A stretch of 64,000 nt of DNA. Source: an uncultured delta proteobacterium. GTDB taxonomy: Bacteria; Desulfobacterota; Binatia; Binatales; Binataceae. Below, piece by piece: positions 1 through 64,000 of the stretch. The DNA is taken from the NCBI GenBank assembly GCA_963765675.1, contig CAVXXK010000001.1, positions 1,024,001-1,088,000 on the forward strand, in the 5' to 3' direction. The position numbers and the translations under genes are program-made. Below the pieces are notes generated by a model. The model had not been told where the DNA came from, ran no database searches, and saw only the letters and a program-made list of their open reading frames with translations. Within the stretch, counting starts at the first letter, position 1. The number at the start of each line of letters is the position of its first letter.

Positions 1-51
1 AAAACCCGGGTTCGCGGTGAGACCGCGGATCCTCGAAATGGGAGGATCTCC

Positions 52-1713
52 GTGAAGAGGAGAAGATTCAGGTACGCGATCGCCGCGCTGGCGGGAGCAG
101 CGTTCGTCGTTTTGGCGGGAACCGGCGCGGTGCGCGCGCAGAGCAGCTCGGCGGGAGCCGCGCCGATGCTTACGCTCTACGTCGATCCGGCAACCGGGCA
201 GGTCTTTACCCGGCCTGGCAAAGGCCGCTCGCTGCTGACGACGATTCCGGCGACGGCGCTCGACCCGAATGCGATCGAGCGGCACGTCGAGGAAAAGACG
301 CAGGCGCAGATGCGGCAGAATCAGCAGCAGTTGCTCGATCTCGAGAAAAAGAACGACGAACTCGCGTCGCAAAATCATCAACTGGCGCAGCAGGTCGCCG
401 AGATCAAGCCTGCATGGCGCGATTATATTACCAACTTCCAGAACAAGTTCGCGATCGGCACCTTAGTGTACGGCGATTATCGCTTCTATACTCATACCGG
501 ATTCGGACCGCAGGAACTCACGCAGATCAATTCGCCGGGTCCGGGCAACAATAGTTTCAGCTCGTTTGATATCAGCCGCGCGTATCTGAACTTCTTTTTC
601 TTTCCAGCCGATGGTTTTACGCTGCGCGTGACGCCAAATATATATCGCGCCAACGGAACCGCGGCGGCGGACAAGTTCGGCAGCTCGAGTGCGATCGGCA
701 GCAACCTGTCAGGCGACATGTCTTACCGGCTCAAATACGCATATCTGCAGTATAATAAGGTATTCGACCGGCTATCGGACGCGCTCCGGGGCGACGGGAT
801 ACAAGGAGGATTCATTCCGAATCCTCTGGTGGCGTGGGAAGAAGATCTGTACGGCTATAGATACGTCAACCTGACGCCGTGGAACTACTTGAGCTTGTCG
901 TCAACCCAGCCGGGAATATCTATCGCCGGACCGATCAAGTTCAATGAGAAGCAGTACGCCGATTACGATATCGGCGCATATAACAACTCGACCTTCCACG
1001 CTTTCGAACAGACCAACACCAAGCAGGTGATGGGCCGGCTGAGCGTGTACCCATTCGGGGCGAAGTGGCGCTTTGACGGGCTGGGAGCGACGTTCTTTTA
1101 TGATTACGGCTACGGCAACGTAGCGCCGGACAGCGCCACCGGTACCTCGCTGCTCAACGCGAAGACTGGTCACCTAATGCGCGCGGCGGCGATGCTGCAC
1201 TACACGGCCGAGAACTGGGGTTTGATCGCCGAATATGATTTCGGCCACAACGCGTTCACTGGCGGCAACTTGTTCTCGTCGAGTGGACCAGCCGACTACT
1301 TTGGCACGGCCACAACTTCTTACTCGGGGTTCAGCAAGATGACGACGGCGTTTCTGGAAAATGGCAGCGCGGTCGAGCGCGGTCTGGACTTCATGGGCCA
1401 TTACCATATTCCGACCACGCCGTTTACTTTGTTTGGACTATTTGAATGGTTTCAGCCAAATACCAAGGTGGATAACGATCCGCTGGATTTCCAGCGCTGG
1501 GTAGCAGGGATCAGCTATCAGTACAATGAGTATCTGCGCTTCGCGATCGATTCGCAGAATCTTATGTTCTATCACTCGCAGCGCAGTATTCCGGAATCAT
1601 ACGTGAACTCTTTTGCGCCGGTTTTCAGCGGCTCGACGGCGGGGAAGTTCGTGACCGACGCCGTGCCGCGCGACACGCACGCGTTCTTCATCAACATGGA
1701 AGTCAACTACTAA
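52..1713 (+). CDS. Outer-membrane beta-barrel porin-like protein with N-terminal coiled coil
   Basis: Signal peptide (..AVRA|Q), LYVDPATGQVFTRPGKGR motif, Q-rich coiled coil, aromatic-rich alternating strands, C-terminal aromatic residue (FINMEVNY); RBS GGAGG at 41-45. Confidence 0.7.
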   Translation: MKRRRFRYAIAALAGAAFVVLAGTGAVRAQSSSAGAAPMLTLYVDPATGQVFTRPGKGRSLLTTIPATALDPNAIERHVEEKTQAQMRQNQQQLLDLEKKNDELASQNHQLAQQVAEIKPAWRDYITNFQNKFAIGTLVYGDYRFYTHTGFGPQELTQINSPGPGNNSFSSFDISRAYLNFFFFPADGFTLRVTPNIYRANGTAAADKFGSSSAIGSNLSGDMSYRLKYAYLQYNKVFDRLSDALRGDGIQGGFIPNPLVAWEEDLYGYRYVNLTPWNYLSLSSTQPGISIAGPIKFNEKQYADYDIGAYNNSTFHAFEQTNTKQVMGRLSVYPFGAKWRFDGLGATFFYDYGYGNVAPDSATGTSLLNAKTGHLMRAAAMLHYTAENWGLIAEYDFGHNAFTGGNLFSSSGPADYFGTATTSYSGFSKMTTAFLENGSAVERGLDFMGHYHIPTTPFTLFGLFEWFQPNTKVDNDPLDFQRWVAGISYQYNEYLRFAIDSQNLMFYHSQRSIPESYVNSFAPVFSGSTAGKFVTDAVPRDTHAFFINMEVNY

Positions 1714-1736
1714 CTGCGTCGCAGAAGGAGGCTGCT

Positions 1737-1764
1737 GGAATGGATGCTCTGGTGCATCCATTCC
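1737..1764 (+). other. Perfect 11-bp intergenic stem-loop (possible terminator or mRNA stabiliser)
   Basis: GGAATGGATGC-tctggt-GCATCCATTCC after the porin stop; no U-tract. Confidence 0.5.
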
Positions 1765-1797
1765 GGGCGGCCCGCGAAATTGCAAGGACACCTACGC

Positions 1798-2058
1798 ATG
1801 AAGCGATCGATTATGACTGGAGTGCTGGCACTGGCGATGCTTGCGATGGCGGGATGCGCGACATCGCGGGAACAGAGCCAGAGCGAATGGATTGGGAAGA
1901 CCCGCAGCGATCTAGCGACCCAGATGGGTGACCCGAAGGGTGCGGTGCCGATGACCGATACCGGCGGCGAAATGCTTTTTTACGCGTACCAAGGTCATCA
2001 TTACGTATTCGAAACCAACGCTGACGGGAAGATCGAAAAGGCGGTGGAAGTGAAATAG
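1798..2058 (+). CDS. Small lipoprotein (SmpA/BamE-like size and pattern)
   Basis: MKRS + hydrophobic stretch + lipobox MAGC; 'WIGKTRSDLATQMGDP' resembles SmpA_OmlA-like lipoproteins. Confidence 0.65.
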   Translation: MKRSIMTGVLALAMLAMAGCATSREQSQSEWIGKTRSDLATQMGDPKGAVPMTDTGGEMLFYAYQGHHYVFETNADGKIEKAVEVK

Positions 2059-2105
2059 CCCCCGAGCCGGTTCCCGCGAAAGTGCGCGTGGGAACTGGAG
2101 TGTGC

Positions 2106-2160
2106 GGCCATGGGCGCCGGGCTGAACTCCTCCCCGGCGTCCGTGGCCCTTTCTTTTTCT
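2106..2160 (+). terminator. Rho-independent terminator
   Basis: GGCCATGGGCGCCGGG...CCCGGCGTCCGTGGCC stem followed by CTTTCTTTTT, between convergent genes. Confidence 0.7.
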
Positions 2161-2169
2161 ATCGGGCTC

Positions 2170-3583
2170 TCACTTGATATTGGCGATCGATTCTCCGGTT
2201 GAGCGCTGGACCGCGGCTTGCGCAGCCGAATATCCGTAGAGCGCGTTGACGTAGGCGGCAGAGTCCTCGGTGTAGCGGCGCTCGGCGTCGTCGAGCTCGA
2301 TGATCGAGCTCAGACCGGCGCGATATCGCTGGGTCGCGAGGCTCAGCTCCTGGCGCGAGGCGGCGAGAGTCTCTTCGGACTTTTTGATTACAACGACCGA
2401 AGCCTGCCAATTGAGGAACGCGGTGTGAACCTCTTCGACAACGTGCTGGCGCATATCGGCGAACGCGTAGCCGATCGCATGTTCGCGGGCGCGCGCTTCC
2501 GCGACCTGATCCTCGGTGCGAAAGCCGTTGAACAGCGGCCAGGTGATTACCAGTCCAGCGAAGAAGTTGTTCGCTGCGGGCAGTCCGGTACCCATCGCGC
2601 TGTAGCCCATCTGTGCGGTTCCGGTCGGAAGATAGTCGCTCTTGTATTGATTGACGCGCGCACCGGCCGCGCGGGCCTCGTTCACCAGGACTTTCAAATC
2701 AGGACGGAGCTGAAACGCGCGCGCGAGCAAATCGGGCAGCGTGTCGGTGACCGGCGAATAAGTCAGCGTGCCGACCACTTGGTAGGGCGGCGCGGAATCG
2801 GCCATGCCCATCGCGGCGTCGAGCGCGACCTTGGCGTCATCGCGCGCGTTGACGGCCTTGATCTGTTCCATCTCGGCGCGCGAGAGGTCGGCTTGGGTGA
2901 TCGATACATCGATTCCGGGACGCAGATCGGCTTTGGCGAGTTCGGTTGCCTGATGCAGTTGCTCGTTGCGCTGGCGAATCGCTTCGTCGTAAACCTTGAT
3001 TTCCTGCTCGGCGGCCAGGAGCTCATAGTAGCGCTGCGCGACCGCGAAAATGAGGTTCAGGTCGGTAAGCTTCAACTGCGCGTCGGCGGCGTCAAGGTCG
3101 GCACGGCGTTCGTCGATATAGCCGCGGACGCGGCCGAAATCGAACAGGAATTGCGAAACCGAAATGCCGCCGAGAAAATTGTTCGACGACTCGGTGTTCT
3201 GCGAGAAGTCGCCATCGGGCAGATTGTGATTGCGTGCCCGAAACGCGCGGAAACAGATCGAGCGGAAAGTAGTTGGTGTTGCCGATGCCGTTGTCGGTGC
3301 AGCGCAGATACTGCGCCGTGCCATATACCTGCGGCAGGATATCGGCTCGAGCTACACCCACTCCGGCGCGCGCTGCGGTCTGGTCTGATTCTGATTCCAT
3401 TCGCAGTGGATGCAGTTTGAGCGCGATCTCGGTTGCCTGCTGGAGCGTAAGATCGGAGTTCGGTTGAATCGTGATCTGCTGGGCGCGTGCGAAAGGACAC
3501 AGGCCGCTTGCAATCCCGAGCACGAGCGCCGCAACCGACAGCTTCAACTTCTTACGTCGGATAAGCCTGCAATCCATAGTCAA
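2170..3583 (-). CDS. TolC-family outer-membrane efflux protein, split by a one-base frameshift near 3235 (probable sequencing error)
   Basis: ORF 3092..3583 gives the signal peptide and 'LTLQQATEIALKLHP'; ORF 2170..3324 gives 'LFDFGR', 'WPLFNGF' and 'RYRAGLSSIIEL'; removing one base joins them. Confidence 0.85.
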
Positions 3584-4764
3584 TCTCCGTGCTCGGAAGC
3601 GTTTTCGTCTTCGGAGGCCCGTGCGAGAACCCGCACCGGTTCGCCGGGCTCGAGAGAGAGACTCATGTGGGCGACGACTTCATCGCGGTCGCTCAGACCG
3701 GAGACGATTTCGACATTGGTCCCGTCGGTGATACCGGTGATCACGGGAGTTTTGCGCAGCTTTCCGTTGCTGACGGTAAAGATGAACGAGCCTGGCTGCC
3801 CGATGCCTGAGACGGCAGAGCGCGGAACCTCGAGCGCGTTTGGATGCTGCGCGAGAATCAGCGATACGTTTGCGTACATCCGCGGATAGAGCCGGTGATC
3901 GGGATTGGGGATGTCGATCTCGGTGAGCATCGTCCGCGTAGCGAGATCGAGCGACGACGAATACCGCGTCACCGTCGCATGGAAGGTCTGTCCCGGAAAC
4001 GAACGCAGCGTCATCGACGCCGGCATCCCGATTCGCACGGTTCCGGCTTCGCGTTCGGGCACGTAGACATAGACGCGCAGCTTGTTAATCGCGGCTTCAG
4101 AAAGGATCGGGCCTCCGCCGGTGAGATGGCCGCCCGCTCCCTCCATCGCGCCCGAGCTGACGGATGCTCCCGAGCCCGTGAGGCCGAAGTCGCCGCCGCC
4201 GGCGCGAATCAACGCGCCCGGATCAGCGAAGCGTCCGGTGATCACGCCGTCAAAGGGCGCGGTGATTTTCGTATACGAGACCATCGTCTCGAGCGTGCCA
4301 GCGTCGGATTTCGCTTCCATGTATTTGGCGTATGCGATATCAACGGTTTCTTTCGCGACGAGGCGCGAATCGGTCTTGCGCACGCGATCCAGACGCTGCC
4401 AGGTTAACTTCTGGATTTGCAGTTTGGCTTCGGCGCGATCGAGATTTTGCTGGAGCTCGGGCACCTCGATGACCGCCAACACCTGCCCAGTCTTGACCCA
4501 ATCGCCCTTGTCGACGTTCATCTTGACCAGGTATCCGGTCACCTTCGCGTGCAGCGCGACTTCATAGAAGCCCACCAGGTCGCCCGGCAGATCGATCGAC
4601 TCGACCACCATATGGCGCTGCGGCCGAATCACCGGAACCGTCCGCAAGTCGGAGCCGGTCGTCACCAGTTTAGTCGGGACTGCGGGAGTGTCGCTGCTGT
4701 CGTGGCATCCAGCGACCACGAAGACGACCGCAGCGATCAGTAACGACTTTCCGAGACGGCTCAC
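3580..4764 (-). CDS. RND efflux periplasmic adaptor (MFP) subunit, lipoprotein
   Basis: GTG start overlaps the permease stop (GTGA); lipobox VAGC; 'AKVTGYL..VDKGDWVKTGQVL', 'ITAPFDGVIT', 'ATRTMLTEI'. Confidence 0.9.
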   Translation of the reverse strand: MSRLGKSLLIAAVVFVVAGCHDSSDTPAVPTKLVTTGSDLRTVPVIRPQRHMVVESIDLPGDLVGFYEVALHAKVTGYLVKMNVDKGDWVKTGQVLAVIEVPELQQNLDRAEAKLQIQKLTWQRLDRVRKTDSRLVAKETVDIAYAKYMEAKSDAGTLETMVSYTKITAPFDGVITGRFADPGALIRAGGGDFGLTGSGASVSSGAMEGAGGHLTGGGPILSEAAINKLRVYVYVPEREAGTVRIGMPASMTLRSFPGQTFHATVTRYSSSLDLATRTMLTEIDIPNPDHRLYPRMYANVSLILAQHPNALEVPRSAVSGIGQPGSFIFTVSNGKLRKTPVITGITDGTNVEIVSGLSDRDEVVAHMSLSLEPGEPVRVLARASEDENASEHGD

Positions 4765-7700
4765 TGTTTTGTCCTCCGGGAATAGAACAGCTCGTACACG
4801 CACGGGACCAGGACGAGCGTCAGGACGGTCGATACGGTCAGGCCGCCGACGGCAGCGCGCGCCAATGGCGCCGAGGCCTCGGAACCCGCGCCGATTTCCA
4901 GCGCGATCGGCATCAGGCCGGCAACGGTCGCGAGCGCGGTCATCAGGATCGGGCGCATGCGGATTCGCGCGGACTCGACCACGGCGGGGCGCAGCGCCTG
5001 TCCTTCGCGGCGGCGCTGATTGGCGAAATCGACCAGCAGGATCGAGTTCGACACCACGATTCCGACCATCACGATAATCCCCATGAACGACTCGATGTTG
5101 AGCGTCGTGTTGGTCAGCCACAGCGTCCAGATAACTCCGATGAGTCCCATCGGCACGGCGAACATGATGATCAACGGATCGAGGAATGACGCAAACTGCG
5201 CCACCATCACGAGATAGAGCAACACCACCGCCATCCCGAGCCCGAATCCGAAGCTCGAGAACGAGCGCTGCATCGCAGCCACCGCGCCGCGATAAGTGAT
5301 TTGAACGTCGGGCGGTAGCGCGATCTTGTGCAGGCGGCTTTCGATCGCGTCCTGGGTGCCGCCGAGGTTCGATGTTGACGGCTGCACCAGCACATCGACG
5401 ACACGCTGGATGTTGTAGTGGTCCGCTTCGGACGGATATTTCTTGGGGATCAGCGTCGCGACGTTGCGCAGTGGTATCGATTGCTCGTGTGCGTCGTGGC
5501 CGTCGCTGCCGTCGATGTGATGGACCGGGATATCTTTGAGCGTGTCGATCGAGTTGATTGCCTCTTCACGATATTGCGCCGTCAGAAAGTAATCGTTGCC
5601 GGTAGCGCGATCGATCCAGATCGACGGCGCGATCATCTGATTCGAGCTGAGTGCCGTGATCACGTTGGTCACGACATCTTTCTCAGTCAGGCCCAGGCGG
5701 GCGGCGCGCACGCGATCCACCTCGACATCGATAGTCGGATAGTCGGCTTCTTGCGGAATATAGGTCTGCGATACTTGTGGCAGCGCGCGCACGTCGTTCT
5801 GGATGCGCCGCGCTACACCGAATAGCGGACCGTATTCGGGACCGCTCACCTGGATGTCTATCGGCGCGGGCAGACCGAAGTTGAGGACCGCGTCGATGAT
5901 GCTGCCCGAGGAGAAGAACGCCTTGACCGAAGGCACCGCGACCGGCAGCCGTTTCCTGAGCTCGTCCATGTAGTGGAAGGTAGAGACCCTATGGTTGCCT
6001 TTAAGCGCGACCATGATCTCGCCCGTGTCTTCGCCCGAGTTCGACGAGTAAATGGCCGAAATGCTGGGCGCGATACCCAGATTTGCGACCACTGTGCCCA
6101 GCTCAGCGGGCGGGATGATCTTGCGAATTTCATGTTCGATTCGCCCGGCGAGTTCCTGGGTCAATTCGATTCGCGTGCCCGCCGGAGAACGCATATGGAT
6201 GATGAACTTGCCGGCGTCGGTGGTCGGAAATAGCTGGGTGCCGAGCAGCGGATAGATCAGCAGCGAGATCGCGAACAGCGCCGTGACCGCTCCGATCACG
6301 ATAAATTTGTGGTCGAGCGCGGTGGTGAGTTGCTTTTCGTACCAATCGGCAAACCGCAGGTAGCGCCGGTTGAAGACGCCGAACGCGCGCCGAAAGATCG
6401 ACTCCGCGTGCTCGCCGGCGCCGTCTCCGCCTTCGGCGGCGCGTGCTTCGTCTCCGTTCAGAAAGCGTGCGCAATAGATCGGAATCACCGCCATCGCCAC
6501 CACGTACGACGCGAGCATCGCGAGCACCACTGCCAGCGCGAGTGCGCTAAACAGGTACTTGGCGACGCCGAAGAGAAACATCACCGGGAAGAACACGACA
6601 ATCGTCGTGATGGTCGAGGCGAGCACCGGCAGCGCTACTTCCTCTGCGCCTTCACGCGCTGCAACACCAGGTTGTTTGCCCTCGGCCAGATGACGATTGA
6701 TGTTCTCGAGGACCACGACCGAGTCATCGACCAGCCGGCCGATCGCGAGCGCGAATCCGCCGAGCGTCATGATGTTGATCGTCGAGCCGCCCATGAACAG
6801 GCAGAAGGTCGCGGCCAGGATCGACAACGGAATCGACAGAAAGATCGCGAAGGTCGAGCGCATGCTGCCGAGGAAGATCAGAATCATCAGCGAGGCGAGA
6901 ATCGCACCCGATATCGCCTCGTGCTCGAGCGAATGGACCGCGTCCAGGATGTAGTCCGACTGGTCGAAGATCGCCTTGAGCTTTATTCCCTTGGGCACTC
7001 CGATGAGCTTGGGCAGAATCTCGTGGATTCCGTTGACGACCGAAATCGTGTTTGCGCCGCCCTGCTTTAGTACCGGGATGTAGACGGAGGGCTGCCCGTC
7101 GATCGTGACCACGTTGTACTGGATCGCGGTTGAGTCCTCGGCGTTGCCCACGTCCCCAAGCCGGACCGGCACCTGGTTGTTACCGATCTTGACCGGAACG
7201 TCGTTGAGGCTCTCCGGATGATCGATCATCGCGTTCGAGTAAATGTAGTAATCGGTCGCGCCGATCTTCGCGTCGCCTGCGGGCAGGATGAGATTGGTCT
7301 GGTTGAGCGAGTGGACGATCGAGTTGAGCGTCAGGCCGCGCGCCTGCAGCGCGTTGCGATCGACGTAGGCCATAATCTGCCGGAACTTGCCGCCGAACGG
7401 CATCGGGATCGACGCGCCAGAGACAGTCGCAAGCTGATTGCGTACGTTGTAGCGGGCCTGATCTTCGAGGTCAGCCTGGGTGAAGCCCTGCCCCTTGACT
7501 GTGACCAGCGTGACCGGCAGCGACGAGGCGTCGAACTTCAGCACCAGCGGAGGCAGCGTGCCGGGCGGCAGGACGCCCAGGTCAGCCATCGCAAGGGTGG
7601 CCAACTGCGCCGACGCCGCATCGACATCGACGCCACTATGCAGATAGACGGTGATCATGCTGACCCCCGGCAACGAGCGCGACTCGATATGCTCGATTCC

Positions 7701-7919
7701 GCTGCCGAGGGTGAAGAATCGCTCGTAGCGGGTGGTGATATCGCGCTCCATGTCGAGCGGCGGCATGCCCGGGTAAAAGGTTGCGACCACGACCGCAGGT
7801 ATTTTGAGATTTGGAAAGACGTCCACTGGCATTCGGGCGAAAGCGGTGACACCAAGAATCAGAACGATCAGCGCTCCGACAATTACCGTGAACGGGTTGC
7901 GTAAAGCGAAGCTCGGCAC
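4761..7919 (-). CDS. RND efflux permease (AcrB/CusA superfamily)
   Basis: About 1050 aa; 'MPVDVFPNL', 'GRLVDDSVVVLEN', 'RMRPILMTALAT'; RBS GAGG before GTG at 7919. Confidence 0.95.
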   Translation of the reverse strand: MPSFALRNPFTVIVGALIVLILGVTAFARMPVDVFPNLKIPAVVVATFYPGMPPLDMERDITTRYERFFTLGSGIEHIESRSLPGVSMITVYLHSGVDVDAASAQLATLAMADLGVLPPGTLPPLVLKFDASSLPVTLVTVKGQGFTQADLEDQARYNVRNQLATVSGASIPMPFGGKFRQIMAYVDRNALQARGLTLNSIVHSLNQTNLILPAGDAKIGATDYYIYSNAMIDHPESLNDVPVKIGNNQVPVRLGDVGNAEDSTAIQYNVVTIDGQPSVYIPVLKQGGANTISVVNGIHEILPKLIGVPKGIKLKAIFDQSDYILDAVHSLEHEAISGAILASLMILIFLGSMRSTFAIFLSIPLSILAATFCLFMGGSTINIMTLGGFALAIGRLVDDSVVVLENINRHLAEGKQPGVAAREGAEEVALPVLASTITTIVVFFPVMFLFGVAKYLFSALALAVVLAMLASYVVAMAVIPIYCARFLNGDEARAAEGGDGAGEHAESIFRRAFGVFNRRYLRFADWYEKQLTTALDHKFIVIGAVTALFAISLLIYPLLGTQLFPTTDAGKFIIHMRSPAGTRIELTQELAGRIEHEIRKIIPPAELGTVVANLGIAPSISAIYSSNSGEDTGEIMVALKGNHRVSTFHYMDELRKRLPVAVPSVKAFFSSGSIIDAVLNFGLPAPIDIQVSGPEYGPLFGVARRIQNDVRALPQVSQTYIPQEADYPTIDVEVDRVRAARLGLTEKDVVTNVITALSSNQMIAPSIWIDRATGNDYFLTAQYREEAINSIDTLKDIPVHHIDGSDGHDAHEQSIPLRNVATLIPKKYPSEADHYNIQRVVDVLVQPSTSNLGGTQDAIESRLHKIALPPDVQITYRGAVAAMQRSFSSFGFGLGMAVVLLYLVMVAQFASFLDPLIIMFAVPMGLIGVIWTLWLTNTTLNIESFMGIIVMVGIVVSNSILLVDFANQRRREGQALRPAVVESARIRMRPILMTALATVAGLMPIALEIGAGSEASAPLARAAVGGLTVSTVLTLVLVPCVYELFYSRRTKQ

Positions 7920-8027
7920 GTCAATGCACCTCGAGCGAATTCCCGGGCGGCTCAAATGTGGCCGCCAGCCTGTGAAAGGTCATCGGGGACTTCTCATCCG
8001 CCGCGACGATTATACTGGAAGTAGCGA

Positions 8028-8417
8028 CTAAACCCGGGCGGGCGAGAGCGGAGGACCACATGGGTCGGACGAGATTCTTAGCCGCCGAAAATATCGCGGC
8101 GCGATGGGCTTCGGTACCAGGAGCATTGCTGCGCGCCACGCACGCGCCGCCGAAGGCGTCGGATCGAGAAGCGATAGAGGCGCAGGACCGGAATATACCG
8201 GTAGCGACTGTGCTCCGGCGTCGCTACGGTCCTCGGACAGGCCGAGATACTCGTGGCGTGCAGCGGTCTGACGTACTTCAACCGGCTTGTAGGAGGGTCC
8301 GTAATGCCGGGTGTGGAGCGCTGGAAGGACGATCGCCATTCCAAGCGCGAGCACGCATCCGAGCAGGCGCAGCAGCGCGAAAATTGAATGGCTGGTTTTC
8401 CCAAACGAACCCATCAT
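8028..8417 (-). CDS. Hypothetical membrane-anchored protein upstream of the RND operon
   Basis: One N-terminal hydrophobic helix, Pro-rich C-terminus, same strand as the RND genes. Confidence 0.45.
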   Translation of the reverse strand: MMGSFGKTSHSIFALLRLLGCVLALGMAIVLPALHTRHYGPSYKPVEVRQTAARHEYLGLSEDRSDAGAQSLPVYSGPAPLSLLDPTPSAARAWRAAMLLVPKPIAPRYFRRLRISSDPCGPPLSPARV

Positions 8418-8525
8418 CCAAACCCGCTCCAGATTATGCGGACCCGAGTCTGCGCTCAAGCGCCGCCATGCTGCCGCTCGCGACATCGGCCCGCACGCCA
8501 TATATTGTCAGCCGGGATGGGTACA

Positions 8526-8990
8526 ATGAAGAGAACCACTCTTACCGTCCTGATATTCTCGATCTTCCTGGCGGCCAGTGCCGTTCACGCGCAGCAATAT
8601 CACGTCGATCAGGACACCAGCGCGGCGTTAACGAAGTATCTGCATAAGCATCGCCTGCCGCTGGTCGGCGCACAAGTACAGCGAGACGATGCCGGCGATC
8701 CGCAGGTGCATTTGTATGGCTTTGTCGCGACGGATGCGGGTAAGGCAGATGCCGAGCGCAAGGCGAAGCGCTTTCTCGGCGTGAGCGGCGTCCCGATCAC
8801 AAATTCGATTCAGGTCAATCCCTCTATCAACTCTCACGGCGCGGACGGTGGCGCCGCTGCAGATACCTCGCCGGATACGGCCAACGCTCCTGCGCAAAAT
8901 TCCAATCAGCAGTGGAACAACGCGATGCAGGGCATCTACAAGAACGGAGCACAGCCCTTGCCCTCGACCGGTGCTCCCGTTGAGCCGTAA
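8526..8990 (+). CDS. Secreted BON-domain-like protein
   Basis: Signal peptide AVHA|Q; 'VHLYGFVATDAGKADAERKA...ITNSIQV' matches the BON pattern. Confidence 0.65.
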   Translation: MKRTTLTVLIFSIFLAASAVHAQQYHVDQDTSAALTKYLHKHRLPLVGAQVQRDDAGDPQVHLYGFVATDAGKADAERKAKRFLGVSGVPITNSIQVNPSINSHGADGGAAADTSPDTANAPAQNSNQQWNNAMQGIYKNGAQPLPSTGAPVEP

Positions 8991-9019
8991 TCCCAGACAA
9001 AAGATTTGTTGCCGCCGAG

Positions 9020-9439
9020 TCAGACCGCCGCGCGTTTCGGCTCGATCTCAGAAAAAAATGCTGCTGCTGGTAGATGGAAGCGCCGCGACAGTGCCCTGAT
9101 GTGACGTAGGTTGAGTTCGCGCTTTCCGCGGAGGATTTCAGAGACCACGCCCTGGCTGCCGACTTCGGGCAAATCTCCCTGCGACAGGCCGTGCTGCTCC
9201 ATCAGGAACTTGAGCAGTTCGACGCCCGAGGCGTCCGAAATCTTATGGTGCCCTTCGTCGTACGCCTCAATCAGCACGCTCAAGGTGTCGATAAAACGGT
9301 AGCGTGGATCCTTGGAGTTGTCACCGACCTCATCGACCAGATCGTTGAGCTGGGCGACCGCCGCATCGTATTCGCGCCCGTCGCGGATGGCGAGCAGAGG
9401 CGCGTACTTCTCAGGATACTTGAGAGTTTGATGCTTCAT
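9020..9439 (-). CDS. higA: HigA-type antitoxin (HTH_3), orphan
   Basis: 'LIEAYDE..H', 'LKFLMEQHGLSQGDLPEVGSQGVVSEILRGKRELNLRHIRALSRRF' is the typical HigA pattern. Confidence 0.85.
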   Translation of the reverse strand: MKHQTLKYPEKYAPLLAIRDGREYDAAVAQLNDLVDEVGDNSKDPRYRFIDTLSVLIEAYDEGHHKISDASGVELLKFLMEQHGLSQGDLPEVGSQGVVSEILRGKRELNLRHIRALSRRFHLPAAAFFSEIEPKRAAV

Positions 9440-9468
9440 CTTTTCCACTCGTCTTTATCGTATTGCGT
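9436..9468 (-). pseudogene. C-terminal remnant of HigB toxin
   Basis: Reads TQYDKDEWKR*, like HigB C-termini (THAEYDKGKWK); stop overlaps the higA ATG (ATGA); in-frame TGA a few codons upstream. Confidence 0.65.
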
Positions 9469-9549
9469 CGCGGGTTTGGAGTCTCAATGCACTTCGTCCA
9501 GCCGTATGCGCGACGACCACATGCGCCGCGTGATAAGATCGCGGGCGTT

Positions 9550-11556
9550 GTGGCGGACAAGGTTATTTTCCTGCGCGACCCTAATCGGGAGGCAGGCGAG
9601 CGCGTTTACAAGATCAAGTATGCCGAGCTGCTGAACCCGGCTCAGCTTGCCGCAGTGACGCATCGCGACGGCCCCCTGCTGGTGATCGCGGGAGCGGGTT
9701 CGGGAAAGACCCGCACGCTCATCTACCGCGTCGCGCGGCTGATCGAGAGCGGAGTTCCGCCCGGCGCGATCCTGCTGATGACGTTTACCCGGCGCGCGGC
9801 GCAGGAGATGCTCGATCGCGTCGAGCGGCTGGTTGGCGAGAGCTCGCGCTCAGTCGCGGGCGGCACCTTTCACTCTTTCGCGAACAATATCCTGCGCCGG
9901 CACGGCGCGCAGATGGGGCTCAAGCCGAATTTCACGATTCTCGATCGCGGTGACATGGAGGACGTGATCAATCTGCTGCGCGCGCGGATGGGGCTTGCGT
10001 CGCGCGAGCGGCGCTTTCCCAAGAAAAGCACGGTCGCCGAAGTGATCAGCATGGCGCGCAACAAGATGCGCGAGCTGGCCGAGGAGATCGAGCTCGACTT
10101 CGCGCACCTGATCGAGCATCAGGGCGAGATCGTCGCGCTCGCCGAAAAGTACGAGGCCTACAAGCGCGAACGCGCGCTGCTGGACTACGACGACCTGCTC
10201 TACCGGCTCGCCGAATTGCTGCGGCAGTATCCGCAGGTTCGCCAGCGCCTGTCGCAGAGCTATCGCTACATCATGATCGACGAGTACCAGGACACTAATC
10301 GCATCCAGGCCGAACTGGTGCAGCTCCTCGCCTCGGAGCATCGCAACGTGATGGCGGTGGGCGACGACGCGCAGTCGATCTATTCGTTTCGCGGCGCAAA
10401 TTTCCACAACATCATGGATTTTCCCGAGCTGTTCGACGGCGCGCGCGTGATCAAGCTCGAAGAGAATTACCGCTCGGTGCAGGGAATCCTCGACGTCGCT
10501 AACGAAGTGATCTCGCGCGCGGCCGAAAAGTACACCAAGGTCCTGTTCACCTCGCGCCGCGGCGAATTCCGTCCGATCCTGGTGCGCGCGCAGGACGAGC
10601 ACATGCAGTCGCGTTTTGTCGCGCAGCGGATCCTGGAGCTGCGCGAAGAAGGCGTCGAGCTGGGCGAGATGGCGGTGCTGTTCCGTTCGAGCTTTCACTC
10701 GTTCGATCTCGAACTCGAGCTTCAGCGCCGCGATATTCCGTTCATCAAGCGCGGCGGATTCAAGTTTATCGAGACTGCGCACATCAAGGACGTGCTCGCG
10801 CATCTGCGCGTGATCGCAAATCCCGCCGACGCGGTTTCATGGCTGCGCGCGCTGATGCTCGTGCGCGGAGTCGGGCATCGCACCGCAGAGCGCACTGTCG
10901 AGATGCTGGTAACCGCCGACGCGCCCGAACGCGAACTCGCGCGCCTGGGGCAATCAGGAGGACGGGGCGGCGCGGCCTCTGGCTACGCGCAGCTTGCGGC
11001 GCTGCTCGCGGGCATCCGAGGCGAATCGAAACGCCCCGCGGAGCAGATTGCCGCGACGCTTGCGTACTATCTGCCGCTGATGCGCGAGGCGTATCCCGAC
11101 GATTTTCCCAAACGCGAGCGCGACCTCGAGCACTTTCAGAACATCACCGAGCGCTACCGCAGCCTCGAGACGATGCTCGCCGACATGGCGCTCGAACCGC
11201 CGAGCGATTCTCTTGGCGGCGTTCTGGCCGAGGGTCCCGAGGACGAGTTCCTGACGCTCAGCACGATTCATTCGGCCAAGGGCCTCGAATGGCGCGTTGT
11301 GTTCGTGATCTGGGCAGCGGACGGCCGCTTTCCCGGTCCGATGAGCGTGGACGAAGAGTCTATAGAAGAAGAGCGGCGCCTGATGTACGTAGCGAGCACC
11401 CGCGCGCGCGACGAGCTCTACTTGACCTATCCGATCTACATGTTCGATCGCATGAACGGCTACATGATGGGCCGCGCCTCGCGCTTCCTCGACGATCTTC
11501 CCGCCGAAATCCTACCCACCGCCACGCTGCAGGACGCCGAAGAAGCGAACACATAA
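9550..11556 (+). CDS. ATP-dependent DNA helicase, UvrD/PcrA/Rep family
   Basis: AGAGSGKT, DEYQD, VGDDAQSIYSFRGA, LEENYRS, STIHSAKGLEW, EERRLMYVASTRA. Confidence 0.95.
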   Translation: MADKVIFLRDPNREAGERVYKIKYAELLNPAQLAAVTHRDGPLLVIAGAGSGKTRTLIYRVARLIESGVPPGAILLMTFTRRAAQEMLDRVERLVGESSRSVAGGTFHSFANNILRRHGAQMGLKPNFTILDRGDMEDVINLLRARMGLASRERRFPKKSTVAEVISMARNKMRELAEEIELDFAHLIEHQGEIVALAEKYEAYKRERALLDYDDLLYRLAELLRQYPQVRQRLSQSYRYIMIDEYQDTNRIQAELVQLLASEHRNVMAVGDDAQSIYSFRGANFHNIMDFPELFDGARVIKLEENYRSVQGILDVANEVISRAAEKYTKVLFTSRRGEFRPILVRAQDEHMQSRFVAQRILELREEGVELGEMAVLFRSSFHSFDLELELQRRDIPFIKRGGFKFIETAHIKDVLAHLRVIANPADAVSWLRALMLVRGVGHRTAERTVEMLVTADAPERELARLGQSGGRGGAASGYAQLAALLAGIRGESKRPAEQIAATLAYYLPLMREAYPDDFPKRERDLEHFQNITERYRSLETMLADMALEPPSDSLGGVLAEGPEDEFLTLSTIHSAKGLEWRVVFVIWAADGRFPGPMSVDEESIEEERRLMYVASTRARDELYLTYPIYMFDRMNGYMMGRASRFLDDLPAEILPTATLQDAEEANT

Positions 11557-11629
11557 CGGCGCCGAGGAACGCCCAATCAGTGCACGACGGTTTCGATTTC
11601 CGATGATCGCAGCTTGGTCTGTCCAATCC

Positions 11630-11668
11630 GGGGTCCTTCGACTCGCGCAACGCTCGCTCAGGATGACA
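11630..11668. repeat. Single copy of a REP-like intergenic element (GTCATCCTGAGCG...GAAGGACCCC type)
   Basis: GGGGTCCTTCGACTCGCGCAACGCTCGCTCAGGATGACA between convergent genes; resembles a widespread short bacterial repeat family; only one copy in the window. Confidence 0.55.
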
Positions 11669-11695
11669 CCAAACCAATCCTCGAAATCGTGAGAT

Positions 11696-12322
11696 TCACA
11701 AAGGACTCTTCATCACCTCGAACTTTACGTAGCCGGGCACCGGTTCGTCGACATGCATAGGTAGCGAGACTTCGCGCAGGACAGGGACCTTCTCGGTGAT
11801 CGTGCCAGTTGCGGGCGCGTCTTTCGGGACTGTGATCACGCGCGTGCCGACGAATCGCACTACCGCCGGCAGCATCCTGCCAGTGTCGAGGTAGCGAGTA
11901 TGCGTGGCTTCGAGCAAGGTGTCGAATTTGAACAGTTTCGAGCCCGCGCGAATCAGATACTCGTTGTGACCGAGTGGCCGCACCATCGTCGATTCGCTCA
12001 TCACGTAGATATGCCCGACCGTCGGCCGCAGAAACCCGGGGTAGAGCGGATTGACGCCGAGCCAGAACGGGATGACGACGCGGCGATTTTCAGCCCATCC
12101 GGTCAGATGAACCTGCGCCTGGCGATCGTTGTCGCCGAGCGTGAAATCCTTGCCATCGAAATCGCGCAGGATGTCGCGGCTTAGCTGGTCCTGCGGCGGA
12201 GTGTTGATCTCACCGGTCGGGCCGAAATCCAGCGCCTTGTCCGGGGTGCATCCGGTGATGCCCGCGATCATGAGCGCCGCAATCGCGGCGACGCTCCATG
12301 CTTTGATTTGCGCGCGATTCAT
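11696..12322 (-). CDS. Hypothetical lipoprotein (paralog of the next gene)
   Basis: Lipobox ITGC; shares PFWxGVN and REVSLPM with 12319..12918. Confidence 0.75.
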   Translation of the reverse strand: MNRAQIKAWSVAAIAALMIAGITGCTPDKALDFGPTGEINTPPQDQLSRDILRDFDGKDFTLGDNDRQAQVHLTGWAENRRVVIPFWLGVNPLYPGFLRPTVGHIYVMSESTMVRPLGHNEYLIRAGSKLFKFDTLLEATHTRYLDTGRMLPAVVRFVGTRVITVPKDAPATGTITEKVPVLREVSLPMHVDEPVPGYVKFEVMKSPL

Positions 12323-12918
12323 CCGATGCGAAAACGCGCGTAGCTTGCCGGTACTCGGCCCTCGAGCGTCCATTTCATCGGCAGTGAGACCTCGCGCACG
12401 ACCGGGATCTCCACTTTCTTGCCGTCGCCGCGGGTGAATTCGCGCTTGCCCATGTATTGCACGATCGTCGGGAGAATTTTTCCGCCGCTGTCGTAATGCG
12501 TGCGCGTCGTGATGAATACAGTCTCCTGCTTCACGAGCGTGCTGCCGGCCTCGATCATCCATTCGCCGGGAGTTTCGAGCGGCTTGCCCAGGGTCGCCTC
12601 GCTGATCACGTAGTAATCGCCTTCTTTCGGTTGCGTGACGCCGGGGACCAGGATGTTCACACCGAACCAGAAAGGCAGCTTCATCCAGGCGTTGTTGCCC
12701 GAGCCGAGCGGACGAACCATCGCGACCGTGTTGCTCTCGCCGAGGATAAATTCGCGGCCGCGAAAGTTTTCCTCGACCGACTCTGCGCTGGCGTAAATCG
12801 AATGAGCAGCAGGCGGTGGCGCGGGCCGGCCGCATCCTGCTGCGGCGCATAGCGCGGCCGCGGTGAATAGCGCGCCGACGATAAGCGCAATCTTCTGACG
12901 CTTAGGCCGCACGCGCAT
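12319..12918 (-). CDS. Hypothetical lipoprotein (paralog of the previous gene)
   Basis: Lipobox AAGC; stop overlaps the next ATG (ATGA). Confidence 0.75.
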   Translation of the reverse strand: MRVRPKRQKIALIVGALFTAAALCAAAGCGRPAPPPAAHSIYASAESVEENFRGREFILGESNTVAMVRPLGSGNNAWMKLPFWFGVNILVPGVTQPKEGDYYVISEATLGKPLETPGEWMIEAGSTLVKQETVFITTRTHYDSGGKILPTIVQYMGKREFTRGDGKKVEIPVVREVSLPMKWTLEGRVPASYARFRIG

Positions 12919-13855
12919 AATGAGTCGCAATCTCTCGGCCGACCAGCTCGATTTGTTGGTCCCATGAATCGGGCGCGGCGATCGGCCATAGCACGAACTT
13001 GTCGAGTCCCTTTGCGATGTATCGTTCCATTTGCGCCGCGATGTCTTCGGCGGAGCCGTACACGCTGCGCTCCAGAAATGCTTCCGACCCGCGGCCCATC
13101 GCGGAAAGCATCGGCTGCATCTCCTTAAGCGCCTTTTCGCGCGAGCTTGCGATCCGGCAGAGCAGAATCAATCCCGATTCGATTCGCGCGTTAGCGCGGC
13201 CGTATTCGGCGGCGTAGGCGCGAATTTTCGCCATGCTCGATTCGTATTCCTCTGGCGTCTGAAACGAGGCGAAAAATCCGTCGCCCAGCCGCGCCGTGCG
13301 TCGCAGCGCCGATTCCGCGCGGCCGCCGATCCAGATGTCCATCGTGCCGAAGTCGTTGTTTGCGCGCGCCGCAGGGCGCGGCTCGATCGTGACGTTGTCG
13401 AAATTGAAGAACCTGCCGTGATAGCTCGCCTGCCGATCTTTCCAGACCGCGCGCAGAACCTCGATTCCCTCGTCCAGCCGCTTGCCGCGGGCGTCCGGCG
13501 AAATTCCGCACGCCGCATAGTCGGCCAGATTCGATCCGGTTCCGACCGCCATCACCATCCTGCCGCCGGACAGGTAATCCAACGAAGCAAATGACTTCGC
13601 CGCCATCAGCGGATGCCGCAGGTTCAGGAGCAGCACGCTCGGCCCCAGCTTCATCCTCGAGGTGCGCGAGGCGATGAGCGATAAGGTCGCGACCACATCG
13701 AGCTCCGGCGACGGCGCGAGCAGATGGTCCGAGAGCCAGAACGAATCCAGGCCCCACTCTTCGGCCCGCTCTGCCACCCGCGCAATCGTCTCGGCCGACG
13801 GCATTCCCAGCCGCCACAGTCCAAAACCAGCACCTATCTTTACTTGCGGTGTCAT
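12902..13855 (-). CDS. LLM-class (luciferase-like) flavin/F420-dependent oxidoreductase
   Basis: 'AEEWGLDSFWLSDH', 'RHPLMAAKSFASLDYLSGGR', 'IWIGG...ALRRTARLGDG'. Confidence 0.9.
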   Translation of the reverse strand: MTPQVKIGAGFGLWRLGMPSAETIARVAERAEEWGLDSFWLSDHLLAPSPELDVVATLSLIASRTSRMKLGPSVLLLNLRHPLMAAKSFASLDYLSGGRMVMAVGTGSNLADYAACGISPDARGKRLDEGIEVLRAVWKDRQASYHGRFFNFDNVTIEPRPAARANNDFGTMDIWIGGRAESALRRTARLGDGFFASFQTPEEYESSMAKIRAYAAEYGRANARIESGLILLCRIASSREKALKEMQPMLSAMGRGSEAFLERSVYGSAEDIAAQMERYIAKGLDKFVLWPIAAPDSWDQQIELVGREIATHYARAA

Positions 13856-13947
13856 CGATGCACACTATTTCGTCGCGCCGTATTTTGCATAGCCATATGG
13901 TAGATACTAGCATGAGGTCCGCCTTGATGAATTCCAATCACGCGCCA

Positions 13948-14700
13948 ATGCGCAAGAACCGCGCGAGCGTAACCATGCTTGGCACGGGAGACGCCTTTGC
14001 CAGCGGTGGCCGCGCGCAGGCCGGGTTCATCATCGACGCCAACGGCACGCGCATCCTGATGGAGGCGGGGCCTGAGATTCTGGGCGCGATGAAGCGGCAC
14101 GGAATTCGGCCCAATCACCTCGATCTGATTGTTATCAGCCATCTGCATGGCGACCACTTCGGCGGCCTGCCGTTTCTGATTCTCGAATATATGTGGGAAA
14201 GCCGGCTTGATGCTCCTTTAACGATCGTGGGGCCGCGCAATCTGGAATCGCGATGCTGGCGGCTGCTCGCGACGCTGTTCCCGGGCTTCGATCTGAAACA
14301 GATAAAGCACAAGCTGCGTTTCGTCGTGATCGAGCCGGGCGCGACGCTGCAAGTCGGCAAGGTCAAACTCTTCGCAATTCGCAGTCCGCACACCAAGCCC
14401 GACGTCTCGCTCTCGCTCAGGGTCGAAGTGGGTGGCAAGACGATTGTTTTTTCGGGCGATACCGGATGGAACGACGCGTTGGTGAAGCTCGCGGCGGGCG
14501 CCGATCTATTCGTTTGCGAATGCACCTACTTCGAGAGCAATCATCTGAAATTCCATCTGAACTATCCCGAGCTCGCCGAGCAGCGCGGAAAATTCAAGGT
14601 TGGCCGGATGCTGCTGACGCATATCGGACGCGAAGTGCTGAATCATCGGCGCCAGATCAAAATCGAGATGGCGTCCGACGGAATGAAACTCGCGGTGTAG
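13948..14700 (+). CDS. MBL-fold metallo-hydrolase (RNase Z/BN-like)
   Basis: LGTGDAF, SHLHGDHFGG, FSGDTG, CECT, LTH; start codon uncertain. Confidence 0.85.
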   Translation: MRKNRASVTMLGTGDAFASGGRAQAGFIIDANGTRILMEAGPEILGAMKRHGIRPNHLDLIVISHLHGDHFGGLPFLILEYMWESRLDAPLTIVGPRNLESRCWRLLATLFPGFDLKQIKHKLRFVVIEPGATLQVGKVKLFAIRSPHTKPDVSLSLRVEVGGKTIVFSGDTGWNDALVKLAAGADLFVCECTYFESNHLKFHLNYPELAEQRGKFKVGRMLLTHIGREVLNHRRQIKIEMASDGMKLAV

Positions 14701-14739
14701 CGCGGTTCGCGGCGCGAAACCGCGCAAGGATACTCGCTC

Positions 14740-15513
14740 ATGGGAATTGCAGACGGAAAACGCGCGCTGATTGTCGGCGTTGCGAACGACAAGAGCCTCG
14801 CATGGTCGATCGCGCAGGAGCTGCACGCGCAGGGCGCGGAGATCGCGCTGACCTATCAGGGCGAAGTGCTCGAAAAGCGCGTGCGTCCGCTCGCCGCGCA
14901 GATTGAGGCCGACGTTATTGGCGAGCTCGACGTTAATAACGACGCGCAGATCGCTGAAGTCGTCGCCAAGCTCGAACGCAAGTGGGGCGGACTCGACATG
15001 CTCGTTCACGCGGTTGCGTTTGCCGAGCGCGAGGATTTACGCGATCGGTTTCTGAACGTCACGCGGCAGAACTTTTCGCGCTCGCTCGAGATCAGCGCCT
15101 ACTCGCTAGTCGCGCTCGCTCGCGCCGCCGAGCCCCTTATGGCGGCGCGCGGAGGCGGCTCGATCGTCACGCTAAGTTATATCGGCGCGGTGCGCGCCGT
15201 CCCTAACTACAACGTGATGGGAGTCGCCAAGGCGGCTCTGGAAGCCTGCGTCCGCTACCTGGCGATTGATTTGGGCCCGAAGAACATCCGCGTCAACGCG
15301 CTCAGCGCCGGTCCGGCACGCACACTCTCGTCCTCAGCAATCAGCGGGTTTCACACGATGGCGCACGAGGTCGAAAATCGCGCGCCTTTGCGCCGGGGCA
15401 TGAAAATCGAAGAAGCGGGGAAGATGGCCGCCGTTCTCCTGAGCGATCTTTCGACCGGTGTCACTGGCCAGACAGTGTACGTGGACGTCGGCTACAACAT
15501 CGTAGGGTTTTGA
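14740..15513 (+). CDS. fabI: Enoyl-ACP reductase
   Basis: GVANDKSLAW, ISAYSL, YNVMGVAKAALE, VNALSAGP. Confidence 0.95.
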   Translation: MGIADGKRALIVGVANDKSLAWSIAQELHAQGAEIALTYQGEVLEKRVRPLAAQIEADVIGELDVNNDAQIAEVVAKLERKWGGLDMLVHAVAFAEREDLRDRFLNVTRQNFSRSLEISAYSLVALARAAEPLMAARGGGSIVTLSYIGAVRAVPNYNVMGVAKAALEACVRYLAIDLGPKNIRVNALSAGPARTLSSSAISGFHTMAHEVENRAPLRRGMKIEEAGKMAAVLLSDLSTGVTGQTVYVDVGYNIVGF

Positions 15514-15534
15514 TTTTCTTCAAGGAGTAGTGCG

Positions 15535-16311
15535 ATGGCGATTCATATCGTTCCCCAGCTCTCCGACAATTTTGCTTACCTCGTGGTTGATGAAACCAGC
15601 AAGGAATGCGCAGTGGTGGATTGCGCGGAAGCCGACAAGGTTATCGCTGCCGCGCGCGGTCTCGGTGTGCAGATCGCCGCGGTGCTGACGACGCATTGGC
15701 ACGGAGATCACAGCGGCGGCAATCAGGAGCTCGCGGCGAAAATCGAGGGCATCAAGGTTTACGGCGCGAGCGCGGAGAACGGCAGAATTCCTGCGCTGAC
15801 CAATCCGGTGGCTGACGGCGACACGGTCAGGATCGGCGCGCTCGAAGCGCGTGTGATCGGAATTCCCGCGCATACCAATGGCCACGTCGCATATTATTTT
15901 CCGAAGCTTGAGTCGGTCTTCACCGGGGACACGATGTTTATCGGCGGATGCGGCCGCGTGTTCGAAGGCAAGGCGGCCACGATGGTCGCGTCGCTAAAGC
16001 GCCTGTCGTCACTGCCTGATTCGACGCGAGTTTACTGTGGCCATGAGTACACCGAGAAGAATCTCCGCTTCGCGCTGACGCTCGAGCCGAATAACGCCGC
16101 GCTGAAAGCCAAACACGATTGGTCGCTCAAGACGCGCGGCGAAGGCAAATGGACCGTGCCCTCGACGATCGGCGACGAAAAGCAGATCAATCCGTTTCTG
16201 CGCATGGACAGCGCCGAGCTGCGCGCGAGCCTCAAGAAGATCGATCCTGCGCTCGCAAACGATCCGGTCGCTATCTTCGCCAAGGCCCGCGAATTGAAGG
16301 ATCGGTTCTAA
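15535..16311 (+). CDS. gloB: Hydroxyacylglutathione hydrolase (glyoxalase II)
   Basis: DNFAYL, THWHGDHSGG, HTNGH, FTGDTMFIGGCGR, CGHEYT, NPFLR. Confidence 0.93.
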   Translation: MAIHIVPQLSDNFAYLVVDETSKECAVVDCAEADKVIAAARGLGVQIAAVLTTHWHGDHSGGNQELAAKIEGIKVYGASAENGRIPALTNPVADGDTVRIGALEARVIGIPAHTNGHVAYYFPKLESVFTGDTMFIGGCGRVFEGKAATMVASLKRLSSLPDSTRVYCGHEYTEKNLRFALTLEPNNAALKAKHDWSLKTRGEGKWTVPSTIGDEKQINPFLRMDSAELRASLKKIDPALANDPVAIFAKARELKDRF

Positions 16312-16352
16312 GAACTCAGAGCTAACTCGTATTCAAGCAATTCGCCTGCGAT

Positions 16353-16784
16353 TCAGAACGGCTTCAGAATCGCGAGCATCAGGATCGCCAGCACCAGCAG
16401 GCTCACTACTCCATGAACGACCGCAAATTCGCGCCGGGTCGAGGCACTGGGATTGTCTTCGAGGAATCGAATCCGGCGGTAGAAGCGTACGTGATAAAAC
16501 AGGATCACGGCGATCAGCAGCAGCTTCGCGTGAAGCCATCCCTGCCGCAGAACTTCGGGCCGCATCAATATCAGGATGATTCCAAGGCCGACCGTGATCG
16601 CGGCGCCCAGGTTTACCGTGATTTCGAACAGTCGCCGTATGGTTCCGAGCAATCGCTCCTTGGGAAGCCCGACTTCCTCCGGCACACGGCCGAGCAGGCT
16701 CGCGAGCATCAGCAATCCGCCGATCCAGAAAATCACGCCGAACAGATGAAGTGCCAACACGATTTGGAAGAAGGCGTCGCTCAA
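16353..16784 (-). CDS. HemJ-like (UPF0093/CopD family) membrane protein, probable protoporphyrinogen oxidase
   Basis: ALHLFGVIFWIGGL, GWLHAKLLLI..LFYH, C-terminal LKPF; four TM helices. Confidence 0.7.
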   Translation of the reverse strand: MSDAFFQIVLALHLFGVIFWIGGLLMLASLLGRVPEEVGLPKERLLGTIRRLFEITVNLGAAITVGLGIILILMRPEVLRQGWLHAKLLLIAVILFYHVRFYRRIRFLEDNPSASTRREFAVVHGVVSLLVLAILMLAILKPF

Positions 16785-16949
16785 TTCAGTATCTCCTAAG
16801 ACGGTCGTCTAAGATGCTCCAAGGGTTCGCAGACTGCACGAACGTACCGTATCGACGCGGATGGTAGAAGCGCCTGCAATCCCGCAGGGCGCTTGCTAGC
16901 GGCGTCGGCGGATAGCATTTATGAAACATCGAGCGACGGAGGTTTTGAG

Positions 16950-18284
16950 ATGGCGGATTCCTACTTGTCCGAGCTGAGGCGAAAAACCGTCGGTGCCGAA
17001 GAGGCTGCGGCGTCAGTCAAATCGGGCGACTGGGTCGAGTACGGATTCGGACTGGGGCAGCCTGATCTGTTCGATCAGGCGCTCGCGGCGCGCGTCGGCA
17101 AGCTCGAGCGCGTGAAGCTGCGTGGATGCCTTGCGATGAAACCGCGCGCGGTGATTGACGCCGATCCCGATGGACGTCACGTCGATTATTTTTCCTGGTA
17201 TTTCTCGGGTCTCGAACGGAAGCTGCACGATCGCGGCCTGTGCCATCATATTCCGATGAACTTCGGCGAGGCACCCGACGACTATCGCCGCTTCGTCGAC
17301 GTGGACGTCGCGGTGCTGAAGTGCGCGCCGATGGACGAGCACGGCTATTTCAATTTCGGTCCGTCGGTGACCTATCACAAAGCGATCACCGAGAAAGCCA
17401 AGCATCTGATAATCGAAACCGACGCGAGCGTGCCGTATGTTTTTGGGCTCGAGTGCGGCGTTCATATCAGCGATGTCGATCAGGTGATCGACGCCGGCAC
17501 AGGCGTGCTGCCCGAGCTCAAAAATCCCGCACCGGGTCCCGCGGATCAGAAAGTCGCGGAGCTGATCGCGCCGGAAATCAGGAATGGCGCGTGCCTGCAG
17601 ATCGGAATCGGTGCGATGCCGAATGCCGTCGCCGAACTGCTCGCGGGCTCTGCGGTCAAGGATCTCGGGGTCCACACCGAGATGTTCGTCGATTCGCTAA
17701 TCTCGCTGTATGAGGCGGGCAAGATCACCGGAGCGCACAAGGCGGACAATCTTTACCAGATGACTTATTGCTTCGCCGCGGGCTCGTCGCGCCTGTACAA
17801 GTTTCTCGATCGCAATCCGGCCTGCTTCGCGGGCCCGGTCGATTACACGAACTTGCCGCATCACATCATGCGCAACGACAATGCGGTCGCGATCTGCAAC
17901 GCCGCGCAAATCGATCTTACGGGACAAGCCTGCTCCGAATCCGCCGGTATCCGCCAGATCAGCGGCACTGGCGGCCAGCTCCAGTTCATTCGCGGCGCGT
18001 ACGCCTCGGCCGGAGGTAAGGCGATCTTGTGCCTCGCCTCGACCTACGAGCGTGCGGGCAAGCGCGCCAGCCGTATCGTCGCGCGGATCGACGATTCGAA
18101 CGTCGTGACCACGCCGCGCACCGACGTGATGTATGTGGTAAGCGAATATGGAATCGTCAACCTGAAGGGAAAGTCGGTGCCGGAGCGGGCGCGCGCGCTG
18201 ATCGGACTAGCGCATCCGGATTTTCGCGAAGAGCTGGAGCGCACGGCGCGCGACTACCGGCTGTTGCCGCGATCGATCTTTTAG
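16950..18284 (+). CDS. Acetyl-CoA hydrolase/transferase family CoA-transferase
   Basis: PMDEHGYFNFG, LQIGIGAMPNAV, DLGVHTEM, SGTGGQLQF, AHPDFREEL. Confidence 0.92.
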   Translation: MADSYLSELRRKTVGAEEAAASVKSGDWVEYGFGLGQPDLFDQALAARVGKLERVKLRGCLAMKPRAVIDADPDGRHVDYFSWYFSGLERKLHDRGLCHHIPMNFGEAPDDYRRFVDVDVAVLKCAPMDEHGYFNFGPSVTYHKAITEKAKHLIIETDASVPYVFGLECGVHISDVDQVIDAGTGVLPELKNPAPGPADQKVAELIAPEIRNGACLQIGIGAMPNAVAELLAGSAVKDLGVHTEMFVDSLISLYEAGKITGAHKADNLYQMTYCFAAGSSRLYKFLDRNPACFAGPVDYTNLPHHIMRNDNAVAICNAAQIDLTGQACSESAGIRQISGTGGQLQFIRGAYASAGGKAILCLASTYERAGKRASRIVARIDDSNVVTTPRTDVMYVVSEYGIVNLKGKSVPERARALIGLAHPDFREELERTARDYRLLPRSIF

Positions 18285-18598
18285 TGCTGCGTCGAAGCGG
18301 AATCGCCGGTGAATTTGTAGACCAGCTCGCCGTCGCGGGTGAAGCCGAGTTCGCGCCGAATCAGGTGTTCCAGGTAGCGATCGTTGGAACTAAGGTTCTG
18401 AACGCTCGTTCTGAGCGTATCGTTGCGGGCCACAAGCTCCGCGCGCCGCGCCTCGAGCGCGCGGCGCCTGGTGCGCAGAGCCAGCAGATCGTGCGGCCCC
18501 AGCGGGCCCATCGCGAGGCTCGCCCCGAGGACCACTAGGATCCCGCCAAGGATTAGGCAGAGCCATTGGCGCCGCACGTAGTTACTTAAGCGAAACAT
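18281..18598 (-). CDS. ftsB: Septum formation initiator FtsB/DivIC
   Basis: Single TM, coiled coil, 'YLEHLIRRELGFTRDGELVYKF'. Confidence 0.8.
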   Translation of the reverse strand: MFRLSNYVRRQWLCLILGGILVVLGASLAMGPLGPHDLLALRTRRRALEARRAELVARNDTLRTSVQNLSSNDRYLEHLIRRELGFTRDGELVYKFTGDSASTQH

Positions 18599-18734
18599 CG
18601 GGCTAATCGTAAAGCACGGCGGGGGCCGAGTTCAAGACTGCTCCGGCTTAACGTCATTCTAAAGTTCGGAAAGCGTATGGGATCAGCGGCTCGTGCCGAC
18701 TTTAGAATTTCTTTATAAATCTGCGCCGAGCCTG

Positions 18735-18763
18735 TTGCATTCGCAATAACGGGTTTCTATAAT
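18735..18763 (+). promoter_or_regulatory. Sigma70 promoter
   Basis: TTGCAT-N17-TATAAT. Confidence 0.8.
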
Positions 18764-18845
18764 CGGCACCGAGGGGTGGGGAAGGTTAGACCACTCATTA
18801 GGTAGGGAGCTTATCCAGCAGCGGCCAACGGAAGAGGAGGTGTCT

Positions 18846-18944
18846 ATGCCAGTGAAGAAGAAGGCCCCCAAGCGGGCCACCAAATCCAAGTCAAAGCTCA
18901 AGAGCGGTATGAAGAAGAAAGCCGGCAAAAAGAAGAAGAAGTAA
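18846..18944 (+). CDS. 32-aa lysine-rich (histone H1 tail-like) peptide, absent from the ORF track
   Basis: RBS GAGGAGG, ATG, MPVKKKAPKRATKSKSKLKSGMKKKAGKKKKK*; lies between a promoter and a terminator. Confidence 0.8.
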   Translation: MPVKKKAPKRATKSKSKLKSGMKKKAGKKKKK

Positions 18945-19038
18945 CTAGCCAAAAGTTTTCCTCCGAGCTTTAACCCCTCGGAGGCTGGCTAACGATGCCG
19001 GGCTAGCTGCTGGAATGAGCCGAGGCGCTAACGCCTCG
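18945..19038 (+). ncRNA. Structured 3' UTR or candidate ncRNA (three-way junction plus hairpin, UAAC loops)
   Basis: CTAGCC/GGCTAG encloses CCTCCGAG/CTCGGAGG and TGGC/GCCG hairpins; then CGAGGCG/CGCCTCG. Confidence 0.45.
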
Positions 19039-19044
19039 TAAACC

Positions 19045-19080
19045 GAGAGAGCCTCCGTAACAGGGGGCTCTTTCCTTTTC
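19045..19080 (+). terminator. Rho-independent terminator
   Basis: GAGAGAGCCTCC-gtaaca-GGGGGCTCTTTC followed by CTTTTC. Confidence 0.75.
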
Positions 19081-19146
19081 CGTGATCCTTGCGTCCGCGC
19101 CGCCTGGCACCTAATGATTGCGATCTGCGCGAGCTGCGCGGCTCTA

Positions 19147-20404
19147 ATGAATCCTCCTGATTCCACCTTCGACGCGATTATCGTCGGCGCGCGCGTAGCC
19201 GGAAGCGCGGTTGCGATCTCTCTGGCGCGCAGCCGGACTCAAGATCCTGCTGATCGACAAGGCGGCGTTTCCGTCCGATACGCTCTCGACACATATCGTC
19301 CTGGCCGGCGGCGCGAAGGTGCTGGCCCGGATGAACGCGCTGGAGCATCTCGAACGCGCCGGCGCGCGCCGCTACGAAAGGATGCGGATGCTGGGGCCCG
19401 GGTACGACTACGCTGTCGATCTGGCGGCTGATGGCGAAGATCTGCGCGGGTTCTGTTTCGGACGAATGCCGATGGACGCCGCGATGCTCGCGCTCGCGCG
19501 CGAGTCGGGCGCAGCGGTTCGCGAGCGCTTCAGGCTCACCGATCTGGTGATCGAGAACGGCGCGATCGCGGGAATCCGCGGCGAGGACGAGAGCGGCTCG
19601 CATGAATTTCGCGCAGCGCTCGTCATCGGAGCGGACGGGATGCGCAGCACGGTCGCGAAAATCGCGGAGGCGAAGCTCGGCGTCTTCGAGCGTACCGAGG
19701 TCCCATGCGCGCGCGCGTACTACTACTCGTACTATGAAGACGTAAGCCGCGAGCGCTTCGGCGACGATCTCGTGACCGAGCTCGACGCCGGACCCGGCCA
19801 GGGCGCGATCCTCTGCCGATGCGAGAACGATCGCGTGGTCGCGGCAGTCGCCTTCGACGCATCCCAGATGCATTCCTTCCGCACCGATCTGGACGGCAAT
19901 CTGAAGCGCGAGCTCGAACGTTCGTTCGTGGTTGGATCGCTAATCGAAGGCGGCCGCGCATCCGGAAAAATCTATTCGTCGGGAATGCTGCTCAACACTT
20001 ATCGCAAGCCGATCGCCGATGGGGCGCTGCTCGTTGGAGACGCGGGACTCCACGTCGATCCACTCTTCGGGCAGGGACATTCGCTCGCGCTGATGAGCGC
20101 CGAAATCGCGGGCGAGCTCGCGCCTGGATGGTTCTCGGCGCGAGAGGGCAGCGTCATCCGCGCCGCCGCGATGAGCGAATTCCTGCGCCGCCGGGATCGC
20201 CTGCTGATGCCCTACTATTCCTCCAGCGTCAGAACCTCTGGCGGCCTTCGCCACGATCCCACCGCGGACGCTGCGCATATGGTCGCGCAGCGCGAGACCT
20301 GGGCTGCGCGCGAGATGGCGGGCTTCGCACAGATGGCGTCAAGCTGCGGCTTTCCTTCGTTCCGGTTCGCGCGGATGCTTGCGCGGCAGGCGCGCGCCGC
20401 CTGA
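19147..20404 (+). CDS. NAD(P)/FAD-dependent oxidoreductase (geranylgeranyl reductase/halogenase-like), frameshift near 19230
   Basis: DAIIVGARVAGS in ORF 19114; DKAAFPSDTLSTH, VIGADG and LVGDAGLHVDPLFGQG in ORF 19211. Confidence 0.85.
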
Positions 20405-20411
20405 GAGCCGC

Positions 20412-21236
20412 GTGGACGAGTTACTCGGACGCTTCCCATGCGTGGTCGAGCGGCCAGAGCCGCTCAAGTTCGCGTGGCCGATCATTCTCATCCCCGACTC
20501 GTTCACCACGGCGCGCCACCTGGGGGTTCTCCTCGGTTACTTCGCCACGATCGGATGGGAAGTTTACGCACCAGATCTGCGTTCCGTTATCGGAGCCGGT
20601 AAGACCCCGCCGCTCGCGGACTTTTCCTTCGTTGATCTGGTCGCGCTGGGTGCCGAGGCGATCGAGGCTCTGGGGCGCAGCGCGATCGTCGTTGGACACG
20701 GCGCCGGAGGATTGGCAGCACTCAAGCTGGCTGAGCATCCCGTCGTCAAAGCCGCAGTGGCGCTAGCGCCTCTCGTTCCCGGCTACCCGTCGTCATTGGT
20801 TTCCGGATTTGCCGCAAGGCTCTCGGCATGGCGGCGCGGAACGATCGATCCTCCCCGCGGGCGCACGCTGTTCGAATTCGTCGCCGACGCGGATCCGTTT
20901 CAGCGTGACGGGATCATCCGCGCGATGGAGCCGGAGAGCGCGAAGCTCGCTCTGGAGATCGCACGCGGCGAGGTCGCGCTCTCCGCTTCCGCCGCACCGC
21001 GGCTGATCGTCGCGGGAGACTCGGATATCTTCGCACCCATTGGTCAAATCGCCACACTCGCCGAATCGATCGGCGCGACGCTCGCGCAAGTTCCAGGGCG
21101 CGGCCACTGGCTTATCGGCGGCCGCGCACTCGAGCGCGCAATTGGGCTCACTCAACGCTTTCTGGTGCGGACGCTCGGCCAGGAATTGCTGCTGCTCTAT
21201 CCCGAGGAATGGAAAAACGAACCTGACGACGCCTGA
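20412..21236 (+). CDS. Alpha/beta hydrolase-fold protein with the nucleophile Ser replaced by Gly
   Basis: GWEVYAPDLR, VVGHGAGG, AGDSD, GRGHW. Confidence 0.75.
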   Translation: MDELLGRFPCVVERPEPLKFAWPIILIPDSFTTARHLGVLLGYFATIGWEVYAPDLRSVIGAGKTPPLADFSFVDLVALGAEAIEALGRSAIVVGHGAGGLAALKLAEHPVVKAAVALAPLVPGYPSSLVSGFAARLSAWRRGTIDPPRGRTLFEFVADADPFQRDGIIRAMEPESAKLALEIARGEVALSASAAPRLIVAGDSDIFAPIGQIATLAESIGATLAQVPGRGHWLIGGRALERAIGLTQRFLVRTLGQELLLLYPEEWKNEPDDA

Positions 21237-21326
21237 GTTCGTGAATCGTCCGAGACCAGGCCGCCGGTTGCGCGCTCGAGCGGATGCGGCGGATAATTCG
21301 CGCCGACATTCAGGAGCGGAAATGCG

Positions 21327-22610
21327 ATGGGCGTAATAAGGGATCAGTCTGAAAAATTATTCAACGGCGAGATCACGACTCGCCAGGTTCATCCGCTGAT
21401 GCCGACCGGAGAGTACGAGGAAGTCGCCGACGGCGTGATGTTCTACCGATGGTTCGCTAACGTCACGGCGATCAAGACCAGCGAGGGACTGGTGATGATC
21501 GACACGGGGGCGTACTTCAACCAGCAAGCGACGCTCGAGCTCCTGCGCAAGTTTTCGCCCGACCGCGTCAACACCGCGATCTACACGCATGGCCACGTCG
21601 ATCACGCGTGCGGCACGCCGGCGATTATGGAGGAAGCGCGCAGCCGCAACCTGGCGCGCCCGCGAATCGTCGGACAAAAAGGCGTCTCAGCCCGGTTCGA
21701 CCGCTACAAGCGGACCCAGGGCTACAACAACGTCATCAACACACGCCAGTTCAGCCGTCCATCGTCATTTCCAACTGAGTATGTTTATCCCGATACTTAC
21801 TTCGATAATCAGTTGAATGTAGTAGCAGGCGATCACAAGTTCGATTGCCATCACGCGCGCGGCGAGACCGACGATCACTGCTGGGTGTTTATTCCGCAAC
21901 GCAAAGTGCTATGCACCGGCGATCTGATTATCTGGGCCGCGCCCAACGCCGGCAATCCGCAGAAGGCGCAACGCTATGCGCGCGAATGGGCCGAGGCCCT
22001 GCGCACGATGGCGAAGCTGGGAGCGGAAGTTCTGCTGCCCGGTCATGGCTATCCGGTCTTTGGCGCGCTGCGCGTTCGGCGCGTGCTGAACGACACGGCG
22101 GAATTTCTGCAGGGCCTTTACGATCAGGCGATCGCCATGATGAACGCCGGCGCGTCGCTGGACCAGGTGATTCATTCGGTCAAGCCGCCGGCAAATCTGG
22201 CCGACAAGCCTTATCTGCAGCCGGTCTATGACGACCCGGAATTTATCGTGCGCAATATCTGGCGGCTCGAAGGCGGATGGTACGACGGCACGCCGTCGCA
22301 TCTGAAGCCCGCGACCGAAGCCGCGCGCGCGCAGGAGATCGCGTCGCTCGCAGGCGGCGTGGACAAGGTGGTCGCGCGCGCACTCGAGAAGCTGGGCGCC
22401 GGCGATCTCGCGCTGGCGGCGCACCTGGCGGATTGGGCCGTCGGCGCGGCGCCCGGAGACAAATCCGCGCATACGGCCCGCTCGAAGATCTATCAGGCGC
22501 GTGCCGACGCCGAGAGCTCGACGATGGCGCACGGGATTTTCCATTCGACCGCGCTCGAATCAGCGAAGAAGGCGGATATCGCTCCGCCAGAAGACAAGCG
22601 CAGCTTCTGA
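21327..22610 (+). CDS. Alkyl/aryl sulfatase (SdsA1/BDS1-like MBL with dimerisation domain)
   Basis: YTHGHVDH, GETDDH, PNAGNPQK, LPGHG, GWYDGTPSHLKP. Confidence 0.88.
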   Translation: MGVIRDQSEKLFNGEITTRQVHPLMPTGEYEEVADGVMFYRWFANVTAIKTSEGLVMIDTGAYFNQQATLELLRKFSPDRVNTAIYTHGHVDHACGTPAIMEEARSRNLARPRIVGQKGVSARFDRYKRTQGYNNVINTRQFSRPSSFPTEYVYPDTYFDNQLNVVAGDHKFDCHHARGETDDHCWVFIPQRKVLCTGDLIIWAAPNAGNPQKAQRYAREWAEALRTMAKLGAEVLLPGHGYPVFGALRVRRVLNDTAEFLQGLYDQAIAMMNAGASLDQVIHSVKPPANLADKPYLQPVYDDPEFIVRNIWRLEGGWYDGTPSHLKPATEAARAQEIASLAGGVDKVVARALEKLGAGDLALAAHLADWAVGAAPGDKSAHTARSKIYQARADAESSTMAHGIFHSTALESAKKADIAPPEDKRSF

Positions 22611-22654
22611 GCGCCGCCGCACCCTTGCTCTGCGAAAGCCTCGCGGAGAAATGC

Positions 22655-23149
22655 CTAACCGTCGTCGTCGTGATGAATGACGTGCTGCACACCAATCGGC
22701 AGGTCGCGCAGCGCGGTGCGCAGGAACGAAGGATAAACTCGCGCACCAGCCAGCTCCTCGAACCGCCACCATCGGAAAGTATTTTTCTGCCCGTCGGATT
22801 CCTCGATCGTGAATTCGTCCGTGGTCGATGGCACCGTGCTTTCGGGAATCGACACCAGGTAGTAGAGACAGATCTCGTGCACCTGATCGGGATTCGAAGC
22901 CCAGAAAGTCTCGACTACCCACACTAGCCGTTCGATTTGCACCGAGACCTTCAGCTCTTCGCTCATCTCACGCACGAGCGCCGTTTCGGACGACTCGCCG
23001 AGCTCGACTCGTCCACCCGGCACGTACCAGAGGCGGTTTGAGTTGTCGCGGCAGAGCAGAACGCAGCCGTCGCGAAGCAGGATCGCCGCGGCCCGATATT
23101 GGAACAGCCACGATTCGTCGCGCAGCGTGATCATCCGTCGAGTTGCCAT
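22655..23149 (-). CDS. NUDIX hydrolase
   Basis: Nudix box GGRVELGESSETALVREMSEEL. Confidence 0.9.
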   Translation of the reverse strand: MATRRMITLRDESWLFQYRAAAILLRDGCVLLCRDNSNRLWYVPGGRVELGESSETALVREMSEELKVSVQIERLVWVVETFWASNPDQVHEICLYYLVSIPESTVPSTTDEFTIEESDGQKNTFRWWRFEELAGARVYPSFLRTALRDLPIGVQHVIHHDDDG

Positions 23150-23162
23150 GGCGATCTCCCTA

Positions 23163-23412
23163 TCACGAAACTCGCGGCGGCGGCGTGAGCTTGCCGAGAA
23201 TTGCCGGAACGCGTGCCACGGAGATCGCGGCGCGGCCGAATGCGCGGCCCAGCTCGAAGTTGAGCGCGGACAATTCTTCCAAACCTACTCTTTCGTCGGC
23301 TGTTGCTGCGAGCAGCCTGGCGCGGAAACCGGCCGGGTAAGGATAGGTCCGGAAATGGGTCGCGCGGGCGGGCGGGCGCTTACGTTCATCTATATTCACG
23401 ATCGCCACTCCG
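23163..23412 (-). pseudogene. Fragment of anhydro-N-acetylmuramic acid kinase (anmK-like)
   Basis: 'VAIVNIDE...HFRTYPYPAGFRARLL...LEELSALNFELGRAFGRAA' resembles the AnmK N-terminal region; lacks the MSGTS start and the rest of the protein. Confidence 0.55.
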
Positions 23413-23424
23413 GCGCGCCCGCGT

Positions 23425-24684
23425 TCAGTCTTTTTCGCGTTCATCGATCTGCTTGCGCTCGTCTTCGGAAATCTCTTCGGCCTCGTCGTCGGGGCCGCGA
23501 TTCAACTTCAGCATCTCGATTCCCGCCGCGATCAGCCGCCATCCCGCCGGAATTTCCAGCGAGCCGGTATCGTCACCCGCTTCCAGCTCGATGATGACCT
23601 TGCGGCCGCCGTGCCACTGCACCAGCAGCGGTCGATGCCCGATCTGCCGGCCGGTTGGCGGATCGATCGCAAAGTCGCCGAGCATCGTGGTCGCGCGCAA
23701 ATCCGAGAACGCCGCACGAAGGCGAGATTGATCGAGCGAGCCGGCCGCTTCGAGCGCCGCGCCGGCAAGCATCGCGGCCGCATACGCCTGCGCGGCGGTG
23801 TAATCAGGCTGTGCGACTCCGGCCTCGCGAAACATTCGCATCGCGAACTCGCGCGGCGCGGGGCCAAGGCTGGGAGTGACTTTGGAATCGGCCTCCCAAT
23901 GACTTGGGCCGACGATTCCTTCGGCGCTATCGCCAAGATCGTCGTGAAAGCGCGCGACTCCGGCGGCAACGCATGCGAGCACCGGAATGTTGAGCCGCGC
24001 GTCTGCCGTGACGGCGCGCATCACGGCGAGGTCGTGTTCGTAGCTGCCTGCGCTGACCAGTACGTTCACGCGGTTGCGGCGCAGCGCGGGAAACAGCGCG
24101 TCGGGTGTGTGGTAGGAATCGAACCTGCCGTTCCATTTCACCCGCACGCGAACTCCGCGGCGTCGCGCTATGCGCTCGCGCGCGGCGTTCTCGATTCCGA
24201 CCGCGACCGCGCGTGCAAAAGGAGAGCCGGTTGCGACTATCGCCATCCGTTTGCGCCAGAATTTCAGCGAGGTGAGCAGCCGAACGAAGCCGGTCAGATA
24301 TTCGCTGGCGGGAGACGCGACGCCCACGATCATTTTGTAACCGGATTCGTAAAGCGAATCGGCGGCGCCGCCTTGATTGATAAACACGCGTCCGGAGGCT
24401 TCCACGATCGGAGCTGCAGCGGCGGTGAGATCGCTCGAGTAAGGGCCGAGCAGAAGGTCGGCTCTATTTTCGGCGACGAGCGCCCGATAAATTTCGGCGC
24501 ATCGCGCCGGATCGCTTTGATCGTCCACGCAGTCGAGCGCGATTTCCGCGCGCTCACCGCCCAGCCGCACACCGCCGGCCGCATTGGTATCCGCGACGAA
24601 CAGGCGCAGCGCGGCGCCGGCCTGCCGGCCCATCGCGGCATATTTTCCGCTCAGCGCGAGCGACAGGCCGAGAGTGATTTTCAC
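23425..24684 (-). CDS. Branched-chain amino-acid (LivJ/AmiC-like) ligand-binding protein, no signal peptide
   Basis: LGLSLALSGKYAAMG, NAAGGV, DDQSDP, LLGPYSS, TMLGDFAID, VQW. Confidence 0.8.
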   Translation of the reverse strand: MKITLGLSLALSGKYAAMGRQAGAALRLFVADTNAAGGVRLGGERAEIALDCVDDQSDPARCAEIYRALVAENRADLLLGPYSSDLTAAAAPIVEASGRVFINQGGAADSLYESGYKMIVGVASPASEYLTGFVRLLTSLKFWRKRMAIVATGSPFARAVAVGIENAARERIARRRGVRVRVKWNGRFDSYHTPDALFPALRRNRVNVLVSAGSYEHDLAVMRAVTADARLNIPVLACVAAGVARFHDDLGDSAEGIVGPSHWEADSKVTPSLGPAPREFAMRMFREAGVAQPDYTAAQAYAAAMLAGAALEAAGSLDQSRLRAAFSDLRATTMLGDFAIDPPTGRQIGHRPLLVQWHGGRKVIIELEAGDDTGSLEIPAGWRLIAAGIEMLKLNRGPDDEAEEISEDERKQIDEREKD

Positions 24685-24708
24685 GGTGATGGCCGCAGTG
24701 CGTGCGCG

Positions 24709-25561
24709 TCAGGCCGCGACCTCGGCGATACCGCCCTTGATGACAACCTGATTGTTGGCATTGAAGGTCTCGAACGCGAACGCCGCGCGGCCGTCGCGCT
24801 CGCCGTCGCGCCAGACTTTGGTCGTGATCGTTTCGCCTGGGCGGACAGGACGCGAGAATCTGACCGCCAGGCGTTTCAGCCGTCCGGGATCGCCGGCGCA
24901 CAATTTGTCGATCACGACTTTCGAGGTAAACGCCATCGTGCACAGGCCATGCACGATAATTCCCGGCAGCCCCGCCATTTTGGCGATATTTTCGTCAACG
25001 TGAATCGGGTTGCGATCGCCCGAGGCCACCGCGTATCTGACGGTCTGATCGGGATCGATTGTTCTGCGCCACGCTAAACAGCGGTTCTCCGCGTTCAACC
25101 TCGACCGCGCGGGCTTCTGCGAGCGCGGCGCGCCGGCCGCCGCCGCGAATGAAGACGCTGAACACGATTCTTTGCACCGACTCGCCCTTCTGATTTTCCG
25201 CGCGCAGCTCGACCGCCATCGTTTCGCCGCTGGGCTTGGTCTCGATCGAAATAATTTTCGCGCGCGAGGTGATCCTGTCGCCGGGCCGAATCGGCGCGAG
25301 GAATTGCATCTCCTGCTCGCCATGCACCAGGCGCAGGAGGTCGGCGCCGACTTCCGGATCCGTCACGGCGCCCATCACCGAGTTCCAAGTGACGACGACG
25401 CCGAACATCGGCGGCGCGATGATTCCTCCCGGACGGCTCGCGTCGAAAAACACGGGGTTGTCTTCGTTGTAAGCGCGGGCGTACGCGTTAATCGCATCCG
25501 CGGTGACGTCACTCGTGATCGGCGGATACTCGCGGCCTACGCAGGCCTTGTTCAAAGGCAT
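24709..25561 (-). CDS. MaoC-family double hot-dog dehydratase, frameshift near 25062
   Basis: APPMF and LVHGEQ in ORF 24995; YAVASGDRNPIHVD, IVHGLCT and RFSRPVRPG in ORF 24709. Confidence 0.85.
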
Positions 25562-25612
25562 CGGATGCTCCCGTTTCGTGAGAGAAGATTGCGGCGCTTC
25601 TCGCGGCGATGG

Positions 25613-26740
<1,128 letters not shown>

Positions 26741-26760
26741 AATCGCAGCGGTTGGAGTGA

Positions 26761-27012
26761 TCAGTTCGCGCGGAAGCGTTCCGCCAGCAGGCGCGAGAAA
26801 CGCGGAAGATAAATCAAGTCGAAGGTCTCTTCCTTGCCGGGAAACATCGCGACCGCCGCGCCCTTGAGCGCGATCACGTGCTGCCAGGCCTGTTCCAGCG
26901 TCAGATCCTGATCCTGTGCGAGCGTGGCGAAAGTCAGGTCGACCAGAAAGCGCAGACGCCGAAGCATCTTGTCTTCCAGCTCGAGCGCGGCTTTGCGATT
27001 GTCGTCGGGCAT
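26761..27012 (-). CDS. Small hypothetical protein
   Basis: 83 aa with natural-looking helical composition ('FPGKEETFDLIYLPRFSRLLAERF'). Confidence 0.7.
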   Translation of the reverse strand: MPDDNRKAALELEDKMLRRLRFLVDLTFATLAQDQDLTLEQAWQHVIALKGAAVAMFPGKEETFDLIYLPRFSRLLAERFRAN

Positions 27013-27178
27013 CGCGATGCTCCGTAAGAATCGCGGCACGGGCGCTCGCGATCTGCTTTAACCGTAGCCGGAACGCACCGCTTCGGGCAATCGTTTGATT
27101 GCCAGTGGCAGCGCTGCAACTGCGCGGTCCAAGGCGTACTTGTCTCGGCCCCAACGCGATGACAAGTTCTTACGCACG

Positions 27179-28156
27179 ATGGCGCAGCAGCGAATCAAGA
27201 GCAGCTTCATCTACCTGGCCAACGCGGTAAACGACCTGCGCGGCAATTGGCTGAATCTTGCGGTCGTGCTCGCGCCACTGATCGTGCTCGCGTCGATTTG
27301 CCTGCTGCCCGAGGCGCTCAACCTGCAGCATTATTTCGCCGGCTCGCTCGGAGGCGGAGGAACGACCGTTGGCTACTTCCTCGCGCAGGAGCCATACCAT
27401 CCGTCCACGAATACGACGCCCGCGCCTTATCCCGAATGGCTGATCTATGCGATGCGGGGGATATTTCTGCTGATATCGCTGGTTGCCGGGCTTCTGATAC
27501 TGGTCGAGTTGAAGCGAATTCAAACCGGCGAACGCGCTTCGGGGATAATCGGAGAAACGATCGCGGTTTACGCAAGCGGCGGACGGCTCGCGCTCGCGTA
27601 TCTGTGGATCGCGTTCCTCCAGTACCTCGCTCCAGGTGTCGCGATAGCGGTGCTCAAACTAAATCTGGCGACTGACTATCCGGTCTTGTCGGTGCTGATC
27701 TCGATCCTGCGGCTGGCGCTGCTGATTGGAGCGGGGATTGTTTACCTGTGGCTGTATTTCGCCGAGTACGCGCTGGTGTTCGACGGCGAGCACAGTTTTC
27801 ATTCGCTGCTGTTCAGCCGCGACCTGATGCGCAAGCGGTTTTATACGGTCGCATCCCGAATCGTGGTTTTTCTGGCGGTGTGGTCCGGTTACAATTCCTG
27901 GGCCTTCGGCGCATTCGTGATCGCGAGCTTGCTGCTCGGACTGGTCGCGCAGTTGACCGGCGTGGTTTCGACGGTCGTGATTCTTCTGGACCTGATGGGC
28001 TTGACCGTCAGTCTCGCGACCACGGCGTTTTTCATCGCGGCGGGATTGCGGTTGTACCAGGATTTGCTTGCGATCGCGCGTGCGGGCAGTAGCGCTCAGC
28101 CAAATTCGAGCGCCGCGCTTCAGGCGACGGTGCCGCTGAGCGGCGCTTCGGCCTGA
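27179..28156 (+). CDS. Hypothetical polytopic membrane protein
   Basis: Six or more hydrophobic helices. Confidence 0.75.
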   Translation: MAQQRIKSSFIYLANAVNDLRGNWLNLAVVLAPLIVLASICLLPEALNLQHYFAGSLGGGGTTVGYFLAQEPYHPSTNTTPAPYPEWLIYAMRGIFLLISLVAGLLILVELKRIQTGERASGIIGETIAVYASGGRLALAYLWIAFLQYLAPGVAIAVLKLNLATDYPVLSVLISILRLALLIGAGIVYLWLYFAEYALVFDGEHSFHSLLFSRDLMRKRFYTVASRIVVFLAVWSGYNSWAFGAFVIASLLLGLVAQLTGVVSTVVILLDLMGLTVSLATTAFFIAAGLRLYQDLLAIARAGSSAQPNSSAALQATVPLSGASA

Positions 28157-28163
28157 TCAGTCC

Positions 28164-31100
28164 TCAATTCTTCTCAGCCGCGGCAACGCGGAAGATTGCG
28201 CGTGCGGCGACATGAACCGCCGGCAGCGAAATCGTCTGCATCGTTGCGATCTCCGCCAGCAGCCGTTCGAGGTCCGCAAATTCGCGCGGCCGCTCGCTGG
28301 CAAGACGCTGGATCGCGGCCGCGGCTCCGCCGGCTTCGAGCGCAAGGTTGGTCAGTTGCAAACGACCCTCGCGTAACTCGACCGCCAGCTCCTGCGCGGC
28401 ACGCCGGCGCCAGCGATCTTCATCATCGAAATTGACCACAGTCGCTTCCAGCCGCGAGAAGTCCAGATGCGCGCTCACACCGAAATAGGCTTCTGCAACT
28501 CGCTCGGCCGGTAACTTGCGCGCGAGCGCGACGCTCAGCACGTTCAACAGATGATCGGCAAACGCCAAGCGCGCCAGGCCGTGCGCGAGTTCACCGTCCG
28601 CGACCGTGGCGCGCAAGTCGCGATAAATCTGCTCGAAACGATCGCGCTCTCCGGCCTGGAGAAACTCCTCAAAGCTGGAACTCAGGCTCTCGAATGCGGG
28701 ACGGAAGCGGCGCGCCACGTCGTCCAGCGCCGCGTCGGGCGGAAAATTTCTGAGCGCCCACGCCGAAGCCGCCCCCGCCGCCTTTTCGAGCGCGAAAAAT
28801 CCGCCGGTCTCGGCGTCGGCACTCGCGGTGGCGGTGACCGTGCGAATCTGCTCTGCTCGCGCCGACACCGAGAGCACCTCGGACGCGATCAGCCATGCGT
28901 GAACCGCGGCTTCCGCGCTGACCCCATGGTCGCGGACGATTCCGAACACGAACGTCGAACCCATCAAGTCCACCATCTCGTTTACCAGCCGCGTGGCAAT
29001 AAGCTCACGGCGCAGGCGATGGTTGGGAATTGATTTGCTGAAACGCTCGGCGATCGACGGCGGAAAATACGGAACGAGAAAACGATCGACCAGGTGCGGA
29101 TCTGTGGTCAGTGCCGCGTCTTCGAGCCGCATCACCAGATCGATCTTGGTGAAAGCGGTGATAAGCGCAAGTTCGGGACGGACGAGGCCGGCGAAGCGCG
29201 CATGCCGGTCGTGCAAATCCTCGCGTGTGGGCAGCGCCTCCTCATGGCGGCTCAAGAGGCCGCGCTCTTCGATCGCCTGCATGTGCTCGCGGAATGCATC
29301 GACGCGAGTGCGGCTGCGAATCTGTTCGAGCGAGAGCAGCAGCGCCTGATCGCGATTGTCGCGCAGGACGCTTTGCGCAACATCGTCGGCGAGGCCGGCC
29401 AGAGTCCGGTTGCGCTCGTCGAAGGAGAGCGCGCCGCGAGCGACCTCGGGATCGAGCAGAATCTTGATATTCACCTCGTGGTCCGAGGTGTCGACGCCGG
29501 CGGAGTTGTCGATTGCGTCGGTATTGATGCGTCCGCCGGCGAGCGCAAACTCGATGCGCGCCTTCTGGGTGAAGCCCAAGTTACCGCCCTCGATCGCGAT
29601 CTTCGCGCGCAACTCGGCGCCCGTGATCCGGCATCCGTCATTGGCGTGGTCGCCAACCTCTTCATCGGTCTCGTCCGACGCGCGCACGTAGGTGCCGATA
29701 CCGCCGTTGTAGAGCATGTCCACCGGAGCGCGAAGAATCGTACGGACAAGGCTCTCGCCATCGAGCGCCTCATCGTCGACGCCGAGTGCGGCGCGCGCTT
29801 GCGGGCTCAGCTCGATCCGCTTCTGTCCGCGTCGCCATACGCCTCCGCCCTTGCTGATCAGCGCAGGATTGTAATCCGCCCACGCCGAGCGCGGCAGCTC
29901 GTAGAGCCGATGCCGCTCGTCGAAGCTCACGGCAGGATCAGGCGTCGGATCTATAAAGATGTGGCGATGATCAAACGCGGCGATGAGCGCAAGATTGCGC
30001 GAGCGCAACAGTCCGTTGCCGAACACGTCGCCTGACATGTCGCCGATTCCGATCATGGTGATCGGCTGGCCGCGGTCGGGGTCGCGGCCGATCTCGCGCA
30101 GATGCCGCCGCGCGGATTCCCATGCGCCGCGCGCAGTGATTCCCATCGCCTTGTGATCGAAACCGTGCTCGCCGCCCGACGCGAACGCGTCGCCGAGCCA
30201 GAAGCCGCGCTCGAGCGCGATCGTGTTTGCGATATCCGAAAACGCGGCCGTTCCCTTATCGGCCGCGACCACAAGGTAGGGACCGTCGGTATCGAGCACC
30301 TTGACCCGCGGTGGATGCACAGTGCCGTGATCGGTGCGATTGTCGGTCAAGTCGAGCATCGCGCACATCAGCGTCTTGTACGCTTCGACTCCCGGAGCGG
30401 TATTTTCGGTGGCGCGTTTGACGATAAATCCGCCTTTGGAACCGATCGGTACGATGATGGCGTTTTTCACCGTCTGGGTTTTCATTAACCCGAGAATTTC
30501 GGTACGGAAGTCGTCGAGGCGATCGCTGAAACGGATTCCTCCGCGCGAGACCTTGCCGGCGCGAAGATGGCATCCTTCCATCCGCGGGCTGTTGACGTGA
30601 ATCTCGTAAAGCGGCGGGGTGTCTGGCAAACCGGCGATTTTGCCGCTTTCGAATTTAAGCGCGATATAAGGATCGGGAGCCGGCATGGGGCAGAAAAAAT
30701 TCGTGCGTACCGTTGCCTCGATCATCGCGAGCAGCATGCGGGCCGCGCGATCGTCGGCGATATTTTCGATCGAGCTGAGTTGATCCAGGTATGCGGCGCG
30801 CAGTTCGGCGGTCTTCGCGGGATCATCTTCGTGATCAGGATCAAGCCGCGCGACGAATAAGTCGAACATCGTGCGCGAGAGCGCGGGAAAGTTAAGCAGC
30901 AGACGCCGCAGGGCGGGACGCGCTGGGGCAAGCTCCATCTGGAACGCGGCTTCCAAATACGCGCGCAGCAATGCAGCATCGCGCCATTTGAGTCCCGCTG
31001 AGACTACGAGTGCGTTCAGAGGATCGTCTTCAGCCAGTCCGGCGCGCACCGCGGCGATCGCGTCGGCAATCGTTAGCGCACCCGGAGATTTCAGCAGCGG

Positions 31101-32921
31101 CTGGCCGTCCGGACCTTCGACCGAAAATGCCTGTACGTAAGCGCCCGCAACGGAGCCGCTGATTTTGGGTTTGAATGTGTGGAATTCTTCCGCGAGCACT
31201 TTGACGCCGAAATTCTGCAGCATCGGCATCAGATCTGACAGCATCGGCGGCTCTCCGACGCCCAGCATCCGCAGCTCGTCGGCGTTTTCGTCTGCCTCAG
31301 GGTTGTGGCCAAGTTCCACGTGAAACGTCCCGCCGGTCTGGAGCAGCTCTTCGATTCGTTCGATATCATTGATCGCGCGCTGCGCCGGAACCGCGGCACG
31401 GTATTCGTCTGTGAACGCGCCGGTCCATCGCGCACCCAGCGCGCGGCCGCGCGAGGCGCCCAATTTCTCGACCAGGCGCTCGGTCAGCCGCTCTTCCCAT
31501 CGATGCGCGAGGCGTGCGACCTCGATTTCGAGCTCCTTGATCTTCTGCGCCTTGGGCGCCTCCGCGGCGAAGCAGAAATGCAGCCGCGCAGTGTAACCCT
31601 CGCCCATCGCCAGATAGTAGTAGATGAGCGTGCCGCCGAATCCCGCCGCGAGAGCGGCCTGGATGTTCTGGCGCACGCGCGCGGAGAATGCCTCGCGAGG
31701 CATCACTACCATCGCGATCACGTTGCCGCGGTACGGATCGCTGAGCACGCACAGGCGCACCGTGGCTTCGTTTTTCACGTCGAGGATCAGATGCAGTTGA
31801 GCGCTCAGCTCGGAGACCGGCGCGCGAAAAAGCTCATCCTTGGGAAAGCTGTTGAACGCGGTGACCAGCTCCTTGTAGTCGTGGGAGCCAGCGACCGCGC
31901 CTTCCGCGTCCAGCACCGCTTGCAGCTTGGCGCGCAGGGTCGGGATGTGCTGCGCTTCTTCGGCGTAGGCTTTGGAGGTGAACAAACCCACGAAGTGATC
32001 GAAACCAGTCACCTTGCCGGCGGCGTTCTTGCGGCGAATCGTCACGCTGTCCATCGGGGCGCGGCGATGCACCAGCGATTCGGCGGGAGTCTTTCCGATC
32101 ACGAGCGGCGGGCCGTCGAAAAACAATTTGCGCCGCGCCGGCGCGATCTCGTCAAGCGAGCCGGCGCTGCGGAAGCGCGATTCGTCGTGGTCGCGCATGA
32201 TTCCGAGCTCGCTGCCGGACTGGACCGAGAACTTCGTGGCATGGCCCTCGCCGGAGAGGTCGTAGTGACGATAGCCGAGAAAAACGAAGCCACCCTGCAC
32301 CAGCCAGCGCAGGAAATCGCGCACCTCTACGAGCTCGCGATTGGCGGCGGTCTCCTCGCAAATCTGCAGCGCGCGCGAGACCATCGGCTCGAAATCGCCG
32401 GTTGCCTGCTGAACCTCGACCAAAACGGCGCGGACCTCGCGCGCGATTCGTTCGGCATCAGCCGGTGAAGCGGTAAGTTCCAGTTCGGTGTAGGTCAGCG
32501 ATTCGCCCTGCTCGGCCGACGACGCCTGCTCGAATGAGACGATGGTTCCCTGGGCGTCGCGAGCGAGCTTGTAAACCGGATGCAGCATCGCGAGCACGGG
32601 AGCGCCGAGCTGATGAAAGTAGGCGAGCAGGCTATCGACGATGAACGGACGATCCAGCATTGCGGTTTGGACTACCGTGACGCCGCCGGGTTCCGGCGCG
32701 GGCACCACGGAGACCGCGATCGGCTCCGTGCGCGTGAGGAAAAAAGCGTGGGCCGACTTGAGCGCCGCCAGGTAGTGGTCGGGCGCGGAATGATCGAGGC
32801 GGTCATGCGGCTCGCGCGCGAAAAGCCGCTCCGCGAAAAGCTTGAGGCGCTTCGCCTCGTCACCGGGAAAGTTACGCTCGATAATTTCGGACAGGGCACC
32901 TGCTCTCGCCAAGACGATCAC
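28164..32921 (-). CDS. gdhB: Large NAD-specific glutamate dehydrogenase (GdhB type)
   Basis: 1585 aa; DRPFIVDS, RGGIRFSDR, YLVVAADKGTA, GIGDMSGDVFGNG, NGGIGTY, EGGNLG, DNSAGVDTSDHEVNIKI. Confidence 0.95.
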   Translation of the reverse strand: MIVLARAGALSEIIERNFPGDEAKRLKLFAERLFAREPHDRLDHSAPDHYLAALKSAHAFFLTRTEPIAVSVVPAPEPGGVTVVQTAMLDRPFIVDSLLAYFHQLGAPVLAMLHPVYKLARDAQGTIVSFEQASSAEQGESLTYTELELTASPADAERIAREVRAVLVEVQQATGDFEPMVSRALQICEETAANRELVEVRDFLRWLVQGGFVFLGYRHYDLSGEGHATKFSVQSGSELGIMRDHDESRFRSAGSLDEIAPARRKLFFDGPPLVIGKTPAESLVHRRAPMDSVTIRRKNAAGKVTGFDHFVGLFTSKAYAEEAQHIPTLRAKLQAVLDAEGAVAGSHDYKELVTAFNSFPKDELFRAPVSELSAQLHLILDVKNEATVRLCVLSDPYRGNVIAMVVMPREAFSARVRQNIQAALAAGFGGTLIYYYLAMGEGYTARLHFCFAAEAPKAQKIKELEIEVARLAHRWEERLTERLVEKLGASRGRALGARWTGAFTDEYRAAVPAQRAINDIERIEELLQTGGTFHVELGHNPEADENADELRMLGVGEPPMLSDLMPMLQNFGVKVLAEEFHTFKPKISGSVAGAYVQAFSVEGPDGQPLLKSPGALTIADAIAAVRAGLAEDDPLNALVVSAGLKWRDAALLRAYLEAAFQMELAPARPALRRLLLNFPALSRTMFDLFVARLDPDHEDDPAKTAELRAAYLDQLSSIENIADDRAARMLLAMIEATVRTNFFCPMPAPDPYIALKFESGKIAGLPDTPPLYEIHVNSPRMEGCHLRAGKVSRGGIRFSDRLDDFRTEILGLMKTQTVKNAIIVPIGSKGGFIVKRATENTAPGVEAYKTLMCAMLDLTDNRTDHGTVHPPRVKVLDTDGPYLVVAADKGTAAFSDIANTIALERGFWLGDAFASGGEHGFDHKAMGITARGAWESARRHLREIGRDPDRGQPITMIGIGDMSGDVFGNGLLRSRNLALIAAFDHRHIFIDPTPDPAVSFDERHRLYELPRSAWADYNPALISKGGGVWRRGQKRIELSPQARAALGVDDEALDGESLVRTILRAPVDMLYNGGIGTYVRASDETDEEVGDHANDGCRITGAELRAKIAIEGGNLGFTQKARIEFALAGGRINTDAIDNSAGVDTSDHEVNIKILLDPEVARGALSFDERNRTLAGLADDVAQSVLRDNRDQALLLSLEQIRSRTRVDAFREHMQAIEERGLLSRHEEALPTREDLHDRHARFAGLVRPELALITAFTKIDLVMRLEDAALTTDPHLVDRFLVPYFPPSIAERFSKSIPNHRLRRELIATRLVNEMVDLMGSTFVFGIVRDHGVSAEAAVHAWLIASEVLSVSARAEQIRTVTATASADAETGGFFALEKAAGAASAWALRNFPPDAALDDVARRFRPAFESLSSSFEEFLQAGERDRFEQIYRDLRATVADGELAHGLARLAFADHLLNVLSVALARKLPAERVAEAYFGVSAHLDFSRLEATVVNFDDEDRWRRRAAQELAVELREGRLQLTNLALEAGGAAAAIQRLASERPREFADLERLLAEIATMQTISLPAVHVAARAIFRVAAAEKN

Positions 32922-33034
32922 CTTTCCATAACGAGGAACTCAACGCCGCGACTGAACCCACTCGATCAATTATATTGGTTCTCGGCCCGGCACTCATAGC
33001 GCAATATCTGTCCACGAAAGCGAGACTCTCGACG

Positions 33035-34289
33035 ATGCCAGAGATCGAAATCACCGCGATGACGCTTGGGCCCTATGGCGTTGGGCATCGAGATGGCAAG
33101 ACGGTGATGGTGCCCGGCGTGGCGCCGGGAGATCGGATCGAGGTCGCGATCCGGTCCGAGCGGCGCGACTACAACGTCGGTGCGATCGAGCGAATCATCG
33201 CGGCTGGCGCCGAGCGTCGCGCCACGCCATGTCCGTATCTGCCGCGCTGCGGAGGATGCGACTGGCAACAAATCGAGTATCCGGCGCAGGTACGGCTCAA
33301 GTCTGAGCTGATCGCGCAGGAGCTTGGCCGCGCGCTCGGAGTCGAGATCGATCCGGCAGGTTTGGTCGAGCCCGCGCCCGCCGAGTTCGGGTATCGCGCC
33401 CGGATTCGGCTTAAGGTCGGGCGTGGCGGCGCGCTCGGATTCCACGAGCTCGGCAGCAATGAACTGATCGCGATTGAGCATTGCCTCGTCGCGGAAGACA
33501 GCCTCGCGATGCCCTCGGTACTGGCGCGGGTGCTCGCGCGCGATCTGAGCGAGATCGAGGCGGTTGCGGCCGGCGGCAATCTCACGGTGCTGGTCGGATA
33601 TCTGAAGAAGCCGGCGGGAGCGGAACAGATCGAACGCGCGCGCCGAGCGCTTGAGGCTGACTCGAGGATCGCGGGAATCGTGCTGCGAGCGGGCGAGTCT
33701 CGCGTGATTTTGGGCGAGGTAGAGATCGAAGCGGAAATCGAGCCGGGCGTCGTGCTGCGCGCTGGCGCGGATTTGTTCAGCCAGGTGAATCGTGCGCAGA
33801 ACCTGCGGCTGGTCGCGGAGGTGATGGCGATGGCGTCGCCGGCGGCGGGCGCGAAGCTGCTCGATCTGTTTTGCGGCGCCGGAAATTTCAGCCTTCCAGC
33901 CGCGCGGCGCGGCGCACGCGTGACCGGGGTCGATTCGGATCCGCACGCGGTCGCGGCTGCCGCGCGCAACGCGGAGCGGATGAGACTTGGCGAGGCGCAA
34001 TTCGCCGCGATGCAGGCGCACGAGCTCGCGGCGTTCCTGCAGCGCGCGAGATTTCGGCCCGACGTCGTGATTCTCGATCCGCCGCGCACCGGAGCGGCCG
34101 CGCTGATCGAGCCGATCGCAAAGCTTGGCCCCGCGCGCGTTGTTTACGTTTCTTGCGACGCGGCAACTTTGGCGCGGGATTTGCGCGCGCTCGCGGCGCG
34201 TGGTTACAAATTATCGCGCGTGCGCGCATTCGATTTTTTTCCCGAACACGCATCATGCCGAGATCGCGGCGGAAGCGGTATTGACTTAA
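33035..34289 (+). CDS. rlmD: 23S rRNA m5U methyltransferase RlmD/TrmA family; extra T in the T7 run at 34234-34240 shifts the C-terminus
   Basis: TRAM-like N-terminus, CPYLPRCGGCDWQ, FSQVN, DLFCGAGNF, DPPRTG, YVSCD; corrected end FPNTHHAEIAAEAVLT*. Confidence 0.9.
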
Positions 34290-34355
34290 ATCACGGGGCA
34301 TCCTTAATGTAGGTCAGTCGGTTCGTACCTTCCCGCCAGAGGGTCATTCAGAACG

Positions 34356-34607
34356 ATGCCCAAGCAGGAAAAGGAAAAGATCGCCCGCCCAAAGATCACC
34401 ATTATCCCCGGGCGGGGCGTGGCCCAAACCATCAATTATTTGCTCGAAGATCGCGACGATCTCGAGTGGATAATCGCCGTAGGCCGCACCAAGAACGGCG
34501 AGCTGTTCTTTTATGACACCGGCGGGGATATCGTCGAAGACCTTGGCACCCTCGAGTATCTGAAGGCGCGGATCGTTCGCGCCCATTTCGGCGACGAGTA
34601 CGAATAG
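34356..34607 (+). CDS. Small hypothetical protein
   Basis: 83-aa ORF with host-like codon usage filling the gap between genes. Confidence 0.7.
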   Translation: MPKQEKEKIARPKITIIPGRGVAQTINYLLEDRDDLEWIIAVGRTKNGELFFYDTGGDIVEDLGTLEYLKARIVRAHFGDEYE

Positions 34608-34619
34608 GCACGGGTTCTG

Positions 34620-35051
34620 TCAGTCGTCGAATTCCTGCTCGGGAGCGCGCGCATAAATCATCCCGTCTTCGATTTCGATCGGCACTCGATACAGAAATTT
34701 TCCGCACGCGGACTCCGGACCGGCGATACATTCGCCTGAGCCGGGTTCGTAGTAGGCGTTGTGCGTCTGGCACATCAGGTAGCGCCCTTCTTCGGCAAAA
34801 AACTGGTTGTCGACCCAGTCCATCGCCATCGGCACATGACGGCATCGATTGACGTAGGCGTGAAACTCGCCGGCGAAATTGATCACGAAGCATTCTTCGT
34901 CGGCGCCGCGAATCGGCAGCATGAATTTAAGCGACTCGCCCTGCGCCAGGTCCTGCGCGCGTGCCACCCGGTAGCGCCGATTCGCCGGCGCGAGCGTCGC
35001 TCGCGGACGGCCGCGCGTCAGCGGGGCGCGGCGACGATGCTCCGAAGACAT
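34620..35051 (-). CDS. Rieske [2Fe-2S] ferredoxin
   Basis: NRCRH...CQTHNAYY...GECIAGP. Confidence 0.88.
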   Translation of the reverse strand: MSSEHRRRAPLTRGRPRATLAPANRRYRVARAQDLAQGESLKFMLPIRGADEECFVINFAGEFHAYVNRCRHVPMAMDWVDNQFFAEEGRYLMCQTHNAYYEPGSGECIAGPESACGKFLYRVPIEIEDGMIYARAPEQEFDD

Positions 35052-35788
35052 CCGATCTGCTCGATCTCGACTTCAACTGTGTCGCCCGGCTTCATCTCGC
35101 CGACACCAGACGGCGTGCCGGTCGAGATCACGTCGCCCGGCAGCAGCGTCATGATGTGGGAAATGTAGCTGACCAGGAAGTCGCACTTGAAGATGAGATT
35201 CGAAGTGCGGCTATTTTGCCGAACCTCGCCGTTCAGGCGCGTGGTTATCGCCAAATCGTCGGGGTTGGCGATCGCGGTTTCGATTACAGGGCCAAGCGGT
35301 GCGAAGCTGTCGAAACCCTTGCCGCGCGTGAACTGCACGTCCTTGCGCTGCAGGTCGCGGGCGGTCACGTCATTCATGCAGGTGTATCCGAGCACATAGT
35401 CGCGGGTGTTCGCCGCCGCGATTTTCGTCGCGGTGCGCGAAATCACGATCGCGAGCTCGCCCTCGTAATGCATCAGTTTCGATTGCGGCGGATAGATGAT
35501 CGCTTCGCCCGGCGCGATCACGCAGGTCGAGGGCTTGATGAAGAGCAGTGGCTCTTCGGGGAGCTGGCGACCCATCTCCTGCGCATGGTCGCGATAGTTG
35601 ACGCCGACCGCGACGATTTTGCCGGGCGCGATCGGCGCAAGCATCGCAACCGACGTGGCAGCAATTGGTGCCGCTCCCGCGGCGGCTGGTTTGAGCGCGT
35701 CGAGCGCGCCCGCAAGCGGGGTGATCGCCGCACCGTCGAGCCTGCCGAAACTGACTTTGCCATTCGAACTGTAACGAACGATTTTCAT
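35018..35788 (-). CDS. Fumarylacetoacetate hydrolase family protein
   Basis: GVNYRDHAQEM, HYEGEL, NDVTARDLQ, KGFDSFAPLGP, STGTPSGVG. Confidence 0.93.
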   Translation of the reverse strand: MKIVRYSSNGKVSFGRLDGAAITPLAGALDALKPAAAGAAPIAATSVAMLAPIAPGKIVAVGVNYRDHAQEMGRQLPEEPLLFIKPSTCVIAPGEAIIYPPQSKLMHYEGELAIVISRTATKIAAANTRDYVLGYTCMNDVTARDLQRKDVQFTRGKGFDSFAPLGPVIETAIANPDDLAITTRLNGEVRQNSRTSNLIFKCDFLVSYISHIMTLLPGDVISTGTPSGVGEMKPGDTVEVEIEQIGCLRSIVAAPR

Positions 35789-35952
35789 AGTTCCACTTTC
35801 ACTGAATTCTCACGCATCGTGGGGCGCGGGTAAACCGGCGCTTGCCGGGGTGTGCCAAAGGCCATAGCATCTTTCACGCGCTTGCGGCACTGGATGCGGG
35901 ATGGGCCTGCGGTAGCGCGCGAAGCGGAACAGATTTTCGAGAAACCTTTCGA

Positions 35953-37182
35953 ATGGACAAACCGATACTTCGTGGAGTCGAAGCCTTTCCAGTCGATCAG
36001 GACGGGCAGACTTATATATGCCTGCGCGATCCGACCGGCCTTGCGCCCGAGTCGATCGTGCTCGGGATGGGCGCCTATTTCATCATCTCGCTGTTCGACG
36101 GACGCAACGATTTACGCGAGGTGCAAGCCGCGTTTACCAAGCGATTCGGCGAAATTCTGGAACTCGAAAAGTTAAGCGAGCTGGTTCGCACCCTCGATCG
36201 GGCGCGCTTTCTCGACTCGCCCGCGTTTCATGAGCACGAGCTTCGCGTGCGTGAGGAATTTCGCGCGCAAACCGATCGGCCGGCAGCGCTCGCTGGAGTT
36301 TGCTACCCGCCGGAACCCGCGCAACTCCGAATGGAGCTCGCGGGGTTTTTCGATCCTCCCGAGGGACCCGGGCGCACGCCCGCGCGCAAAAACGGTTCGG
36401 CGCTGCGCGGGCTTATCGCGCCGCATATCGATCCGCGCCGCGGAGCGGCAGCCTATGCGCACGCGTACGCCGAGCTGATGGCGCATGAGCCGCCGGAGCT
36501 GGTGATCATCCTTGGTACATCGCACTACGGTGCGGGGCCGTCACTATTCAGCGCGACACGCAAGAATTATGTCACGCCGCTCGGACTGGTCGAGACCGAT
36601 CGCGAGTTCGTGGACAAGCTTGCAGGCCGCTACTCGGGCGGCGATCTGTTCGCCGACGAGTTTTTGCATCGCGGCGAGCATTCGATCGAATTTCAGGCGT
36701 TGTTCCTGGCCTATGCGATGGGCGTGCGCGGCTACCAGGTGGTCCCGATTCTCGTAAGCTCGTTCCACGAAATGATCCTGTCCGGAAAGATGCCGGCGGA
36801 GGATCCGCGCGTGGGTTCGTTTCTCGAAGCGGTGGGCGCGATGATAGCGGCCGAAAAGCGCAACGTGCTGGTCCTCGCGGGAGTGGATTTCGCGCACGTC
36901 GGCAGAAAATTTGGCGACGCTTTTGCCGCCGATCAAGCGGTGGCCGAGCGGGTCGAGCGCGAAGACCTTGCGCTGATCGAAAACCTCAAGCGCGGCGATC
37001 CGGCCGGGTTCTTTGCCGCGATTGCCGCGGACCACGACGCGCGGAAAATCTGCGGCGTAGCGCCGATGTACACCCAGCTCGAGCTTTTGCGCGGACGCAG
37101 CGCGCGACTGCTCAAGTATGGAATCGCGATGGAGCCGCAAACCGAGTCGTGCGTTTCGTTCGCGAGTCTTGCGATCGATTGA
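35953..37182 (+). CDS. MEMO1-family protein (AmmeMemoRadiSam protein B) with N-terminal extension
   Basis: RPAALAGVCYP, IAPHID, LGTSH, TPLG, EHSIEFQ, DFAHVG, ICG. Confidence 0.88.
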   Translation: MDKPILRGVEAFPVDQDGQTYICLRDPTGLAPESIVLGMGAYFIISLFDGRNDLREVQAAFTKRFGEILELEKLSELVRTLDRARFLDSPAFHEHELRVREEFRAQTDRPAALAGVCYPPEPAQLRMELAGFFDPPEGPGRTPARKNGSALRGLIAPHIDPRRGAAAYAHAYAELMAHEPPELVIILGTSHYGAGPSLFSATRKNYVTPLGLVETDREFVDKLAGRYSGGDLFADEFLHRGEHSIEFQALFLAYAMGVRGYQVVPILVSSFHEMILSGKMPAEDPRVGSFLEAVGAMIAAEKRNVLVLAGVDFAHVGRKFGDAFAADQAVAERVEREDLALIENLKRGDPAGFFAAIAADHDARKICGVAPMYTQLELLRGRSARLLKYGIAMEPQTESCVSFASLAID

Positions 37183-37248
37183 GGGGCGCGGTTTGTCGCC
37201 TTGAGCGCACGCCTGCTAAGAAACGCGGCGATGGGAGGATTGCTACGA

Positions 37249-37677
37249 ATGAAGCGCGCAATTCGATTCGGAGTGATCGCGGCGAGTTTGATCATCGCGG
37301 TGGCTGCCGGAGTCCGAGCCGACGAAAAGGCAAACGAAGCCGCCGCGCAAACCGTCGCGCTTGGATGGTTGCACGTAATCGATGCAGGCCAATACGCGCA
37401 GGCCTGGCGCGAGACCGCGGCGCCGGTAAAGGCAGCGTTCAACGCGGATGAATTCACGAGGAAGATGAACGAAACGCGCAAGCTGCTCGGAGTAGTGAAC
37501 TCGCGCAAGCTCGAATCCGCCACCTACGAGACCTCGCTTCCGGGTGCCCCGCCGGGAAAATACGTGGTCCTGGTTTACGCCACCGATTTCGCCGGCCGAC
37601 ACGCCGGTAAAGAGATCGTCACGCCGATGCTCGAGAAGGACGGGCAGTGGCGTGTCTCGGGCTACTACATCCGTTAG
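37249..37677 (+). CDS. DUF4019-like secreted protein
   Basis: Signal peptide; 'WLHVIDAGQYAQAW', 'LPGAPPGKYV', 'DGQWRVSGYYIR'. Confidence 0.8.
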   Translation: MKRAIRFGVIAASLIIAVAAGVRADEKANEAAAQTVALGWLHVIDAGQYAQAWRETAAPVKAAFNADEFTRKMNETRKLLGVVNSRKLESATYETSLPGAPPGKYVVLVYATDFAGRHAGKEIVTPMLEKDGQWRVSGYYIR

Positions 37678-37694
37678 CCGCGGCGCGTGCGCGA

Positions 37695-39041
37695 TCACTC
37701 GATTCCGTAGCGTTTGCGTTTGCGCCACAGGGTGGTGACGTTTATCCCGAGTGCAGCGGCCGCTTCGTCCAGGGTTGCGCTTTCGGCGAGCACCCGGCGA
37801 ATATGCTCGCGCTCAAGATCTTCGAGACTCGGGGAATGCGCGCCCGCCGATTGCGCGGCGCTGGATGGGAGATCGGCGGCCTCGCGAAAAAGCGAGTCCG
37901 GCAGATCCTCGCGCGTGATCTCGTCGCTGCGCGAGAGGACCGCCGCGCGCTCGAGTGCGTTGCGCAATTCGCGCACATTACCGGGCCACCGATATTTCGA
38001 GATTGCCGCGGATGCTTCCGGCGTCAGGCTCATTGCGGGCCGCTGATGCCGGATCGCGGCGGCCTTGAGCATCCACTGCGCCAGGGCCGGCACGTCCTCG
38101 CGCCGCTCACGCAGTGGCGGAACCCGAATCGTGATGACGTTCAGGCGGTAATACAGATCCTCGCGAAAGCGGTGAGCCGCGACCTCGGCTTCGAGATCGC
38201 GATTGGAGGCGGCGATGATCCGCGCGTTGACGCGAATCGTCTTGTCGCCGCCTATGCGCTCGAAGCTCTGCTCCTGCACGAAGCGCAAAAACTTGGTCTG
38301 CAGCGTGGGCGTCAGGTCGGCGATCTCGTCTAGAAAGACCGAGCCATTGTCGGCCGCTTCGAGCCGTCCGGGCTTGTCCTTCACCGCTCCGGTGAACGAC
38401 CCCCGCATGTGTCCAAATAGTTCGCTTTCGAGCAGCTCATCGGACAAGGTGGTGCAGTTGACGACGACGAACGGTCCTTCCTTGCGCCGGCTCCATCGAT
38501 GCATCTGCCGCGCGAGCACGTTCTTGCCGGTCCCACTTTCGCCGGTCAGCAGAATAGTCGCGTCGCTGGCGGCGGCCTGGCGCGCGAGTTCGAGCTGGTG
38601 CGTCATTGTGGCACTGTGCGTTTCGAGCAGCGGAGCCTCATCGATCGTATCGCGCAGCGCTCGATTCTCGGCCTGCAAGCCGCGCAACTCCAGCGCTCGC
38701 TCGACGATATGCTGGATCTGTTCGAGCGAGAACGGCTTGGTCACGTAGTCGTACGCCCCGGCCTTCATCGCGGAGACCGCGTTCTCGACCGTCGCGTACG
38801 CGGTCATCAGGATGATCAGGCAATCGGGCTGGCGGCGGCGGACTTCGCCGATCAGTTCGAGGCCGTTCATCTCCGCCATCCGAAAATCGGTCAACACCAG
38901 ATCGAACGAGTGGCCTGCGAGCATCCCGGTGGCCTCGCGCCCACTCTCAGCGGATGCGACCGAATATCCGATCGACTCGAAGAAGGTGACAAGGCTGCGT
39001 CGGATATTTTTTTCGTCGTCAACGATTAGCAGCGATGCCAT
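37695..39041 (-). CDS. Sigma54-dependent response regulator (NtrC/AlgB-like)
   Basis: REC domain, GESGTGK, ESELFGH, GSFTGA, FREDLYYRLNV, WPGNVREL, Fis-type HTH. Confidence 0.95.
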   Translation of the reverse strand: MASLLIVDDEKNIRRSLVTFFESIGYSVASAESGREATGMLAGHSFDLVLTDFRMAEMNGLELIGEVRRRQPDCLIILMTAYATVENAVSAMKAGAYDYVTKPFSLEQIQHIVERALELRGLQAENRALRDTIDEAPLLETHSATMTHQLELARQAAASDATILLTGESGTGKNVLARQMHRWSRRKEGPFVVVNCTTLSDELLESELFGHMRGSFTGAVKDKPGRLEAADNGSVFLDEIADLTPTLQTKFLRFVQEQSFERIGGDKTIRVNARIIAASNRDLEAEVAAHRFREDLYYRLNVITIRVPPLRERREDVPALAQWMLKAAAIRHQRPAMSLTPEASAAISKYRWPGNVRELRNALERAAVLSRSDEITREDLPDSLFREAADLPSSAAQSAGAHSPSLEDLEREHIRRVLAESATLDEAAAALGINVTTLWRKRKRYGIE

Positions 39042-40828
39042 TACAGGTTTCCTCCCGCCGGCAGTTCGACTACGAAGCGGCTGCCCGCGCCCGCGTTGTT
39101 ATCGACGAAAATCCGGCCGCCGTGCGCCGCGACGATGTCCTTTGCGATCGCTAGGCCGAGCCCCGCAGATCCTTTCTCGACTCCGCCGCGTCCATACTGC
39201 GCGAAGCGCTCGAAAATATGTTCGCGAATCTCGGTCGGGATTCCTGGGCCGGAATCCGAGACCTCGAACCGCACCTTGGTATCGACCGGGCGCGCCGCGA
39301 CTTCGATCTGGCCGCCCTCGGGCGTATAGCGGAGCGCGTTGCCGATCAGGTTTGAAACCACCCACGAGAGTTTAACCGCGTCGCCCGAAATCTCGGGAAC
39401 AGGCTCAAGATGCTCGGTCAGGTGCACGTGTTTTTCCTCGGCCTGAAGTCCGAAGCGGCGGACGACCTCCTCGATAATCTGCCTGAGATCGAGCCGCTCG
39501 CGCTGCACTGAGATTGAGGCGAGTTCGCCACGCGCGAGGTTGAGCAGATTGTCGCTGAGCGCCTTCATCCGCGCGCATTCTTCGAGGATCGCTTCGAGCA
39601 GCTCGCGCTGCTTGGAATCGAGGGCCGCGCTGTCGCGGCGCAAAAGCTCGGCCGACAGCGCGAGCGAGGTAAGCGGAGTGCGCAATTCGTGGGACAGCGT
39701 AGCGATCAGGTTTGCGCGCGCGCGATCCTGATCGCGCAAATAAGTCACGTCCTGAAGGATCAACAGCGTGCCGAGCGGCGCGCCTTCATCGTGATGCAGC
39801 GGCACGGGCTTCAGAACGTAGGTGTGGTCGCGGCCGCGCACGTGAAGTTGCACTTCGATTCGCTGGCTGTTGGGATCGACCTTGCGCAGATTGCGCAGCG
39901 CGTCGCGGACGCGCAGATAGTGTGGATGATTGCTGCTCAGGTCCTCGAACGGACTGCCGAGCGCGTCTTTCGGTTCCACTCCGATGATCAGCGCGGCAAT
40001 CTCGTTGATATGCGCGACCATCCCCTCGGAATCGATCAACACCACGCCGTCTTCCAGGCTTTCGATGATCGCCTCGGTCTTGCTCTTCTCGTACACCAGC
40101 CGATCGACGTTGAGCTTTTCGAAGCGTTCAAGCCGCTCCGCCATCTGGTTGAACTCGCGTGCGACCGCATCAAGCTCGGCGAACTTCTGCGGCCCCAGCC
40201 TGACCTGCCCGCGGCGTTGGCCGACGCCGCGCAGCCGCTCCGCAACTTCGATAAGCGGCTGCGAAATCGACCATCCGAGGCCCCATGAGATCGCGGCACC
40301 GAAGATCAACACCAGCGCAAGGCTCGCGGCGAATTGGTAGGTGAGGCGCCGCCCGAGCTCCGCGGAGCGGCTGTCGGCGCGAAACATCGCGGCCCGATTC
40401 ATCGCGATCAAATCGTTAAGGCGCGCGTGCAGCGCGTCGAATTGCGCGTCTTGGCGGGCGCCGACCGGAGCGACCGCGATCTGGCTGAACAGTTCGTCGG
40501 CGCCCGCGCGTATTGTATGCGCGAGCTCCGGCTCGCCAACTTCGGTGTAATCGTGATCCTCCGTGTCCATCCAGCGCATGAACTCGGCACGCTCGGGCGC
40601 AAGCGCTTCCTTTGCGCGGCCGTCGCGTTCCGCTAGTTCGAGGCGCGCCAGTGCCGCGTGCATATGCTGCGCCGCCTCGATGCTGATGTAGTTGCGGTAC
40701 AGGGTCTGGCGAATCGCGCCGCCCAGGCTGTACACGCGCGGGAGCGTGAACGCGCCGAGCAGCACAACCAATACCAGCAGCAGCAAGGTGCCGTTTCGAA
40801 TCCGATGTCGAAGTGAAGGCGTCCTCAT
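39041..40828 (-). CDS. Sensor histidine kinase (2 TM, periplasmic helical domain, HAMP, PAS, HisKA, HATPase; KinB-like)
   Basis: SHELRTPLTS, NLIGNALRYT, DSGPGI, GLGLAIAK. Confidence 0.92.
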   Translation of the reverse strand: MRTPSLRHRIRNGTLLLLVLVVLLGAFTLPRVYSLGGAIRQTLYRNYISIEAAQHMHAALARLELAERDGRAKEALAPERAEFMRWMDTEDHDYTEVGEPELAHTIRAGADELFSQIAVAPVGARQDAQFDALHARLNDLIAMNRAAMFRADSRSAELGRRLTYQFAASLALVLIFGAAISWGLGWSISQPLIEVAERLRGVGQRRGQVRLGPQKFAELDAVAREFNQMAERLERFEKLNVDRLVYEKSKTEAIIESLEDGVVLIDSEGMVAHINEIAALIIGVEPKDALGSPFEDLSSNHPHYLRVRDALRNLRKVDPNSQRIEVQLHVRGRDHTYVLKPVPLHHDEGAPLGTLLILQDVTYLRDQDRARANLIATLSHELRTPLTSLALSAELLRRDSAALDSKQRELLEAILEECARMKALSDNLLNLARGELASISVQRERLDLRQIIEEVVRRFGLQAEEKHVHLTEHLEPVPEISGDAVKLSWVVSNLIGNALRYTPEGGQIEVAARPVDTKVRFEVSDSGPGIPTEIREHIFERFAQYGRGGVEKGSAGLGLAIAKDIVAAHGGRIFVDNNAGAGSRFVVELPAGGNL

Positions 40829-42000
40829 TTTTCGGTACCGCTGTCGTCGCCCAGGATTTCAACGTCTATATCCGGTGCGCTCGCGATGATTCGCGCGGTG
40901 ACGTCGCGACGCAGCACACGGCGCCATCGCGGCTGATGCGACCTTCCGAGGATGATTTTCGAGATGCAATTGTCACGCGCGTACCCAAGCATTCCAGTGA
41001 CCGGATCGGCCGCCTTGAGCCACACGGTTTCAGCGCCGAGGTCGCTTGCGAGGTTGATGTTGTCGAGCAGCGCGACGAAATCTCCGGTGCGGATCTTTTT
41101 GACCGACTCGGCCGGAGTCTCGATATGCACGGCGTACCAGTCGGCGCTGAGTTGGGTGGCGACCCTGCACGCTTTGCGCAACAGCTTGGCGCCCTCGTCG
41201 GGATTCGAGGATAGTCCGACCATAATTTTTTCAACGACTCGCGCGCGGCGGCCGCCCTCGCGTTTAAGCGTCTCGGCGTCGTGGCGCTGACGGGTAAGCC
41301 CACGTGCGACCTCGCGCAGCGCTAACTCGCGCAATGACGCGAGATTGGCAGGGGTGAAAAAATTGCGCAGCGCCTGCTCGACCTGCTGCGCGGGATAAAT
41401 CTTTCCCTCGCGCAAGCGCTCGCGCAGCGCTTCGACCGTAACGTCAACATTCACAACCTGATCGGCGCGGGTGAGGATCGAATCGGGCACGGTCTCGCGC
41501 ACGTCGATTCCCGTGATCCGCCGGATGACGGAGTTGAGGCTCTCAATATGCTGGATATTGACCGCGGTAATCACGTTGATGCCGGCCTGAGTGAGCTCTT
41601 CGACATCCTGCCAGCGCTTTTCATGCTTTGCGCCGACCGCGTTGGTATGCGCCAGCTCATCAACGATCGCGATCTCCGGGTTACGCGCAAGAACCGCGTC
41701 AAGATCCATCTCCGAAAGCTCGACGCCCTTGTGCGGATATATTTTGCGTGGGATGACTTCGAGGCCGGCGAGCTTCTCTTCGGTCTCTGCGCGCCGATGA
41801 GTTTCCACCACCGCCACGACTACATCGACGCCCTTGGCGCGCAACTGCTGCGCTTCCTCGAGCATCTTCCAGGTTTTGCCGACGCCAGCCGCCGCGCCGA
41901 GGTAGACTTTCAGGCGGCCCTTCTGCGATCGCGCAACCAGGTCGAGGAACGACTCCGGATCGGGTCGCTCCTCATCCTTCAGGTTACGCGATCGTTCCAT
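40825..42000 (-). CDS. kdpD: Stand-alone KdpD N-terminal domain plus Usp domain (no TM or kinase part)
   Basis: GRLKVYLGAAAGVGKT, VDELAHTN, KRWQDVEEL, NIQHIESLN, LRELAL, C-terminal Usp domain. Confidence 0.9.
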   Translation of the reverse strand: MERSRNLKDEERPDPESFLDLVARSQKGRLKVYLGAAAGVGKTWKMLEEAQQLRAKGVDVVVAVVETHRRAETEEKLAGLEVIPRKIYPHKGVELSEMDLDAVLARNPEIAIVDELAHTNAVGAKHEKRWQDVEELTQAGINVITAVNIQHIESLNSVIRRITGIDVRETVPDSILTRADQVVNVDVTVEALRERLREGKIYPAQQVEQALRNFFTPANLASLRELALREVARGLTRQRHDAETLKREGGRRARVVEKIMVGLSSNPDEGAKLLRKACRVATQLSADWYAVHIETPAESVKKIRTGDFVALLDNINLASDLGAETVWLKAADPVTGMLGYARDNCISKIILGRSHQPRWRRVLRRDVTARIIASAPDIDVEILGDDSGTEK

Positions 42001-42002
42001 CG

Positions 42003-42314
42003 CTACCGCTCACTGCCCGGCTCGGATGGTGCCGTGGACGGCTTGCGCGTGAGGTCGACATAGCGCGTGATCTGAACACTCTGGATTCGCTTGCGGGCGG
42101 CACGTCTGCGTCGAGCGCGAGCCAAAGCGAAGTACGCGCCGATCACGATGGACCAAGCGACGATCGCGCCCAGCGCCCACAGCAACTCGCTCAGCGGTAT
42201 CGGCTCCCTGTGCTCCGCAACCGCAACGCGTGCGATCGGCACGGCGGCTAACGCCGCGCATGGCGCACTGAGCTTGAAAAATCCGCCGAAATTTTCCTTT
42301 CCCGGAAACTTCAT
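42003..42314 (-). CDS. Small hypothetical membrane protein within the kdp operon
   Basis: Signal-like segment, one TM, Arg-rich tail; tightly packed between kdpC and kdpD. Confidence 0.5.
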   Translation of the reverse strand: MKFPGKENFGGFFKLSAPCAALAAVPIARVAVAEHREPIPLSELLWALGAIVAWSIVIGAYFALARARRRRAARKRIQSVQITRYVDLTRKPSTAPSEPGSER

Positions 42315-42347
42315 GTTGGGGCGACGATGCTCCTCGGAGGAGGCGGT

Positions 42348-42938
42348 TCATCGTCGGGCACCCGGCAAATCGTCCAGCGCCAGATTCAGTTCCAGCACGT
42401 TAACTCCGGGCTCGCCCAGCACGCCCGCCCATCTCTGCCGAGTATTCTGACGCACGAGCGCGCGAACCGCATCCTCTCCGATTCCCCGTGCGCGAGCCAC
42501 TCGCGCCACCTGGAGTGCGGCGGCGGCGGGGCTGATTTCAGGATCCAGTCCGCTGCCGGACGCGGTCACCAGATCGGCGGGGACACCATCGGGCGCAATC
42601 GGACCATCCTCTTTCGATACTGCGGACACTCGCGCGCGCACCGCGTCGATCAGCGCCTTGTTGGTGGGACCAAGATTTGACCCGCCGGAATTCGACGCGT
42701 CGTAACCCTTGTCGCCGGCGGCAGAAGGACGTGGATGAAAATACTTGTCCTGCGAAAAATTCTGGCCGATCAGAGTCGAGCCGATTGGACGGCCGTCGCG
42801 TATTACCAGGCTGCCATTCGCCTGACTCGGAAACACGATTTGTGCGATCCCCCATACCACGACGGGGTAGATAAACCCGAGCAGAACGGTCATGACGATC
42901 GTCATGATGATCGCGGGTTTGATTTGGTTGCGTATCAC
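42348..42938 (-). CDS. kdpC: K+-transporting ATPase subunit C
   Basis: QANGSL, IGQNF, YFHPRPSA, SGGSNLGP, VTASGSGLDPEIS, VNVLELNLALD. Confidence 0.97.
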   Translation of the reverse strand: MIRNQIKPAIIMTIVMTVLLGFIYPVVVWGIAQIVFPSQANGSLVIRDGRPIGSTLIGQNFSQDKYFHPRPSAAGDKGYDASNSGGSNLGPTNKALIDAVRARVSAVSKEDGPIAPDGVPADLVTASGSGLDPEISPAAAALQVARVARARGIGEDAVRALVRQNTRQRWAGVLGEPGVNVLELNLALDDLPGARR

Positions 42939-42947
42939 AGGATCACC

Positions 42948-44990
42948 TCATGCCAAATGCATCGCTGCGACGGCCATGTCGATCGCCTTGATTCCGATGA
43001 ACGGAATAATCACGCCGCCCAGGCCATAGATGAGCAGATTGCGAGTCAGGATCGCCGCCGCGCCCACTGGACGATAGGCCACGCCGCGGAGCGCAAGCGG
43101 AATCAACGCGATAATGATCAGTGCGTTGAAAATGACGGCTGACAGGATCGCACTCTGCGGCGTGGACAAATGCATCACGTTGAGCGCCTGGAGCTGCGGA
43201 TAGCCCAGCACGAACATCGCGGGGATGATCGCGAAATACTTCGCCACGTCGTTGGCGATCGAGAATGTGGTGAGCGCTCCTCGCGTGATCAGCAATTGCT
43301 TGCCGATCTCGACCACTTCCATAATCTTGGTCGGATTCGAATCGAGGTCGATCATGTTGCCGGCTTCGCGCGCGGCCTGCGTGCCCGCGTTCATCGCGAC
43401 GCCGACATCGGCTTGCGCGAGCGCGGGCGCGTCGTTGGTGCCGTCGCCGATCATCGCGACCAGCTTGCCCTGCGCCTGCTCCTCGCGAATCAGGCGTAGC
43501 TTGGTCTCGGGGGTCGCCTCGGCGCGAAAGTCGTCAACCCCGGCTTCGCGCGCTATCGCGGCGGCGGTCAGCGGGTTGTCGCCGGTGATCATCACCGTGC
43601 GCAGGCCCATCGCGCGCAGCCGCTCGAAACGTTCGCGGATTCCGTCCTTGACGACGTCCTTCAGATGGATGACGCCGAGCACGCGCCCGCGATCGGCGAC
43701 AGCAAGCGGGGTTCCACCCGCCTTTGCGATCTCCTCAACGATCGCCGTGAGCTCTGCGGGCGGAGTGCCGCCGTTTTGCCGAGCGAACTCGAGCACCTGG
43801 TCGCTCGCGCCTTTGCGAATCATCCGGTCGTCGATATCGACGCCGCTCATTCGGGTTTGAGCCGAGAACGCGATGAAGGTCGCGTTGCGCTCGGCCAGAT
43901 CGTGTCCACGCAGATTGAATTCCCGTTTCGCGAGCACCGTGATCGAGCGGCCCTCGGGAGTTTCGTCGGCGAGCGATGCGAGCTGAGCCGCCTCGGCCAA
44001 TTCCGCGACCGCGACGCCTGGCACCGGCAGGAACTCGGTGGCCATCCGGTTGCCGAGCGTGATGGTTCCGGTTTTGTCGAGCAGCAGCGTGTCCACATCG
44101 CCGGCCGCTTCGACTGCGCGGCCGGACATCGCGAGCACATTGTGCTGCACCAGCCGATCCATCCCGGCGATTCCGATTGCAGAGAGCAAACCGCCAATCG
44201 TTGTCGGAATCAGGCACACCAGCAGCGCGACGATGACCGGCAGAGACAGAATCGTTCCGCCATACAGCGCGTATGGATACAGCGTCACGCAGACGAGCAG
44301 AAAAATAACGGTCAGGCCGGCGAGCAGAATGCTCAGCGCGATCTCGTTGGGCGTTTTCTGGCGCTGCGCACCCTCGACCAGCCCGATCATGCGGTCCATA
44401 AAAGTCTCGCCCGGGTTCGCCGTGATCTTGACCTTGATAAAATCCGAGATCACGGTGGTGCCTCCCGTCACGGCGCTGCGATCGCCGCCGCTCTCGCGGA
44501 TAACGGGCGCGGATTCGCCGGTGATGGCCGCCTCGTTGACCGCGGCGACGCCTTCGATAACTTCGCCGTCGCCGGGAATTACGTCGCCAGCTTCGACCAT
44601 CACTACGTCGCCGCGCCGCAGGTTGGTGGCGGGCACGGTCGAGATCGAGCCGTCGGCGGTGACCAGCTTCGCGAAGGTCTCGGTGCGGGTCTTGCGCAGG
44701 TTGTCGGCCTGCGCCTTGCCGCGTCCTTCCGCCATCGCCTCCGCGAAGTTTGCGAACACGACGGTGAACCACAGCCACAGCGCGATTTGCAGTTCGAACT
44801 TGGCCAGCGCTCCACGCGCGGCAAACCAGTCGCGAAACAGAATGATCGTGACCGCGAGCGCGGTGACCTCGACCACGAACATCACGGGGTTGCGCAACTG
44901 GACCCTAGGGTCGAGCTTGCGAAGAGAATCAACCAGGGCGCGCCCGACGATGTCGCGGTCCCAGAGTACGGGCGCTTTTCGTTCAGCCAT
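42948..44990 (-). CDS. kdpB: K+-transporting ATPase subunit B
   Basis: [33 protein letters not shown]. Confidence 0.98.
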
Positions 44991-45022
44991 TCGAGCATTC
45001 CTCCCTTAACAACCGGCGCGGC

Positions 45023-46756
45023 TCAGTAAAGTTTGCCTGAGATCATCGATAGGTGTTCGACGATCGGGCCGAGCGCATCCGCCGGGAAAAAAGTCAGCGC
45101 GGCGACGATCAGGATCACGCCAACCAGCAGGATGACGAAGACCGCTCCGGTGGTTGGAAAAGTACCCGCGCTCTGCGGCACCACGCGCTTGCCCGAGAGC
45201 GATCCCGCCAGCGCGAGCGCGGGAACCTTCATCATGAAGCGCCCGAATAGCATCGAGAGCGCGATCGTGACGTTGAAAAAGGCGGTATTAGCGTTGAGTC
45301 CGGCAAACGCCGAGCCATTGTTCGCCGCGCCTTCCGTGTACGCATAGAGGATTTGTGAAAATCCATGCGGTCCGGGATTCGAGATTCCAGCCAGTCCGGC
45401 CTTGGTCGCGATCGCAACGGCAGCGGGCAGAAGAATCGCCGCCGGAAAGATCAGCACGTAAAACATCGCGAGCTTCATCTCGCGCGATTCGATCTTCTTG
45501 CCCAGATATTCCGGCGTTCGCCCGACCATCAGTCCCGCGATAAACACCGACAGCACCGCCATTACCAGCATCCCGTAAAGTCCCGAGCCGACGCCGCCAA
45601 AAATGATCTCGCCGATCTGCATGTTGACCAGCGGCACCAATCCGCCGAGCGGCGTGTAACTGTCATGCATCGAATTCACCGCGCCGCAGGAAGTGTCGGT
45701 CGTGACCGTCGCCCACAGCGCGGAGTTGATAATCCCGAAGCGGACTTCCTTGCCTTCCATATTGCCGCCGGACTGACCGGCGCTGGCGTGCTGATTCACG
45801 CCAATCCGCGCCAGGTCGGGATTGCCGCGTTGCTCGGCCCATATCGAGGAGGTCGCGCCGACGATGAACAGCAAAGCCATCGCGGTAAACAGCGCCCACC
45901 CCTGCCGTGTGTCGCCTGCCATCAAACCGAAGACATGAGTCAGTCCGGCGGCGATCGCGAAAATCGCCAGCATCTCGAGCAGATTAGTCAGTGGCGTTGG
46001 ATTCTCGTACGGATGCGAGGAGTTGGCGTTGAAGAATCCGCCGCCGTTGGTCCCGAGTTCCTTGATCACCTCCTGCGACGCGACCGGGCCTTCGGCAATA
46101 ATCTGCGTGGCGCCCTCGACCGTCTGTGCGTGAATGTAGGGCTCGAAATTGTCCGGTACCCCCTGCCACACCAGCACCAGGGCCAGCACGATCGAAATTG
46201 GGAGCAGTATCCACAGGGTGGCGCGAGTCAGATCGAACCAGAAGTTTCCAAGCGTCCGCGCGCTGCGCCGGACGAAGCCGCGGATAACCGCGATTGCGAC
46301 CGCGATTCCGGCGGCCGCCGACACGAAATTGTGGAAGGCCAGACCCGCCATCTGCGTCAGGTAGCTCATGGTCGATTCACCGCCGTAAGCCTGCCAGTTA
46401 GTATTGGTGGTGAAGCTTGCGGCGGTGTTGAATGCGAGCGACGGCCCCACCGCGCCGAGCGCCTGCGGGTTTAGCGGCAAGAGGCCCTGCAGCCGCTCGA
46501 TTCCATAGAGCAGAAGCATCCCGGCCATGCTGAACATCAGCATCGCGATCGCATACTCGGCCCAACCCATTTCGGTGGCGGGATTGATCCGGCAGACGCG
46601 GTAGATGATCCGCTCGACGGGCCGCAGGATTGGATCCAGAAAGGTCCGTTCCCCCGAGAAGACGTGCTTCATGTAACGTCCCAGAGGGATCGTCAGGAGC
46701 ACGACGAGGAGGCAGAAAATTCCCAATTGCAATACTTCATTCGAAAGCATTGTCAT
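45023..46756 (-). CDS. kdpA: K+-transporting ATPase subunit A
   Basis: FTTNTNWQAYGGE, LGTNGGGFF, GAVNSMHDS, GRTPEYLGKK, NNGSAFAG. Confidence 0.98.
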   Translation of the reverse strand: MTMLSNEVLQLGIFCLLVVLLTIPLGRYMKHVFSGERTFLDPILRPVERIIYRVCRINPATEMGWAEYAIAMLMFSMAGMLLLYGIERLQGLLPLNPQALGAVGPSLAFNTAASFTTNTNWQAYGGESTMSYLTQMAGLAFHNFVSAAAGIAVAIAVIRGFVRRSARTLGNFWFDLTRATLWILLPISIVLALVLVWQGVPDNFEPYIHAQTVEGATQIIAEGPVASQEVIKELGTNGGGFFNANSSHPYENPTPLTNLLEMLAIFAIAAGLTHVFGLMAGDTRQGWALFTAMALLFIVGATSSIWAEQRGNPDLARIGVNQHASAGQSGGNMEGKEVRFGIINSALWATVTTDTSCGAVNSMHDSYTPLGGLVPLVNMQIGEIIFGGVGSGLYGMLVMAVLSVFIAGLMVGRTPEYLGKKIESREMKLAMFYVLIFPAAILLPAAVAIATKAGLAGISNPGPHGFSQILYAYTEGAANNGSAFAGLNANTAFFNVTIALSMLFGRFMMKVPALALAGSLSGKRVVPQSAGTFPTTGAVFVILLVGVILIVAALTFFPADALGPIVEHLSMISGKLY

Positions 46757-46773
46757 TACTCAGTCGAGTGAGG

Positions 46774-46866
46774 TTAGAACTTTTCGGGATTGATCAGCGC
46801 GTAGATCAGATAGACGCAGAGAACGACGGCGATCGTCGCACCCATGGCCAGATCAAGGGTGCTCAT
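46774..46866 (-). CDS. kdpF: K+-transporting ATPase subunit F (30 aa, absent from the ORF track)
   Basis: MSTLDLAMGATIAVVLCVYLIYALINPEKF*; YLxYALxxPExF signature. Confidence 0.92.
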   Translation of the reverse strand: MSTLDLAMGATIAVVLCVYLIYALINPEKF

Positions 46867-46946
46867 AGCCTTTGGCATCCTGCGACGTAGGCAACGCAGA
46901 CAATGAAGAATGCGATAGTTCCGAAGATGGACAGCAAGTCGTACAT
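46863..46946 (-). CDS. 27-aa membrane peptide preceding kdpF
   Basis: MYDLLSIFGTIAFFIVCVAYVAGCQRL*; stop overlaps the kdpF start (ATGA). Confidence 0.75.
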   Translation of the reverse strand: MYDLLSIFGTIAFFIVCVAYVAGCQRL

Positions 46947-46958
46947 GCAGACCTATCG

Positions 46959-46974
46959 TGCACTCACCGTGCCA
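46959..46974 (-). promoter_or_regulatory. Sigma54 (-24/-12) promoter of the kdp operon
   Basis: TGGCACGGTGAGTGCA versus consensus TGGCACGNNNNTTGCW (one mismatch). Confidence 0.75.
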
Positions 46975-47020
46975 TCTGCAACCTGACCGCCGATACTCGC
47001 ACTATTTTCCGGCGAGCTTG

Positions 47021-47062
47021 TGCGAGATTTCATTTTGCAATGCGAGACGATGCAACATGCAG
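47021..47062. promoter_or_regulatory. Candidate enhancer (bEBP binding sites)
   Basis: TGCGAGA direct repeat with 20-bp period, each followed by an imperfect palindrome (TTTCATTTTGCAA; TGCAACATGCA), about 50-90 bp upstream of the -24 element. Confidence 0.5.
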
Positions 47063-47154
47063 GCTATCGGAAATGGTGCCGGTACCGAGGTGGAGCGCGA
47101 CCGAGTGCGCGCGGTTTTTGATTCCGGCATACGGAAATCTCTCTTCGCCGGCGC

Positions 47155-48577
<1,423 letters not shown>

Positions 48578-48578
<1 letters not shown>

Positions 48579-50239
48579 TACACTCGCCTCGGATCGAACT
48601 CGGGCCGGCGCCCGGTTCCGTAAAGTTTGAGCGCGCCTTTTTCACCGATCGCGTTGGGCCGCTGGAAGATCCAGTTCTGCCACGCTGACAGGCGCGCGAA
48701 AATTTTCGATTCGATAGTCTCGGGTCCCGCGAAGCGCAGCGACGCTTCCAGTCCGCTGAGCGCGTCGGAGGAAAACGCGGCGCGCTCCTCGATCGCGAGC
48801 CGGGTCTCGTCGTCCCAATCGATATCGTCGGGAGTGAAGCCGACCAGCCCGAGCGCGTCGGCGGCTTCGGCATCAAGCTCCTCGCCGATTCGAGCTCGCA
48901 GCGCTTCGACCTGTTCGGGAGCCGCTAGAAAGCGCGTCTGCAGTCGCGCGAGGCCGTTGCACATCGGCAGCGCGCCGAAATTCATTTTCGACAGCGCGAT
49001 TCGCGCCGGAGCAAGCTCGTCGTCGTCGCGTTTTCCGCGCATCATGTATGCGCGGTCGGCGGCGAGCGCGATTTCCGTCAGGAATCCGCCAAAACACGAA
49101 CCCGGCTCGATCAACGCAAACATCGAGCGCGAGCTTACGTCGAGCCGCTTCAAGGTGCGCTTCAGGTAGAGAACGATCTCGCGGAAGAGCCAGTCGCCGG
49201 CGTGCGTCGCCAGGAAATCGTCGTGAGACTTTACCCGCGCGAGGTCGCCCACGGTTTGGAAGATCCAGGTATGGATCGTGTCTTCGTTAAAGCGCAGATG
49301 AAGGATCGCGTCCTCGAGCTCGCGCGCGAACGCCAGCGGCCAGAACTCGCATCCGAGCGCGATCGCCTGGTCGATTCGCGTCGGCGCCGGCTCGGACGGA
49401 CCCTCGATACGGAAGACAGCGGCGGAGCGCGCGCGATCGAGCTCAACCGTCATGTGCGGATACACAATCCGGTCGCCTTCGATCGTGCGCGCGAGCGGGC
49501 GTAGCGCGATCCCGCTGTGAGCGGAGGCGCTGCGATCCGAGCGCGCCGCGAACTCGGCCGCCTTGCGCGCCGCGATCTCCGCAAGCGCGGAGCGTGGCGC
49601 GACTTGATCGACCAGCCGCCAATCGACAGCGCGCGCGCCCTTGATTCCTTCCTCGGTGGTGCAGAAAAAGTCCGCGTGGTCGCGCCGCACGTGCCGCTTG
49701 TCCACCAGCCGCGTCAGCCCTCCGGTTCCCGGCAACACCGCGAGGAGAGGCAGCTCGGGCAGCGAGACGCTGGTCGAGCCGTCATCGGCCATGATGATGT
49801 AATCCGTCGCGAGCGCGAGCTCGTAGCCTCCGCCCGCGCACGGACCGCCGATCGCGGTCATATAGAACTGCCGCGAATTCTGCGTCGCGTCCTCGATCGC
49901 GATACGGGTCTCATTGGTGAACTTGCAGAAATTCACTTTGAACGGATGGCTCGACTGCGCGAGCATCCTGATGTTCGCGCCGGCGGAGAACACGCGCTCC
50001 CGCGCCGAGGTGATCATCACGCATCCGACCTCCGGATGCTCGAAGCGCAGGCGCTGGATCGCGTCGTTGAGTTCGATATCGACGCCCAGGTCATAGGAAT
50101 TGAGCTTCAGCTCGTAGCCTGGAACCAGGCCGGCGGTTTCGTCCACGTCCATCGCGAGCGTGGCGACCGCTCCCGCGATCGAAAGCTTCCAGTGCCGGTA
50201 GCGCGAAGGCTCGGTGCGAAAATCAATGATTGGAGTCAT
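48578..50239 (-). CDS. boxC: 2,3-epoxybenzoyl-CoA dihydrolase
   Basis: YRHWKL, LKLNSYDLGVDIEL, KVNFCKFTNETR, LAVLPGTGGLTR, RLSAWQNWIFQRPNA. Confidence 0.95.
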
Positions 50240-50255
50240 TGGGTTCGTTTCCAGT

Positions 50256-52235
50256 TTAGCGCCGGCGCAGCGCGATGCGAACCTCACCCGCACCTCGAGC
50301 GGTGACGAGCAGGCGTTGATGCTCGGCATCGGATCGAGCTTCGCCGCCGGAGATCTCGAAATCGTATCCGCGTGGATATTGCAGCCGCGGCACGAAGATC
50401 TCGGTCTCGCCCGGATGATCCCGATCGGTGTCGAAGACGAACTCGAAGGTGCCCGACAGCCGATCGAACTTCATCATTCGCGGCGTCCCCTGCGTGGCGT
50501 GCGCGAAAGGACGAACGAACCCAGCAAGCGCGCGTCCGCCGCTGTCGAGGTCCGTGGGGTCGGTCTGCTGATCACGGGAGAAGATGCTTAAGTCCTCCTG
50601 GTTCCATCCGTCGCCGATCGCCAGATCGTTGCGATTGGACGCGGTGTAGTTCCAGTGCGTGCTGTTGATCAGCAGCGCGTCGAGCGCGTTGTACATCAGG
50701 TCGAGTGCGACGATATGCGGAGTCCACGGAGCTAAGGAGCGGTCGCCGTCGCGGAAGGCGCGATAAGCCTCGGCGCCGTTTAAGTCGAACGGAATTCCGA
50801 ACTCGCCGACCATCGTCGGCACTCCGTCGCCGATGCGCTCCGAGGTTTTGGCAAGCCGTCCGAGCTGCTGCTCGTAGCGAGTCTGAATCTGCGCGGCAAT
50901 GGCGGCCGTCTCGCCGCTCATCGCGCCGAGAGTTAAATCGGTGCGGAAGGTTTTCGTGCCCAACGTCACGATATCGTACCAGTGTCCCGCATTGACGCTG
51001 TTTTCGGGAGTCTCGGCGGGAAAACCGGGTCCGAGGAATCCGGAGAGTGGATCGAGTTCCGCGAACAGGATCCAGTCCGGATTAATCGCGCGCATGTTCT
51101 CGGCCACGCGGGTGAAAAACGGACCCATGTAGTCCTCGATGAAGTTGACCTTGCGATCGCCGACGCGCTGAAAAAAATCGTCGCGCAAAATCTCGTAGCT
51201 GCCGCCGGCGCCGCGCCGCCACGCGCCCGCTTGCTCGAACGGATCGGCGCGACCCTCCTGCCAGATCGATACGCCGCGCTCGTTGATCGCGCGTTCGCGC
51301 CGCTCGACCGTTCGCTTGAGCGCTTTGTCGTATCCGAGCACCGGTATTTTGCGGATCACGCCGTGCGACACCAGCAGCCCGTCGATCGGCGACCACGCGA
51401 GGCCCGCGCCGGCGGGAAACGGATTCTCTTCGCTAGGACCGAGATGGCGATAGCTGAGCGAGTGCCCTATCCATCCTTCGTGCGGCTCGTTCAAGGTGTC
51501 GAAGCCCATCACGTTTGGAAGATCGCGCACGCGTCGGGCGATCTCGGCCTGCGAGGCCAGATAATGCTCCTGCATGTAGTCCTGGATGTTGAGCCCGTCG
51601 ATAACGAGGCCGGGCGCGAAGTCACTGCCCGCGAAAAACAGCGTCCACATGATTCCGTTGGCCGGCCAATGCGCGTTCTGCGACCAGCTCATCGTCGGGT
51701 AACGATCCTCCTGCCTCCCGCCGCGCGCGTAGTCGTAGAGATTTTGCATCACATGCGCCGATTCCGACTCGCCCAGCCGCCGATAGTCGATTCCGACCTT
51801 CTCGAACATCCAGCCCGGAGCGCCGTCGCCGCCACTCATCCGGCTCCATACGTCCTGATGAAAATCGACGAAGACATAGAGCCCAAACTCGCCCGCGCGC
51901 CGGCATAGCTCGGCGTAGTAGTCGAGGTACTCGGCGTCGAATTCGCCCGGCCCGCGATGCTCGACGGCTTCCCACGTCGTCAGCATCCGCACGCAGTTGA
52001 ACCCCCAATGGCGCAGACGCGCGAAATGCTCGGCGGCTTCGTTTAGTGGAAACGGACGCCCAATGAACGAAACCTCGCGATGGTCCGAGAAATCGGAAGG
52101 AAAGTTGGTGCCGCCGTCCGGATAAGGGACCTTGCAGTCGCCGCCCAGGTTGACGCCGCGCAGAATCACGCGGCGTCCCGATTCGTCAACGAACCATCGC
52201 CCCTCGAGATGCAGCCGCGGCATTGTTGTTGCCAT
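50256..52235 (-). CDS. GH5 glycoside hydrolase (endoglycoceramidase-related/steryl-glucosidase-like)
   Basis: LRGVNLGG, TWEAVEH, DFHQDVWSR, TLNEP (acid/base), VGEFG (nucleophile), GDGWNQEDLSIFS; no signal peptide. Confidence 0.88.
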   Translation of the reverse strand: MATTMPRLHLEGRWFVDESGRRVILRGVNLGGDCKVPYPDGGTNFPSDFSDHREVSFIGRPFPLNEAAEHFARLRHWGFNCVRMLTTWEAVEHRGPGEFDAEYLDYYAELCRRAGEFGLYVFVDFHQDVWSRMSGGDGAPGWMFEKVGIDYRRLGESESAHVMQNLYDYARGGRQEDRYPTMSWSQNAHWPANGIMWTLFFAGSDFAPGLVIDGLNIQDYMQEHYLASQAEIARRVRDLPNVMGFDTLNEPHEGWIGHSLSYRHLGPSEENPFPAGAGLAWSPIDGLLVSHGVIRKIPVLGYDKALKRTVERRERAINERGVSIWQEGRADPFEQAGAWRRGAGGSYEILRDDFFQRVGDRKVNFIEDYMGPFFTRVAENMRAINPDWILFAELDPLSGFLGPGFPAETPENSVNAGHWYDIVTLGTKTFRTDLTLGAMSGETAAIAAQIQTRYEQQLGRLAKTSERIGDGVPTMVGEFGIPFDLNGAEAYRAFRDGDRSLAPWTPHIVALDLMYNALDALLINSTHWNYTASNRNDLAIGDGWNQEDLSIFSRDQQTDPTDLDSGGRALAGFVRPFAHATQGTPRMMKFDRLSGTFEFVFDTDRDHPGETEIFVPRLQYPRGYDFEISGGEARSDAEHQRLLVTARGAGEVRIALRRR

Positions 52236-52322
52236 TTATTCGCTCTTCGCCCCGTGATGTTCTCTTGAATCTATACTAGAGAGAAGGGATACAGCGCCAA
52301 GCGCGAGCACACGAGGTGAATC

Positions 52323-53474
52323 ATGGGAGTGTTGTCAGGCTACAAGATAATCGAACTTGCCGGGATCGGTCCGGGACCGATGTGCGCGATGTTGCTGTCG
52401 GACATGGGCGCGGACGTGTTGCGCATCGACCGCACCGCGGACGCGGCGCTGGGCATTGCGATGGAGACCAAATACAGCCTGCTTAATCGCGGGCGCCGTT
52501 CGGTCGCGCTCGACCTCAAACGTCCCGAGGCGATCGAGGCGGTGCTGAAGCTGATCGAGAAGGCGGACGCGCTTATAGAGGGCTTTCGGCCCGGCGTGAC
52601 CGAACGGCTCGGACTCGGTCCCGACGATTGCCTCAAACGCAATCCTCGCCTGATTTACGGACGCATGACCGGATGGGGTCAGGAGGGTCCGCTCGCGCAT
52701 GCCGCCGGCCACGATATCAATTACATCGCGCTGTCAGGCGCGCTCGCCAGTATCGGCCGCAAGGGCGACGCTCCGCTTCCTCCGCTGAACCTGGTGGGAG
52801 ACTTTGGCGGAGGCGCACTGTATCTCGCGCTCGGCGTGGTCGCGGGACTGCTCGAGGCGCAGAAGTCGGGCAAGGGCCAGGTGGTCGATGCGGCGATGGT
52901 CGATGGAGCGGCGTCGCTGATGACCGCGATCTACGGCCTGCGGTTGTCGGGAGTATGGAACGACAAGCGCGGCGAAAATATTCTCGACACGGGCGCGCAC
53001 TACTACGAGGTTTACGAAACCAAGGACGCCAAGCACGTCGCGATCGGATCGATCGAAGCCAAATTTTATGATGAGCTGCTGCGCCTGTCGGGCCTCAAGG
53101 GACAGGAGCTGCCGCGCCAGAACGACCGCGCGTCGTGGCCGAAAATGAAGGAGCGGCTGAAGGCGCTGTTCCTGACCAAGACGCGCGACGAGTGGTGCGC
53201 GATCATGGAGGGCAGCGACATCTGCTTCGCGCCGGTGCTCAGCATGGACGAGGCTCCGCATCATCCGCACAACCGGCATCGCGGCACCTTCGTCGAAAGC
53301 GGCGGCGTTCTCCAGCCGGGTCCGGCTCCTCGTTTCAGCCGCACCCCCAGCAAAATCCAGCGTCCGCCTGCGCGGCCGGGCGAGCATACGGAGGCCGCGC
53401 TCGGCGATTGGGGTTTCAGCGCCGGCGACCTCGAGCGGCTGCGCAAATCCGGCGCGATCGCTGGTAAGCAATAG
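52323..53474 (+). CDS. CaiB/BaiF family protein (alpha-methylacyl-CoA racemase-like)
   Basis: ELAGIGPGP, EGFRPGVTERLGLGP, GRMTGWGQEGP, AGHDINY, NLVGDFGGG. Confidence 0.92.
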   Translation: MGVLSGYKIIELAGIGPGPMCAMLLSDMGADVLRIDRTADAALGIAMETKYSLLNRGRRSVALDLKRPEAIEAVLKLIEKADALIEGFRPGVTERLGLGPDDCLKRNPRLIYGRMTGWGQEGPLAHAAGHDINYIALSGALASIGRKGDAPLPPLNLVGDFGGGALYLALGVVAGLLEAQKSGKGQVVDAAMVDGAASLMTAIYGLRLSGVWNDKRGENILDTGAHYYEVYETKDAKHVAIGSIEAKFYDELLRLSGLKGQELPRQNDRASWPKMKERLKALFLTKTRDEWCAIMEGSDICFAPVLSMDEAPHHPHNRHRGTFVESGGVLQPGPAPRFSRTPSKIQRPPARPGEHTEAALGDWGFSAGDLERLRKSGAIAGKQ

Positions 53475-53630
53475 CCGGTATTTGCATATCCGCTGGATGC
53501 GCCGGGCGTGCCGATTGCCGCGCCAAACTGACCGTTTGCGAGTACTCGCTTGCGGCGCGGCGCGACTCTGACCACATGATATCTGCCGACTTAGCGTCGT
53601 CGCATTGGTCGAGGTGTGATCTTGAATTCA

Positions 53631-55346
53631 ATGGAAAGGTTTGATCGGGTCTTCTGGCGGCGGCTGTGGCGGCTTGCGAAACCGTTTTGGGTTTCGGATC
53701 AGAAACGCAAAGCGCGCACCCTTCTGGCCGTAATACTCGTGATGATTCTACTGTTCGTCGGCTTCTCGGCGGTCTTCAGCTATATCAGCCGCGACGTGGT
53801 CGACGCGTTGCAGAAATACAATCAGAAGCGATTTGACTTCCTGCTGATAGTCTCTTTCATTTGGATCTGTTTCGTCATGGTGGTTTATCCATTCCTGCCC
53901 TACCTCATTGGCAGGCTTCAGATTCTCTGGCGCGAATGGATGACCGAGTGGTTCGTCGGCGCGGGATTCCGCCATCATGCCTTTTACCAGATGAACCTGG
54001 ACGGCAAGATCGACAATCCCGACCAGCGCATCCAGCAGGACCTCAACTCGTTCACCAGCTCGACGCTCAACTATATCAACAGCCTGGTGGGTTCGCTCGT
54101 GATGGCGGGCGCTTTCTTCGGAATCCTGTGGACGATCTCGCACTGGCTGGCGATCTCGCTGATCGCTTATTCGGTTATCGGCACCTACGTCGCCGTTATC
54201 GTGGGCCGCCGCCTGATCGTGATCAATTTCAATCAGGAACGCTACGAAGCGGACTTCCGCTTCGACCTGGTCCACGTGCGCGACAACGCCGAATCGATCG
54301 CGATGTACGGTGGCGAAGCGCAGGAGCATCGCGAGCTGAGCCGCCGCTTCGGATGGGTGGTCTCGAACTTCAAGCTGCTGCTTCAGTGGCAGCTATATCT
54401 TGGCTTCGTTCAGACCGCGTACGACAACTCGGTCAACGTGGTGCCGTGGGTCGTGCTGGCTGGCGTCTATTTCTCGCACAAGATCCAGATGGGACAAATC
54501 TTTCAGGCGGTGGCCGCCTTTGGCGCGGTCAAGGGCACCCTCGCCCTCGTGATCAGTTCCTTTCAGGACCTGACCAGTTACGCCACGGTGGTGAATCGGC
54601 TCGCAACCTATATCGAGGAGTGCGATGCGGCCCGTGTGGCCGAAGGCAGCCCCGGAATCGAGATCGCCGAGGAGCAGCGTATCGCTCTAGAAGATGTCTC
54701 GCTCGAGACTCCGGACGGACAAAGCCAACTCGTCGAGAATTTGTCGGTCGATGTCAAAGACGGTGAGCGGTTACTGATCACGGGCGCGAGCGGTGTCGGA
54801 AAGACCTCGCTGACCCGCGCGATCGCGGGTATCTGGCGCACAGGCAGCGGACGAATCGTGCGGCCGCCGCTCGAGGACATGATGTTCCTGCCGCAGCGGC
54901 CCTACATGATTCTGGGTTCGTTGCGGGCGCAGCTATGCTATCCGCGCGCGAAAGACGCCGGCGACGATGATCTGCACCGCGTCCTCGCCGAGGTCAATCT
55001 TGCCGATCTGCCCGCGCGCGTCGGCGGTCTGGACGCTGAGCGCAACTGGTCCGAGATCCTGTCGCAGGGCGAGCAGCAGCGTCTCGCGTTCGCGCGCTTG
55101 ATCCTCAACCTGCCGCGGTTTGCGTTTCTGGACGAGGCGACCAGCGCGCTCGACCCGGCCAACGAAACGATGCTCTATCGGCGCCTAATCGAAAGTCCAA
55201 TCGTCCTGGTCAGCGTCGGCCATCGCACGAGCCTCGCACAGTATCACGATACGAATTTAGAGCTGAAAGAAAACGGCAAATGGGAGATTCACGTGCTCGG
55301 CGATTCCGGCCAATCCGGACCAGCCGCCGCGACCGCCCGCGATTAA
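53631..55346 (+). CDS. ABC transporter fused permease/ATPase (YddA/BacA-like, ABCD family)
   Basis: DNPDQRI, EADFRF, GASGVGKT, LPQRPY, LSQGEQQRLAFAR, LDEATSALD, SVGHR. Confidence 0.92.
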   Translation: MERFDRVFWRRLWRLAKPFWVSDQKRKARTLLAVILVMILLFVGFSAVFSYISRDVVDALQKYNQKRFDFLLIVSFIWICFVMVVYPFLPYLIGRLQILWREWMTEWFVGAGFRHHAFYQMNLDGKIDNPDQRIQQDLNSFTSSTLNYINSLVGSLVMAGAFFGILWTISHWLAISLIAYSVIGTYVAVIVGRRLIVINFNQERYEADFRFDLVHVRDNAESIAMYGGEAQEHRELSRRFGWVVSNFKLLLQWQLYLGFVQTAYDNSVNVVPWVVLAGVYFSHKIQMGQIFQAVAAFGAVKGTLALVISSFQDLTSYATVVNRLATYIEECDAARVAEGSPGIEIAEEQRIALEDVSLETPDGQSQLVENLSVDVKDGERLLITGASGVGKTSLTRAIAGIWRTGSGRIVRPPLEDMMFLPQRPYMILGSLRAQLCYPRAKDAGDDDLHRVLAEVNLADLPARVGGLDAERNWSEILSQGEQQRLAFARLILNLPRFAFLDEATSALDPANETMLYRRLIESPIVLVSVGHRTSLAQYHDTNLELKENGKWEIHVLGDSGQSGPAAATARD

Positions 55347-55412
55347 CATGCAGCGTGGTTCGCTCCGCCGGCCCAATGGTCAATGCGAACGTAGCGACCC
55401 GTGAGCCATCGC

Positions 55413-57419
55413 TTACGGGATGGCGACAGTTCCGGAAGTCGCGATTTGCAGCTTCCAGTTTGCAATCTCCTGATACTTCTGAGTATCCAGCAGGCTTGCA
55501 AACTTGATGAGCCGCGCAGTATCGGGTCCATGTCCCTCTTCTGAGCGCTGGCGCAGGTAGTAGGGTGGAATGCTCTGGTAATACAGCGTCGCCTGAATTG
55601 CGGCCGGAGTACCCGCAATCTGAGCGAGTGGTATTTCATACCGGACCGTGCTGCAACCGCATTCCCCCTGATAGCTCGGATCCGCGCCAGTGCCGACCGG
55701 GGCCGTTATTTCCGCGTTTGGCCCCTCGGGATCGCGTCCTTTAGGTTGGAGCCGGTTATCTTTGAGCTTATGGTCCAGACTGAGAAAACTGGTGGTCAAC
55801 ATGCCTTGCGGATCAACCATCAGCTCCTCATAGATCTGTACCTGCTTGTCACTGGAGATAGGCGCGCCCTGCCAGAAGTGCGGTTGAAACGTCTGTTGAG
55901 AAGGGCTGAAAAACTCGGTTTTCAAGGGTGTTCCCGAATTATCGACGATCACGCCAGCGGCGTTGGTGTTGCCCGAAGCCCACAACACATTTCCCGTCGC
56001 ATCCAGCACCTGGAAGTTGAGAAACGCGCGGCGGAAGCTCACCCCGCTGGGGAAGTTGTGGCCCGCCAGATTCTGGACCATCACATCGGCGATGAGATTG
56101 CCGGCATCTTCGGCGATCGAGGCAACCTGGACCGTGGCGGTGGCGGTCTGAGCCTGTTGGACACTTCCGGCTACTGCGCTTCGTCGTGCAGAAATTTGGT
56201 CTCTCAGATCGCCAGGAAGATTGGGGTCGAACTTGAACAGGCCAAGATCGGTCCGAAACTGATCGAACATCTCGAGCGCGAAGAGATTGATTCCGAGCAG
56301 TTGATGGCGGCTATAGGGCGTCCGATCTTGCAGGATCAGGTCTATGTCCGGCAAGCGCGTTGACGGTCCGGTCTCAGGAACCGCCGGAAACGTCGAGTCC
56401 TCGATATTCGCGATTTTGAACTGGAGATCGGTGCCCTGATATTGGGTTGGCATGTGGCATTCCTGGCACGGTACGGATGCGAAATCGCTGTTCAACCATT
56501 CCAGAAAGGTCGTCTGTTCGTATTCGGTTTTGGGTTCGCCATTTTCGATGACCTGACGCCCGTTTGCGTCAAAAACGGGCAAGATAATCACGTGGCACGA
56601 CGCGCAGATCGCCGCGGACTCGACCTGTGGCCCCATTTTGGGAAGCACGCCCAGTGCATTCGCCATCGGCAGCGGGATAACACTTTCGTCAATCTTCCCA
56701 CCGTCCGGGTCGTAGTTGGACGGAAACGGGCCATAAACCTCATTGGCCGGTCCGATGTTGAAGAGGCCCGTGTAGGTCGAAGCCTCGCCCAGGTCTTGTG
56801 CGGACATGTGATGGCATACGGTACACGACACACCGTCGCGAGCGAGTGCGCCGTACTCGGAACGCGGATCTGACAGCATCTTTCTGGTGAAGAGCTTGTC
56901 GGGCTGATTAGCGTGGTCCATATGGAACTGGCGCTGGCCCATCACTCCGTGGCACCGAAAGCAGAAATCCTGGACGAACGCGGCGCCATCTGGTTTGCCC
57001 TCGAGATGTCGATGCAGTGTGGATTCGGTGTCGAGCTGGGCGAAGAAGATCGGATCGCGGCCCGAAAGCGCCATCATCGAGTAACGCCACTCGCCATACT
57101 GCGAGAGATTCACGGGGACATTGTCGGCGCCGCTGTAGATCATATTGGGGACAAAACCGGCGAGCGTCCCGGTCGCATCGTGGCAACTGGCGCACTGGTC
57201 GGAAGTCAGGAATTCCTGCGGTCCTCCGTTATGGGCGCTGGGAGACCACACGTGGTCGAACGCCTCGGAAACCATGCACGGCACCTTCGTGTTCGCCAAA
57301 GGCCTGAGATTGGCGAACACTAAACTCGACAGGAGCGGAGAAGACGAAGGCGCGAGTCTCGCCTCCTGATCGCGCGTATCTTCAATCTGAAATGGATGGT
57401 GCATATCCAAGCCCGGCAA
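55413..57419 (-). CDS. Multiheme c-type cytochrome (5 CxxCH), apparently 5'-truncated
   Basis: CASCH, CFRCH, CTVCH, CASCH, CQECH; GHNFPSG motif; no signal peptide; in-frame TAA a few codons upstream. Confidence 0.8.
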   Translation of the reverse strand: MPGLDMHHPFQIEDTRDQEARLAPSSSPLLSSLVFANLRPLANTKVPCMVSEAFDHVWSPSAHNGGPQEFLTSDQCASCHDATGTLAGFVPNMIYSGADNVPVNLSQYGEWRYSMMALSGRDPIFFAQLDTESTLHRHLEGKPDGAAFVQDFCFRCHGVMGQRQFHMDHANQPDKLFTRKMLSDPRSEYGALARDGVSCTVCHHMSAQDLGEASTYTGLFNIGPANEVYGPFPSNYDPDGGKIDESVIPLPMANALGVLPKMGPQVESAAICASCHVIILPVFDANGRQVIENGEPKTEYEQTTFLEWLNSDFASVPCQECHMPTQYQGTDLQFKIANIEDSTFPAVPETGPSTRLPDIDLILQDRTPYSRHQLLGINLFALEMFDQFRTDLGLFKFDPNLPGDLRDQISARRSAVAGSVQQAQTATATVQVASIAEDAGNLIADVMVQNLAGHNFPSGVSFRRAFLNFQVLDATGNVLWASGNTNAAGVIVDNSGTPLKTEFFSPSQQTFQPHFWQGAPISSDKQVQIYEELMVDPQGMLTTSFLSLDHKLKDNRLQPKGRDPEGPNAEITAPVGTGADPSYQGECGCSTVRYEIPLAQIAGTPAAIQATLYYQSIPPYYLRQRSEEGHGPDTARLIKFASLLDTQKYQEIANWKLQIATSGTVAIP

Positions 57420-57496
57420 CCGACGATCTGCGCCTTAAGGGAAACTAGCCCCTCCCGCTTTTACTCGCCCTAGGCCTCGCTGCCACAGGACCAAGA

Positions 57497-57868
57497 TTAG
57501 AAACTGTTGCTGGTACAGTTCAAAGACGGCCCTACGCCCGTGCAGTGGGTCATAGTCTGACTGGGAACAGAATGATTACTCTCCCCGCCACCAAGCACTA
57601 CAGCCGGATGTGGATGCCGGGCCTGATACTCCGCAAGGTCAGCTTCGTAGATCGCCTTTTGACTATCACACTTCGCCGGGTTGTCGGCGGAACGCAGGCA
57701 GGCTTCATATGCCACTTTTGAAGTTTGTAGGTCCTCTGAAGATTGGGAAGCCGCCTTTTGAGCCTGAACAAGTTCGTGTGTTTGTCGTACCAGACCACAA
57801 CCGGCAAGTAAGATTGTAAACAAAAGAGCAAGAAACGTCATTTGCGTTATTCTACCCGCAACATACAT
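57497..57868 (-). CDS. Hypothetical lipoprotein (island cargo)
   Basis: Lipobox LAGC; two further Cys pairs; AT-richer codons. Confidence 0.6.
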   Translation of the reverse strand: MYVAGRITQMTFLALLFTILLAGCGLVRQTHELVQAQKAASQSSEDLQTSKVAYEACLRSADNPAKCDSQKAIYEADLAEYQARHPHPAVVLGGGESNHSVPSQTMTHCTGVGPSLNCTSNSF

Positions 57869-58436
57869 CGGGTCAAAGAAATCCGTGCGGGAAGACCGCT
57901 TAGAAAAGGCGAACCGCGCCGGTATTGAGGGCTAAAGAGGAGGCTGTGCCGGGAAACCTAGAACATAATCAGCGGAGTAAAGAACGGAAAGAACAAGATC
58001 GCGAAAAAGCCCTAGATTTCCTACAGCTTCTGACAGGACTTCGGAGAGGGGAAGTGTTCGGCTTGGAGTGGCGGGACGTGGATTTGCCGACTGCGATCAT
58101 CACAGTCCGCGATCCGAAGGAAGGCGAGACTAAGCGGCTGCCGATTTCGGACGCCGTTCGCGATCTGTTGATGGCTCAGAATCCGCAGGAAGCAGGGCGA
58201 GTGTTTCCTTGGGATGCGCACAACTTCATCAACCGGGTGTTCATCCCGGCGGTGCGCAAGGCGGAGATTCGGGACTTCCGATTCCACGATCTCCGGCACA
58301 CGTTCGCCTCAAGACTCGCCATGCGTGGCGTGGACTTGTTCACGGTTGGAAAGCTTATGGGGCATCATGGCACGCGGATGACCGAACGCTATGCGCACCT
58401 GAGCAATCAGCATCTTCGGGACGCGGTGCAGGCGCT

Positions 58437-58458
58437 AGGTGCCACTACAGGTGCCACT
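58437..58458 (+). repeat. Direct repeat AGGTGCCACT x2 (candidate integrase arm-type sites)
   Basis: 10-mer repeated with 12-bp period, about 25 bp from the att core. Confidence 0.5.
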
Positions 58459-58482
58459 CGACTGTATGAGGAAACAAAAAGA

Positions 58483-58527
58483 TGGTGGACGCAGCAGGAT
58501 TTGAACCTGCGACCCCATGCATGTGAG
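58483..58527 (-). tRNA. 3' half of tRNA-Val(CAC); att-site duplication, not a functional tRNA
   Basis: Minus strand CTCACAT-GCATGGGGTC-GCAGGTTCAAATCCTGC-TGCGTCC-ACCA: anticodon loop, T-arm and CCA; D-arm and 5' anticodon stem absent. Confidence 0.85.
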
Positions 58528-58939
58528 TAGTGGAAACGGCCATTTCGCCGGTATCTCTTGGTAGCGTTCAATATGCTTCAAACCCCTGTCGGTTAAGGGC
58601 TTTCTCGCTTTCTGGAGGGACCGCGATAGCTGCCGAGTGATACCGAAATTCACTGAGGGTACCCACAAAATCCCCCACAGCACAGCGTGTACGGATGGTA
58701 ATACACCGAGTAGGACAGGCGTCATCTCGCACTGGCCTGCCGGGCCATCCCAAAGTCCGAGCCACCCTCGAGCATCGAGAGCGCGCTACGATCTGGATAG
58801 GACCGCAAAGGCATCGGACATTTCAAGGTTGTACCTACGACATTGGGGGTGCTGCGAGGCGTTCCGGGTCGGGCGGAGCGGACCGCCCGGGCTCCCGATT
58901 GGCAGGATGATGATAGGCCGGTAGTCTTATCCCCGACGT

Positions 58940-59122
58940 ATGGCGTTCGATCACGAATCAGCGATCCGCGCTCGCGCACGTTCACACGGGCTGCGCCGGG
59001 CGCGTTTCTGGCGGGCGCTGGGGTTCCCAAACCTGGTGCGCGCGCGAGCGGCGCGGTGGGGGAAAGCCGCGCCTGCGCAATCAGATCGGGACGGTTTACA
59101 AATGCCCAAACCGCCCGAGTGA
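58940..59122 (+). CDS. Possible small basic protein
   Basis: 60 aa; preceded by TTGGCA-N17-TAGTCT; no clear RBS. Confidence 0.3.
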   Translation: MAFDHESAIRARARSHGLRRARFWRALGFPNLVRARAARWGKAAPAQSDRDGLQMPKPPE

Positions 59123-59339
59123 ACCTAATCGGGCGCTTCCGGGAAGCAGTCGATAAGCTTGGCGCCGGGTTCCCCGGCGTCCGGCCCGATCGAGGTTTGC
59201 CCGCTTCAGTACCGTGCCGCGCGCCTAGCAATACCCAGTAGACTCCTTTGTCGGGATTTCATACATATTGTAGCGTATGAAGCTCCTATTTAGCCGTCGC
59301 TTGCTCGGCCGTCAAAAAAAGCGCGAGGAGGAGCGCGCG

Positions 59340-60245
59340 ATGAGAATCGGCGTTAGCCAGCTCCTTGCCCGGATCGCGTTGTGCGTTGCGGTGATCGGTG
59401 TTTGCCCCGCGTGCGTCGATCGGGCGCTTCAAGCGCAGGTAACGCCAGCGCAGGAGCAGGCGGCTGAACAGGCTATTGAGGCTCAGTGGGCAGCGCAGGC
59501 CGCGCAGCGCCACCAGCAAGCCGAGGAGCAAGCCGATAAGGATAAGCGCGAGCTTGCAGCGGACCTCGCCAGCGAGCGCGCCAATTGCTCAAAGGGCGGC
59601 CCACGGAACCCGGACGTGATCGCCGCCTGCGCACATTACGCGGCGGACAAGGAGGTTGCCGCCAATCGCCCCGATCCCGACCTCGGCCACGACGCCTATT
59701 CGGCGTACCGCGACAAGCTGCGAGACCAGGCCCTGGTGGAGGCGTTTCGCCTTGCTTGCTCGAAAAGCAGCGGGCAGAGCAGCGACTCGTGCATTGCTTA
59801 TCGGGCATCAAAGCTGATCGCAGAGCAGTGCCCCGATCCGAACCAAGACTCCACGGCCCATGAATCTTGCCGGCGCGACCTTACACTATTGGCCAAAGCG
59901 ATGATGACATGCATGAATCACCACGATCAGAGCGCGTGCATAGATATCCAGGATGCAATCGCCACTGCCAAGCGCCAGCAGAAGGAGCAAGCCGCACAGC
60001 AAAAGCAGGCCGCACAGATGGTCCAGGCCATACAGCAAGAACAGGCCCTACAGATTCAGGAGCAGGCCGCGGTCGCGTTACAAGCGCAAGCTCAAGCGCA
60101 ACAGGAACAGGCGCGGACACTCTGCTATCAACAAATGACGGCGCCCGACTCGTTTCAGATCGAATCGACGGGGACAGGCTTCCAGGTGACGCCATATAAC
60201 CGTAATCTGGCCGCTCCCATCACCGCCTATTGGAGCTGTCGCTAA
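59340..60245 (+). CDS. Cys-rich, Gln/Ala-rich hypothetical lipoprotein
   Basis: RBS GAGGAGG, lipobox-like CPAC, four Cys-pair helical repeats flanked by Q/A coiled coils. Confidence 0.7.
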   Translation: MRIGVSQLLARIALCVAVIGVCPACVDRALQAQVTPAQEQAAEQAIEAQWAAQAAQRHQQAEEQADKDKRELAADLASERANCSKGGPRNPDVIAACAHYAADKEVAANRPDPDLGHDAYSAYRDKLRDQALVEAFRLACSKSSGQSSDSCIAYRASKLIAEQCPDPNQDSTAHESCRRDLTLLAKAMMTCMNHHDQSACIDIQDAIATAKRQQKEQAAQQKQAAQMVQAIQQEQALQIQEQAAVALQAQAQAQQEQARTLCYQQMTAPDSFQIESTGTGFQVTPYNRNLAAPITAYWSCR

Positions 60246-60260
60246 AAGGAGGAACGCGGA

Positions 60261-60788
60261 ATGATGAAGCTCTTAAAGACACTCGCCAGTGGTGCAGCCG
60301 CCGCGGTTCTGATCACGGGAGTAATCGCGGTATCGGCGCGATACGTGCCCGCTCAAGAAGCCGACGACACCCCGCAGGTGACCTATGGCCCCCCAATTGC
60401 CCAGCCGGAAGCGAGGCAGCCGTTTAATTTCTACGGATGCTGGAACGGGGAAATTGACGTTGATGCTGGCGGCTCCGGCACTGGGTATCTGTATCTCCTT
60501 CAGAGCGGGAAAAAGTTCACTCAGGGCACGAACGCCGAACTCAACTTACCCGATGGATCGACCGTAGACGGGGAGCTCACCGGTAGCGCGGGCCCGGTAT
60601 CCTTTCACCTAAAGTATCCAAAACACGTTTACAGTAAGTCCTGTCATGGGAGGTTCGACGGCAGAATAGAGTCGGGTAATCTGGTTGGGACTTTTGATCT
60701 CAAAGGGTGTGGTGTCAACGTTGCCGGAACGTTCGACTTTACTTTCGCCGTCGAACCGTTCGGGGGCTGCTCGGCGATCACGGATTGA
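60261..60788 (+). CDS. Secreted beta-rich hypothetical protein
   Basis: RBS AGGAGG, signal peptide, 'GCWNGEI' followed by short beta strands, four Cys. Confidence 0.7.
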   Translation: MMKLLKTLASGAAAAVLITGVIAVSARYVPAQEADDTPQVTYGPPIAQPEARQPFNFYGCWNGEIDVDAGGSGTGYLYLLQSGKKFTQGTNAELNLPDGSTVDGELTGSAGPVSFHLKYPKHVYSKSCHGRFDGRIESGNLVGTFDLKGCGVNVAGTFDFTFAVEPFGGCSAITD

Positions 60789-60964
60789 AATCCGCGCGAA
60801 GGCGGAGCGGCGCTGATTTTCCCCCGCGCCGCGGCGGTTTAGAATTGCCTGGACGTGAAGCCGCGCACGCGCGGGAAAAGCGCGGACAGGCGCTCCAGGT
60901 GCGACGGGGCATAGGCGGACGCGCGTGGACGCGGTATGCTACCGATGATGCTGGAGCGATACCC

Positions 60965-61145
60965 ATGAATCTGAAGTTTTCCGGTTACATTGGAGACCGA
61001 CGAAGATGGCTGGCTCGTCGCTGAGTGTCCAGCGCTTCCAGGCTGCGTCAGCCAAGGGCGCGAAGCGATCATCGCATCGCTCGAAACCCGCCGGTTCCTC
61101 GGGCTTCCAAATGGAATCCAGGTGGCCGAGGGTGAACCGCCATGA
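60965..61145 (+). pseudogene. Degenerate HicB-family antitoxin
   Basis: After removing one T: MNLKFPVTLETDEDGWLVAECPALPGCVSQGR-EAI; the usual 'TxEEALxNIx' helix is deleted. Confidence 0.7.
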
Positions 61146-61366
61146 ACGCGGATGAAATCCGGCTCGAAATCGAAATCGATCGCGAAGTGGACGGCCGCTG
61201 GATCGCAGAAATTCGCGCGCTGCCCGGAGTGATGGCCTACGGCCCATCACGTGAAGCCGCGATCGCGGGCGTTAAGGTGCTGGCCTTGCGCGTCATCGCC
61301 GATGAAATCGAACATGGCGAGCGCCCGCGCGATCCCGCCAGCGTGCTTTTCGACCTTGCCGCGTGA
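61142..61366 (+). CDS. hicB: HicB-family antitoxin (short, no DNA-binding domain)
   Basis: 'EIDREVDGRWIAEIRALPGVMAYGPSREAAIA..LALRVIADEIEHGE'. Confidence 0.85.
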   Translation: MNADEIRLEIEIDREVDGRWIAEIRALPGVMAYGPSREAAIAGVKVLALRVIADEIEHGERPRDPASVLFDLAA

Positions 61367-61575
61367 GCCAGTGGCCGGCCGCCAAGGCCAGGCGCGTGCT
61401 GGCCGCGCTCCTACGCATCGGCTGGCGAATTAAGCGCCAGTCTGGTTCCCATCGCCGCCTATCCCGGCCCGGTTGGCCTGACTACACTTTCGCGTTTCAC
61501 GATGATGCCGAAATCGGCCCCGCAATGCTCACGCGCATGGCGGAGCAAACCGGGCTTAAGCCGCAGGACCTGTGA
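61363..61575 (+). CDS. hicA: HicA-family toxin (mRNA interferase)
   Basis: 'LLRIGW...RQSGSH...FAFHD..EIGP.ML..MAEQTGL'. Confidence 0.88.
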   Translation: MSQWPAAKARRVLAALLRIGWRIKRQSGSHRRLSRPGWPDYTFAFHDDAEIGPAMLTRMAEQTGLKPQDL

Positions 61576-61589
61576 CAGCACTACTGCGC

Positions 61590-62048
61590 TCATTGCGGGA
61601 GCAACTCCGTGATTTCGCGCGGGAGCCGGTCCAGGCGTGCGGCGATTTCGTAGGCGCTTTGATAGTCGCGATGCTCGATTGCGACGGCGATCCGATCCTG
61701 AAGTTCACGGCAATGCAAAAGCGCGACGGTATGCGCGGCCGGGGGAAGCCCATACATCGCGGCTTCGGCGGAGAGCGCGGCTTTGGCGATCGTGGCAATC
61801 GCCAGATCGTTCAGAAAGGGCGAGCGCGGCTGGCGGGCGATGGCGTCGGCGATCCTGCCCAGATCGATCGGCAGCGTCCGCTCGGGGTCGGGCGCCAGCA
61901 GGCGGAGCAAGTCAGCTTTCGCCTCACGGATGGCGAGACGGTCGGCGGCGCTTAGCTTGCTCGCGGGCTCCACGATCAGGCGGCCGTCTTCGATAAGGAA
62001 CCGGATGCCACGCGGGGCCAGTCGCTCGACTATCTCTTGAGCGGTCAT
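61590..62048 (-). CDS. TubC N-terminal docking-domain-like protein (common next to mobile-element primases)
   Basis: 'EIVERLAPRGIRFLIEDGRLIVEP..KLSAADRLAIREAKADLLRLL'. Confidence 0.7.
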   Translation of the reverse strand: MTAQEIVERLAPRGIRFLIEDGRLIVEPASKLSAADRLAIREAKADLLRLLAPDPERTLPIDLGRIADAIARQPRSPFLNDLAIATIAKAALSAEAAMYGLPPAAHTVALLHCRELQDRIAVAIEHRDYQSAYEIAARLDRLPREITELLPQ

Positions 62049-63889
62049 GGTTCGTACCTATCCGTTTCCGGCCCCCTTTCCGCCGCCCCCAGCCGGTTAC
62101 TTACCTGACCGGTCGGCAAGGAAATGCGATCATCAAATCCCTTCTCTGCGTGAGACTTTAAGGTGAGCGTTTCCTGCCGGTCCTCTGCCCCAAGGGAGGC
62201 AGGAAACGCAGTTGTTGAAGACCCTCTCCCCGTTGCAGTCTGAGAGTCGTTATTTCCTGCCGGTGGTCTTAGGATGTAGGGGTGTTTGCTAGTACCCGCG
62301 CCATCCATGATCCAGTCCCGGTCGGCCCGATCGTCGATCAGCCGGCGTGCGGCGGCACGGCTCAGCCCCGCGTTAGTAAGTAAGGTGATGGCATCGGGGT
62401 TCTTCGCGATCGGCAGCGCCAGCTTGAGCTTACCGACCGCAAGATCGACCTTCATCTGGTCTGAGTCCTTCGCCTTGCGCTTCACATCTTCGAGCTGCTG
62501 CTCGACCTCGCGCGTAACATCGAGAACGCTCCACGGATCGGTGTCGTGGCGGACCTCGAAACAGAGTGGGTCCGGTTCCTCACCCAACCTGAATTTCGAC
62601 GGCACGAGTGCGAGGCGGTACGCATCCCGCCGCCGTCGGCGTTGGGCGCGTTCACTCCAGGTGTGCTCACCGCTATCTGGCAGAGCATCCCACCACACCC
62701 TATGCTGTGACTCGATTTTTAACTCTGTTGCGTCTCTGACCTCGAATACAATGTCCGCGCGATCGCCTAGGATTCCCGATCCTCTAATTTTTAATGCGAG
62801 CTTGTCGGTATTCGCGAGGAGGAGAATTGCCGGGCCGCGCCTCGCCGCATCGAGCAGAGGGGCCAATCCCGCGCCCGCTTTCCCGCCATCTTTTTCTTCG
62901 ATGCCTTCGGTCGCGGCACTGACCGAATCAAGAATCACAATATCGTAGTCAGCATAAGGGAAAGCTGCCCATGCGTTCTTATCTGTCAGCGCCGGGGCTT
63001 CGTCGCGGGCAATGACCTTAAGCATATCTCCCAGCCCACTCGCACCCCACGCTTTCAATCGACGCTTTATTTCTCTCTTCGGATTATCTCTGTCGATTAT
63101 AAGAATGCGAAGGCCGCGCCGCGCTGCTGCGATTACGAGCCAGTACGCTAAGTTGGTTTTGCCTAAACCTCTCGGGCTGGCGATGATCGTAACTGACTCT
63201 TTTGCAAGTACGCTTTTTTCCAGCCATTGCGCCTCAGGATCAATCGAAGTGAGAAACTTATCTATCTGTATTGCCCGCGCCCACGGCGTCTCAGCGCGCG
63301 CATCCTGCCCGGCCGCTGGCAGCGCCTTTTCCAGGTCTATCGCTGCGACCGCCGGGAGAAATTCATCCAGCGCGCCGCGCGCAACCGTATCCAGCTCTTC
63401 CGTCGATCTCAGTCGCCGACAAGTTGCCGGGCGGCTGGTAGCGTGCCTGCCCGGTCCTCATCGCGACGCGTAAATCCTCGATCAGCGATTCGCGAGCTGC
63501 ATCCCTATCCATTCCTGGTCCCCACTTCTTCGCGCCGGGATTTTGCAGCGCCGCTTTCGCGACTTCCAACAGCTCGAGTTTCCAACTCGTCAGATCGCGG
63601 GCTATATGCCTGCGCGCCATCGGAAGCAGCACCGGGCGACGCCGACTCGGCGTTATCGGATCGATCGACTCCGAGATTGGCGAGCGCCGCGAAAATCTTC
63701 TCTTTGCTTGCATCCGCCCGCGCAGTGTGTCGCCGCGCTGGCCCCCGATCAGCGCGATCTTGAGCATCACTTGCGGCACAGCGGACATTCCCGGCTGAAA
63801 ACCTTGCCCGGTGTGCCCCACGCGAATTGTGGCGCTGATTCCGACGCCTTGGCCAGCGTGGCGAAGTCGGGCGCCGCCACTGCGCTCAT
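62045..63889 (-). CDS. Zn-finger primase-like / AAA_25 (RepA-type) helicase, multiply frameshifted upstream of about 63410
   Basis: The frame of ORF 62045..63058 stays open upstream to about 63455 and includes Walker A SPRGLGKT, IDRDNP and Walker B VILDS; CPLC and HCAGGC..IFAAL lie upstream in other frames. Confidence 0.7.
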
Positions 63890-64000
63890 CGCGGACGGTC
63901 CGGCAGGGCGGGGATCAGCGACTCCGCTACGATCCGATCGATCTCGACTTGAGGGATGCGGACGGCGCGCCCGATTTTGCAACGCGCGATCTTGCGGCGG

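Follow-up and report, generated by a model that had tools for sequence, protein, structure and literature searches.

A conserved small mRNA beside ftsB in the uncultured family Binataceae, with pairing between its 5' and 3' untranslated regions supported by covariation

Four consecutive hairpins with UAAC at or in their loops follow a short open reading frame in the 64,000-nt stretch of DNA analysed here (the window), and they raise the question of what kind of RNA they belong to. CsrB/RsmY-type sRNAs sequester a protein by presenting the same short motif at the loops of successive hairpins, and the original prediction for this locus was of that kind. It described a structured RNA outside the known families, possibly derived from a 3'UTR, whose successive UAAC loops would bind an RNA-binding protein. 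We find that the hairpins are the 3'UTR of a small mRNA encoding a 32-residue, lysine-rich peptide. What had been observed was largely right; the interpretation was right in seeing a conserved structured RNA and wrong about the display of UAAC and about the helix thought to close the structure.

The hairpins and the transcript that carries them

Every predicted stem was found where it had been placed. CTAGCC (18945-50) is complementary to GGCTAG (19001-06). Hairpin 1 pairs CCTCCGAG (18960-67) with CTCGGAGG (18977-84) around the loop CTTTAACCC, hairpin 2 pairs CTGGC (18985-89) with GCCGG (18997-19001) around TAACGAT, hairpin 3 pairs 19021-27 with 19032-38 around CTAA, and the terminator stem pairs 19045-56 with 19063-74 around GTAACA and is followed by a T tract. 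Folded alone, 18940-19085 gives a minimum free energy (MFE) structure identical to the one predicted, with an outer helix enclosing hairpins 1 and 2, then hairpin 3 and the terminator, at −66.5 kcal/mol (z = −4.67, matched by 0 of 200 shuffles; z = −2.62 for the opposite strand). The excess of UAAC is likewise real: TAAC occurs five times in 141 nt (18940-19080) against 0.12 expected from its frequency in the window (56 in 64 kb, 61.6% G+C), and nowhere else in the window do four or more copies fall within 141 nt. As had been supposed, no Rfam family matched: at gathering thresholds Rfam 15 gave no match in the whole window, and with permissive filters over 18550-19250 the two best hits, both falling on the terminator, stayed below their gathering scores (ctRNA_p42d, 22.8 bits against 50; Phe_leader, 18.5 bits against 55).

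The hairpins belong to a monocistronic unit of ∼310 nt on the + strand (18770-19080). Its promoter (18735-18763) consists of the −35 hexamer TTGCAT (18735-40), a 17-nt spacer and the −10 hexamer TATAAT (18758-63); it was not listed by the consensus scan because TTGCAT agrees with TTGACA at only three of six positions. Both hexamers are conserved in the 30-locus alignment, as is an AT-rich stretch before them (18700-18720, +). The transcript opens with a hairpin, P0 (GGGUGG/CCACUC, 18774-18796, +), which is present in the MFE fold and is followed by the conserved single-stranded CAUUAG/AUAAG. The whole single-stranded segment at 18797-18808 (CAUUAG/AUAAG ... AGGG[U/A]GC) is conserved across genera, and no partner for it is evident. 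The translation initiation region (TIR, 18834-18853, +) comprises the Shine-Dalgarno sequence (SD) GAGGAGG (18834-40), GGUGUC (18839-44), the AUG (18846-48) and GCCAGU (18848-53), and is near-invariant in alignments A1 and A4. The small open reading frame (sORF) that it serves extends over 18846-18944 (+; 32 codons, product P0001) to a TAA stop at 18942-44. The unit ends in an intrinsic terminator (19045-19079, +) with a 12-bp stem, the loop GUAACA and a T tract, found by the terminator scan, in MFE folds and by RNAalifold; both its GC-rich stem (19045-74) and the T tract are kept in the alignments.

The sORF bears the marks of translation, so that the transcript is not a noncoding sponge. It is intact at 31-37 amino acids in 29 of 30 loci, divergence at codon positions 1, 2 and 3 is 0.155, 0.186 and 0.322, and the synonymous share of codon differences is 876 of 1892 in the reading frame and, in the two alternative frames, 130 of 1923 and 219 of 1859. 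This codon-level signature identifies the sORF as a coding gene. Seventeen of the 32 residues of the peptide are lysine, and the non-lysine residues are conserved too. No family in Pfam or NCBIfam matched it. Its exact sequence was absent from a collection of 15 billion and present in the Atlas, where its neighbours score only 0.88-0.90 and are all unnamed; a peptide profile retrieved six proteins at E ≤0.001 among 1.84 billion representatives, all of 32-61 amino acids. In the literature on Binatota/Binatia and Binataceae/Binatales, as represented by titles and the opening parts of abstracts, nothing was found on this RNA or peptide.

The unit is represented in public metatranscriptomes, where six runs contained 34-43% of the sampled words of 18650-19150 and where the sequence is found in very small data sets from soil and litter. 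Contigs from four runs of four studies (soil, leaf litter) lay only within 18780-19074, and the flanks at 18650-18768 and 19075-19150 were without cover, which is no proof of silence. These contigs start at 18780-18786; one of 311 nt corresponds to 18782-19074 and others cover 18780-19021, which does not prove single molecules, and another matches the window without a difference over 242 nt. The longest ends at 19074, in the terminator stem. Contigs of this sort do not show true ends, DNA may be present in RNA libraries and divergence of the flanks may hide relatives, and so their confinement to 18780-19074, which agrees with the predicted start and terminator and with an intact mRNA more than with a 3' fragment, is weak evidence. 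The separate 3' fragment that had been suggested is not supported: the contigs span the 5'UTR, ORF and 3'UTR together, although contigs leave room for processing. The 311-nt contig (run X16) carries 18 further A-/T-rich letters after 19074 that do not match the window and could be a tail, an adapter or a chimera.

Of 36 other genomes of the family, 34 contained the unit in a BLAST search with 18640-19110; across 24 genomes of the class from outside the family the search gave one weak 35-nt match. For the 3'UTR, a covariance model (R1; 140 positions, 29 pairs) matched 142 of 151 family genomes, mostly once per genome; in a class-wide sample it matched 16 of the 17 family genomes, and outside the family two marginal matches (E about 0.007-0.009) came from 133 genomes. 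In the same sample the peptide profile matched 12 of the 17 family genomes, each time immediately before an R1 match, and none of the 133 others. One public Candidatus Binataceae bacterium MAG scored 152.9 bits against R1, and a loose pattern scan of genome contigs returned at least 120 stretches, with an R1 match in one among the 80 loci listed with identifiers. Judged by these searches, the unit and its peptide appear to be confined to one family, which the named MAG indicates to be the Binataceae, an uncultured Binatota lineage (PMC8262859; mBio, 2021). Three family genomes with 95-96% completeness (G061 in genus g51, G063 and G081 in genus g53) had no R1 match, and neither genus yielded the unit. 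Another three (G071, G082 and G173) had two each, on different contigs, which could reflect duplication, strain mixture or contamination.

Two unpublished genomes, G010 (locus L007) and G027 (L029), are included in A1, A2, R1, the RNAalifold and pairing results on 30 sequences and the BLAST, ORF, UAAC, codon and neighbour counts, and these two together with five more (G075, G091, G103, G116 and G165) are included in the R1 tallies for the family and the class sample. All seven were left out of every count based on A4, that is, helices, probabilities, complementarity, opening energy and RNAalifold on 50 sequences. A4 also omits loci from duplicate genomes (L051, L058, L064, L066, L067, L188, L189, L191-193, L195 and L197-199).

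Pairing between the 5' and 3' untranslated regions

The three-way junction of the original prediction, closed by CTAGCC and GGCTAG, holds only for the isolated 3' piece; in the full transcript, and in relatives, GGCTAG pairs with the 5'UTR. As a closing helix CTAGCC/GGCTAG was 56.6% paired, with a covariation score reached by 124 of 500 shuffles, and was rejected. The conserved closing helix is a pairing of ∼16 bp between the two untranslated regions, hereafter the clamp, whose 5' strand GC-UUAU-CCAGCAGC-GGCC (18809-18826, +) and 3' strand GGCU-A-GCUGCUGG-AAUGA-GC (19001-19020, +) were both identified from RNAalifold, covariation and pair probabilities. RNAalifold predicted it de novo on 30 and on 50 sequences, the full transcript contains it in both its MFE and its centroid fold, and its pair probability is at least 0.6 in 44 of 50 transcripts. 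Across the 50 whole transcripts of A4, it has 91.1% paired cells and compensatory changes at 12 of its 16 pairs. G-U wobbles, which are mismatches on the other strand, occupy ∼64 of 800 cells (∼8%), a share that fits pairing of + strand RNA rather than a DNA palindrome. Comparative evidence thus shows that the finished transcript closes on itself through a 5'UTR/3'UTR helix; its 16 pairs, on comparative and thermodynamic grounds, are of the kind known from hbs, icaR and RNAIII.

The rest of the structure was examined on the same 50 transcripts, again with the unpublished genomes left out. As a whole, 86.0% of it was paired as compared to 32-46% when slid, and 0 of 500 shuffles reached any of the measures; the alignments were made with MAFFT, which is not structure-aware, and the structure tested came from the window's own sequence, which flatters the slid control. 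All six pairs of P0 had changed on both sides, with 77% of cells paired in an alignment that is not structure-aware. Hairpin 1 (CCUCCGAG/CUCGGAGG, 18960-18984, +), with a pyrimidine-rich 5' arm and GGRGG in its 3' arm, had 96.5% of cells paired and compensatory changes in six of eight pairs, and its loop sequence is not conserved. For hairpin 3 (CGAGGCG/CGCCUCG, loop CUAA, 19021-19038, +) the figures were 98.0% and four of seven pairs, again with a loop that is not conserved. These covariations, together with the Rfam search, the R1 matches and the RNA contigs, bear out the claim that the locus encodes a conserved, structured and transcribed RNA outside the known Rfam families.

In the resulting architecture the clamp joins the 5'UTR just upstream of the SD to the 3'UTR between hairpins 2 and 3, enclosing the start region, ORF and hairpin 1 in one loop, and the two ends are capped, the 5' end by P0 and the 3' end by hairpin 3 and the terminator. 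Two further candidates were not retained. A hairpin inside the ORF (18868-84) was 79% paired in 30 sequences and 50% paired in 50, and was dropped. A role of hairpin 1 CCUCC as an anti-SD was set aside: its central pair covaries (U-A in 29, C-G in 8, U-G in 12) while the SD is invariant, so the arm is constrained as a helix and not as a complement of the SD. In one locus (L021, genome G029) the sORF is cut short at 18 codons and there is no hairpin 3, and the clamp and terminator are kept.

Hairpin 2 and the start region

Of the four hairpins that had been predicted, all are present in the sequence and in the fold of the isolated piece, but hairpin 2 has a pair probability of at most 0.24 in 49 of 50 full-length transcripts. 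It lies in a conserved element, GCUGGC-UAAC-GAUGCC-GG (18984-19001, +), that can form either hairpin 2 or, in the full transcript, a pairing with the TIR. As a hairpin the element is 85.8% paired in A4, with a double change in only one of five pairs and with arms that are conserved in sequence. In full-length folds the partner of the TIR is 18984-99: GAUGCC (18994-99) pairs with GGUGUC (18839-44) and GCUGGC (18984-89) pairs with GCCAGU (18848-53). The two helices are separated by a small internal loop that contains the start codon's A and U. Both helices reach a probability of at least 0.4 in 35 of 50 transcripts. Element and TIR are complementary in 89.9% of cells as compared to 18-46% when slid, with little covariation, both partners being near-invariant. 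A G-to-A change at the fourth base of GAUGCC keeps a U-A pair with the TIR and breaks the C-G pair of hairpin 2. The RNAalifold consensus, on 30 as on 50 sequences, contained neither of these two alternatives, the hairpin or the TIR pairing.

Forcing the TIR (−14 to +10) open was predicted to cost a median of 7.5 kcal/mol in the full mRNA and 6.7 in an mRNA cut after the stop codon; the median difference was 0.37 kcal/mol, and it exceeded 3 in only 4 of 50 transcripts. Predicted energies in this opening-energy test of 50 transcripts thus do not back an occlusion of the start region that depends on the 3'UTR. The element is missing from 6 of the 50 transcripts, which belong to genera g15 (L028, L194, L065 and L190), g13 (L030) and g11 (L196) and have no GCUGGC..GAUGCC, and in genus g52 one TIR/element position is a C-C mismatch unless the register shifts. 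We consider the anti-TIR reading of 18984-19001, modelled from folds and complementarity, plausible but unproven. In the MFE folds of the transcripts that have no such element the SD is paired locally (g15) or with the region around the 5' arm of hairpin 1 (g11, in the MFE but not the centroid fold), which may be an alternative way to the same end, or noise. The idea that the 3' element mimics the start region or provides a second start was rejected, as the "AUG" within GAUGCC becomes AUA or GCU in several genera.

Possible functions and known parallels

We lean, on balance, towards reading this unit as a self-clamped, stabilised small mRNA that is strongly expressed, in the manner of hbs, icaR and RNAIII. 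Most likely, the clamp and end caps would shield the message from decay that depends on the 5' end and from endonucleolytic decay, and the genome encodes both RNase Y (685.5 bits) and RNase E/G (354.5 bits). Such shielding would give a long-lived, abundant message for a very short ORF. With less assurance, the clamp may place GCUGGC..GAUGCC opposite the start codon, which could let the finished mRNA switch between two states, one closed by pairing of the TIR and one open with hairpin 2 formed; such a switch might tie translation to the timing of transcription or to some further factor. The stronger version, a closed-loop mRNA that locks its start codon against the 3'UTR as well as holding its ends together, that is long-lived and translated co-transcriptionally or upon release by a signal, and that may act in trans like RNAIII, strikes us as a long shot. 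If it were true, the releasing signal might be, for example, the exit from dormancy in soil, and the unit would be the first case in bacteria in which circularisation through the 5' and 3' UTRs is backed by covariation across a phylogeny and not by one species alone.

A 2021 review (PMC7821165) lists three bacterial examples of pairing between the 5'UTR and the 3'UTR of an mRNA (RNAIII, icaR and hbs) and also states that even closely related bacteria usually do not share functional 3'UTRs, the hbs 3'UTR being given as such a case. [quoted passage not shown] The two have no sequence relation and differ in phylum and protein, and protection from RNases is presumed here; unlike the hbs 3'UTR as portrayed in that review (PMC7821165), the helix here is conserved and covaries across a whole family. 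As in Staphylococcus aureus icaR (Ruiz de los Mozos et al. 2013, PMC3868564), the 3'UTR contains an element complementary to the mRNA's own ribosome-binding region. Unlike in icaR, the complementary segments here lie on either side of the start codon and reach into the SD only at its final two G, a long clamp stands as a separate helix next to the element, and the predicted energetics show no added occlusion. S. aureus RNAIII/hld, as the review describes it (PMC7821165), likewise has a small peptide ORF in a multi-hairpin RNA with its 5' and 3' regions paired, and its 3' end is reported to delay translation; RNAIII is 514 nt long with known trans targets and C-rich loops, whereas the present RNA is about 310 nt long and its loops are not conserved. 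The likeness to hbs, icaR and RNAIII is one of kind and not of sequence, and does not amount to membership of a homologous family.

Some of the evidence could also be read in other ways. That the 3' part titrates or binds a protein through UAAC in four successive loops, in the CsrB/RsmY manner and possibly as a 3'UTR-derived sRNA, would account for the over-representation of UAAC and agrees with a transcribed RNA that has no Rfam family, and in the window's genus (g1, n = 11) UAAC is indeed at or in the loops of hairpin 1 in 10 members, hairpin 2 in 8, hairpin 3 in 6 and the terminator in 10. However, in the other genera (n = 18) the corresponding numbers are 2, 1, 0 and 2, although the stems persist across genera while the loop letters drift. 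Even inside the genus the loops of hairpins 3 and 2 have drifted (CUCA, UUUA, UUUG and UAAA; UAUC, UAAG and UAAU), and its most divergent member, L011, has no UAAC in its loops. By this comparison the UAAC loops are a peculiarity at the level of one genus and not the functional core of the RNA. The row of hairpins with a shared loop motif does make the RNA resemble CsrB/RsmY in this genome, but here the motif is limited to one genus, the RNA is an mRNA with a conserved ORF and it has no Rfam match; moreover, the RNA contigs join the 5'UTR, ORF and 3'UTR, and a consensus scan found no internal promoter. Titration of a protein by successive UAAC loops, the core of the original prediction, is thus unsupported, and we regard a protein-titrating 3' part as very improbable. 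A dual-function RNA like RNAIII, which would also base-pair in trans with other mRNAs through conserved unpaired or loop segments, is doubtful, if less so. The anatomy, a peptide ORF with a long-range helix between 5' and 3' regions, is that of S. aureus RNAIII in the same review (PMC7821165), the segments CAUUAG/AUAAG and AGGGUGC (between P0 and the clamp) and GCUGGCUAA-GAUGCC are conserved for no evident reason, and even very small metatranscriptome data sets hold the sequence, but GCUGGC..GAUGCC already has a partner in cis and the hairpin loops are not conserved.

The element at 18984-19001 bears also on the peptide itself. Ribosomal proteins act on their own leaders, and by analogy the basic peptide, or the ribosome making it, might bind this element or the clamp junction and so set its own translation or the decay of its mRNA. 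The sequence of hairpin 2 is conserved with no accompanying covariation, as is typical of a recognition site, the peptide is rich in lysine, and the strong promoter and SD resemble those of ribosomal or nucleoid protein genes. Pairing to an invariant TIR explains the conservation of the element equally well, however, and the peptide has no family assignment, so that we consider such feedback unlikely, albeit not as doubtful as pairing in trans. The rarest chance of all we give to a lysine-codon leader peptide with a transcription attenuator controlling the FAD-dependent oxidoreductase downstream (19211-20404, same strand). A short ORF very rich in one amino acid and followed by hairpins and a terminator would suit it, as would the weak match to Phe_leader mentioned above, and in 15 of 30 loci this oxidoreductase is the downstream neighbour, again on the same strand; in the other 15, however, the downstream gene differs and the unit is kept all the same. 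Furthermore, conservation extends to the non-lysine residues, RNAalifold (30 and 50 sequences) found no conserved antiterminator, the 3' arm of hairpin 1 could pair with the 5' arm of the terminator only in the window's genus, the RNA contigs stop at the terminator, and the 5'UTR partner of the clamp would have no role.

Returning to the self-clamped small mRNA, we take the unit to be a new instance, restricted to one family, of an mRNA architecture that is rare in bacteria; the comparative support for the structure is unusually good, and the function is what we infer from it. About 140 species of an uncultured soil family have kept this 3'UTR and, with compensatory changes, its pairing to the 5'UTR, which makes the unit a clean natural system for asking whether the stability or the translation of a short mRNA is set by clamping its two ends together. 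The unit also adds an unannotated small-protein gene next to ftsB. This gene, of the DivIC family, lies on the other strand and starts 171 nt upstream of the predicted transcript start, and the divergent arrangement is present in all 30 related loci, with a spacing of 164-197 nt.

Between the divergent ftsB and sORF promoters lies an inverted repeat, TAACGTCATTCTAAAGT (18649-18665) and ACTTTAGAATTTCTTTA (18699-18715), with arms of 17 nt that are 82% complementary and 33 nt apart. The cores of the repeat, ATTCTAA and TTAGAAT, are found again in most genera among the 30 aligned loci, and it could be a site for a shared regulator or UP elements. On its far side ftsB (18281-18598, −) converges with a butyryl-CoA:acetate CoA-transferase-like gene (16893-18284, +), which scored 481.9 bits where the curated cut-off is 674.8. 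The 3' ends of these ORFs share 4 nt, and the CoA-transferase-like neighbour is kept in most relatives.
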